Positions 1 to 43,244 of a stretch of DNA of 43,244 bases are shown piece by piece. The notes under the pieces are model-generated. The model was given only the letters and a program-made list of their open reading frames with translations, searched no databases and was not told where the DNA came from. Position numbers and translations under genes: made by a program. Positions within the stretch are counted from its first letter, which is position 1. Every line of letters starts with the position of its first letter. Origin of the DNA: a virus; the IMG/VR virus record IMGVR_UViG_3300045988_091428, positions 1 to 43,244 of that record. One strand, written 5' to 3'.

Positions 1-99
1 AAAGAAGCGAGTGAATATTTCAACAATCCACGCATATGGAGAAAATTTAGTATTATTGTTAGAGAACACATTAAAGAAAATGATAGATATTGGTACTAC
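1..99. repeat. 99-bp terminal direct repeat identical to 43146-43244 (assembly overlap of a circular or circularly permuted genome)
   Basis: Read directly. Both copies start aaagaagcgagtgaatatttcaac and end gatagatattggtactac. Confidence 0.95.
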
Positions 100-111
100 A
101 TGGAGGTGTAA
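1..111 (+). CDS. 3' end of the GIY-YIG homing endonuclease gene that starts at 42678 (wraps the junction)
   Basis: Frame 1 from base 1 reads KEASEYFNNPRIWRKFSIIVREHIKENDRYWYYMEV, then TAA at 109-111. This is the same frame as 43146-43244. Confidence 0.75.
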   Translation, partial: KEASEYFNNPRIWRKFSIIVREHIKENDRYWYYMEV

Positions 112-115
112 TAAA

Positions 116-481
116 ATGCAAGAATGTTTATATGATGTGTATGTTAAATTGGATGAAAATTATTGTATAACATCAGTAGAAGGTACTGCTTTTCATACAG
201 TGGAAGAATTAGAAAAATTGGGGTACATAAAAATTGACTCTGGAAGTGGAAATGTTTATGGACACTGCCAACCTCTATATCTTAAAGAAAAATATGGAAA
301 ACCAACGTATGATGAGCAGTTTCACCCTAACTATAGACTTGTTGATGGCAAAATTAGGGATTTAAGTGATGATGAAAAGGTTGAATTGTTTCCTAAACCT
401 ACACCACAACCTACTGAGCAAGAGCTTATCAATGCCCAACTTATGTTAGAAATTGCGAAGTTAAAGGCAGGTGTTCAATAA
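116..481 (+). CDS. hypothetical tail-fibre-associated protein (sits where XkdW sits, upstream of XkdX)
   Basis: ATG at 116 lies 7 nt after GGAGGTG (102-108). The track ORF from 11 would overlap the endonuclease 3' end in another frame. The gene follows the fibre genes across the junction. Confidence 0.6.
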   Translation: MQECLYDVYVKLDENYCITSVEGTAFHTVEELEKLGYIKIDSGSGNVYGHCQPLYLKEKYGKPTYDEQFHPNYRLVDGKIRDLSDDEKVELFPKPTPQPTEQELINAQLMLEIAKLKAGVQ

Positions 482-603
482 TGTACGATATGATTAAAAA
501 ATACTATGATTTAGGAATCTATCACAAAGAGGACTTAATAATTTTTACAAAAGCAGGATATATTACGGAATCGCAATATAATGAAATTATTAGTGGCAAT
601 TAA
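481..603 (+). CDS. xkdX: XkdX-family small phage protein
   Basis: 40 aa, MYDMIKKYYDLGIYHKEDLIIFTKAGYITESQYNEIISGN. This matches the XkdX pattern (Y..G.Y...D...FV.KG.IT...Y..I.G). ATG overlaps the upstream TAA. The ORF is below the track's size cutoff. Confidence 0.75.
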   Translation: MYDMIKKYYDLGIYHKEDLIIFTKAGYITESQYNEIISGN

Positions 604-644
604 GTATCATTTATGATATAATCTTCTCAAGGGGGATGCGCTTA

Positions 645-926
645 ATGGATGAATACAGTATTTTCTGGATGGTAGTTATTGCTCTTGGCACCATAATAGG
701 ATTGTTCCTAACAGTCGGTACCCCCATCATCAAACTTAATTCGACTATTACTGAATTGATTACTCGTCTTAAACGTATGGAACGTGATTTAGATGAATTT
801 AAAGTCCATAATCATGACGCACACAAAAAGCTTCATGAAAGAATAGACGAAGTAGAAGATGATGTAAATGATATTAGAAATGATGTCGAAAGTATTAAAA
901 AAGATGTTATTTCTATAGTTAAATAA
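645..926 (+). CDS. BhlA/UviB-like holin-like membrane peptide (N-terminal TM plus coiled coil)
   Basis: N-terminal TM segment IFWMVVIALGTIIGLFLTV followed by a charged coiled coil. AAGGGGG RBS sits 9-10 nt upstream of ATG 645. The gene is next to the holin/endolysin. Confidence 0.5.
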   Translation: MDEYSIFWMVVIALGTIIGLFLTVGTPIIKLNSTITELITRLKRMERDLDEFKVHNHDAHKKLHERIDEVEDDVNDIRNDVESIKKDVISIVK

Positions 927-953
927 AAAGAGTCCTTTACATGGACTTTTTTT
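926..953 (+). terminator. rho-independent terminator
   Basis: Stem agtcc (931-935) / ggact (943-947) flanked by an A-run and a T-run. Confidence 0.45.
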
Positions 954-988
954 AGTGCTATGATACAAATATAGAAAGGGGGTATTAT

Positions 989-1192
989 ATGTTAAAATTA
1001 AGTAATAAGACATACGATATTCTAAAATATATCGCTCAATATGTATTACCTGCTTGTGGTACTCTATACTTTGCTTTAGCGGGTATCTGGAATTTACCAT
1101 ACGGTGAACAAATCGTAGGTACTATCACGGCTGTAGATACATTTTTAGGTGTGTTACTAGGTGTTAGCACAAATACCTACAATAAATCATAG
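989..1192 (+). CDS. holin, Dp-1 family-like
   Basis: MLKLSNKTYDILKYIAQYVLPACGTLYFALAGIWNLPYGEQIVGTI matches the remembered Dp-1 holin signature. Two TM segments. Immediately upstream of the endolysin. Confidence 0.75.
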   Translation: MLKLSNKTYDILKYIAQYVLPACGTLYFALAGIWNLPYGEQIVGTITAVDTFLGVLLGVSTNTYNKS

Positions 1193-1202
1193 GAGGAAAA
1201 AT

Positions 1203-2075
1203 ATGGGTAATATTGAAAAAGCGGTATCGTTTATGATTACCGTAGCAAAAGATGATAGTCATGGTTACGACCAAGCTCACCGCAATGGTGGGATTGATTA
1301 TGATTGCTCCTCTTTAGTAGGTACTGCTTTAAATCAAGCAGGATTTAATATTAAGAAATCATCTACTACTAGAACATTAAGAGAACAATTATTAGCTTGT
1401 GGTTTCAAAACTGTTTCAGTTGGTGGTACTCGTAAACGTGGTGACATTTTCTTAAAAGAAGGACATCATGTTGTTATGTGTACGGATGCAAACAATATCG
1501 TCCACGCATCTATCAATGAAAAAGGAACTACTACAGGTGGTAAACATGGAGACCAAACAGGTAAAGAAATTTGCATTAGAAGTTATTACAACTACAAAGG
1601 TGGTTGGGATTATCACTTTAGATTTAGTGACGCTATTTCAACTCAACCGACAACCAAACCTAGCACAACAACTTCAAATAGTTTGATTGCACAAGGTCAA
1701 CAACATACTATCAATATGAGCGGACACGCTATTACAGTTGACGGTATTAATGGTAGAAATACAAAGGCTAATATCGTTAGATGTTTCCAATGTGCTATGA
1801 ACCATGATTACCATTCTAATTTAAAAGTAGATGGTTCATGCGGAGCTAAAACTATCAATGCTTTAGGAAAACATTATGTGAAATTAGGAGAATGTCAAGA
1901 AATGGTAAGAGCGGTGCAAGTCGCTTTATACTGTTATGGTTTCAATCCTGGTAAAACTGATGCCATTTTTGGTGACAATACTAGATTAGCTGTTATTCAA
2001 TTCCAAAAGGCTAAAGGTTTAACGGCAGATGGTGTAGCTGGTAAGAATACCATCAGGGCTTTAATGGGAGTATAA
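1203..2075 (+). CDS. endolysin: Amidase_5/NlpC-P60-like catalytic domain plus C-terminal PG_binding_1-like repeat(s)
   Basis: AGGAGG RBS. IEKAV.FM...YDCSSLVGTALNQAG...KRGDIF...HHVVM...NIVHA resembles Pal/Amidase_5-type hydrolases. The C-terminus AVIQFQKAKGLTADGVAGKNTIRAL is a PG_binding_1 signature. Confidence 0.85.
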   Translation: MGNIEKAVSFMITVAKDDSHGYDQAHRNGGIDYDCSSLVGTALNQAGFNIKKSSTTRTLREQLLACGFKTVSVGGTRKRGDIFLKEGHHVVMCTDANNIVHASINEKGTTTGGKHGDQTGKEICIRSYYNYKGGWDYHFRFSDAISTQPTTKPSTTTSNSLIAQGQQHTINMSGHAITVDGINGRNTKANIVRCFQCAMNHDYHSNLKVDGSCGAKTINALGKHYVKLGECQEMVRAVQVALYCYGFNPGKTDAIFGDNTRLAVIQFQKAKGLTADGVAGKNTIRALMGV

Positions 2076-2100
2076 ATTAAAAGAAAGATGGGTAATTGTT

Positions 2101-2742
2101 ATGAAAAACAAAATATTATATGAGCGTTCTTTAAGAACGTGTATCATTATGTTAGTAGTATGTATCGTGTTTAAGTTATTCGGTGTAGAATGGTTTGACT
2201 TGAACACGAGCATACCAATATTACAAGAATTAGATGAAATTATAATGAATAATTATATTTTATCATTCTTATACAGTTTGATATTTTTATCTATAAATAA
2301 TTTCTTTATTTTAGGTGTCGCCACCAAAACGAAACCTACGGATATGGTTATATGGAGTTTGAAATTTATACCTTTAAACATCCTATTAATATTTAGTAAA
2401 TATTATATTAACAATCCTTTTATTGATTTTGTTTTATTATTGTTGATGTCTTACATTATAGATAATAAAAGTATAAAAAGAATTATATGTTATAATTTAT
2501 TAAATATCGTTTATCAATTCATATCTATATTTATTAGAAATGTAGGTATGATTGAATTGACAGGTGTTGTAACAACTACATTATTGATGATAGATTATTA
2601 TATAATGTTAGTTATTACATATTTATTTCAATTATTAGGAGGTATAGATTTATGGTATTCCCAAGTTATTTCTTCTTCCCTAGTCACAAAGCTATGGAAA
2701 AAGCGTTCAAAAAATTATTTAAAAAATAAAGGAGACGATTAA
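2101..2742 (+). CDS. polytopic membrane protein, unknown function
   Basis: 213 aa with about 6 hydrophobic segments and a basic C-terminal tail. No motif recognised. Confidence 0.6.
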   Translation: MKNKILYERSLRTCIIMLVVCIVFKLFGVEWFDLNTSIPILQELDEIIMNNYILSFLYSLIFLSINNFFILGVATKTKPTDMVIWSLKFIPLNILLIFSKYYINNPFIDFVLLLLMSYIIDNKSIKRIICYNLLNIVYQFISIFIRNVGMIELTGVVTTTLLMIDYYIMLVITYLFQLLGGIDLWYSQVISSSLVTKLWKKRSKNYLKNKGDD

Positions 2743-2743
2743 G

Positions 2744-3316
2744 ATGGGTAAACGTGAGAAAGTGATGTTTACGATATTCGTGATTGTAACTCAAATGCTA
2801 CAATTCTTGTTAGTTTACTCAATAGCGTGGTTGAACGACCGAACTATTGAGTTTTTATTTATATTTTTCAGTTTTCAAATAAATAGAATGGTATTTGGTA
2901 AATCATACCATGCGGATAGCTTATCTAAATGTACATTGATTACATTAGTGATATTTTATTTCTTGATTAAAGGTATTATTCCTTTAGATGTTTCATTATT
3001 CGCTACACCTCTTTTTGGAGTGTATCTATCCTATGTGTTAAATGCGATACAGGAACTGATTGATAATCAAGAAGTTCCTAAACCTTTTGTAAAGAAGAAA
3101 TTGAGAGAACAAGTCATTGATATATTAGGTGATGATTTAAGTGAGGAACACGTAGAAGATATTTGTTTGAAGCATGGATTAAGTTTGAAAGTATCTGAAA
3201 CAGTTTATCTTTATATTTCAAATTCAAAAGATGATGTAGCAGATATACTAGATATTCAAGGTGTTACAGTTATTAGAAGATTGAAGAAGTTTATAGAGAA
3301 AGCGACTTTAAAATAA
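2744..3316 (+). CDS. membrane protein with an AgrB-like His/Cys motif and a C-terminal sigma-70 region-4-like HTH
   Basis: About 4 TM segments. R-MVF-GKSYHADSLSKC has His and Cys 7 residues apart, as in the AgrB motif R..GG.HA.S...C. The C-terminus SETVYLYISNSKDDVADILDIQGVTVIRRLKKFIEKA looks like sigma region 4. Confidence 0.45.
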   Translation: MGKREKVMFTIFVIVTQMLQFLLVYSIAWLNDRTIEFLFIFFSFQINRMVFGKSYHADSLSKCTLITLVIFYFLIKGIIPLDVSLFATPLFGVYLSYVLNAIQELIDNQEVPKPFVKKKLREQVIDILGDDLSEEHVEDICLKHGLSLKVSETVYLYISNSKDDVADILDIQGVTVIRRLKKFIEKATLK

Positions 3317-3325
3317 GTCGTTTTT
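3303..3325 (+). terminator. rho-independent terminator
   Basis: cgactt (3303-3308) / aagtcg (3315-3320), then tttttatttt. Confidence 0.5.
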
Positions 3326-3403
3326 ATTTTGTAATGATACTTAAATTATACTATATTTGAGATTTAAAAGGAGTAAAGTTGAAACTGTAAGGAGGGATGA
3401 GTT

Positions 3404-3877
3404 ATGAACAACTATTATAATCCCGTGCAATCTCGTATGGACTCGCTCATGCAACAAAAAGCATTGATAGACCAACAAATTCAATCTTTACAACAAATGA
3501 GCGTTCCTAATATTAATATCAATAATATGCCATCAAATTCACCCACATCAAATTTCGATTTCAACGGTAAATGGGTGGATGGAGAAGAACAAGCTAGAAA
3601 TATTGCAAACAACAATCTACCTTTGATTTTATTTGATAACAATAATCCTATCTTCTATATGAAGAACATGGATGGTGGGTTTAAAAAATTCAAATTTGAA
3701 GAAATCAAAGAAGAAAAGGTAGAAAGTGCAGATACACAACGTATGGATATGCTAGAGGCTAAAATGGACACTATTTTAAAGGCGCTACAAGGCGAACCTC
3801 AACAAGTACAACAAAATGTACCTAGTGAACCAAAAACTCCTCAAAACGCAAGAAAAGGGGGTAAAACAAATGGCTAA
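3404..3877 (+). CDS. Q/N-rich hypothetical protein
   Basis: AGGAGGG RBS. 157 aa, low-complexity Q/N-rich ends around a W.DGEE...LFD..NP.FY.K core. Confidence 0.6.
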   Translation: MNNYYNPVQSRMDSLMQQKALIDQQIQSLQQMSVPNININNMPSNSPTSNFDFNGKWVDGEEQARNIANNNLPLILFDNNNPIFYMKNMDGGFKKFKFEEIKEEKVESADTQRMDMLEAKMDTILKALQGEPQQVQQNVPSEPKTPQNARKGGKTNG

Positions 3878-4118
3878 CCCTTTAAAGTCTTTCATGGGCG
3901 GTAATTCAAATCCTATTGCAGGTATGATGAACCCTCAAAATATGCTCATGAATATGTTAAAACAACGTAACCCTCAAATGTTCAATCAAGTAAGCCAAAT
4001 GATGAATAATGGAGTCAATCCCAATGACTTCATGAAACAAATGGGAGTTACACCTCAACAAATGGAAATGGCTAAACAACAAGCCAAAAAGATGTTTGGT
4101 AACAACATTAAATTCTAA
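3870..4118 (+). CDS. Q/N/M-rich small hypothetical protein
   Basis: ATG at 3870 overlaps the upstream stop. 82 aa with repeated NPQ/MMN motifs. Confidence 0.55.
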   Translation: MANPLKSFMGGNSNPIAGMMNPQNMLMNMLKQRNPQMFNQVSQMMNNGVNPNDFMKQMGVTPQQMEMAKQQAKKMFGNNIKF

Positions 4119-4155
4119 TGTGGTTATAAATATATTATAGAAAGGAAGATGTCTT

Positions 4156-4794
4156 ATGACTGACGGAGGAATGGGTATTCAACCTACTTACAATCTAGCT
4201 GAAAGAGACAATGATGGTTTCGGTGACGGTTTTGGCGCATGGTTTTGGGTTATCTTAGTCTTATTATTTTGTAATAATGGTTGGGGTAACAATAATTTCG
4301 CTAATGACGCATTATTTGATGATGAGTTCATTAAACGTGATATTTTTAATACTAACCAAAACGTTTCTAACTCTGCTTGTCAAACTCAACGTGATGTATT
4401 GGAAAGTCGCTATACTACTCAATTAGGTATGCAAAACCTACAAGCTAGTCAACAAGAATGTTGCTGTACAACTCAACGTGCGATTGACAACGTAGTAGCA
4501 CAAGATTATAAAAACACTTGTGAAATCACTACAGCAATCCATGCTGAAGGTGAAGCAACTAGAGCCTTAATCAATGCTAACACAATGCAAGAATTAAGAG
4601 ATAGATTAGCCGATAGAGATAGAGAATTATTAACTGCTAATTTCCAATTATCTCAACAAGCACAATCAGCTAACATTATCAGTACATTACAACCTACACC
4701 TAAACCAGCATATCTTACTTGCTCACCATATTATACTTATAATAGTGGTGCTTGTTTCGGTAATGGTTGCGGATGTAATGGAACAAATTTATAA
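4156..4794 (+). CDS. membrane-anchored Cys-rich protein (Gly/aromatic N-terminus plus TM, Cys/Gly-rich C-terminus)
   Basis: GFGDGFGAWFWVILVLLFCNNGWGNNNF, then a Q-rich helical region with a CCC triplet. It ends CSPYYTYNSGACFGNGCGCNGTNL. Confidence 0.65.
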   Translation: MTDGGMGIQPTYNLAERDNDGFGDGFGAWFWVILVLLFCNNGWGNNNFANDALFDDEFIKRDIFNTNQNVSNSACQTQRDVLESRYTTQLGMQNLQASQQECCCTTQRAIDNVVAQDYKNTCEITTAIHAEGEATRALINANTMQELRDRLADRDRELLTANFQLSQQAQSANIISTLQPTPKPAYLTCSPYYTYNSGACFGNGCGCNGTNL

Positions 4795-4850
4795 TCTAGT
4801 CGCATGGCGATATTAGGTTTTATCAAACCTTTGGATTTAAACATTAAAAA

Positions 4851-4877
4851 GAACGGTTCAAAGGAACTGTTCTTTTT
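4851..4877 (+). terminator. rho-independent terminator
   Basis: gaacgg (4851-4856) / ctgttc (4867-4872) with one G-U pair, then a T-run. Confidence 0.5.
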
Positions 4878-4899
4878 ATTTTAGAAAGGAGAAAATTAT

Positions 4900-5319
4900 A
4901 TGATTAATAGTATTGGAGTGGCTAGTCAAACAGTAGCCGTAGGACAAAATGTATTATTTCCAACAGACAGAGTAAGAACACGTTCTTGTCAATGTGCTTG
5001 TAAAGGATGGTTAGCACATGATTTAGGAAGTGGTTTATTCACTTTAACTAAACCAGGTATTTATGAGGTAGAATATAGTGCTAACATCACATCTGCTACA
5101 ACAGGTGAAGCTTCATTAGATTTAGAACTAGATGGTGAAATCATTGGTGGAACTAGAAGTATCTATACAGTAGCTACAGCAAATGCTTTAGGTAGTGTAG
5201 GAGGTAGCACATTGGTTCAAGTGCCTTGTGGAGCTTCTTATATCATCTCTTTAGGAAACAACTCCGCTTTACCTTTAACTGTTCAAGATGCAAATATCAT
5301 TATCAAGAAGATTGCATAA
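4900..5319 (+). CDS. BclA C-terminal-domain-like (C1q/TNF-like jelly-roll) protein
   Basis: LFTLTKPGIYEVEYSAN, LDLELDGEIIGGT and the terminal ANIIIKKIA parallel BclA CTD segments TFVISETGFYKITVIAN, LTIQVNGVPVPGT and ASIIIEKVA. Confidence 0.6.
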   Translation: MINSIGVASQTVAVGQNVLFPTDRVRTRSCQCACKGWLAHDLGSGLFTLTKPGIYEVEYSANITSATTGEASLDLELDGEIIGGTRSIYTVATANALGSVGGSTLVQVPCGASYIISLGNNSALPLTVQDANIIIKKIA

Positions 5320-5540
5320 TGAATGAAAATTTAGATTTTCTAGACGCTATCACTCTTGTTTCTTTTATTATTCAAATACAAAACAATGATGAACTTCATA
5401 AACAAGCAAGTAATGATGAAGTCATAGAAAATCTTCATAATGACATTATGTCTTTAATGATTGAAAACAGACAGTTATCTAAAAAGATAATAGAACAGAA
5501 TAAAGAAATCATTAAACTGTTGAAGGAGGGTAAATTATGA
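5319..5540 (+). CDS. small coiled-coil hypothetical protein
   Basis: ATG overlaps the upstream TAA (TAATG). 73 aa. Confidence 0.5.
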   Translation: MNENLDFLDAITLVSFIIQIQNNDELHKQASNDEVIENLHNDIMSLMIENRQLSKKIIEQNKEIIKLLKEGKL

Positions 5541-6001
5541 GCATGAAGAAAATGTACCAACAAGCCATGAGTCATCCACAAGTAATCGAAAAGATGATGG
5601 AGGACTTTGATATTGTCATGGATATTATGAAAACCGAACACCCAGAACGCTATCGTGACATCAAAACAAATCTATACATTTTAATCAATGGTTATCATTT
5701 CGATAAGGAAACATTAGATGATATTCTAGAAGATATAGTAAATGATGATGGCTCAAAAGCACCTAAATGGAGTGTAGAAGAAACAAACTCTGTCGCACGT
5801 AGCAATGGTATCTCTTTTAGGGATTTCAACGAATACGATTGGAATTATGCTATGAATATGATATACAGTGATTATTGTGAAGTATTGGGAGACAACGTAA
5901 CATCCTATGTTCGTATGGCTCACAAGTTCTTGAACGATAAAGACGCACCAGAAGGAAAAGCTTTAAGGTATGCAATGTGTATGAAAAAAGACTACAAATA
6001 A
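5537..6001 (+). CDS. hypothetical protein
   Basis: GGAGGG RBS. 154 aa. Last gene before the convergent terminators. Confidence 0.6.
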   Translation: MSMKKMYQQAMSHPQVIEKMMEDFDIVMDIMKTEHPERYRDIKTNLYILINGYHFDKETLDDILEDIVNDDGSKAPKWSVEETNSVARSNGISFRDFNEYDWNYAMNMIYSDYCEVLGDNVTSYVRMAHKFLNDKDAPEGKALRYAMCMKKDYK

Positions 6002-6019
6002 TGTAGTCTTTTTCTTTTT
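5984..6019. terminator. bidirectional-type terminator hairpin
   Basis: aaaaaa-gactaca-aataa-tgtagtc-tttttcttttt, overlapping the stop codon at 5999-6001. Confidence 0.6.
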
Positions 6020-6059
6020 AAGCAGTAATTGATTTAATGATTGTGTCCATTATAAATGA

Positions 6060-6087
6060 GTGAGAGGTGATGGGTAAGACCTCTCAC
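6060..6087 (-). terminator. terminator hairpin ending the leftward arm
   Basis: gtgagaggt (6060-6068) / acctctcac (6079-6087). The downstream T-run is weak. Confidence 0.4.
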
Positions 6088-6097
6088 ATATATTATT

Positions 6098-6436
6098 CTA
6101 GCATACATATTTATTGTTGTAAACATCATTTAACAATTTTTTTATTTGTTCAAAATCATTTGTAATGATTGCTATTCCACCTGCATTGTTTATCTTTCGA
6201 CATTCAATTTCCTGTTGTTTACTTGGCCGTCCTGTTCCATCTTCTCTTTTAAGTTCTAAACCTATCAATCTTCCATTGATACATACTATTATATCTGGCA
6301 CTCCACTTCTTTGCGAAGCGTTACCACCGATATTTAAAAACCACGCTTTTTCTTTAAACGTGGTTTTAATATATGTTTCAACCTTCTTGACTATGTTTGA
6401 CTCTAAAGGCGACCTATTAAAGGTCATCTTCTTCAT
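6098..6436 (-). CDS. VRR-NUC domain nuclease (PD-(D/E)xK)
   Basis: GVPDIIVC...LIGLELKREDG...Q matches the VRR-NUC core. Confidence 0.75.
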   Translation of the reverse strand: MKKMTFNRSPLESNIVKKVETYIKTTFKEKAWFLNIGGNASQRSGVPDIIVCINGRLIGLELKREDGTGRPSKQQEIECRKINNAGGIAIITNDFEQIKKLLNDVYNNKYVC

Positions 6437-6857
6437 CTTCTACTTCCTCAACAGTTTCTTCATCTGCTAGTCTAATAATTCTTTTGATGTTTGCATAAAC
6501 ATAACCTTTTTCGTTATCTTTAGGGTCTGAATGTTTGACTTCACATACTATAGATTTACCAATTAATTTTGGTAAATCTTTTGATAAACTGAAATCTTCT
6601 AAAGAACTGTTTCCTAAAGCTGTTCTCGCTAAAATTGAGAATAATACTAAACCAATAGGGTTTTTATCTGTTTTCTTTGTTTTTTTAACTAAATCATAAG
6701 TTTGTTTGATTGTACCACCATTTGCATGAGTAAATACTACTTCGATTTTTGAAGGTTTTGCTTTAGGCATTGCTTTCGCACTTGTAATTGTTAAAACTAC
6801 ATCTTCTCCTGCAGGTACTAATTTGAATTCGCTTTCTACTAATTGAATTGTGTCCAT
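6417..6857 (-). CDS. putative ssDNA-binding protein (DUF669-like) with an acidic C-terminal tail
   Basis: 146 aa ending EETVEEVEDEEDDL. It sits between the exonuclease and the nuclease in a recombination module. Confidence 0.5.
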   Translation of the reverse strand: MDTIQLVESEFKLVPAGEDVVLTITSAKAMPKAKPSKIEVVFTHANGGTIKQTYDLVKKTKKTDKNPIGLVLFSILARTALGNSSLEDFSLSKDLPKLIGKSIVCEVKHSDPKDNEKGYVYANIKRIIRLADEETVEEVEDEEDDL

Positions 6858-6877
6858 AATCTTTAATCTCTCTTTCT

Positions 6878-7987
6878 CTATTTTTTCTTTCTCAATGTTA
6901 GTGTTTCTTTTGTTGATTTAATTTCATACTTGTCTAATACACCGTCAAGTTCCATTGCTTCAACATCATAAGAAACAACTTCTTCAACTGTTTTAGATAA
7001 TGTATAGTTACCTAAAACTGCTTTTGTATCGTTATCTCCCATTTGTGAAGATAACTGTTCTTTGATACCATTTTCACAAGCTTTTAATTGTTTTTCTAAT
7101 TCCGCTAAACCTGTTTCTTTTTTGATGGTATCTATTTTAGCGATAAGTTCATTTGCTTTAGCAACTAAATCATTATCGTCTAAATCATTTTGAGGTTTTG
7201 AAGTTCTTAAAATATCTAAATATTCTTTGTCCTTCACTTCATCAAATACAGGACTGAAACCTGTCTTGATATGTTCATCATACCACTTATTGGCTAATTC
7301 AATCAAGCCTTTAATGTTAAAATGATTTACAGGAATTTTATCGTCTTTTTCTAAAACAACGATTTCCCCGTCTGTAATATCGATATAAGTTTTATTCACG
7401 TCATATGTGAATAATTGAGTATTGCTATCATCTACTACAAAGTTTTGAGGATTGTTATAATCATCATCTTTTAAGAATGATACAACTAAATGTACTCTTT
7501 TAGCACCTTCTAAATAAGCATATTCTAATGCTTGACATAAGTAATAAACAGGTGGATTGTCCACCCAATCCTCTGCACGTTTGGTAGTCTTATATTCAAA
7601 AATATCTGACACCTTACCGCTAGGACGAACGAGTTTACTGTCCCACATACCACCGTAGATTTTTTCATTAGGATAGAAGTCATATTTGACTTCATTATAT
7701 CTGTTACCGAAAAATTCTTCTGGTGATAATACGTTTTCGCTAATTTGTTCTTTGGTCCATTTAATTTGTTTTGGTTCAATAGCTTTACCAGCTAAAGTAT
7801 AAATCGTATCTTCAAATGGAGGTCTAGCACATTTAGTGATTTCACACCACATTTGAAATGGAGTATTCCATTTATTCAATCCTAAAATCCCTGCTAGACG
7901 AGTACCTGTAACTTTTAATTTACTTCTTGGCTCTCCATCTACTAAAATAATTCTTTTCCCATCTTCGCTATATTTCCAATCTAACAT
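6878..7987 (-). CDS. YqaJ/lambda-exonuclease-like PD-(D/E)xK recombination exonuclease with a C-terminal coiled coil
   Basis: The N-terminus TGTRLAGILGLNKW.TPF..W and ...D...IFEYKTT fit the YqaJ-type fold. It is adjacent to the ERF-like annealase. Confidence 0.65.
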   Translation of the reverse strand: MLDWKYSEDGKRIILVDGEPRSKLKVTGTRLAGILGLNKWNTPFQMWCEITKCARPPFEDTIYTLAGKAIEPKQIKWTKEQISENVLSPEEFFGNRYNEVKYDFYPNEKIYGGMWDSKLVRPSGKVSDIFEYKTTKRAEDWVDNPPVYYLCQALEYAYLEGAKRVHLVVSFLKDDDYNNPQNFVVDDSNTQLFTYDVNKTYIDITDGEIVVLEKDDKIPVNHFNIKGLIELANKWYDEHIKTGFSPVFDEVKDKEYLDILRTSKPQNDLDDNDLVAKANELIAKIDTIKKETGLAELEKQLKACENGIKEQLSSQMGDNDTKAVLGNYTLSKTVEEVVSYDVEAMELDGVLDKYEIKSTKETLTLRKKK

Positions 7988-7992
7988 TTTTC

Positions 7993-8313
7993 TTATCCTC
8001 TATCTTCCATAATTTCTATGCCATAATTTATACATACATCATACTCAATGACACATCCTCTATAATTCATCCAATCGCCTATAAATAAAACTAAATCACA
8101 TTCACTTAATAATTCTAAAGATTTACCTACCCAATAGACACCACTATTCTTCACATCTTTTGGTTCATCTTCTGTAAAATAACTTTCAGCTACTTCAAAA
8201 CCTTCATTTAATCTACGTGATAATCTTTCAATAGCTTTATCTCTTGCTTCTATAATTTCATCTTGCGTTTTACCACGCATTGGTTGACTTACAAATAATC
8301 TTCTCATAATCAT
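7993..8313 (-). CDS. DUF4406 / nucleoside 2-deoxyribosyltransferase-like protein
   Basis: SQPMRGKT...GFEV...LLSECDLVLFIGDWMNYRGCVIEYDVCINYGIEI fits the PM.G...CD..L.GW..S.G...E...A...G pattern. Confidence 0.55.
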   Translation of the reverse strand: MIMRRLFVSQPMRGKTQDEIIEARDKAIERLSRRLNEGFEVAESYFTEDEPKDVKNSGVYWVGKSLELLSECDLVLFIGDWMNYRGCVIEYDVCINYGIEIMEDRG

Positions 8314-8327
8314 TTGAGAGTTGGGGG

Positions 8328-11036
8328 TTATTCAACCCCTAACTCGTCCGCCTTTTCTTCAATCTTTGTCATCATAGAAACTGCTTTTGTTTTAGTTAAA
8401 GTCATTTCGCCTTTTTTGAATTTTTCAAGGTTGACTAAAGTTTTTTCACCATATCCTGGTTTCTTTTCTTGACAAGCTTTGATTAAATCAATCATTTCAT
8501 CTACATAAGTCATAGTTGGTTGGTCGTCATTTACGACTTCTTGTTTAGCTTCTTCTCTTTCTTCTTTAGTTGGAGGAGGTGTAGGTTTAGATTTTTTAGG
8601 CTCATCCTTTGTTACATTTAAAGGTTTTTCTTCCGCTTTTCTATCTTCTTTAGCCGACTCTGGGTCGATTTCATCTTGCGTTTCTGGTAACAAGAAATTA
8701 TTTAATACGAAGTATTTGATAGCCATTGTTTCAGCTTTGTAAATACCCTTATCCAAATTGTCACTACCTTCTGCAATAATTGGATAATCTTCATGTTCTC
8801 CTGTATCTGGGTCAATCAAACTCATATTTCCTTGAATGGTAATCAAGTTCATATTTTTAGTTTTTTCAAGAGGTGTGAATAATCTATTTACAATAGATAA
8901 TTTGTAAATCAATCCAACTTCTCTACATCCTTGTCCTAATACTTTACGATAGTAAGATGACTTAATGTATTCATATCCTTGTGCATCATTGTACCCATCT
9001 GTAATGTAAGGTTGTTTTGCTAAATATAGACCTAAATCAAAAATCTTTTTATATAGAGCAGGTCTTGGCTCTAATTTTGTTTTAGCTACTGCCATTTTCT
9101 TTTTCTCCTTTGTTTTCTTATTTTCTTTAATGCCTAGAAAATCATTTATTCTTTTCTTTGCAAGATTAATATACCACTCTTTATCAATAGTGTCAATAGT
9201 AATTTTACAAGAATTGTCTATAAGTGCATGGGGTGGACAATTTTGAATTGTATCTTTTCTAATAAAGAAATCTCCTTTTTCATCCGTTTCCCATGTTTTC
9301 TTATAGCTTTTCTTTCCTTTTTGATTGATATAGTATCTCGCCCATGTTTCTTCAAATTCTATTTCTTGAACCAATTCTTTACTCAAATATGTTTTCTTTA
9401 CTTTTTTAACTGCACCTAGAGTTTTATCTTTAACTGCATAGATACGATTTACCCTTTGTACTTCTATTTCTTCACCATTTACATAATAGACCGTCTTATC
9501 ATATTTACTTCCTGTTTTTCCAATAAGTTGGAATTGGAAAGGGTCATTACAAGCCATAATTGTATCTTCTACGGGAACATCATTGATGAAATAATCAATG
9601 ATAGCTTTCGCTGCAATAGAAAATGAATTGTGTTTGAATGATGGCTTATAATCGCTCACATAAGCACCTTTTACTTTCAACGAACCATCTTCTTTTTCAA
9701 GGATATAATTGTTTACGTCCTTGATAATATAACGCTTGATACCCTCAATTTCTAATTCTAGACGTGTTCTCTTTTGCCATTCATCCATAACTGCATTGGC
9801 TATATCCATTTCGCTTTCATGAATGATAAAAGCGACACCATCTGTATTTACATTAGTAAGTCTAATCGTCTTACATTGCTTACATAACTCAACACATAAA
9901 TCCGTCAATAGTAGCTGTCCTGTGACACATACTGAACGACCATTTCTAGGGTCATAACAATCACTAAACTGTTGTAATGAGATACCATAAACTGTATTGA
10001 TAGGTACTTTAAGAGAATTTGCTACTCTCTTGTCACCTCTGTGTTTAGCGTCAATACGTTCTTTCTTCATATTGAAGAATTTATTAGGGTCTGGTACTGC
10101 ACGGCTCGTAAGTCCATATTCTTCCATCAATGATGGATATAGGGAGGTTACATCCGCAATCTTTTGGACATACCCATTCTCATTTACAATGATTTCATTT
10201 TGAACACTCGCATGAACTCCGCCCCATGCAAATACCCATTCCAAACCTAAAAAATCAATTTTAAGTTTCTTATTGAAAAGTACCTCCGTAGGGATGTTTT
10301 CATCAAAAGCTTGGTAAAAGAAATCCTTTACTTCTTTAGGAATATTGCCCCAATTTACTGTATCTGGGAACTGAATATCTCTTTCATCATCAAACTCGCA
10401 CCTTTCAGCACCTAAAGAGATACTCGCTAACTGCCCATTTGTTCGATATAAGGACTCTTCTGGTGTCAAACCTTCTCTTGTACCATTGAATACTTTAGCC
10501 TCTAAATAGTCCATTCTTTCGTCAATTAAACGTGATGTAGAGTCGACATCATGGTGACAATAGAATAGCATTTCGTCAAACTCCTCTTTAGTCCACGGAT
10601 GGTCTATTTTGAAATCTACAGTTGACTCTTGAATATCCATTAACATATTACCTTCAAGTTCCTTTAAAGATTGTCTTAAAGGCATATCCAACATGAGGTC
10701 GCTTGTAGGTGGTATTTTGATGTACGGTTGGTCGAATGGATATGTCCATCCATCTTGTTGTTCAACGATAATATAATCGTTAATATCCTTAATATAATCT
10801 GGTGTATAATGATTTAAAACACCTTTGAGAATGTAATTATCATAATGTTTATTGTTATATCCTACATAGATAAAATCATGTTCATTGATAAAATCCTCAA
10901 CACCTTGCGGGTCATTATGGAAATCATAGAACTGTCCTGTTTGTCTATCTTTGATACATAATAACCAATCATAGGCTGTGACTTCAAAGTCGAAAGCTAC
11001 TAGTCTACTTTTCCACCCATCATTTTCTTTTCCCAT
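8328..11036 (-). CDS. family B DNA polymerase fused in frame to an ERF-like single-strand annealing domain
   Basis: Exo motifs FDFEV, YVGYNNKHYDNYIL, YCHHDVDS. Pol motifs DVTSLYPS, KVPINTVYG, NTDG. The C-terminal 255 aa (from MAVAKTK) carry an ERF-like ...GSDNLDKGIYKAETMAIKYFVLNNFLL...DEIDPE. Confidence 0.8.
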   Translation of the reverse strand: MGKENDGWKSRLVAFDFEVTAYDWLLCIKDRQTGQFYDFHNDPQGVEDFINEHDFIYVGYNNKHYDNYILKGVLNHYTPDYIKDINDYIIVEQQDGWTYPFDQPYIKIPPTSDLMLDMPLRQSLKELEGNMLMDIQESTVDFKIDHPWTKEEFDEMLFYCHHDVDSTSRLIDERMDYLEAKVFNGTREGLTPEESLYRTNGQLASISLGAERCEFDDERDIQFPDTVNWGNIPKEVKDFFYQAFDENIPTEVLFNKKLKIDFLGLEWVFAWGGVHASVQNEIIVNENGYVQKIADVTSLYPSLMEEYGLTSRAVPDPNKFFNMKKERIDAKHRGDKRVANSLKVPINTVYGISLQQFSDCYDPRNGRSVCVTGQLLLTDLCVELCKQCKTIRLTNVNTDGVAFIIHESEMDIANAVMDEWQKRTRLELEIEGIKRYIIKDVNNYILEKEDGSLKVKGAYVSDYKPSFKHNSFSIAAKAIIDYFINDVPVEDTIMACNDPFQFQLIGKTGSKYDKTVYYVNGEEIEVQRVNRIYAVKDKTLGAVKKVKKTYLSKELVQEIEFEETWARYYINQKGKKSYKKTWETDEKGDFFIRKDTIQNCPPHALIDNSCKITIDTIDKEWYINLAKKRINDFLGIKENKKTKEKKKMAVAKTKLEPRPALYKKIFDLGLYLAKQPYITDGYNDAQGYEYIKSSYYRKVLGQGCREVGLIYKLSIVNRLFTPLEKTKNMNLITIQGNMSLIDPDTGEHEDYPIIAEGSDNLDKGIYKAETMAIKYFVLNNFLLPETQDEIDPESAKEDRKAEEKPLNVTKDEPKKSKPTPPPTKEEREEAKQEVVNDDQPTMTYVDEMIDLIKACQEKKPGYGEKTLVNLEKFKKGEMTLTKTKAVSMMTKIEEKADELGVE

Positions 11037-11185
11037 TCTTCCACTTCCTCTTTCTTGAAATAAATTCTACCGTTTACAGGTAATTTATGATAAGGCAACC
11101 CTTTCATATCTTTCCATCTGTCAAGGGTTCTTTCACAAATCCCCCAACGTTTTTGTAAATCTTTTTTAGTCAATTTTTCTTCCAT
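11000..11185 (-). CDS. small HTH_17 (excisionase/MerR-like) DNA-binding protein
   Basis: LTKKDLQKRWGICERTLDRWKDMKGLPYHKL...IYFKKEEVEEW. Confidence 0.55.
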   Translation of the reverse strand: MEEKLTKKDLQKRWGICERTLDRWKDMKGLPYHKLPVNGRIYFKKEEVEEWEKKMMGGKVD

Positions 11186-11187
11186 AA

Positions 11188-11550
11188 TTAAACATCCTTT
11201 CTATGCTTTTTAAAATATTCTAAATCGAATGGTTTCTTTCTTATCCAATATTGTCTTTTCAAGGTATTTCCTCTACCTTCTGCTTGTTTGAGATAACTTG
11301 CTTTTACATCAAATTCATTAGCAATATCTTTGATAGTTCCTGTAAATATGACTTTACCTCTTACGTCATATACTTCTCTCGTTTCTTCTCTTGCTTTATA
11401 TTCATCAAAATAATTCTCTATAAGAAAAGCCATGTATCTCGTTCTTTTCATTTCTCCACCAATTGCTATAAACTCGTCATAGCGAGGCGAACGAAGATAT
11501 AAGGAATAGAAATCTTCTATCAATTCTAAATTTTCTTTGTTTGTTTTCAT
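11188..11550 (-). CDS. hypothetical protein
   Basis: 120-aa ORF, tightly packed in the operon. Confidence 0.5.
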   Translation of the reverse strand: MKTNKENLELIEDFYSLYLRSPRYDEFIAIGGEMKRTRYMAFLIENYFDEYKAREETREVYDVRGKVIFTGTIKDIANEFDVKASYLKQAEGRGNTLKRQYWIRKKPFDLEYFKKHRKDV

Positions 11551-12101
11551 TACAATATCTCACCTTCTTTGATTTCATAAAATTTATAAGGCTCAATCTC
11601 AATAAAATCATCTACTACAATAAATTTATATTCACATTTGATTGATAAATAAAGGTCTTTATCATCTACGAGAAACTCTCTTTCAAATTTCCCTAAATCC
11701 TTACCTTTATTATTGATACCAATATATTCCGCTATTCTAGGCTCGTCTAGAATTTTAAAATTATCATTGGCTTTCAATATATCTAACCACGATTGATAGA
11801 GTTTAGAATTAAGACGAATACCATAGAATCCTTGACTGTCTGGTTTCTTCAAATCCGTACCGAATTTCTTTTTGTCATGTGCTATTCTTCTATAGTCTTT
11901 AGTTGTAGCAATCTTTAAAGATTGCTTTTGAGTACGACTGTCGGTATAAGGGAGAATAAGTTCACATTGAATATCCTGTTCTTTTCTAAACTCTTTAAGT
12001 AGTTTAATAGCTTGTTGAGTATTATTCAGATACCTAAAGTAATCTGAATAAAGCCTATGCCATGATGGTATCTTAAACGTTCTCTCTATCAATTCTATCA
12101 C
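11550..12101 (-). CDS. hypothetical protein
   Basis: 183-aa ORF with start/stop overlaps to its neighbours. Confidence 0.5.
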   Translation of the reverse strand: MIELIERTFKIPSWHRLYSDYFRYLNNTQQAIKLLKEFRKEQDIQCELILPYTDSRTQKQSLKIATTKDYRRIAHDKKKFGTDLKKPDSQGFYGIRLNSKLYQSWLDILKANDNFKILDEPRIAEYIGINNKGKDLGKFEREFLVDDKDLYLSIKCEYKFIVVDDFIEIEPYKFYEIKEGEIL

Positions 12102-13375
12102 ATCCTTTGTCTAAAATTATCTAAAGCGTCAACATTGAAGTCCATACCTCGAGATACTCTTTCATAAATATCTTCTTCTACAGTATCTTTTGTAATCAAC
12201 CAATGGTAACTACATTTATTGGTTTGTCCATTTCTATGTATACGTGCCATAGCTTGGTCGATAACTGTACTTGATTGATTGGGTTCATAGAAAATCATAT
12301 TGCTGGAAGCAAACAAATCAATTCCTGCATTGGCTGAACGATATTGACATACGATAGCTTGAATACTCTCATCCTCTTGAAAATCTTTCCATATGGATTT
12401 ATTTCTTTGTTGTCCATCCAATGTTACATACTTGATTTTTTTCTTTTCTAGAAGCTTATGAATTTGAGACAGAGAATAAGTAAACTCTGCAAAGATAACC
12501 AATTTACCATTTAAACTGTCAATAAGTTCATCTAGCATTTTTATCTTCTCACATTTTAGTTCATGAAGTTCTTTGTAATCATCTATTACAAATCCACTAC
12601 ACAACTGTCTTAATTTCACAATGACCGACATAGGATTTCCTATGTTCATATCAAATTCTTCTATGAAGTTTTCTAAAGCTTCTTTATACTTTTTCTTTTC
12701 TTTTAACTCACAATCAATGATGTTTGGAGGTAACATATCTGGTAAATCAAGACATGACTTCTTATCTATATAATACGCTTTTTCACTTATTTTGTCTAGT
12801 AATTCTTGAACATTTCTATATTTTACTATTATCTTGACATAAGTACCTGGTAATTGTCTTTGTACAGTATGATGTGCTAGAAACTCATTATAAGTTCCTA
12901 AATAATTAGGAAGAATAAAATCAATTTGAGAATAATAATCCTCATAGTGTCCATTATGCATAGGTGTACCTGTCATAATATATCTGTATTTGCTCATATT
13001 TTTAAGTTTATGAATAAATTTAGTACGTTTGGTATTTCTATGTGCTATACAATGTGACTCGTCCAATACGATACAATCCCATGCTTTCTCGTACTCTTTT
13101 CTTCTCCACACCATATCATAAGATACGACAACTAAATTTTTAAGATGTTTTCTTTTTCTTTTTGGAAATTTTTCAATATCTCTATGCCATGAACCTTTAG
13201 TTGAAGCAGGGCATATAACTAAAGCGTTTTCTATTTCTCTAGCCATAAATAGGTTACATAAATGACAAAGAACTCCTAAAGTTTTGCCAGTTCCTTGCTC
13301 ACAAAAAAATGCAAAACTTTTATTTTGCGTAGCTAATTCTACCATCTTTTTTTGATGACTAAATAATTTTACCAC
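12098..13375 (-). CDS. SNF2-family (SF2) helicase/ATPase
   Basis: Walker A EQGTGKT, motif II VLDESH, motif VI ARIHRNGQ. Confidence 0.85.
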   Translation of the reverse strand: MVKLFSHQKKMVELATQNKSFAFFCEQGTGKTLGVLCHLCNLFMAREIENALVICPASTKGSWHRDIEKFPKRKRKHLKNLVVVSYDMVWRRKEYEKAWDCIVLDESHCIAHRNTKRTKFIHKLKNMSKYRYIMTGTPMHNGHYEDYYSQIDFILPNYLGTYNEFLAHHTVQRQLPGTYVKIIVKYRNVQELLDKISEKAYYIDKKSCLDLPDMLPPNIIDCELKEKKKYKEALENFIEEFDMNIGNPMSVIVKLRQLCSGFVIDDYKELHELKCEKIKMLDELIDSLNGKLVIFAEFTYSLSQIHKLLEKKKIKYVTLDGQQRNKSIWKDFQEDESIQAIVCQYRSANAGIDLFASSNMIFYEPNQSSTVIDQAMARIHRNGQTNKCSYHWLITKDTVEEDIYERVSRGMDFNVDALDNFRQRM

Positions 13376-14051
13376 GATATTTCACTTCCGCTTCTTTTCT
13401 AATTTGAATTGCTTCATCTAAAGTTTCAGTTCTTCCCAAATATTTATTTCTACCTTTTAAACTAATTGAAACATACCATTTGTTTCTTGCTTTGTCATAT
13501 CTAACACCATGATAACCACTAGTATTATTTTTATACATCGACATATTATTCATATTTTCTTGATGACTACATATCCTTAAATTATTTCTTCTATTATCAC
13601 ACACACCACTTTTTACAGGAAAAATATGGTCTATTTCTTCTTTTTCAGAAGGGTTCATAATTGCCCTATGAAAAAATAAAGATTTTCTTTTGTTTTTAGT
13701 ATGAGCATACCCATGTCTGTCTTCTCGCCAACAATATTTTTTAACTATTTCTAAATCTTCTTTATCACATATGAAAAACCTATCAACATTTGAAAATTTA
13801 ACAAATACAACATTATTAAATAGGAAGTAATCGTTATACTTCCTATTTCTTTCTATTAATTTTTCTCTGAAATAACACCCACAACTTTGAACTTTTCCAG
13901 ATATTAAATCTGTTTTAGTAACTAATTTTTCTTTTCCACAATTACATCTACATAGAAAATAATGTCTTTTACTTTTCGTTCCTTCTTTTATCATTATCCC
14001 CATATCTTTTATAATTTTTAATCTACCATATCTTTTTTCCATTAATATCAC
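13359..14051 (-). CDS. HNH homing endonuclease with an AP2 DNA-binding domain
   Basis: IDHIFP...DNRRNNLRICSHQENMNN is the HNH part. SGYHGVRYDKARNKWYVSISLKGRNKYLGRTETLDEAIQIRKEAE is the AP2 part. Confidence 0.8.
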   Translation of the reverse strand: MILMEKRYGRLKIIKDMGIMIKEGTKSKRHYFLCRCNCGKEKLVTKTDLISGKVQSCGCYFREKLIERNRKYNDYFLFNNVVFVKFSNVDRFFICDKEDLEIVKKYCWREDRHGYAHTKNKRKSLFFHRAIMNPSEKEEIDHIFPVKSGVCDNRRNNLRICSHQENMNNMSMYKNNTSGYHGVRYDKARNKWYVSISLKGRNKYLGRTETLDEAIQIRKEAEVKYRGKII

Positions 14052-14096
14052 CTCTTGTCATTATTTGTAAGTAAATGAAGTATTTGTTTTTGGTGT

Positions 14097-14384
14097 TTAA
14101 ATAGTTTCATTATTCATCAACCATTCTTTCCATTCTTTTTCTGTAAAACCAATAGTCGGCTTTCCGTTTCCGCTATCAATATTTACTCTATTAGTCATAA
14201 TTTTACATGCTTTATCTAATGCTTTTTCTAATTTTAAAAAATGATAATCATAAGCTTGTCTGACTCTAAATATCGGTACCAATTCAGCTCCATTTGTATA
14301 AACTTCTTTTTTATCCTTAAAACTATAAGAATTTACAAAATCCATTAAATTATTTCCCATATCTTGCATTTCCATTACATCCAC
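14097..14384 (-). CDS. hypothetical protein
   Basis: 95-aa ORF in operon context. Confidence 0.5.
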   Translation of the reverse strand: MDVMEMQDMGNNLMDFVNSYSFKDKKEVYTNGAELVPIFRVRQAYDYHFLKLEKALDKACKIMTNRVNIDSGNGKPTIGFTEKEWKEWLMNNETI

Positions 14385-14632
14385 CCCAATTCTTTACATT
14401 GTTGATTGATAGCTCTTAACATTGCTACATCCGTCTTGATAGCACTATTCCATGTGTTGCGATAAGTGAATTTTTTATCTTTAAATTCAACTGTGAATAT
14501 ATCAAAACCGCTATCATCATCTTCATTGCCTATTGCTTTTTCATAAACGATATGTTCTTTTCCATAGCAAATTGATGTATTTTTTCTAAAGCCTAATTCC
14601 TTGAACATTTCAAACGCTGTCATTCTATCCAC
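14375..14632 (-). CDS. hypothetical protein, paralog of 14620-14829
   Basis: MFKELGF...LRAINQQCKELGWM compared with MFEELGY...LQAINQQVKELGWIE. Confidence 0.55.
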   Translation of the reverse strand: MDRMTAFEMFKELGFRKNTSICYGKEHIVYEKAIGNEDDDSGFDIFTVEFKDKKFTYRNTWNSAIKTDVAMLRAINQQCKELGWM

Positions 14633-14829
14633 CCTAATTCCTTTACTTGTTGGTTGATTGCTTGAAGTTCTCCAATGAAAACTCCATTACCACTTATTTC
14701 AATAAATCGTCGGTTCTCCGTATGGAACTTAATCCAATCTTTGTTTGTTGGGTTTTCATACAAGATTGTTCTTAATTCACCTTCTATAAAACTTTTCGTT
14801 AGCGAGGTATATCCTAGCTCTTCAAACAT
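14620..14829 (-). CDS. hypothetical protein, paralog of 14375-14632
   Basis: Shared N- and C-terminal motifs with the downstream gene. Confidence 0.55.
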   Translation of the reverse strand: MFEELGYTSLTKSFIEGELRTILYENPTNKDWIKFHTENRRFIEISGNGVFIGELQAINQQVKELGWIE

Positions 14830-14843
14830 TTCTTGTACTGTAA

Positions 14844-15107
14844 TTATCTTTCACCTCCTTTAAGAGCGTCTTGTTGAGTGACAATACCGTCTTTGTTTCT
14901 AAAAACATCTTTCTCTTTACTTTCTTGCGTTTTTCTAAATCTTAAAAGTCTTTCAATATAGACATCTGCGAATGCCCATGCTTCATTGAGTGTATTAAAT
15001 TTACCTATCATTTCATGTCCTAAATACACTCTATATTCCAAATAGTCATGTTCTATTGAAGCATAAATATTAATTTTATTATTAAGATATTCATCCCAAT
15101 AATTCAT
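14844..15107 (-). CDS. hypothetical protein
   Basis: 87-aa ORF. Confidence 0.5.
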   Translation of the reverse strand: MNYWDEYLNNKINIYASIEHDYLEYRVYLGHEMIGKFNTLNEAWAFADVYIERLLRFRKTQESKEKDVFRNKDGIVTQQDALKGGER

Positions 15108-15176
15108 TTTAATCCATCTCCTTTAATTTTGTTTTAATATCTTCACATAAATCTGGGACAATATGAAGTTCATCTT

Positions 15177-15440
15177 TCATAAATCATCATCCTTCCATTT
15201 TAAAGTCATTACTAATTCTTTAAATTCTTCATAAAAAGTATTAAAACTATCCCAATCATAGAATTTTGTACTTCTGAGATGATACTTCCCTACAGTATCT
15301 ACAATGTAATAAAACCTATAATAACTATTTCTAACACCTACTTGAATATCATTTACATCCTTGAAAATCAAAGTATTACCATCTTTTAGATATTCATCAA
15401 AACCCCTTTGGTTCATCCATTGTTTATTCACTTTACCCAT
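15177..15440 (-). CDS. hypothetical protein
   Basis: 87-aa ORF. Confidence 0.5.
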   Translation of the reverse strand: MGKVNKQWMNQRGFDEYLKDGNTLIFKDVNDIQVGVRNSYYRFYYIVDTVGKYHLRSTKFYDWDSFNTFYEEFKELVMTLKWKDDDL

Positions 15441-15441
15441 C

Positions 15442-15561
15442 CTAAATCACTCCCATCATTTTAAGTATGAACATCAATATTTCAACTATTGCCCATGAAA
15501 AACAAACCAATATATCAATAACTAAAAATCCTTCTAAAAATTCTTTTATCTTTTCTTTCAT
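15442..15561 (-). CDS. 39-aa transmembrane peptide
   Basis: GGAGGTG RBS. MKEKIKEFLEGFLVIDILVCFSWAIVEILMFILKMMGVI. The ORF is below the track's size cutoff. Confidence 0.45.
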   Translation of the reverse strand: MKEKIKEFLEGFLVIDILVCFSWAIVEILMFILKMMGVI

Positions 15562-15562
15562 T

Positions 15563-16069
15563 TTAGTTCACCTCCTTATATACCTTTAAAGTTTTAGTTC
15601 CTTTTTCTAAAGCTTCTTCATGCGAAGATACATAAATATCAATCTTATTACCTATGATTTTATTTCCTGTATCTTCTGCGGTGTATTCTATCCCTTCTAT
15701 GATTACTTTACTGTCAAGTGGTATTACATTAGGGTCTACAGCTATCGTATGTTTAGGACGAGGAATTGTGCCTCTATAAGTAATGTTTCCCCATACACCA
15801 TTACAAATATCACAACCACAATAATAAGTGATTTTAAACTCTCCTATACATTCTACAGTTTTAACTTCATGCACTACATAAGGTTCTTGATTTAACAGTA
15901 TATGACACATAGTATCAACTGTCTTTTTTTCTTTTACGACTTTGTTATATTTAGTAGTCAAATCATTATAATCTTCAACTAGATTGCTATGTTTGTAACT
16001 GACAAAGATAAGAGAAAATAACATCATCCATGTTACTATGGTAGACAGGACTTTTTCATATTTTTTCAT
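15563..16069 (-). CDS. membrane-anchored 3D-domain protein (MltA/RlpA-like DPBB cell-wall-binding or lytic fold)
   Basis: N-terminal TM. ITYYCGCDICNG...TIAVDPNVIPLDSKVIIEG..YTAEDTGNKIIGNKIDIYV is a 3D-domain signature. Confidence 0.7.
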   Translation of the reverse strand: MKKYEKVLSTIVTWMMLFSLIFVSYKHSNLVEDYNDLTTKYNKVVKEKKTVDTMCHILLNQEPYVVHEVKTVECIGEFKITYYCGCDICNGVWGNITYRGTIPRPKHTIAVDPNVIPLDSKVIIEGIEYTAEDTGNKIIGNKIDIYVSSHEEALEKGTKTLKVYKEVN

Positions 16070-17115
16070 AAGTCCTCACCCCATCTTTGTACAAAATCAA
16101 ATGGATACTGAACAGCTAAACTTTCAAATATAGCTTCAATCACACTTACTACAATACTATTTCCAGCCTGTTTATATAAAAATCCTCTTAATTGGTTTGA
16201 AGTAGGATTGAATTTTTTATGTAAACTTGCTTTAGCCAATTCATAATCTTTATTATCAAATCCCATTAATTGCCAACAGGTAAGAGTATTTAGATAATGA
16301 ATGTCCATATTTTTAAAATTTTCTCTTAAATTCATATCTTCTGAAATTTTCATACTATATAACTTGGTGGAAGCATTTATACCTCCACCATCACTAATAG
16401 CAATTCTTGTAGTGATAGTAGCACAAATACTGTTTGTTCCCATTACTTTATCCAATGGGTTCTGATGTGATTTCCATTTAGAAATTCTTTCAAGCCATTT
16501 ATCATCCATAGAAGTATCTTCATTGCATGGAGAACAATAGTCCTCAAATTTTGTTTCTAATTGTACAGGTGATGGAAATTCAAATCCCGTATCTATATCT
16601 TTACGAATAGAAATACCGAATACTCTTTCTCTATTTTGAGGTGTTCCGTAGTCTTTGGCATTTAATACTTTGTAATAAGTATTATATCCTGCTTCGTCTA
16701 AAGAACTTAAAATAATTTCAAATTCTTTAGCAAACTTCTTTGATGTCAAATTCTTAACATTTTCAAAAATAGCAAATTTAGGTTTTGTTTTCTCAATAAC
16801 TTCTAATGCATTGAAGAATAAACCGCTTCTTGTAATATTCCCATCTTTATCAAATAATCCCTGTTGCTTTCCTGCAAGACTTATATCTTGACATGGAAAA
16901 CCATAGGTAATCAAATCTATATTTCCTAATTTTGAATAGTCTATTGATGTAACATCTTTTAAATTCATATCTTCATCTACATTGTGAATAGCTGAATACG
17001 AACATGAAGCTTGTTCATCAATTTCACAATAATGGTCTAGTTCAAAATCAATATCTAAATTTTCAAGTGCTTTTTCAAAAGCACCTATACCGCTGAATAA
17101 GCTTAAAACTCTCAT
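16066..17115 (-). CDS. dcm: DNA (cytosine-5)-methyltransferase
   Basis: Motif I LFSGIGAF, IV GFPCQDIS, VI ENVKNL, VIII QNRERVF, X GNSIVV. Start moved to ATG 17115, which lies behind an AGGAGG RBS. Confidence 0.85.
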   Translation of the reverse strand: MRVLSLFSGIGAFEKALENLDIDFELDHYCEIDEQASCSYSAIHNVDEDMNLKDVTSIDYSKLGNIDLITYGFPCQDISLAGKQQGLFDKDGNITRSGLFFNALEVIEKTKPKFAIFENVKNLTSKKFAKEFEIILSSLDEAGYNTYYKVLNAKDYGTPQNRERVFGISIRKDIDTGFEFPSPVQLETKFEDYCSPCNEDTSMDDKWLERISKWKSHQNPLDKVMGTNSICATITTRIAISDGGGINASTKLYSMKISEDMNLRENFKNMDIHYLNTLTCWQLMGFDNKDYELAKASLHKKFNPTSNQLRGFLYKQAGNSIVVSVIEAIFESLAVQYPFDFVQRWGEDL

Positions 17116-17117
17116 AA

Positions 17118-17558
17118 CTAACCTCCTATAAATTCTTTCAATTTGTATTTGATAAAGCAAAGACTGACTTGTGGTTTACCCACAGACTTACGAGTATCAA
17201 CTCGTAGCTTGTCTATAGTTCTCACTTCACTAAAATTCAATCTAGACTTTGTTTTTCTTCCATTGATAATAACAGGAATGTCCATTTCAGTTGGAGCAGG
17301 ACACTCATCTTTGATACTTGTTGATGGAATAACAAGAAATTTTCCTATCATATCTTTGACAACATAACACCAATGTCCAAAGCACATTTCAAGAGGGAAA
17401 CCCACATCTAATTGAACGTAGACCATATCTCCCTCTTGAATATCCATTTGAGGGTTACATACCCATCTAGGATTTCCTTTGGACTGTTCCCAATAGAACT
17501 CCCATTCTCTTTTCATATGCTCGTAAGCATATTTTAAATTATCTCTAGTAATTTCCAT
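17118..17558 (-). CDS. PemK/MazF-fold protein with a ~45-aa N-terminal extension
   Basis: EGDMVYVQLDVGFPLEMCFGHWCYVVK and SEVRTIDKLRV parallel EndoA/MazF [27 protein letters not shown] and EQIRTIDKQRL. Confidence 0.65.
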   Translation of the reverse strand: MEITRDNLKYAYEHMKREWEFYWEQSKGNPRWVCNPQMDIQEGDMVYVQLDVGFPLEMCFGHWCYVVKDMIGKFLVIPSTSIKDECPAPTEMDIPVIINGRKTKSRLNFSEVRTIDKLRVDTRKSVGKPQVSLCFIKYKLKEFIGG

Positions 17559-17796
17559 AAGCCACCCCCTCTAATTTTTCTAATTTTTCTTTCAATTCTT
17601 CTCTTTGACATTGAAGTTCTTGAAATTCATCTTCCATATCGTTAGACATGCCTTCTTCATATGACATACAAGTCAAATCTCCTTCTATATCTTCGAGTCT
17701 ATATTTTACATCCTCAATTTCTTCTAAAACTCTTTGGTCTGGCTCATTATTGTAATAAGCCTCATTTGTTATTCTTTCTAGATAAGTGTCAAACAT
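17545..17796 (-). CDS. strongly acidic small protein (candidate antitoxin or DNA mimic)
   Basis: 83 aa, about a third D/E by my count. It overlaps the MazF-like start by 14 nt and is the first gene behind the internal promoter. Confidence 0.5.
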   Translation of the reverse strand: MFDTYLERITNEAYYNNEPDQRVLEEIEDVKYRLEDIEGDLTCMSYEEGMSNDMEDEFQELQCQREELKEKLEKLEGVAYGNY

Positions 17797-17810
17797 TTTA
17801 TATTTCCTTT

Positions 17811-17827
17811 GATAACCTTTGGTTATC
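17811..17827. promoter_or_regulatory. perfect 7-3-7 palindrome gataacc-ttt-ggttatc between the promoter and the first gene (candidate operator)
   Basis: Read directly. It lies between the -10 box at 17844-17849 and the ATG at 17796. Confidence 0.5.
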
Positions 17828-17843
17828 TCCTTTCCTTGACTAT

Positions 17844-17872
17844 ATATTACTATAGATTTCTAATAATGTCAA
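17844..17872 (-). promoter_or_regulatory. consensus sigma-A type promoter TTGACA-17-TAATAT (leftward)
   Basis: The reverse complement reads ttgaca ttattagaaatctatag taatat. Confidence 0.65.
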
Positions 17873-17882
17873 CAAATATATG

Positions 17883-17909
17883 AAAAAAGAGTAAAAATAT
17901 TTTTACTCT
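17883..17909 (-). terminator. rho-independent terminator
   Basis: Palindrome agagtaaa..tttactct followed, on the minus strand, by a 6-nt U-run. It overlaps the stop codon of 17903-18151. Confidence 0.6.
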
Positions 17910-18151
17910 TCTCTATCAACTGTACATACAATAACTTTTCCTCGATACCCATTACTTCGCCAATCTATTGCGTTACCTTCAAGTTCATAGTCACCTGCAT
18001 TTAACTTTTTAACAGGTAAATCTAACAATAAATCTGAACAAAATGGTACTATATTTTTTGGTAATAAAATACATTCATGCCTTTGATTTATGTTTTTAAC
18101 ATAAAGCAATATTCCTTCATCCATTATCTCTAAAATATCTCTTACTGTCAT
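17903..18151 (-). CDS. hypothetical protein
   Basis: Start moved to ATG 18151, 8 nt after AAGGAGG. The track start at 18172 would contain the RBS. Confidence 0.5.
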   Translation of the reverse strand: MTVRDILEIMDEGILLYVKNINQRHECILLPKNIVPFCSDLLLDLPVKKLNAGDYELEGNAIDWRSNGYRGKVIVCTVDREE

Positions 18152-18164
18152 TTTCTTTTCCTCC

Positions 18165-20312
18165 TTATGCACTTACAGTAAATGATTTCTTATAATTCTT
18201 TAATTGAACTCCTACAATCCCTCTTACCTGCTTCTTATTGATATACACTTTTTCTTGTGATATTAAATCGCTTACTTTTTGAGGGTTCATAATCTTTTTA
18301 GACAAATTTGCTTTATAGGTCTTTCTAATGACCTTACCAAATGTGTTCTTATGAATAACCAAATAGTTATTGTCTTGACACCAATTTTCGTAAGCGTCAT
18401 ATAACTGTTTGATTGACACTTTATCGTCTTTATCTCCCGTATATTTAATGAACTGCTCATCACTCATGAACAATTGGATAGTATCACTACTATCTCTTAC
18501 CGATTGCAATTCTTGTGTCATACGCACGGATGGTTCGATAATGAAACCATTTCTAACGACTCTACATAGTCCTTCTAGAAGCCAATTAATGATACCTGGT
18601 ATTTCTTGGTCTAATTGGTCTGACAAGGTTCTGTCTGGCTTATCATAATTTACAGGTTTAACTTTTGAAATCAACAATCTTCTATAGAAACCGTCACTTC
18701 TATCGAATTTCGATTGTATAGCTCCGTTTCCACAACATAATATCCTTGAATAAAGCTTAGTCTTATATTTAGGTTTTCCTTTTGGTTCGACTTCCATTGT
18801 CGTTTCAGCTGTTACAATCTTTTTGAAGTTGGACGTATCATCTAAAGCTTCTAACGATAAATCATCATCTATAAACATCATTTGTTTATCTAATGAAGTT
18901 GTAGAGAATTTATCTTGAAGTCCAATGAAGTCACCGATAACGACATTGTCATGGCCGATAATATGCTCCATTAGAATTGTAATTCTTGATTTACCTTCAC
19001 CACCTTCTCCTACAATAAAGAGTGCTGTTTGAGCAAGAGTGTTCGGTACTAGACAATACCCTAAATACTCTTGAATAACAGGAATATCTTCATCATAGAA
19101 AAGATTATTGATAAACCTTTTGAATTTAGGACAGTCTGCTTTGGCATCATAGTTGTGCGGTATCTGATGGAGTGTAAAAAAGGTGTCACATTCTTCAAGC
19201 TTACCATGTCGAACATCAAAGCTGATGTTATCAAACTGTACTTTATACTTGTCTGGTGCGTCTAGTTTAGTAAATGCTTCATTCTTGACACTTGCTAATA
19301 GAGACTCTACTTTAGCTGACAAACGAGTTGTAATAATACCACCTATGATATTATGAATGTTGTTTCTAAACTCATTATCGCTAATTTGACCATATCGTGT
19401 ATAAAATCTATCATTGATACAATAAAGTTCATTTCTTTTGACATACCATTCTGCAAATTTCTTGTCATTGATATTAACTGTTCCTGTCTCGTCAAAAGAA
19501 ATCCAATCTACTTTCAAATCATCTTCATTACTAGAGTCCAATTTTGACTCATTGATACTTTTTTCGACATTATTTGCTTTATTTGTCTTATCCGTCTTAA
19601 TCATAGAGTCGACAATCGTCTTGACTTCATCTTCATCAAGAGGTGGATTACACGACTCCTCGTTATACTTCAAAGCTTTTTTTAATACAGTTGCTTTCTT
19701 TAATTTTTTACCTAATAGCGACCCTACATAACTCGCTAGAGTATTATTACGTCCACCTTCTTCGACCTCGCTAGGGGCTTCAAATGGCTTGTTTGAAAGC
19801 AACAAAGTATCTTCATCTACTTCTTCACATAGATATTGTTTCCATTTTTGAGGTAGTTCCGCTATTTCATACTCAAATGGACTGTTCACCCATTCATAAT
19901 AAGTACCGTCAATTTGACTTGGTGCTTCTACTGTTTGAGTACCATCCGCCTGTATGTCGATACCCTCACCAACATTCTTTCTATTTCTAATTCCTTTGAC
20001 ATATTTGAAATAATAGTGAATACCACCGCTAGGGGTTTCACTCATAACTGTTTGGGGCAATTCTCCTAACTGTTCTTCTAATCTTTCTAGGGTGGCTACA
20101 CCATCTGTATTTTTGACATCCACGTCGATACATACAAGATTGCTTGTCGCTCCCATGATGATACCTATATTTGAGGTATCTTTGAATTTGTCCAATGTTT
20201 CATCATTGGATTGTATTTTCGACCAATTCTTGATGATAGGTCTTTTATCATTTGGTTTGATAGGCATAACGACCCATCCCAATTTATCATAAGCTTTTGC
20301 ATATTCTAGCAT
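18165..20312 (-). CDS. bifunctional primase-polymerase (Prim-Pol N-terminus) plus D5/P4-type SF3 helicase
   Basis: The N-terminus LGWVVMPI...KRP...VCIDVDV...GGIHYYF is Prim-Pol-like. Walker A is VGEGGEGKS, Walker B is MMFIDD. Confidence 0.85.
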   Translation of the reverse strand: MLEYAKAYDKLGWVVMPIKPNDKRPIIKNWSKIQSNDETLDKFKDTSNIGIIMGATSNLVCIDVDVKNTDGVATLERLEEQLGELPQTVMSETPSGGIHYYFKYVKGIRNRKNVGEGIDIQADGTQTVEAPSQIDGTYYEWVNSPFEYEIAELPQKWKQYLCEEVDEDTLLLSNKPFEAPSEVEEGGRNNTLASYVGSLLGKKLKKATVLKKALKYNEESCNPPLDEDEVKTIVDSMIKTDKTNKANNVEKSINESKLDSSNEDDLKVDWISFDETGTVNINDKKFAEWYVKRNELYCINDRFYTRYGQISDNEFRNNIHNIIGGIITTRLSAKVESLLASVKNEAFTKLDAPDKYKVQFDNISFDVRHGKLEECDTFFTLHQIPHNYDAKADCPKFKRFINNLFYDEDIPVIQEYLGYCLVPNTLAQTALFIVGEGGEGKSRITILMEHIIGHDNVVIGDFIGLQDKFSTTSLDKQMMFIDDDLSLEALDDTSNFKKIVTAETTMEVEPKGKPKYKTKLYSRILCCGNGAIQSKFDRSDGFYRRLLISKVKPVNYDKPDRTLSDQLDQEIPGIINWLLEGLCRVVRNGFIIEPSVRMTQELQSVRDSSDTIQLFMSDEQFIKYTGDKDDKVSIKQLYDAYENWCQDNNYLVIHKNTFGKVIRKTYKANLSKKIMNPQKVSDLISQEKVYINKKQVRGIVGVQLKNYKKSFTVSA

Positions 20313-20314
20313 TA

Positions 20315-20491
20315 TCACTTCCTCCTGTTATCCACTTTATCTTGAAGCCACTCGTCAATTTCTTCCTTGAAACAATGAGGGCGCTTACTTAAAGTATAAT
20401 GCACAGGCATACCTTTGTCACGATAAATATAGAATGTACTTCGACCTATCTCTAGATAATTCATCACTTCTTTGATTGACATTCTTTTCAT
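20315..20491 (-). CDS. small HTH_17 (excisionase/AlpA-like) DNA-binding protein
   Basis: 58 aa, MKRMSIKEVMNYLEIGRSTFYIYRDKGMPVHYTLSKRPHCFKEEIDEWLQDKVDNRRK. GGAGGAAG RBS. The ORF is below the track's size cutoff. Confidence 0.6.
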   Translation of the reverse strand: MKRMSIKEVMNYLEIGRSTFYIYRDKGMPVHYTLSKRPHCFKEEIDEWLQDKVDNRRK

Positions 20492-20502
20492 TAATCTTCC
20501 TC

Positions 20503-20751
20503 CTATCTAAAATCAATATTACTTTCAATTAGAAAAGCTACTTCATACCCTTTTCTATTGATGATAATGTCATCCATATCATTAATTTCCATGATGAGTT
20601 CTTTTAAATTGTATTTAGATTTATTATATTCAATACTTTCTTTGAATAAATCAATTTCTAAATAATCTTTAAAATCTTCCTCCTTGATATTCATTTGCTT
20701 TTTAATATATTGTCTAGCGACATTTGTGACTAATACTTTTCTTTCTTCCAT
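20503..20751 (-). CDS. hypothetical protein, first gene of the leftward early operon
   Basis: AAGGAGG RBS. 82 aa. Contains repeat copy 20576-20639. Confidence 0.55.
   Translation of the reverse strand: MEERKVLVTNVARQYIKKQMNIKEEDFKDYLEIDLFKESIEYNKSKYNLKELIMEINDMDDIIINRKGYEVAFLIESNIDFR
20576..20639. repeat. 64-bp exact direct repeat, copy 1 (copy 2 at 21644-21707)
   Basis: Both copies read atatcattaatttccatgatgagttcttttaaattgtatttagatttattatattcaatacttt. Confidence 0.9.
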
Positions 20752-20779
20752 TTTTATATTTCCTCCTTTGACGATACCT

Positions 20780-20808
20780 ATATTACACTAAAAAGCTACT
20801 AAAGTAAA
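20780..20808 (-). promoter_or_regulatory. leftward early promoter TTTACT-17-TAATAT
   Basis: The reverse complement reads tttact ttagtagctttttagtg taatat. It overlaps the 17-nt motif also found at 24076-24092. Confidence 0.5.
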
Positions 20809-20855
20809 GACATTTTAGACATTTTAAACAAATTTAAAAAATATACCGAAAAGTA

Positions 20856-20884
20856 TTGACATATCTAGACTATAGATGTACAAT
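20856..20884 (+). promoter_or_regulatory. rightward early promoter TTGACA-17-TACAAT
   Basis: ttgaca tatctagactatagatg tacaat. Confidence 0.65.
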
Positions 20885-20913
20885 AAGGGTGTCAAATGAA
20901 GGAGGGATGAAAA

Positions 20914-21135
20914 ATGAATTTAATAAATACACTAGAAAGTTTAAGTGAAAAAGACGCTGAACAAATTAGAATATTTACAAAAGAGTATGATTTACTTTTA
21001 AAAGGCTCAAGAGAAAACTTATTAAAAGTCTTACACTTCAATTTAAAATTATGTGATGTAATTGAAGTTAGAGATAATGAAATAGGTAAATTAATTGTTG
21101 AGGGAAGAATTATTAAAAATTTTAAGACTATGTGA
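20914..21135 (+). CDS. hypothetical protein, followed by an out-of-frame copy of its own C-terminal segment
   Basis: GGAGGG RBS. 73 aa. See the finding on 21040-21205. Confidence 0.5.
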   Translation: MNLINTLESLSEKDAEQIRIFTKEYDLLLKGSRENLLKVLHFNLKLCDVIEVRDNEIGKLIVEGRIIKNFKTM

Positions 21136-21200
21136 TGCAATAGAAGTCACATCTGATAGCTTTGGTAAAATTATCATTTTAGATATGGAGGTGGAGAGAA

Positions 21201-21302
21201 ATGTTTAATCTAGATGTATTAATGATTATTACAACACCTATCTTGATTTTAGGTATTACACTATTAGTAATTGATTTTGTTGATAATAATGAGGAGGAAT
21301 AA
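21201..21302 (+). CDS. 33-aa transmembrane peptide
   Basis: MFNLDVLMIITTPILILGITLLVIDFVDNNEEE. GGAGGTGGAG RBS. Its N-terminus is paralogous to that of 21614-21907. Confidence 0.45.
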   Translation: MFNLDVLMIITTPILILGITLLVIDFVDNNEEE

Positions 21303-21304
21303 AG

Positions 21305-21595
21305 ATGAAATACAAAAAAGCATATGATGTAATAGATACAATTTTACACTTGATGTGCGGTGAAAAGAGAGAAGATGGCTACGAACCAACACATGATGAG
21401 ATGGTAGAAGCTATGGACGATTTGAAAAAGTTAGTCGGCAAGGCAACACCTAAAGAATATCTTTACTACAGCAAAGAATATTTTTCAGTACCACATTGTC
21501 CTACTTGCAAAAAGCCTATTAGTGTAAGAGGTGAATACTGTCCTCATTGTGGTCAGCGTATAGATTGGTCAGCGTATAGATTGGTCAGCGTATAG
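21305..21595 (+). CDS. zinc-ribbon protein
   Basis: CPTC...CPHCG. GAGGAGG RBS. The 3' end runs through the 16-bp tandem repeat. Confidence 0.6.
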   Translation: MKYKKAYDVIDTILHLMCGEKREDGYEPTHDEMVEAMDDLKKLVGKATPKEYLYYSKEYFSVPHCPTCKKPISVRGEYCPHCGQRIDWSAYRLVSV

Positions 21596-21598
21596 ATT
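21551..21598. repeat. three perfect tandem copies of the 16-bp unit ggtcagcgtatagatt
   Basis: Read directly: 21551-21566, 21567-21582, 21583-21598. Confidence 0.95.
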
Positions 21599-21613
21599 GT
21601 GAGGTTAAATTCA

Positions 21614-21907
21614 ATGTTTAATGAAGATGTATTAATGATTATTATATCATTAATTTCCATGATGAGTTCTTTTAAATTGTATTTAGATTTATTATATTCA
21701 ATACTTTATGAGGAAGTTTTAATCAGTCATAATACCAAAGTGGGCATAGTCTATGTTTTGTCCATCATATTGATTATTTCAGCTTTTATGTGGACAATGA
21801 ATTTATGTTATAACACTATCTTATTTCTACCATTGTTTGTAACCATATTATTCACATTAATCGTTATCATTGTGACGTGTCTAGCACTATGCGAATTGGA
21901 GTTATAG
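21614..21907 (+). CDS. small polytopic membrane protein
   Basis: Starts MFNEDVLMIII. About 3 TM segments. Contains repeat copy 21644-21707. Confidence 0.5.
   Translation: MFNEDVLMIIISLISMMSSFKLYLDLLYSILYEEVLISHNTKVGIVYVLSIILIISAFMWTMNLCYNTILFLPLFVTILFTLIVIIVTCLALCELEL
21644..21707. repeat. 64-bp exact direct repeat, copy 2
   Basis: Identical to 20576-20639. Confidence 0.9.
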
Positions 21908-21931
21908 AGTACCATATCGGTACTCTTTTTT
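21907..21931 (+). terminator. rho-independent terminator
   Basis: gagtacc (21907-21913) / ggtactc (21919-21925), then tttttt. Confidence 0.65.
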
Positions 21932-21974
21932 ATGTCGTAATGTTACGTCATATGTCCATGACGGTAGAATTTTT

Positions 21975-22330
21975 GTCCTGTCTTGTTCATGTCTTATTTT
22001 GATGTCTTGCTGTCATAGTCTTTAGACATTGCTAGTAAGATATAGTTATGTACAGTTGACTATAGATACATATAGTTATGTTAAGAAATGTTAAGAAATA
22101 TTAAGAGACTAGCACAGGAACAAGACGGTTATTAGCACATGAGTCTATGTGTCCTGTCTCGCTTGAAACCATTGGTATATATAGACTTTTTTATATTACT
22201 AGACTATAAGACATCTTTTTATATACTTAAATAAATAATAAATAAATATATAATAATATATAATAATACACAGTATAAAAATGTAATATATTTTTTATAA
22301 TATATAAATAAGTACGTGTCTCCTGTCTTA
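21975..22330. promoter_or_regulatory. repeat-rich AT-rich noncoding region (candidate origin and/or packaging-recognition region)
   Basis: TCCTGTCT boxes at 21976, 22152 and 22321. Seven consecutive 10-bp units at 22041-22110. A nearly pure A/T stretch at about 22210-22310. Confidence 0.4.
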
Positions 22331-22395
22331 TCGTCTAGTCTTGTGATTTTTAAAATTGAATGTTAGAATAGTGAAGAACAGAAAGGAGTGTTAAT

Positions 22396-23280
22396 ATGGC
22401 AGGAGATAAACTACATAGAAACGCTTTGAAACCTCAAAATACAGAATATGATGATAGAGTAGAAAATATGAAAAAATTAGCGCCTCAAAAGAAAGGTATT
22501 AACAGCAATAAAGTATTTCCAGAAGGAGATTTAAGTTTGAGCAATTCTATTGAACTTATGAAACATGGAAGTACATTTGAAAAGAGACATGGTAGACCAT
22601 TGAGTTATGCTAGTGCAGATACACTTGATAGTGAAATATTTGCTTTTGCTAAATTTTGTGATGAAAACAAGGTGACTCCCACAAGACCTGCTATGGCATT
22701 ATGGTTAGGGGTTACTTCTGATACTATAGGTAGATGGAAGAATGATAACACTAACCCATTGTCAAACTCATTAAAAAGGGCAGAAGAATTATTCCATCAA
22801 TTCATCCTTGAAAAGACCATGCAAGGCTCAATTAATACGCTTTTATACTTCTTTTTAGGAAAGAACTGGTTTGGTATGCAAGACAAGACAGAAGTAGTCC
22901 ATAAGTCGTCGTCAAACGTGATAGACTTGGATGAACAAGAAAGAATTATCAATTCCACACCAGGAATAGTCATAGACGCTGAATTTAAGCCCATAGAGAG
23001 CGAAACAGTAGAGGTAGGTGTAATTGATACCCCAAACGTAAACAACGCTCAAATCGAAGAAAATGAGGCTTCTAGAGGACTTGCAGACTTGCAGACTTCG
23101 AGGGGTGTAGACTTAGAGGACTTTGCAGACTTGCTTGCAGGTGTAGACTTGGACGCCCATGCAGACTTGCAGACTTGCAGACTTGCAGACTTAGACACCC
23201 ATGTAGACTTGGGCACCCATGCAGACTTGAACACACATACAAAAATCCCCCCAGATACAACCTGGGAGGATGATTTATAA
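22396..23280 (+). CDS. terS: terminase small subunit-like protein (gp3 packaging-protein-type HTH)
   Basis: RPLSY...FAKFCDENKVTPTRPAMALWLGVTSDTIGRWKND...LYFFLGKNWFGMQDK resembles the GP3_package/TerS pattern. The C-terminus is encoded by an octamer repeat array. Confidence 0.55.
   Translation: MAGDKLHRNALKPQNTEYDDRVENMKKLAPQKKGINSNKVFPEGDLSLSNSIELMKHGSTFEKRHGRPLSYASADTLDSEIFAFAKFCDENKVTPTRPAMALWLGVTSDTIGRWKNDNTNPLSNSLKRAEELFHQFILEKTMQGSINTLLYFFLGKNWFGMQDKTEVVHKSSSNVIDLDEQERIINSTPGIVIDAEFKPIESETVEVGVIDTPNVNNAQIEENEASRGLADLQTSRGVDLEDFADLLAGVDLDAHADLQTCRLADLDTHVDLGTHADLNTHTKIPPDTTWEDDL
23075..23228. repeat. array of 13 copies of the octamer G(C/T/A)(A/G)GACTT, including four perfect tandem GCAGACTT at 23161-23192
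   Basis: GCAGACTT at 23083, 23091, 23125, 23161, 23169, 23177, 23185, 23221. GTAGACTT at 23107, 23143, 23203. GAGGACTT at 23075, 23116. Confidence 0.9.
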
Positions 23281-23321
23281 ATTATTATCAGTATGAGAAA
23301 ATTTTATTATCATGAGAAAAG

Positions 23322-23339
23322 AGCGTACATTAGTACGCT
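23322..23339. terminator. hairpin between the convergent TerS-like gene and the inverted cassette
   Basis: agcgtac-atta-gtacgct, with a T-rich tail on the minus strand. Confidence 0.45.
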
Positions 23340-23584
23340 TTATCAACTCTTACTAGTGGCATAAGTCCGTAAAGGTCGTCCTCATAGTACCATAGGAATT
23401 TTTGGCCTTCAAATTTTAAACAACCCATTTGACACGGTGATGTCGCTATGATTTTTGGAGGTTTCCTTTTGTGCTCTTTGCAATAGTCTACCATTTTTCT
23501 ATAGTCACCTTTAGTATCTTGTATCATACAAGAAACAAATTTGTGTTTATCCAATTTTTTAAACCCTCCTAAACGATAAACCAA
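23330..23584 (-). CDS. hypothetical Cys-rich protein
   Basis: 84-aa ORF, last gene of the inverted cassette. Confidence 0.5.
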   Translation of the reverse strand: MVYRLGGFKKLDKHKFVSCMIQDTKGDYRKMVDYCKEHKRKPPKIIATSPCQMGCLKFEGQKFLWYYEDDLYGLMPLVRVDKAY

Positions 23585-23766
23585 TGTCTTTTATTACAAT
23601 CCATTTCACAAAAAAGCCACGAAGTACCACTACTAGTAATAAATTGAATTTTATTGAATTTATAACCACGATTGTAATGTACTTCAACTTCTTTTATTTC
23701 AGTTACTTCTAACCCTCTTTTTTTAGCGTATCTATTGATACGATTGATAATACTTTGTCTTATCAT
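23569..23766 (-). CDS. hypothetical protein
   Basis: 65-aa ORF overlapping the next gene by 16 nt. Confidence 0.5.
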   Translation of the reverse strand: MIRQSIINRINRYAKKRGLEVTEIKEVEVHYNRGYKFNKIQFITSSGTSWLFCEMDCNKRHWFIV

Positions 23767-23786
23767 TTTTATATTTCCTCTCTTTT

Positions 23787-23978
23787 TTAGTGTGGTTTGA
23801 TGGTAATATTACCATCTTTTAACATAGCACTCCCCGTAGCTACTTGATAGCCTGGGTTGCTATTTATTATATAGTGATAAATAACAGTTTGTGGAGTTTT
23901 TAAAATTATTTCTAATTTTATTCTACAATTAGGATATTTATTTTTTAGCTCCTTTTTTATTAAGTCCATTCTTTTCAC
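23787..23978 (-). CDS. hypothetical protein
   Basis: 63-aa ORF with an AAGGAGGTG RBS. Confidence 0.5.
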   Translation of the reverse strand: MKRMDLIKKELKNKYPNCRIKLEIILKTPQTVIYHYIINSNPGYQVATGSAMLKDGNITIKPH

Positions 23979-23996
23979 CTCCTTTAATTCTCTTAT

Positions 23997-24025
23997 ATTG
24001 TATATCTTTTAAGCCTATATGTCTA
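23997..24025 (-). promoter_or_regulatory. promoter TAGACA-17-TACAAT for the inverted cassette
   Basis: The reverse complement reads tagaca tataggcttaaaagata tacaat. Confidence 0.5.
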
Positions 24026-31419: not shown

Positions 31420-32415
31420 ATGGCAACAGGAACTGCACAATCGTTTTTAGTTCTCAATTATAGTGGACAAATTTTCGATAAAGCAAATATTGATACACCT
31501 TTAGTATCAATGTTACCAAGACGTGCTACATCATCTGTAGAGTTCGTTGTAAATTCTACTTACGCAAGTGAAAGTGCTTCTATGCCTGCAATTAGTGAAA
31601 CAGCTTCATTAACTGCACCAGAATCAACTTATGTAACACGTGCACAAGAAACAAACGTAGCACAAATTTTTCAATATACTACTGCTGTGTCTTACCAAAA
31701 ACAAGCTAATACAGGTACATTAGCAGGAGCAAATATCGCTGGACAAGCCAACAATGTTCCTAACGAATTTGACTTCCAAATGGCTCAAAAAACTAAAAAA
31801 GCTAGAAAAGATTTAGAGTACACATTAATCAATTCTACTTATAACAAAGCAACAGATGATAGCAAAATCAATAAAACTAGAGGTTTAATTGAAGCTATCA
31901 AAACTACAATTAAAGCTTTAGAAGATAAAGAATTAGATTATGACAATATCAGCGAAGTATTAAGAGCAATGTCTAAAGCAGGTGCTGATATGAACGGTTT
32001 AGTTATTATGTGTGACGCTATTGGTAAAGCACAAATTACTAACAACTTCTCTAAATTACCCGGTTTCTATTTACCACAATCTCGTACAGTTGGTGGTATC
32101 AATATTGACCAAATCGTTACACCAGCAGGTACAATCGGTGTAATGCAATATGACAATTTCTTACCATCTGGTACAGCTTTAATTGTTAATTTAGGTGTGT
32201 TATCAATCGTTGAAATGCCTATTCCTGGTAAGGGTAACTTCTTCTGGGAACCTTTAGCAAAAGTAGGAGCAGGTGACAAAGGTATGTTATATGGTACTGC
32301 TGGTTTAGATTATGGACCAGAATGGTATCATGCTAAAATTACAGGAATTGCTACTACTGTAACACCTTTAACACCTTCTAATGCGGCTGCTGAAACTTTA
32401 AACTTAACTAAATAA
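31420..32415 (+). CDS. major capsid protein
   Basis: 331 aa, AGGAGG RBS. Call rests on position after the scaffold and on size and composition. Confidence 0.7.
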   Translation: MATGTAQSFLVLNYSGQIFDKANIDTPLVSMLPRRATSSVEFVVNSTYASESASMPAISETASLTAPESTYVTRAQETNVAQIFQYTTAVSYQKQANTGTLAGANIAGQANNVPNEFDFQMAQKTKKARKDLEYTLINSTYNKATDDSKINKTRGLIEAIKTTIKALEDKELDYDNISEVLRAMSKAGADMNGLVIMCDAIGKAQITNNFSKLPGFYLPQSRTVGGINIDQIVTPAGTIGVMQYDNFLPSGTALIVNLGVLSIVEMPIPGKGNFFWEPLAKVGAGDKGMLYGTAGLDYGPEWYHAKITGIATTVTPLTPSNAAAETLNLTK

Positions 32416-32428
32416 GGAGGGATGAACC

Positions 32429-32752
32429 ATGTATGATATAGAAAAACAAAAGGCTAAAGTAAAAATCAAATATCCAGAGGCGAGTGACGCTCAAATCGAA
32501 TTGGAGTTAGATATGGCTAAAGATACTATCAATGACATACGTGGTTACATTTCTACTGATGAACAACCTATTGAAGATAGATACCTCAACTTGCAAATAA
32601 ACATGGTGGTTGAGGCTCTATCTAAATATGGTGCAGAAGGTGAAAAATCTCATAGCGACAATGGAGTATCAAGAGTTTATGATAATGCTTCTCCATATTC
32701 CAAAGCGCTATTGAGTAGAATTATTCCGTTAGGAACTTCTTTCAAGTCATGA
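32429..32752 (+). CDS. head-tail connector/adaptor (gp6-like, Phage_connect_1-type)
   Basis: 107 aa. The pattern ...YGAEGEKSHSDNGVSRVY...P... is typical of this family. Confidence 0.55.
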   Translation: MYDIEKQKAKVKIKYPEASDAQIELELDMAKDTINDIRGYISTDEQPIEDRYLNLQINMVVEALSKYGAEGEKSHSDNGVSRVYDNASPYSKALLSRIIPLGTSFKS

Positions 32753-33096
32753 GAACGCTTGAAAGAGATAAAAAAGCATTATATATTTGTGAGAAGATTA
32801 AGGATAGTGACCCTGTTCAATTTAAGCCACCTGTAGAGGTCAAATTGAATGTTGTAGCAACAACAAGTGAAGCTGATATAGTAGCTTTTGGTGACAGCTA
32901 TAAAGAATATCGTAGAGCTAAAATCTCCGTCAATGAACTTGACAAATTTAATGAGGGAGACAGAGCTTACATCTATGTAACTCCGCCATTAGTTCATGAT
33001 GTATTATGTGACACCGCTGATTTTGAAATCAAATCGGTATCTGACAGTATTTCACAAGCTTCAATTTTATTCAAGAGATTACAAATTGGCAAATAA
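32749..33096 (+). CDS. head closure / head-tail joining protein
   Basis: Called on position and size only. Confidence 0.35.
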   Translation: MRTLERDKKALYICEKIKDSDPVQFKPPVEVKLNVVATTSEADIVAFGDSYKEYRRAKISVNELDKFNEGDRAYIYVTPPLVHDVLCDTADFEIKSVSDSISQASILFKRLQIGK

Positions 33097-33157
33097 GGTT
33101 AGAAAGATTTCTCTTGACAGACAAGAGATAAAGAAAACTATCCAAGGCCTTCAAAAC

Positions 33158-33610
33158 ATGAAAAAAACGATACAAGGCTTTCCATCTGATATTGAGTCCG
33201 TATTGGATGAAGCCGTATTGTATTGTCAATCCTTAACGCCTATTTCAGACGGACAAGGACGACATTTAGTCTATAATACCTATTGGCAAAAGACACCAAA
33301 TGGCTACCGAATTGTACAAGAAGGCGAAAACGTTCTTTACGTAGAGTTTGGTACGGGACAAATGGGAAGCGAAACTCCTCATGATTTAGCTGGTAAACTA
33401 GGTTGGGTGTACGGAGTAGGGGAACATATCTTTACCACCAAAGATGGTAAAGTAGGATGGTTCTTTCCTACTGACAAGACAAGAACAAGCTATCGTTTTA
33501 CACAAGGTCAAAGAGCGAATATGCAAATGTATAAGACTGCTCAATGGCTTTCAAAAAGATTAAATAAAGAGGTTAAGATATTCGTAGAGAAGGTGGAACA
33601 ACAATGGTAA
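33158..33610 (+). CDS. HK97 gp10-family tail-component protein (start uncertain: ATG 33158 or TTG 33086)
   Basis: VEFGTGQMG motif. The track start at 32996 overlaps the previous gene by 100 nt. Confidence 0.5.
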   Translation: MKKTIQGFPSDIESVLDEAVLYCQSLTPISDGQGRHLVYNTYWQKTPNGYRIVQEGENVLYVEFGTGQMGSETPHDLAGKLGWVYGVGEHIFTTKDGKVGWFFPTDKTRTSYRFTQGQRANMQMYKTAQWLSKRLNKEVKIFVEKVEQQW

Positions 33611-34023
33611 GCATATTAGATGAAATTATTCAAAAAATTAAAGATAGTACGTTTACTGTGCCTTTTAAGGATGTTAGAGAACCTTATTCTACAAAACAAC
33701 CTGTTTATCCTATGATTACTGTTGAGGAAGTAACAAATACACCTCAACAACAAATCAATGGTAAAATCATTAGAAGTAACTTACACTATCGCTTTGAAAT
33801 TTATGGGCGTGATGTTTCAGTAAATGAAACCCTCATGAAAAAGCGTGAAGTAGTTACTACATTAGGAAATGAATTAGATACTATTATGAGAGAGACCTAT
33901 GGCATGAAAATGATAGGTACATATCAAATCTTGCCCTATGCCTCTGATAACAGTATTTTACGTTATATCGTTACCTATGGTGGTATCATAGATAACGAGA
34001 CAATGATTATTTATCAATTATAG
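33604..34023 (+). CDS. tail completion/terminator-like protein
   Basis: Called on position only. Confidence 0.3.
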   Translation: MVSILDEIIQKIKDSTFTVPFKDVREPYSTKQPVYPMITVEEVTNTPQQQINGKIIRSNLHYRFEIYGRDVSVNETLMKKREVVTTLGNELDTIMRETYGMKMIGTYQILPYASDNSILRYIVTYGGIIDNETMIIYQL

Positions 34024-34035
34024 GAGGTCAACTAT

Positions 34036-34482
34036 ATGGCACAATTAACGAAAGGTTTAACTTTAGAATGGGTTAAAAATACTGATGGTAATGCACCATC
34101 AACTGGATGGGCAAAAGTACCAGACGTTATTAAAATCCCTTCATTAGTTGGTACACCATCTACACATGATGTTACGACTATTTATGATAACATGAAAGTG
34201 TATATCGAAGGTTTAACTGACAACGGAGGTACATTAGGTTTCGGTGTCAACTTCACACCAGAAGTATTTGCAGAGGTTGGAAAAATTCAAACTGAACAAG
34301 CTAAAGATGATGTATGGTTCAGAGTAGGTATGCCTAAACCATTAAACAAAGCTTATGTATTTAGAGGTACAGCTTCAATTTTAGCAAATGATGAATGGAC
34401 ACCAGATAATCCAATGCAAGGTACTTTAAACCTTACTGCTACTTCAAGTGTAGAATTAGTAGATTATACACCAGCTGAATAA
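34036..34482 (+). CDS. major tail protein
   Basis: 148 aa, AGGAGG RBS, immediately upstream of the chaperone pair and tape measure. Confidence 0.55.
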   Translation: MAQLTKGLTLEWVKNTDGNAPSTGWAKVPDVIKIPSLVGTPSTHDVTTIYDNMKVYIEGLTDNGGTLGFGVNFTPEVFAEVGKIQTEQAKDDVWFRVGMPKPLNKAYVFRGTASILANDEWTPDNPMQGTLNLTATSSVELVDYTPAE

Positions 34483-34512
34483 TAAATAGATTAAATTATA
34501 GGAGGTAATGGC

Positions 34513-34845
34513 ATGAGTTACATTGATATTGAAAGAAAAATTGGTGATGAAGCCAAAACAATTAAATTAGAATATGATAGAGCGTCTATCATTGAAATGG
34601 AAAAGATGGGTTACAATGCGGTCAACCCTTCTGATAAAATCTATACTAACTATGAAATCCTTGTTTATGGGGCAATGCTAAAACATCAACCTAAAACAAC
34701 ATGGAAAGACGGAATTGAATTTGCCAATTTCATGAAAACAGAATATGGTATGATGGATACTATTGAAAACCTAAATGAGATGGTGAATGAAGTTTTTACA
34801 CTAGAGGGGAAAAGCGGAAAGAAACTAGTTCGCAAGGGGAAATAG
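34513..34845 (+). CDS. tail assembly chaperone (gpG-like)
   Basis: Position upstream of the tape measure. An overlapping -1 frame ORF is present. Confidence 0.65.
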   Translation: MSYIDIERKIGDEAKTIKLEYDRASIIEMEKMGYNAVNPSDKIYTNYEILVYGAMLKHQPKTTWKDGIEFANFMKTEYGMMDTIENLNEMVNEVFTLEGKSGKKLVRKGK

Positions 34846-35282
34846 ATAATTCTCAAAAACCCTCATATGAAAATGCGAGTGAATTATTTAATGAACTGTT
34901 CACTCAATCTATTATTATTAATATGCCTTACGATTTATTCTGGCACGGTGAACCGTCTCTTTACTTCAATTATCTTGACGCTTACAATAAGCAACGTGAT
35001 GATGAAAATGAAGCCTTTGTTCATAAGGAGAATTTCAAAGCATGGCTTCAAGGATATTATGTAGATTATGCTTTAGCTTGTAATCATCCTTTCGCTAAAA
35101 AGAAAGAACCTTATCTTAAAGAACCTATCCCTATGAAGGATGAAAAGAAAGAGGTCAAAAAAGAAGTTGAAAGAGAAAGCGGATTAACTGAAAAAGAAGA
35201 AAAAGAAGCTATAGCGCAATTTATGGCTTTCGGTCAACTCGTAGAGGTTATGAATAATAAGCGTAAAGAGAACGGTAAATAA
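34791..35282 (+). CDS. gpT-like extension, expressed as a G-T fusion by -1 frameshift
   Basis: The -1 frame is open from 34791 across the G stop to 35282. There is no RBS before ATG 34923. GGGGAAA occurs at 34806-34812 and 34836-34842. Confidence 0.55.
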   Translation, partial: SFYTRGEKRKETSSQGEIDNSQKPSYENASELFNELFTQSIIINMPYDLFWHGEPSLYFNYLDAYNKQRDDENEAFVHKENFKAWLQGYYVDYALACNHPFAKKKEPYLKEPIPMKDEKKEVKKEVERESGLTEKEEKEAIAQFMAFGQLVEVMNNKRKENGK

Positions 35283-35321
35283 TATCGTTCTCTATTTTAT
35301 TTTTAGAAAGGAGTGGACAAA

Positions 35322-38300
35322 ATGGCAGAAGTAGATAAATTGACATTGGAGATTGAAGATAAAGCTACTAAATCTACTGAAGGAATAGATACTCTTATTA
35401 CTAAATTAGAAAAATTAGAGAAACAAATGGACACCACAGTTCCTAAAATGCAAAAATTAACCAATGCCTTTGGAGGTTTAAACACAACAACTCAAAAAAC
35501 AAAAACATCCACATCTGGGGTGGGGGCAGGTGGAACACAAGATAGTAATACGTTAGCCTTAAATAAATTAGGTAGAGCGGTCAATTTTACGGCTCTTACT
35601 GCAGGTGCTTATAAAGCTGGTCAAGCTTTTTCAAAATTATTAGGAGTAGCAAATGATTATATTGAAACTCAAAACCTCTTTGGAGTCGTTATGGGTAACT
35701 CAACAAGACAAGCATGGAACTATGTACAATCTCTTGAAAGTATCGGTGTCAATCAAGAAGAAGCTATGCGTTATCAAGCTTCATTCTATGATTTAGCAAA
35801 TTCATTAGGTGTCTCATCTAAAAATGCCTATACATTATCTACACAATTTACTAAATTAGCGTACGACTATGCTTCTTTATACAATAAGGACCCAGACGCT
35901 ATGTTCCAAAAATTACAAGCTGGTATCACAGGTACTGTAGAACCATTGCGTAGATTAGGTAAGGACGTTTCAGAAGTAAGATTACAAGAAACCGCAAGAC
36001 GTTTAGGTATCAATGCAAGTGTTCGTGATATGACACAAGCACAAAAAACCGAATTGCGTTTTATAGCAATCATGGAACAATCAAAGAGTGCTATGAACGA
36101 TATGGAACGTACAATCGACCAACCCGCCAATGCGTTGAGAGTGTTGAGAGCACAATTAACATCTTTAGCAAGAGAGTTCGGTTCACTATTCATTCCTGCA
36201 TTAAGTGCTGTATTACCTTATTTGATTGCATTTATCAAATTCATAAGAACCCTCGTGGCCGATATTGCAGGTTTCTTTGGGGTAAAATTAAAAGCTATTG
36301 ATTTTAGTGGAGTCAATTCACAAATCAATAATACCGCCAAAGGTACAGGAGATACAGCGAAAAATCTTAAAAAATCGGCTGATAATGCAAAGAAATTGAA
36401 AGATTATATTCTAGGTATTGATGAATTAAATGTGTTGAATGATGATGGCTCTGTAAGTCGTGACACAGGGGCAAGTGGAGCTGCTTCTGGTGGAGGAAGC
36501 GTAGGAGATTTAGGGTTGGATTTATCTGATTATGGATATGATACATTATTAGATGATGTCAATTCAAAAGCTGATGAAATTTATAAGACACTCATGAAAT
36601 GGAAAACTCCTTTAGCAATCGCTGCTGGTATATTAGCAGGACTTTGGACAATAGGTGCTATTACTAATTTCATTAGAGCATTGAAAGGCGTACAAACAAC
36701 ATCTAACCTCATTGCAGGTGTTCAAGGTATAGGCGGTCTTGCTAGAGCGTTCTTTGATTTAGCAGGAACAGGTGGTGTTTTAGGTACTGTTGCTACCGCT
36801 TTCGTAGGTTTAGGAGATACAATTCTTACATCTATGGGATTTACTATAGGTAGTACATTGGTTGCAGGACTTACAGGTTTAGGAGTGGTTTTAGCAGGTG
36901 TAGGATTAGTTGCTTTAGCTGTACATCATGAAATGCAACCTGCCGTACAACAAATAGATGAATTAGAAGGCGTAAGCGATAAAGCCAAAAAGAAATTAGA
37001 ACCTTTCCTAGAAACATGGAAATCGGCAACTAAAACACTTACTAAAATTGATATGAGCGGTCTTATTAGTGATAAAGATATTGATACTTTACAAAAGAAA
37101 GCTAAAAAAATGCACGACTCCGTTATTAGCGAATTGGATAGTGATAAGAATGAAGAATTGAAAAATCTTTCTATGATGAAAGGATTGAAAAATGTAACCG
37201 AAGAAGAATACAACGAGTTATTAAATTCAACAAATACTTATTACGAAGATACCACTAAAAAAGTAGAAAACGCACAAGCACAAATCAATGAGATTACTGA
37301 AAAATATAGAGGTAAGAACATTGAAATGACACAAGAAGATAGAGATAAATTAACTGAACTCTATAACCAAATCGGTGAAGCAGGTGTAACTGCCATGAGT
37401 GAAAGTGAACAAGAACAAACAAAAATCCTTAATAGATTGAAATATAATCAAACAGCGCTTACAATAGAAGCAGGAAGTGAAATGCTTCAAGAAGCTAAAA
37501 AGAACCATGACAAGTCTATTCAAGAAGCCGAAGATTATCATGCTACCGCATTGGCTAACCTTGAAAAGAGATATGACAATGGTAATGGTATGACTAAAGA
37601 AGAATATGATAAACAAAAAGGTATTATCGACAAAGCATACAATGAAATGATTACTAAAGCTGACACTAAATATAATGATATTAACAATAAAGTTAAATCT
37701 AAATTAGGAGACCAATATAGATATATTGATGAAGATACAGGTAAAATCAAAACTAAATGGCAAATTCATTGGGAAGATTTAAAAACTACAGTAGGTAATG
37801 GGGTAAAAAGTATATCTAAAACATGGAATGGTATCTGGGGTGGATTGACAACGTGGAATCAAGATTTTGTAAATGGTTTTTGTGGAGTATTCAATAGTAT
37901 CGGTGATTGGCTAGATAAAAAAGTTAAAAGCTTAACAAAAACATGGAATAACTTCTGGAAAGGTTTGGACGCTTACAAGAAGCAATTCAAATTTACCGAC
38001 CCTACAACATGGATTTCATGGAGTAGTATGGAAGCTAATATGGGATTAGATGTTCCTGTAACTTATTACGGTACTAATTCTATGCAAAATCCAACAGTTA
38101 CTGCTTTTGCTAGAGGTGGTTTCGTTCCCGCCAATGCAAGTTTCGTATCGCCTAACCAAAATCTATGGACTGCTGGTGAAGCAGGACGAGAACTCGTAGG
38201 AAACTACAACGGAAGAACAACTGTAATGCCTCTTGAAGATACAGGCTTTGTAGAAGCTATTTATCAAGCAACTAGAGAAGCCGTTATAAGCGCTATGAGT

Positions 38301-38423
38301 CAAACTAATAAAGAAAACCCTGTAAGAGTAGAAAGCAGAGTTTATCTTGACAGTAGAGAAATCAAGAGTGCTGTAACTACACAAGATGTAATTCAAGCTA
38401 ACGGATTTATTAAAAGAAGATAG
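35322..38423 (+). CDS. tape measure protein
   Basis: About 1033 aa, with coiled-coil and Gly-rich TM-like central segments. Start set at the ATG 8 nt after AAAGGAG. Confidence 0.85.
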   Translation: MAEVDKLTLEIEDKATKSTEGIDTLITKLEKLEKQMDTTVPKMQKLTNAFGGLNTTTQKTKTSTSGVGAGGTQDSNTLALNKLGRAVNFTALTAGAYKAGQAFSKLLGVANDYIETQNLFGVVMGNSTRQAWNYVQSLESIGVNQEEAMRYQASFYDLANSLGVSSKNAYTLSTQFTKLAYDYASLYNKDPDAMFQKLQAGITGTVEPLRRLGKDVSEVRLQETARRLGINASVRDMTQAQKTELRFIAIMEQSKSAMNDMERTIDQPANALRVLRAQLTSLAREFGSLFIPALSAVLPYLIAFIKFIRTLVADIAGFFGVKLKAIDFSGVNSQINNTAKGTGDTAKNLKKSADNAKKLKDYILGIDELNVLNDDGSVSRDTGASGAASGGGSVGDLGLDLSDYGYDTLLDDVNSKADEIYKTLMKWKTPLAIAAGILAGLWTIGAITNFIRALKGVQTTSNLIAGVQGIGGLARAFFDLAGTGGVLGTVATAFVGLGDTILTSMGFTIGSTLVAGLTGLGVVLAGVGLVALAVHHEMQPAVQQIDELEGVSDKAKKKLEPFLETWKSATKTLTKIDMSGLISDKDIDTLQKKAKKMHDSVISELDSDKNEELKNLSMMKGLKNVTEEEYNELLNSTNTYYEDTTKKVENAQAQINEITEKYRGKNIEMTQEDRDKLTELYNQIGEAGVTAMSESEQEQTKILNRLKYNQTALTIEAGSEMLQEAKKNHDKSIQEAEDYHATALANLEKRYDNGNGMTKEEYDKQKGIIDKAYNEMITKADTKYNDINNKVKSKLGDQYRYIDEDTGKIKTKWQIHWEDLKTTVGNGVKSISKTWNGIWGGLTTWNQDFVNGFCGVFNSIGDWLDKKVKSLTKTWNNFWKGLDAYKKQFKFTDPTTWISWSSMEANMGLDVPVTYYGTNSMQNPTVTAFARGGFVPANASFVSPNQNLWTAGEAGRELVGNYNGRTTVMPLEDTGFVEAIYQATREAVISAMSQTNKENPVRVESRVYLDSREIKSAVTTQDVIQANGFIKRR

Positions 38424-38434
38424 GAGGAATGGTT

Positions 38435-38815
38435 ATGAGTGCACCCTTTATTAAAATTAACGGAGTGCCTCTACCTGCCCCTAAAAAAGGTTTAGAATAT
38501 GTTGTAACTACAACAGTTGACTCTGGACGTAACGCTAACGCACAGGTCACAGGTAGTAAGGTAGGTAGAGACCAATTAAAATTGAATAATCTAGAATGGG
38601 CACATTTAGACGCAGGCACATGGAGTAGAGCATTAAGAGAATTTGAAAAATTCAAGTGCTATATCGAAGTGGTCGACCCTGTTACTCTCACATGGATTGG
38701 TCGTTATTTCTATCCAGGTGATAGGACATTCACTCTTTGGAAAGTAGATAAAGAAACAGGTATGCCTTTGGAATATGTGGATTGTAAATGCAACTTGATT
38801 GATATGGGGTATTAG
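38435..38815 (+). CDS. putative distal tail protein
   Basis: Position after the tape measure. Start set at the ATG 7 nt after AGGAGG. Confidence 0.4.
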   Translation: MSAPFIKINGVPLPAPKKGLEYVVTTTVDSGRNANAQVTGSKVGRDQLKLNNLEWAHLDAGTWSRALREFEKFKCYIEVVDPVTLTWIGRYFYPGDRTFTLWKVDKETGMPLEYVDCKCNLIDMGY

Positions 38816-38817
38816 AT

Positions 38818-41163
38818 ATGTTAAAAACAAGTCAAAGATTTTTAGATGAAATGAATGAACCATTTAAAAATAAATGGTTAGGCAAAGTCATTATAGGTGC
38901 GGTAAGTCAAAATTTAATGTTATATGGTAAATTAACAACGGATGAAACTCTACATCCATTATCCGCACCTTTAAGTGATTTACTTGAAATGAAAGATTAT
39001 GTACCTATAGCATTATTCCAAAAAGATTACACACCAGCAAATGGTGAGAGTGTATTTTATTCACCAAAAAATTATAGTGGGGTAGTATTTCCTAAAACTC
39101 TTGAAAAAGGAACGAGTGTCAAAATCAAATATACAATAGATAAAACATATATCAATAGAACTGTAGATGAATTGATATTTGATTTTGACAGTAACTATCC
39201 TAGAACAGTTACTATAAGCTATGATGTCTATACATTCCCTTCATATCGTACAGAAACAAAAACTTTTACCAACGAGGGATATAGATTTAAAATAAGAGAA
39301 GAATTTGAAGATATTTCATTTTTAGAAATTACTTTCTCTGATTTTGCTAATGATAATATGCTTATTATAAAAGATATGATGTTCGGTGAAATTTTAGTTT
39401 ATGACAATGATGATTTATCAGATGGAAATGCAATTACTTATGATGAAGCTATTTTCTATAAGAGTGATGAATTACCTTATAAGAAAGCTAATATTATTAT
39501 TAACAATCAAGACCAAAGGTTTGACATAGAAAACCCTAATAATGAAATAGAACTTCTAGAAAAAGGACAAGATATTTATATCATGTTCGGTTATGAATTT
39601 GCGGATGGCACACAAGAATTTATCAAAACTCAAAAACTATTGGTAGACTCATGGAGTGTAAATGAACAAACATTGAATATAAGCTGTATTGATAGATTAA
39701 ATGATTTAGGTGACAGTATAGAAATAGATTGGGTAAATGATGGTACATCTACACATAGAGAAAGTATAAATAAATCCTTAACGGAAGGATATGAAGATTA
39801 TTTCAATCTTTCTAATTATTCTTATACTATTCCTGCAAACAATCCTATAATCTATAATGGATATAGAAAACAAGGATTGCTTATGAGCGCTCTTACTTAT
39901 CTAGAATATTTAAAAATTGATGAAAATGATATTGTATCTTCTAAAAACGCTTATTTTGATTTATATTTAAGCGGAGGTACTAATGCTTCAATATCTAATG
40001 GGGAAAGTTTAAGAGATTATTATAATACAGATGTCAAATATTGGAGAAACTATGCTACTTTTGAAAAGAATTATGCAAAAGCTGATGGTAGTTTCATTAC
40101 TCCAATTAATGCAAATCAAGAATTTACAGGTTTTATAGGGAGATATTTAACAAATGAAAATAATGTTTTTGAACAAGAAAATCAAATTGATATGTATTTC
40201 AATTATAAAGTACCTTATTATATTTCATGTTTTTTTGTTAAAGGTTTTGCACCTACATCTTATAGATATGAAGTGTATGGATATAGTAATGCCTTATTAG
40301 ACAATCCTATTTTGGTTTACAGTAGTAATACGATAGAAAATACAAATAATGAAACGCTTGTAATTGACTTAAATATATCTAACAATTATAATAATCATGT
40401 AGTATATATGGTAAGATTTATACCTTTAGGAATGGATAAACCTCATGTTACTGTTCATTTGAAATATGTTATATTGGACAAACTAGAAGGTTATAAAATC
40501 AATCCTAACCAATATAGTGAATATTACCCACAAGTAACTTTAGATACAGGAATTAAATATTTGATAATGAATTTAACAGGTTATAGTCAAGGAACGGAAA
40601 GAACAAAGGTATTTGAAAAACAATTATCATTTAGTCTTTACGAACGAAGTGAAATCGTTGAACTTGACAATCCTGTAAGTTTCAATTCTAAAAATGAAGA
40701 AGTAGGATTTAATGAAAGCGGAAGTCTTGTTCAAGATGATGGTAATGTTATTGTAGAGCATATACCTGGTAAGTCTAAACATGTTAAATTGACATGGAAA
40801 GATACGTCTACAACATACCCAGATTATACAATCACTCTTTATGGTAAACCTTATTCTTCTTATAGTAGTGAAGATGGACAACCTATAGGAAAAATAGGTG
40901 AGACATATCAAATTACCAATAATATGTTACCGCCTACTCCTACAACAACGAATATGATGTTACCGTATGGATTGTATTATCGTGAAGATTTAAAAAATAA
41001 GAAGTACAGTTTTGATTATATGGGAAACCCTGCATTAGAGGTAGGAGACCTTATTTATATTGAAACTAAACATGAACATGATGTACTTATTAGAATAGAA
41101 AAAGCTTCTTTGACATTCAACGCTGGAGGTTTAAGAGGTAACATAGAAGGGAGAAAGATATAA
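38818..41163 (+). CDS. tail-associated/baseplate hub-like protein
   Basis: 781 aa. Called on position after the Dit-like gene. Confidence 0.45.
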   Translation: MLKTSQRFLDEMNEPFKNKWLGKVIIGAVSQNLMLYGKLTTDETLHPLSAPLSDLLEMKDYVPIALFQKDYTPANGESVFYSPKNYSGVVFPKTLEKGTSVKIKYTIDKTYINRTVDELIFDFDSNYPRTVTISYDVYTFPSYRTETKTFTNEGYRFKIREEFEDISFLEITFSDFANDNMLIIKDMMFGEILVYDNDDLSDGNAITYDEAIFYKSDELPYKKANIIINNQDQRFDIENPNNEIELLEKGQDIYIMFGYEFADGTQEFIKTQKLLVDSWSVNEQTLNISCIDRLNDLGDSIEIDWVNDGTSTHRESINKSLTEGYEDYFNLSNYSYTIPANNPIIYNGYRKQGLLMSALTYLEYLKIDENDIVSSKNAYFDLYLSGGTNASISNGESLRDYYNTDVKYWRNYATFEKNYAKADGSFITPINANQEFTGFIGRYLTNENNVFEQENQIDMYFNYKVPYYISCFFVKGFAPTSYRYEVYGYSNALLDNPILVYSSNTIENTNNETLVIDLNISNNYNNHVVYMVRFIPLGMDKPHVTVHLKYVILDKLEGYKINPNQYSEYYPQVTLDTGIKYLIMNLTGYSQGTERTKVFEKQLSFSLYERSEIVELDNPVSFNSKNEEVGFNESGSLVQDDGNVIVEHIPGKSKHVKLTWKDTSTTYPDYTITLYGKPYSSYSSEDGQPIGKIGETYQITNNMLPPTPTTTNMMLPYGLYYREDLKNKKYSFDYMGNPALEVGDLIYIETKHEHDVLIRIEKASLTFNAGGLRGNIEGRKI

Positions 41164-41579
41164 TGGCAAATATGATTACACCTAAAACGAATTGGACTCC
41201 CAATGATTATATCAATATAGAAGATTATAATAGGATTATTAATAACTTGTGGTATATTACGACCGAGTTATTAGAACCCTATTATGATTTCGATGATAGT
41301 TTTAAAAATCTTATAAATCATCAAGTAACCTATAGTGATTATCCTACTGCCGACAGATGGAATTTAATTGAGGACAGTATAGAAAAAATAGTAAATGTAA
41401 CAGGTGGCATTGTAGACACAGGAAACAAAAAGATTTTTGCAGATGGTGGAACGTATATAGACTATAACGAATTAAATCGTATAGAAAGTTTCACAGTAAA
41501 ATGTAGAAATCTACATAGTAATATCGTTAAAAAGACATTGCCATTTACATTGGGAACTTATGGAGGTATTCAAGTATGA
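41163..41579 (+). CDS. hypothetical tail-fibre module protein
   Basis: Called on position only. Confidence 0.35.
   Translation: MANMITPKTNWTPNDYINIEDYNRIINNLWYITTELLEPYYDFDDSFKNLINHQVTYSDYPTADRWNLIEDSIEKIVNVTGGIVDTGNKKIFADGGTYIDYNELNRIESFTVKCRNLHSNIVKKTLPFTLGTYGGIQV

Positions 41580-43244: not shown

Follow-up and report, generated by a model that had tools for sequence, protein, structure and literature searches.

The analyzed window is a stretch of viral DNA of 43,244 nucleotides (IMG/VR record IMGVR_UViG_3300045988_091428, positions 1 to 43,244). A block of six co-oriented ORFs was recognized at 3404-6001, all on the + strand, as an earlier note on this DNA had listed them; the starts of two of the six genes were slightly revised from the sequence. 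The genes were assigned as g1 (3404-3877, 157 aa), g2 (3870-4118, 82 aa), g3 (4156-4794, 212 aa), g4 (4900-5319, 139 aa), g5 (5319-5540, 73 aa), and g6 (5537-6001, 154 aa). The stop codon of g1 is overlapped by the ATG of g2 (ATGGCTAA), i.e., g2 is translationally coupled to g1, and overlaps also join g5 to g4 (TAATG) and g6 to g5 (ATGA). No signal peptide or lipobox was found on reading the sequences of g1, g2, g4, g5, and g6. Megablast of positions 1000-7000 against GenBank phages returned no match.

The block lies after the lysis genes and is bounded by terminators, i.e., it has the accessory layout described previously. Three hairpins, each followed by a T-run, were much more stable than shuffled sequence. 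The first, an intrinsic-terminator-like hairpin at 3298-3325 (+ strand, -12.2 kcal/mol, z -4.1), ends the lysis/AgrB unit and lies directly before the block. The second, at 4845-4877 (+ strand, -17.6 kcal/mol, z -7.6), lies between g3 and g4, and the third, at 5985-6013 (+ strand, -12.8 kcal/mol, z -6.3), ends the block and faces the convergent replication genes. The first two agree with the terminators that had been placed at 3303-3325 and 4851-4877. The leader between g3 and g4 (4795-4899, + strand) carries two small hairpins (4800-4810 and 4815-4830), the invariant CCTTTGGATT, the terminator hairpin with its T-run, and the RBS of g4. No Rfam family was matched on 3250-6100, which includes this leader. 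Ahead of g1, a sigma-70-like promoter candidate, TTGTAA-17-TATATT, was found at 3329-3357 (+ strand) with a 9/12 consensus match. Because this is a consensus match only and the same scan did not find it conserved in other lineages, it was taken as weak evidence. The space left between the terminator and g4 is too small for a promoter, so this possibility was dropped.

Features of the encoded proteins

The Q+N+M content was 30% in g1 and 48% in g2, compared with 12.8% for nine large proteins encoded in the window, so both are Q/N/M-rich low-complexity proteins as first read. The g1 protein combines a Q/N-rich N-terminus with a small conserved central domain (WV.GE..A.....V......L.D.....FY.K); its C-terminus is a helix that carries a basic tail. 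Its family has 1285 members, none of them named, and belongs to PHROG 21718, of unknown function. The g2 product is a Met/Gln/Asn-rich helical protein, and its match to the designed protein 'Gogy' among PDB sequences reflects composition only. The g5 protein begins with a hydrophobic helix and also has a coiled coil, and g6 is a DUF7841 protein (Pfam E 2.4e-21).

The g3 protein carries GFGDGFGAWFWVILVLLF, a CCC triplet, and a Cys/Gly tail (GACFGNGCGCNG), and its Cys content is 4.7% versus 1.1% in the same nine large proteins. These features agree with the earlier description. Its N-terminus has an acidic tail followed by a short hydrophobic anchor flanked by Gly and aromatic residues; the hydrophobic core is only about 10-14 residues, and the flanking charges do not decide topology. 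When folded as a monomer by AF2, g3 was essentially one helix at moderate confidence (pLDDT 68), i.e., a single long helix of residues 55-178 that bears the CCC triplet and C, H, and E residues. The C-terminal part has a Pro-rich motif, PAYLTCSPY, before the Gly/Cys tail. The suggested resemblance to YjcZ was not supported by profile searches: no NCBIfam or Pfam match was found at E <= 1, and g3, with 212 aa, is unlike the tiny sporulation peptides of the YjcZ family. A lipoprotein signal was rejected, as LLFC is no lipobox and lacks a conserved Cys. A double-glycine leader at the N-terminus was also rejected; some homologs show a loose resemblance, which is absent from the protein of the window.

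The homologs of g3 numbered 4578, in 773 clusters at 50% identity, and g3 matches were found on at least 551 plus 372 IMG/VR contigs. The viral-contig scan with a podophage g3 (P0330) gave no match. For g1-g3, no homolog of known function was detected in PDB, PADLOC, NCBIfam, and PHROGs, and profile searches of g1, g2, g3, and g4 against PDB sequences returned no meaningful match. PADLOC showed no significant match, the best being an unrelated PRTase model (E 0.004).

The g4 protein matched Pfam BclA_C (PF18573) with 41.3 bits (E 1.7e-10), above the gathering score of 38, over positions 9-128 of the 128-position profile, and its AF2 model reached a pLDDT of 89.6. In Foldseek search, the best PDB match was the F-BclA C-terminal domain (9h38; E 1e-8, TM 0.74), followed by BclA (1wck/3twi; TM 0.74-0.77) and BxpB/ExsFA (TM 0.72-0.77). 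Thus, the stand-alone 139-aa domain of the BclA/C1q/TNF-like type that had been proposed at 4900-5319 is found in the structural model, with TM around 0.75 to all three. BclA was not reached from g4 by sequence search of PDB sequences. The g4 product begins at the domain itself (MINS...), which agrees with the earlier reading that the collagen stalk is absent, and longer members of the family add short unrelated extensions only. Beside a conserved GWLxHDxGSGxF loop, g4 has a CxCxC cluster.

Compared with the tip of BclA and F-BclA (PF18573; 1wck, 9h38), g4 has the same jelly-roll fold over the full domain, but sequence identity is only 17-25%. It lacks the collagen-like stalk and the N-terminal exosporium-attachment region, carries the CxCxC cluster, and has its gene in phages, some of which infect non-spore-formers.

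The role of BxpB/ExsFA is the anchoring of BclA. This protein (8d02, 7r1m, 9h3d) is, like g4, stand-alone, about 140-170 aa long, and of the same fold, and it is a hub that binds a peptide of a fiber protein (title of entry 9h3d). Such a hub is a plausible working analogy for g4. However, no sequence-level relationship between the two was detected, and the sporulation context is absent for g4.

Conservation, variants and hosts of the cassette

The six genes were searched for co-occurrence in other phages. Genes g1-g4 recur as a cassette, and g5 and g6 are optional. Of 195 fetched loci, g3 was present in 190, g1 in 180, g2 in 174, g4 in 170, and g5 in 32. The order g1-g2-g3-g4 holds in relatives whose identity ranges from 95% to as low as about 25%, and in at least four different genomic positions. 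What the window carries is a single copy of a widespread, horizontally mobile accessory cassette of gut-anaerobe phages. The earlier note had called it not a standard module, which is incorrect; the YjcZ resemblance was unsupported and the link to spores, discussed below, was weakened, whereas the fold of g4 and the accessory status stood. It is extremely unlikely that the block is six unrelated small genes acquired independently and sharing no common function. None of the six has an assigned function, and g5 and g6 are patchy, which would fit such a view, but the long-range synteny contradicts it and translational coupling is present.

Genes g1-g2-g3 are the conserved core, one terminator-bounded unit. 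The functional unit is this core trio with a separately terminated add-on (g4, with g5 and g6 optional), and not six equal genes. In 43 of 50 lineage-unique loci, a terminator-like hairpin precedes g4 by no more than 80 nt, compared with 2 of 50 for g3; for g1, such a hairpin within 120 nt was found in 37 of 50. The stem sequences of the pre-g4 terminator are unrelated between lineages. In the add-on, the position of g5 differs between lineages, either ahead of g4 or behind it. Homologs of g3 and g6 were found in Suoliviridae crAss-like phages, where g6 homologs also adjoin g3-like genes.

The g4 position is variable. T7-like podophages have g1-g2-g3 without g4, in the order tail fiber, g1, g2, g3, TM-coil protein, holin, and glucosaminidase. 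In Clostridium perfringens phages and 118-kb contigs g4 is replaced by X1, and in Suoliviridae by X2. These substitutes are unrelated proteins of about 120-145 aa, and Pfam search of X1, X2, and other neighbors gave no match. Docking of g4 on the PAYxTCSPY tail of g3 was considered and rejected. Because the motif is kept whatever the partner, i.e., also where g4 is replaced or absent, direct contact of g3 and g4 is unsupported.

The cassette usually adjoins holin and endolysin genes or sits at prophage ends. It follows the lysin in the window, Butyrivibrio virus Ceridwen, and Dulem virus 33, and directly precedes the holin in loci L102, L112, and L113; in crAss-like phages, the homologs lie within the holin-to-DUF5675 block. 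Other copies are placed between minor-capsid and scaffold genes (L007, Dulem virus 35) or after the antirepressor (C. perfringens phages). Over about 26 lineages, the commonest recognizable neighbors were integrases, then holins and lysins. Morons, too, generically occupy the end of the late operon, and integrases are frequent neighbors of the cassette.

The cassette is non-essential, since g1 is missing from locus L024 and deletion chimeras occur (P0103 and P0468). In close relatives, a 3.6-kb insert separates AgrB from g1. This variable presence among related phages is typical of morons. Like morons as defined by Hendrix and colleagues, the cassette is autonomous, terminator-bounded, and located between functional modules. 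Unlike them, it is multi-gene, deeply conserved as a unit, provided with a conserved internal terminator, and carried by phages without integrase. A classical moron expressed from the prophage, in which g3 and its partners would block superinfection or alter the cell surface of the lysogen, has to be weighed. The promoter-like site of the bounded unit and the copies at prophage ends beside integrases or host genes would suit such a moron. Nevertheless, it is rather unlikely. The cassette occurs in apparently non-integrating phages, crAss-like phages included, and its carrier Ceridwen was seen growing lytically only. In the window, no integrase was found among the scanned ORFs of at least 300 aa. 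Moreover, PADLOC gave no match, the partner proteins have no export signals, and the promoter is not conserved.

Most hosts are monoderm, and some are clostridia. Among the carriers are a Butyrivibrio fibrisolvens phage and a contig that binning assigned to a Solobacterium MAG, i.e., the cassette does not share the restriction of BclA-type proteins to spore-forming Firmicutes. Butyrivibrio fibrisolvens and Solobacterium are non-spore-forming. The hosts probably include Bacteroidota as well.

These hosts bear on the earlier proposal of a spore-surface role. In an elaborated form, a Cys-rich lattice protein and a BclA/ExsF-like trimer would imitate parts of the exosporium and remodel the spore surface of an infected, sporulating host. 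In its favor, each of the nearest structural matches of g4 (F-BclA, BclA, and BxpB/ExsFA) is a protein of the exosporium, and clostridia are among the hosts. The spore proteins ExsY, CotY, and CdeC are Cys-rich, as g3 is. However, because non-spore-formers and probably Bacteroidota are among the hosts, a spore role is very unlikely. The g3 and g6 parts are carried by crAss-like phages, g4 is dispensable or replaceable and has neither collagen stalk nor exosporium-targeting N-terminus, and no YjcZ, ExsY, or CotY profile was matched. No tie of the cassette to spores is evident. A literature search on BclA_C or DUF7841 in phages, on YjcZ, and on the cultured carrier phages returned no functional or proteomic data. 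Cultured carriers are Ceridwen, which grows on B. fibrisolvens DSM 3071, and the C. perfringens phages HMD-PC1 and vB_CpeS-17DYC.

Predicted role at the cell envelope

Among known lysis proteins, i-spanins (lambda Rz) and proteins of the BhlA/XhlA type have an N-terminal membrane anchor and a long Cys-bearing coiled coil, an organization that is also predicted for g3, and they are encoded, as g3 usually is, near holin and endolysin genes. Of the spanin-type arrangement of N-terminal TM segment and coiled-coil ectodomain, g3 has a predicted anchor and long helix, but its hydrophobic core is short and its flanking charges point to neither topology. In contrast to i-spanins, the cassette has no lipoprotein partner, as no lipobox occurs in g1, g2, and g4-g6; most of its hosts are monoderm, and crAss-like phages already have a separate Rz/LysB-like gene. 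No sequence similarity of g3 to i-spanins or BhlA/XhlA was found.

The cassette is tentatively predicted to encode a membrane-anchored coiled-coil stalk complex. Late in infection, this complex may act at the cell envelope together with a β-sandwich partner that can be exchanged. In this model, g3 would form an oligomeric coiled-coil stalk in the cytoplasmic membrane, with g1 and g2 as soluble partners or as factors in its assembly. Genes g4, g5, and g6, the second unit, would be made only via terminator read-through, and therefore at a lower level or later, and would supply the exchangeable β-sandwich adaptor or specificity head. The activity of the complex would be tied to lysis or egress; it might tune or complete the disruption of the envelope, or handle cell debris and receptors. 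It would be neither a spore-surface component nor a core component of the virion.

An accessory fiber or decoration of the virion was considered against this model. There, g3 would be a coiled-coil shaft on the head or tail, g4, X1, or X2 a detachable receptor-binding knob, likened to gp38 on T2 fibers, and g1, g2, and g5 chaperones of the fiber. The C1q/TNF-like fold of g4 is known in phage proteins, i.e., the CBD of the short tail fiber of cyanophage A-1(L) (8ke9), the spike knob of phi812 (9eul), and tail-fiber and collagen-like proteins in BFVD, and it is mostly the distal knob of fibers. In L102, L112, and L113 the cassette directly follows tail-fiber genes, in L007 and Dulem virus 35 it is inside the head module, its tips are exchangeable, and it is non-essential as side tail fibers are. 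However, the 8ke9 and 9eul knobs are C-terminal domains of long fibers, whereas g4 is encoded on its own, behind a terminator, with a membrane-anchored protein as its neighbor. A hydrophobic anchor of membrane type is unusual at a fiber base, the cassettes of C. perfringens phages lie among early or antirepressor genes, and podophage copies have no knob at all. A fiber of this kind is rather improbable.

A more doubtful proposal concerns the trio. Genes g1-g2-g3 might represent a hitherto unrecognized, widely conserved class of late genes for a membrane-anchored coiled-coil complex of lysis or egress, in phages of monoderm as well as diderm gut anaerobes. An exchangeable, read-through-gated β-sandwich head, C1q/BclA-like in the window, would adjust this complex to the envelope of the host.

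The conserved terminator before g4 is a case of candidate stoichiometric or temporal control, and the complementary CCTTTGG and CAAAGG could form a putative antiterminator switch. The BclA/ExsF fold of the exosporium circulates as a free-standing, swappable phage gene, which bears on the origins of spore-surface proteins. The cassette spans hundreds of IMG/VR contigs of siphophages, podophages, and, in part, crAss-like phages, and it adjoins the genes of lysis, a step regarded as well understood. Should it act as one functional unit, it would rank with the commonest uncharacterized gene sets of gut phages, and its role could be that of an additional component of lysis or egress in phages of anaerobes, or of a new type of accessory fiber.

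The six genes and their conservation

Six co-oriented genes on the + strand, i.e., g1 to g6, were found by ORF calling to fill positions 3404-6001 of the window, with starts refined from the sequence. They were g1 (3404-3877, 157 aa), g2 (3870-4118, 82 aa), whose start overlaps the g1 stop (ATGGCTAA), g3 (4156-4794, 212 aa), g4 (4900-5319, 139 aa), g5 (5319-5540, 73 aa, TAATG overlap), and g6 (5537-6001, 154 aa, ATGA overlap), a DUF7841 protein. As the earlier note described, these genes lay after the lysis genes. Convergent replication genes were found on the minus strand 3' of the block.

The block had been considered not to be a standard module, but it is a conserved cassette. For g3 alone, 4578 homologues were recognized at E <= 1e-3 in a 90%-identity collection (773 clusters at 50% identity), and g1 and g4 had 1285 and at least 178 homologues, respectively. 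The g3 patterns occurred in at least 551 IMG/VR contigs and those of a divergent g3 in a further 372, two sets that may overlap. By profile searches of 195 fetched loci, g3 was found in 190, g1 in 180, g2 in 174, g4 in 170, g5 in 32, and g6 in 19; absences in the first 105 loci examined were mostly contig truncations. The co-occurrence in other phages that had been proposed for checking was found for g1-g4 across most of these loci. The order g1-g2-g3-(g5)-g4-(g5)-(g6) was kept from 95% to approximately 25% identity. In the literature, the cassette was not found described as a single unit, nor were its three-gene core, the terminator conserved within it, or the way it extends from phages of Firmicutes into the crAss-like group.

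Protein architecture

The two low-complexity proteins noticed before were indeed rich in Q, N, and M; these residues made up 30% of g1 and 48% of g2 (background 12.8%). A G5 run was located at 3857-3877, just 5' of the overlap of g1 stop and g2 start. In the metagenomic variant P0503, one G of this run is missing and g1 and g2 are fused into a single protein of 237 aa.

The g3 protein (4.7% Cys) was modelled by AF2 on an alignment of 44 sequences. The model showed a short helix (29-38) and one continuous helix (55-178) with both ends disordered, and pLDDT was 80-95 across 80-170 and 68 overall. In the family, the N-tail is acidic, a 10-14-residue hydrophobic core has Gly and aromatic residues on either side, and a variable segment, on reading the long members inspected, has repeats of approximately 11 residues. 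Next come a conserved block (Q.CCC.T.R.ID...NTC.I..AIHAEGEATRALI..NT.Q.LRD) and a second helix, and then the motif LRP.P.PAY(I/L)TCSPY and a tail that is Gly/Cys, Gly/Tyr or poly-Thr. The YjcZ resemblance suggested earlier received no support from profile searches. On reading the sequences, no signal peptide was seen in g1, g2, g4, g5, and g6.

The g4 protein scored above the Pfam BclA_C threshold from end to end, and its model was confident (pLDDT 89.6). The best PDB neighbours were the F-BclA tip domain, BclA, and stand-alone BxpB/ExsFA, followed by phage fibre knobs and TNF/C1q proteins, so the earlier reading of a BclA C-terminal, C1q/TNF-like domain agrees with both profile and predicted structure. 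In BFVD, g4 was matched best by stand-alone proteins (approximately 135-145 aa) encoded on phage contigs of the human gut; two of these already had the label 'BclA protein', and stand-alone proteins of this fold have been auto-annotated in metagenomic phages before. Among proteins of the BclA_C fold, g4 is a new phage-encoded member that stands alone. One main rival reading, considered unlikely, is that the cassette encodes an accessory fibre of the virion whose knob can detach.

Among genomes, the best matches were to a Solobacterium MAG (76% identity), to Coprococcus comes, and to MAGs of various Clostridia. Butyrivibrio fibrisolvens and Clostridium perfringens are the hosts of cultured carriers, and the crAss-like carriers point to hosts in the Bacteroidota. 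The hosts thus do not have spore formation in common, and spore-surface proteins, as the earlier note proposed, are a very improbable explanation.

Exchangeable slot and genomic position

In temperate T7-like podophages, the order was tail fibre, g1 (89 aa), g2 (69 aa), g3 (207 aa, without CCC and with a poly-Thr tail), TM-coil protein, holin, glucosaminidase, and terminases, and g4 was absent. In C. perfringens phages HMD-PC1 and vB_CpeS-17DYC and two 118-kb contigs, the g4 slot was occupied by the unrelated family X1 (118-120 aa). In the crAss-like Suoliviridae cr1_1, cr10_1, and cr53_1, holin, Rz/LysB-like TM-coil protein, DUF7841, and a g3 homologue (E 1e-35 to 1e-39) were followed by the unrelated family X2 (135-146 aa), a 187-aa protein, a fibre-like protein, and DUF5675; of the cassette genes, only g3 and g6 were detected there. 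From these arrangements, the trio g1-g2-g3 forms the core in phages of Firmicutes, and the gene that follows g3 can be exchanged. Because the tail motif of g3 is conserved with every partner, a simple docking of g4 by this motif is disfavoured.

In the crAss-like loci (L108, L109, and L111, i.e., cr53_1, cr1_1, and cr10_1), DUF7841 is annotated 'sigma factor/ubiquitin-like' and the g3 homologue 'spike protein/glycoprotein', labels that are probably misleading. In cr6_1, DUF7841 was present and g3 absent.

The cassette was frequently near lysis genes. It followed the endolysin in the window, its close relatives, Ceridwen (a Butyrivibrio virus), and Dulem virus 33, directly preceded the holin in prophage L102 and podophages L112 and L113, and lay inside the lysis block of crAss-like phages. 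In L007 and Dulem virus 35 it separated the minor-capsid gene from the scaffold gene, in C. perfringens phages and L014 it followed an antirepressor, and in other cases it lay at prophage ends, adjoining integrases or host genes. Within 3.5 kb in approximately 26 lineages, recognisable neighbours were mainly holins/lysins, integrases, tail/head proteins, and antirepressors. The other main rival, also of low probability, is a moron that is expressed from the prophage and brings about exclusion or a change of the surface. The window itself appears to be a complete siphophage genome, circularly permuted, with SPP1-type portal, SU10-type capsid protein, primase-polymerase, SNF2 helicase, and C5 methylase; no integrase was found among its scanned ORFs of at least 300 aa.

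The cassette is dispensable: two g1::g4 deletion chimeras, a relative without g1 (L024), and the g1-g2 fusion P0503 exist. Both chimeras, P0103 and P0468, are in-frame and independent of each other; g2, g3, and half of g4 (the N-terminal one) are missing from them, whether by natural deletion or through an artefact of assembly.

Upstream of the cassette, a BhlA/XhlA-like TM-coil protein (636-926), a 67-aa membrane protein (989-1192) whose L004 homologue has Pfam Phage_holin_Dp1, and an endolysin (1161-2075) were encoded. The 636-926 product (96 aa), directly upstream of the putative holin gene, has an N-terminal TM segment and coiled coil, the same general layout as g3 but shorter. A polytopic membrane protein of 213 aa (2101-2742) and an AgrB homologue (2744-3316; Pfam AgrB, E 4.6e-11) lay between endolysin and cassette and were kept in close relatives (L004, L022-L027); no AgrD-like small ORF was seen on the + strand. 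The AgrB-g1 junction is a hot spot for accessory DNA: close relatives hold approximately 2.5-3.6 kb of extra genes (105, 390, 101, and 179 aa) that the window lacks (L004:3980-6511 against window 3317-3403).

In divergent lineages (L003:3319-3699, L002, L013, L017, L018, L020, and L021), a conserved gene of approximately 125 aa lay directly 5' of g1. It has papain-type Cys/His peptidase-like motifs (GDC..RA, GH.V, D.WDS..P.YYW) and no match in Pfam; the window lacks this gene. In a Clostridia MAG, an element with integrase, MmeI, YobI ATPase, and AAA_15 protein (L015:5758-9061) abuts a g4-g6 pair without g1-g3, and a second contig from this MAG, L014, has the full cassette, suggesting insertion of the element into the cassette.

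Transcription units and possible role

Hairpins with T-runs, far more stable than shuffled controls, were found at 3298-3325 (z -4.1), 4845-4877 (z -7.6), and 5985-6013 (z -6.3). The first two correspond to the intrinsic terminators noticed before. By these hairpins the block is divided into two transcription units, first g1-g2-g3 and then g4-g5-g6. In 43 of 50 lineage-unique upstream regions, a GC-rich hairpin and T-run ended 10-25 nt 5' of the g4 RBS; the same type preceded g3 in two of 50. The stems before g4 differ entirely in sequence between lineages, and the terminator remains directly 5' of g4 even with g5 inserted between g3 and g4. Because no space is left for a promoter between terminator and g4, g4 would have to depend on read-through.

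The leader (4795-4899) comprises two small hairpins, the invariant CCTTTGGATT, and the strong terminator, and had no Rfam match. In the window's wider clade, a small hairpin showed compensatory changes (TCGC/GCGA, CACA/TGTG, CTC/GAG), and CCTTTGGATT has its complement in the terminator, in the invariant loop and on the 3' side (CAAAGG / AAAGGC). These features, from three related lineages, suggest a possible antiterminator or attenuator switch.

As a tentative reading, less improbable than the fibre or the moron, g3 would be anchored in the membrane as a coiled-coil stalk, and g1 and g2 would be its partners. The complex would work at the envelope late in infection, and g4 may serve as an adaptor or specificity head dosed by read-through.

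Follow-up and report, generated by a model that had tools for sequence, protein, structure and literature searches.

MazF proteins work as dimers, and the catalytic residues Arg29 and Thr52 of the E. coli protein correspond to Arg25 and Thr48 in B. subtilis. The two B. subtilis residues have been identified as key to MazF (PMC7354611). Toxins of the MazF/EndoA and PemK/Kid type (PF02452; PDB 4ME7, 4MDX, 1NE8, 4MZM, 5CR2) are built on an SH3-like barrel and carry a G-D-x-hydrophobic N-terminal strand, a glutamate in the beta1-beta2 loop, and the motifs P-x-T-S and R-T-I-D-K-x-R. The same fold occurs in phages, in proteins named 'PemK-like' or 'MazF-like growth inhibitor' (PHROG 1936; BFVD A0A8S5QB91, Lactobacillus phage ViSo-2018a A0A3G6JHC3, and Brochothrix phage A9 gp171). 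To our knowledge, none of the phage proteins in PHROG 1936 or BFVD has been characterised. Phages also carry orphan C5 methyltransferases (Dcm-type, M.HhaI-like) that have all the conserved motifs but no cognate endonuclease, and whose presumed role is protection from restriction.

The locus described here brings a protein of each kind together with a small acidic protein. It lies within a 43,244-nucleotide stretch of DNA from a gut phage, called the window throughout, and comprises the following features. The hairpin, promoter, palindrome, and the first three open reading frames were all found at the coordinates given by an earlier sequence-only reading.

17883-17914, minus strand: AT-rich, intrinsic-terminator-like hairpin with a 14-bp stem, followed by a U-run, as seen by RNA folding
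17844-17872, minus strand: sigma-70/sigma-A-type promoter TTGACA-17-TAATAT, matching the consensus at 10 of 12 positions
17811-17827, no strand assigned: perfect 7-3-7 palindrome GATAACC-TTT-GGTTATC in the predicted 5' UTR
17545-17796, minus strand: open reading frame for an acidic protein of 83 aa (gene 1)
17118-17558, minus strand: open reading frame for a predicted MazF/PemK-fold protein of 146 aa (gene 2)
16066-17115, minus strand: open reading frame for a C5 cytosine DNA methyltransferase of 349 aa (gene 3)
15563-16069, minus strand: next gene in the operon, for a 3D-domain protein, whose ATG overlaps the methyltransferase stop codon

The best explanation for the locus as a whole, in which our confidence is evenly balanced, is that a long replication-module operon, running leftward, begins here with its 5' end and carries an antitoxin-independent MazF-like protein and an exchangeable methyltransferase. 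Under this explanation the region would be no closed cassette. The sequence-only reading had described a self-contained unit, and the tight gene packing that it noted behind a terminator and a promoter is indeed present. The acidic and 146-aa reading frames overlap by 14 nt, the stop of the latter is separated from the methyltransferase ATG by 2 nt, and the elements upstream are conserved. However, the supposed unit has no 3' boundary. It is not closed at 16066 because the start of the 3D-domain gene overlaps the methyltransferase stop (the two share ATGA at 16066-16069), and no further hairpin with a U-run is present in the inspected and folded intergenic gaps downstream, up to the end of the arm at ~6000-6100. 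The operon thus seems to extend as far as about 6100, and the unit has a boundary on its 5' side alone. The GC composition across the three genes carries no foreign-DNA signature. A megablast search with positions 15500-20400 against GenBank phages gave no match, and tblastn returned one unannotated 7.6-kb record with 32% identity.

The 5' boundary is well marked. The hairpin at 17883-17914, within which the 82-aa gene upstream has its stop codon, folds with a predicted energy of -12.4 kcal/mol (z = -5.25; none of 200 shuffled sequences equalled it), and it was missed by a simple scan because its stem has too few G-C pairs. Its sequence is identical in two related phages (L006 and L008). The promoter match taken by itself is at chance level, with 58 found versus 54 expected. 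Even so, the stretch from the terminator to the ATG is 100% identical at the nucleotide level in phage L017, 96% in L016, and 86% (with a 9-nt deletion) in L008, whereas its flanks reach only 45-89% and the flanking proteins are 54-85% identical in those phages. Furthermore, two distant relatives (L001 and L002) have an analogous terminator hairpin and a TTGACA-17-TAxTAT promoter with the same -35/17/-10 architecture. We propose that the conserved intrinsic terminator would stop the primase transcript and that the conserved sigma-A-type promoter would then restart transcription.

The palindrome is the sole exact copy in the window, where 0.13 matches with two or fewer mismatches would be expected by chance. 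It is situated at about +10 to +26 past the -10 box, with an SD-like AAGGAAAGGAG on one side and the real RBS on the other, and as RNA it is predicted to form a hairpin of -7.3 kcal/mol (z = -4.6). The element is unchanged in L006, L008, and seven IMG/VR contigs, and is absent from L001 and L002. Given this invariance, covariation cannot separate an RNA structure from a DNA operator, and the palindrome may serve as a binding site for a protein or as an RNA hairpin in the 5' UTR. None of the genes in the unit encodes a candidate DNA-binding protein, and for this reason we read the SD-like element and the 7-bp hairpin as a probable mRNA 5'-end stabiliser or translation element, not as a toxin-antitoxin operator.

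Several lines of comparison indicate that the 146-aa protein is a real homologue of the MazF/PemK fold and that it has the N-terminal extension originally proposed for it. The AF2 model (pLDDT 77.6) comprises an N-terminal helix at residues 5-28, where pLDDT is only about 60-66, and an SH3-like barrel. When this model was searched against the PDB with Foldseek, the top 50 matches were all MazF proteins (E down to 1.4e-4; target-normalised TM 0.56-0.73), and the best matches in BFVD were PemK-like proteins. Profile matches for the single sequence are weak, both to Pfam PemK_toxin (PF02452; E 0.0098, with 16.5 bits falling below the cut-off of 23.1) and to PHROG 1936 (E 0.01). A profile of 13 close homologues matched no MazF among PDB sequences, and it took the fold search together with a wider profile to detect the homology. 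Among the 70 members of the broader clade alignment, 33 match PemK_toxin at E <= 0.01 (best 1.3e-13), and hhalign comparison of the clade with B. subtilis MazF, using the sequence verified as PDB 4ME7, gave 95% (E 3.9e-8). NCBIfam and PADLOC models matched nothing in the clade.

The catalytic residues survive alignment in part. The N-terminal strand, the loop glutamate, and the two motifs named above for the known toxins all recur in the 146-aa protein, which contains EGDMVYV and RTIDKLR. Its Thr80 aligns with Thr48 of B. subtilis MazF, in a column composed of 50 Thr and 8 Ser among the 70 sequences. The canonical catalytic arginine is missing, and its aligned position is occupied by His62, a replacement that extends throughout the clade; distant members read 'HPCVVL' in place of the canonical MazF 'RPVLVI'. 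Conservation is high at H62 (69/70), E57 (68/70), P78 (70/70), S81 (63/70), and R119 (69/70), and the putative active-site residues are E57, H62 (for the catalytic Arg), T80/S81, R113, and R119. Judged by sequence, this clade of ~100 clusters constitutes an undescribed MazF/PemK branch, distinguished from the known toxins by a near-invariant His at the position of Arg25/Arg29 and by 40-70 added residues that form a helical extension at the N terminus. The Arg-to-His change could reflect loss or change of chemistry.

In our preferred explanation, gene 2 would have kept the barrel, the Thr/Ser of P-x-T-S, and the R-x-I-D-x-x-R motif while exchanging His for Arg and adding the N-terminal helix. 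Its product would then be a sequence-specific RNA-binding or RNA-cleaving protein acting on host or phage RNA. The depletion of target motifs that might have been anticipated in the phage genome is not seen for the known MazF sites on sense strands (observed/expected 1.03 for ACA and 0.99 for UACAU), although the clade's own motif may differ. Moreover, the premise that a MazF protein is out of place in a phage is weak, given PHROG 1936 and the many 'PemK-like' phage proteins in BFVD. Several of the latter also have N-terminal extensions (140-270 aa in total) but are only 10-25% identical to the 146-aa protein. Nor is the fold assignment new, since this protein is already labelled "endoribonuclease" in GenBank.

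The acidic protein encoded by gene 1 has a pI of 4.05 and a net charge of -17.5, and its AF2 model (pLDDT 78.6) predicts a short N-terminal helix and a helical hairpin formed by helices 21-46 and 52-80. Its homologues fall into 38 clusters and three length classes (76, 83, and 96 aa) in which the N-terminal 35 aa are invariant. Such a protein ahead of a MazF-like gene could indicate a classical type II toxin-antitoxin pair on a phage, wherein the acidic antitoxin would plug the RNA groove of a MazF-like RNase, the palindrome would be the operator, and the system would serve in host mRNA shutoff, lysis timing, or exclusion of competitor phages. The antitoxin-first order with its 14-nt overlap is the exact classical type II layout, the supposed partner is suitably acidic, and both genes are present in every examined phage of the cluster. 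Phages L001 and L002 likewise have a small acidic ORF in the same operon. In addition, small MazF inhibitors made by phages are known, namely AimX and YosL of phi3T (PMC10769878). Gene 1 resembles these in being a small phage-encoded protein, but shares no sequence or fold similarity with them and shows no allele co-variation with gene 2.

Despite these parallels, we consider a toxin-antitoxin pair unlikely. MazF-like proteins that are 95-97% identical occur beside acidic alleles of 76, 83, and 96 aa with identities of just 55-76%, identical acidic proteins accompany MazF-like proteins sharing 77% identity, and the two sets of alleles do not co-vary (Spearman rho 0.13, p = 0.44). No DNA-binding or antitoxin fold of the AbrB or RHH kind was detected in the acidic protein, which has no Pfam, NCBIfam, PADLOC, or other family or antitoxin match, and the palindrome, situated beyond the -10 box within the 5' UTR, does not overlap the promoter. 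Homology to the acidic ORFs of the distant relatives is not established, as hhalign with the acidic family gave E 4e-4 but a probability of 34% over 16 residues for L002, and no match for L001. The epsilon protein of the epsilon/zeta system is an acidic antitoxin that does not bind DNA, and like the product of gene 1 it is small, helical or acidic, and encoded beside a toxin; searches again showed no similarity in sequence or fold.

The acidic protein could instead be an Ocr/ArdA-like DNA mimic that works alongside the methyltransferase in an anti-restriction islet, with the MazF-like gene as an unrelated neighbour. This account would suit a small, very acidic, helical protein whose gene comes first behind a strong promoter, two genes from the methyltransferase slot, in a genome under heavy restriction pressure. 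We nevertheless regard it as quite improbable, given that a Foldseek search of the PDB, DNA mimics included, returned no significant match (best E 0.55, a generic coiled coil), that no family match exists, and that the 14-nt overlap with the MazF-like start is constant whether a methyltransferase is present or not. For neither of the two functions suggested by the sequence-only reading for this protein, antitoxin and DNA mimic, was a supporting similarity found, and its alleles assort independently of those of gene 2; what can be described is a generic helical hairpin. Under our preferred explanation, gene 1 would be a constant, translationally coupled partner within the cluster that may modulate gene 2 via conserved surfaces.

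Cellular relatives bear more directly on how the MazF-like protein might be used. A search with an 18-sequence subset of the 70-sequence alignment gathered 80 genomic loci with clade members, mostly from Erysipelotrichales, which is probably the host group of the phage as well. The neighbours in these loci include glmS (40), ackA (26), azlC (21), and azlD (18). In 53 of 71 loci the gene upstream points the other way, just four have an upstream ORF on the same strand at a distance of 60 nt or less (one of them rpsO), and the glmS ribozyme fills the intergenic space in six of seven loci scanned. No antitoxin gene was found beside the clade members in the loci examined, which further argues against the toxin-antitoxin interpretation of the phage genes. 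Thus, unlike the MazF/PemK toxins, the cellular clade members lack a MazE/PemI gene and, as judged from their genomic neighbourhoods, are stand-alone genes at a housekeeping position beside glmS. Because they are solo, antitoxin-less, and housekeeping-located, we infer that the phage copy would be an RNA-binding or RNA-cleaving protein without an addiction role. Its activity would be tolerable, or perhaps held in check by the protein's N-terminal domain, and it would be no classical addiction toxin.

Should the His-variant clade prove active, the MazF repertoire would gain a new catalytic solution and perhaps a new specificity of cleavage, and the clade would represent a MazF-fold protein living without an antitoxin in both bacteria and phages, which bears on the domestication of toxin folds. 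Nothing here overturns current ideas. A bolder proposal, which we advance only tentatively, is that this is an antitoxin-independent and functionally distinct MazF branch, with His for Arg and a built-in N-terminal helix, that resides next to glmS in Erysipelotrichales and has been captured by their lytic phages as a recombination hot spot with deep alleles, where it might cut host RNA or neutralise the host copy.

The allelic diversity invoked in this proposal is evident within the phage cluster. In a backbone that is otherwise 90-98% identical, no gene is more mosaic than the MazF-like one, whose swapped segments have dS > 1. Positive selection on this gene was considered and rejected, as dN/dS is 0.1-0.4, indicative of purifying selection; its variability therefore reflects old alleles and recombination, not detectable adaptive change. 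Mosaicism of this extent is often a property of arms-race genes, and could point to a mimic or decoy that heterodimerises with the host's solo MazF-like protein, or titrates its regulator, and so disarms a fused, self-inhibited defence nuclease. The dimeric nature of MazF proteins, the presence of the family at a conserved locus in the probable host clade, Erysipelotrichales, and the absence from phage copies of roughly 20 or more N-terminal residues that cellular ones have would all agree with such a role. Its chances seem slim to us, however. The phage copies keep all the conserved putative active-site residues, for which a pure decoy would have no use, and their dN/dS is far below 1. The host gene lies in housekeeping surroundings and is matched by no PADLOC model.

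The methyltransferase encoded by gene 3 matches PF00145 over profile positions 1-322 of 324 (1.5e-64) and TIGR00675 at 3.2e-62 (211 bits versus a cut-off of 100.65), and its translation includes the complete catalytic set of motifs (FSGIGAF, GFPCQ, ENV, QNRER, and GNSIVV). PADLOC calls it MTase_II/oMTase, and its catalytic domain matches M.HhaI at 3e-32. The target-recognition region has no match in the PDB, and so no target can be predicted. In this respect, and in the alternation of its genomic slot with N6/N4 enzymes described below, it differs from the orphan phage C5 methyltransferases to which it otherwise corresponds. Its early description as a Dcm-type enzyme that lacks a cognate restriction endonuclease holds: none is encoded beside it, the neighbours being the MazF-like gene and the 3D-domain protein gene, and the sole nuclease-like ORF nearby encodes an HNH protein (13359-14051).

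The slot that follows gene 2 was compared in 16 related phages. A C5 methyltransferase occupies it in seven (the window, L008, L016, L017, and L117-119), an N6/N4 methyltransferase in six (L006, L012/13, L014, and L114-116), and it is empty in three (L010, L011, and L015). The MazF-like gene is intact in every slot state; the methyltransferase gene is split in L016 and L115. The same C5 methyltransferase had been suspected elsewhere in the genomes of relatives, and look-ups placed it in the same slot. These patterns bear on the suggestion that the toxin enforces methyltransferase retention, as in a methylase addiction module. The 2-nt spacing and the presence of some methyltransferase in the slot of 13 of the 16 close relatives are compatible with such a system, but we give it hardly any credence, since the slot alternates between unrelated C5 and N6/N4 families, the slot next to an intact MazF-like gene is empty in three phages, two others carry a split methyltransferase gene, and more distant relatives have no methyltransferase adjoining the MazF-like gene. 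In our preferred explanation, gene 3 would be an independently exchangeable anti-restriction cassette in a recombination slot after gene 2.

Avoidance of restriction sites in the genome fits strong restriction-modification pressure, with GATC occurring 0 times versus ~120 expected, CTNAG 7 versus 74, and CCGG 1 versus 15. The least-depleted C-containing palindromes, GCGC, CCNGG, and AGCT, are candidates, and only candidates, for the methylation target. As judged from 8-16-kb pieces of relatives, members of the phage group either avoid GATC completely or carry a Dam/N6/N4 methylase and have ordinary numbers of GATC sites. The alternating slot is a compact natural illustration of two phage routes round restriction.

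The acidic, MazF-like and methyltransferase genes follow one another on the minus strand, behind a hairpin, a promoter and a palindrome. The positions originally assigned to all six of these features hold.

Features around the MazF-like gene, listed in the direction of transcription
18165-20318, minus strand: prim-pol/D5-type primase-helicase gene, upstream of the 82-aa ORF and of the unit
17903-18151, minus strand: 82-aa ORF, directly before the terminator hairpin
17883-17914, minus strand: AT-rich hairpin and U-run (RNA fold -12.4 kcal/mol, z = -5.3)
17872-17844, minus strand: promoter TTGACA-17-TAATAT, matched by its -35 and -10 hexamers
17811-17827: perfect palindrome GATAACC-TTT-GGTTATC, past the -10 box and within the predicted 5' UTR
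17545-17796, minus strand: 83-aa acidic ORF (pI 4.05, net charge -17.5)
17118-17558, minus strand: 146-aa MazF-like ORF, overlapping the acidic ORF by 14 nt
16066-17115, minus strand: 349-aa C5 methyltransferase gene, starting 2 nt past the stop of the 146-aa ORF

Promoter-like hexamer pairs occur about as often as expected (58 found, 54 expected), and a hexamer pair alone is therefore not above chance. What speaks for a function of these regulatory elements is their conservation between phages. The stretch from the hairpin to the ATG is conserved at 86-100% nucleotide identity in close phage relatives (100% in L017, 96% in L016, and 86% in L008, which has a 9-nt deletion), its flanks drop to 45-89%, and the flanking proteins of those phages are only 54-85% identical. 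The exact UTR sequence is found in 7 IMG/VR contigs. L001 and L002 are more distant phages, with 39-47% identity in the MazF-like protein. They too have a terminator and TTGACA-17-TAxTAT ahead of the operon; the palindrome is absent from their regulatory region. Just upstream of the promoter driving the MazF-like gene, L002 (2174-4550) and the loci L003 and L004 encode two proteins, one TROVE/Ro60-like with a vWA domain and the other of the Band_7 (SPFH) type.

The palindrome has a single exact copy in the window, where 0.13 matches at up to two mismatches would be expected by chance. It is preceded by an SD-like AAGGAAAGGAG, and as RNA it folds into a 7-bp hairpin (-7.3 kcal/mol, z = -4.6). 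Being invariant, the palindrome fits an RNA structure and a DNA operator alike. An element at the mRNA 5' end is the reading we favour, since no recognisable DNA-binding protein is encoded in the unit.

The sequence-only reading took the three genes to be self-contained, and their 3' side proves to be open. The methyltransferase stop codon and the ATG of the following gene, which codes for a 3D-domain protein, overlap (ATGA at 16066-16069), and no hairpin with a U-run was found in the downstream gaps folded, up to convergent terminators at about 6000-6100. The promoter is thus predicted to head a long operon, of which the acidic, MazF-like and methyltransferase genes would be the first. This operon includes genes for an SNF2 helicase, a DNA polymerase, a YqaJ-type exonuclease and a nucleoside deoxyribosyltransferase, and no integrase was seen among the window ORFs scanned. 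The polymerase gene (8328-11036, minus strand) codes for a 902-aa protein that has no Pfam match and looks like an unusual fusion: residues 11-643 form the polymerase region (phrog_1252, 1.3e-133) and residues 680-896 match Erf-like ssDNA-annealing proteins (8.8e-10). The nucleoside 2-deoxyribosyltransferase-like gene (7993-8313, minus strand; phrog_355, 5.2e-14) might have a role in salvaging nucleotides or modifying DNA bases.

By itself, the 146-aa protein falls below the PemK_toxin (PF02452) cut-off (E 0.0098, 16.5 bits; cut-off 23.1 bits) and matches PHROG 1936, 'MazF-like growth inhibitor', at E 0.01. A 13-sequence profile of the MazF-like protein had no match among PDB sequences. The top 50 PDB structure matches to its AF2 model (pLDDT 77.6), however, are all MazF (E down to 1.4e-4, target-normalised TM 0.56-0.73), and its BFVD matches are phage 'PemK-like' proteins. 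Searching 1.84 billion representatives with a profile gathered 101 relatives, of which 70 were aligned; 33 of the 70 match PF02452 at E <= 0.01 (best 1.3e-13). Hhalign pairs this clade with B. subtilis MazF at 95% probability and E 3.9e-8, the sequence used being identical to PDB 4ME7. The structure matches, the PF02452 matches and the hhalign result together settle the MazF relationship, and the original fold call stands.

The same alignment places Glu57, Thr80 and RTIDKLR of the 146-aa protein on Glu20, the catalytic Thr48 and RTIDKQR of B. subtilis MazF, and it places His62 on the catalytic Arg25. Mutation of Arg25 or Thr48 abolishes MazF activity (PMC7354611). Among the aligned members, conservation is near-complete at His62 (69/70), Glu57 (68/70), Pro78 (70/70) and Arg119 (69/70), with Ser81 retained in 63/70, and the most distant members have 'HPCVVL' in place of the canonical 'RPVLVI'. 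A helical N-terminal extension is conserved across the clade, about 40 aa long in the phage proteins and about 60-90 aa in the cellular ones. These proteins are thus best described as a clade of the MazF fold in which the catalytic arginine of canonical MazF has changed to histidine throughout the family and a helical extension has been added. The histidine would be a plausible general acid/base for a putative activity.

With each species represented by one genome, we found at least 80 clade loci, most of them in Erysipelotrichales/Coprobacillaceae (Thomasclavelia, Catenibacterium, Stoquefichus, Massilimicrobiota, Sharpea, Kandleria and Faecalibacillus) and some in Halanaerobium and Lachnospiraceae. 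By neighbour clustering, 40 loci have a divergent glmS and 26 have ackA, and azlC and azlD occur in 21 and 18. The upstream neighbour of the cellular MazF-like gene is divergent in 53 of 71 loci, and a same-strand ORF lies within 60 nt in just four of those 71, one being rpsO and another a split copy of the gene itself. The glmS ribozyme occupies the intergenic space in six of seven cellular loci scanned with Rfam, at 79-93 bits between divergent glmS and the MazF-like gene of Erysipelotrichales genomes (L071, L076, L052, L058, L046, L080; about 3460-3800). The clade matches no model of NCBIfam or PADLOC. Judged by their surroundings, the cellular members are solo genes in a housekeeping context, not toxin-antitoxin operons. 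A few copies have mobile-element-like contexts (L018, L098), and an Erysipelotrichaceae MAG (L093) carries tandem clade genes overlapping by 4 nt (3429-3932 and 3929-4429).

In the phages, the acidic gene lies upstream with its 14-nt overlap, a classical toxin-antitoxin layout, and both genes occur together in all cluster members examined. An acidic protein serving as the cognate antitoxin is nonetheless possible but unsupported, as the two sets of alleles assort independently (Spearman rho 0.13, p = 0.44, all pairs). The MazF-like proteins of L012, L114 and L115 are 95-97% identical, yet their acidic proteins have 76, 83 and 96 aa and are 55-76% identical; conversely, L006 and L017 share identical acidic proteins and have MazF-like proteins only 77% identical. 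Structure searches with the acidic protein also gave nothing significant (best E 0.55), and it matches no family; the earlier suggestion of a DNA mimic is similarly possible but unsupported. Its predicted structure is a short N-terminal helix and a helical hairpin (pLDDT 78.6). The family is invariant in the N-terminal 35 residues and in a C-terminal AYG tail, whose coding sequence also supplies the RBS and start codon of the MazF-like gene. Any interaction between the two proteins would have to use conserved surfaces. Homology to the small acidic ORFs in the same operon of L001 and L002 is not demonstrable. In L002 (4638-4829), as in P0015-type phages, a 33-aa extremely acidic peptide, MDNLDYMFDEYLYGCADESYDARYGDEEEEDYE, comes after the promoter; its 'MFDEYL' start resembles the N-terminus of the acidic protein, with weak support. 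A 31-aa hydrophobic peptide then precedes the MazF-like gene.

The variation itself is mosaic. The primase and 3D-domain regions of the window are 90-98% identical to those of L016 and L017 at the nucleotide level, and identity falls to 45-80% in the 82-aa ORF, the central part of the acidic gene and the bulk of the MazF-like gene. Among phages with primases 97-99% identical to that of the window, identity between the MazF-like proteins lies anywhere from 64% to 100%. The swapped segments have dS > 1 and dN/dS of 0.1-0.4, with no detectable positive selection, a pattern indicative of old alleles reshuffled under purifying selection. The 82-aa ORF is hypervariable too (62-65% nucleotide identity to relatives, flanks 93-98%), and distant relatives encode a DUF3850/ASCH-like protein at its position.

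The methyltransferase is a complete Dcm-type enzyme (PF00145 1.5e-64, TIGR00675 3.2e-62) with an M.HhaI-like catalytic domain (3e-32) and a target-recognition region without a match among solved structures. No endonuclease gene adjoins it, in agreement with its designation as an orphan. Across 16 close phage relatives including the window, the slot directly after the MazF-like gene holds a window-type C5 methyltransferase in seven (window, L008, L016, L017, L117-119), an unrelated N6/N4 methyltransferase in six (L006, L012/13, L014, L114, L115, L116) and nothing in three (L010, L011, L015). In distant relatives the MazF-like gene has no methyltransferase gene as its neighbour. The methyltransferase is therefore exchangeable, to all appearances an anti-restriction cassette unrelated to the MazF-like gene. 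A slot that can be exchanged or empty contradicts the proposal that a toxin enforces methylase retention. Two methyltransferases are split into two ORFs, the C5 enzyme of L016 (4399-5493; 97-98% identical to that of the window) and the N6/N4 enzyme of L115 (3221-3993), either as frameshift pseudogenes or through assembly errors.

Site avoidance in the window is extreme and consistent with restriction as the dominant pressure. GATC is absent (about 118-129 expected) and is avoided by close relatives too, and other sites are strongly depleted relative to expectation: CTNAG (7 vs 74), GANTC (42 vs 115), CCGG (1 vs 15), CGCG (2 vs 19), GCNGC (5 vs 25), GGNCC (4 vs 19), GATATC (1 vs 23) and GAATTC (2 vs 19). 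GATC occurs in ordinary numbers (17-20 per 10 kb) in L001, which has a Dam gene, and in L002, which has an N6/N4 methyltransferase. The Dam methyltransferase of L001 and a bifunctional methylene-THF dehydrogenase/cyclohydrolase (FolD-like) lie at 668-1141 and 7459-8262, respectively.

The functional story of the sequence-only reading therefore needs revising: its MazF fold and orphan methylase are retained, and its closed unit and methylase retention are not. The phage probably uses the MazF-like protein as a factor directed at RNA. GenBank already labels it 'endoribonuclease' and its neighbour 'cytosine-specific methyltransferase', and phage PemK-like proteins are common (PHROG 1936, BFVD). 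What is new is not a MazF fold in a phage but the features of the clade, namely the histidine variant, the N-terminal extension and the antitoxin-less relatives.

Two further elements of the window were noted. A tRNA-like element (28904-28991, plus strand) between the large terminase and portal genes scores 36 bits against the Rfam tRNA model, just above threshold, and is reported by ARAGORN as 'tRNA-???' with an abnormal two-base anticodon. Adjoining the endolysin gene (1161-2075), a 190-aa ORF (2744-3316, plus strand) matches AgrB (Pfam, 4.6e-11), the accessory gene regulator B that serves in the maturation of quorum-sensing peptides, and may be a phage-borne agr-like signalling gene.
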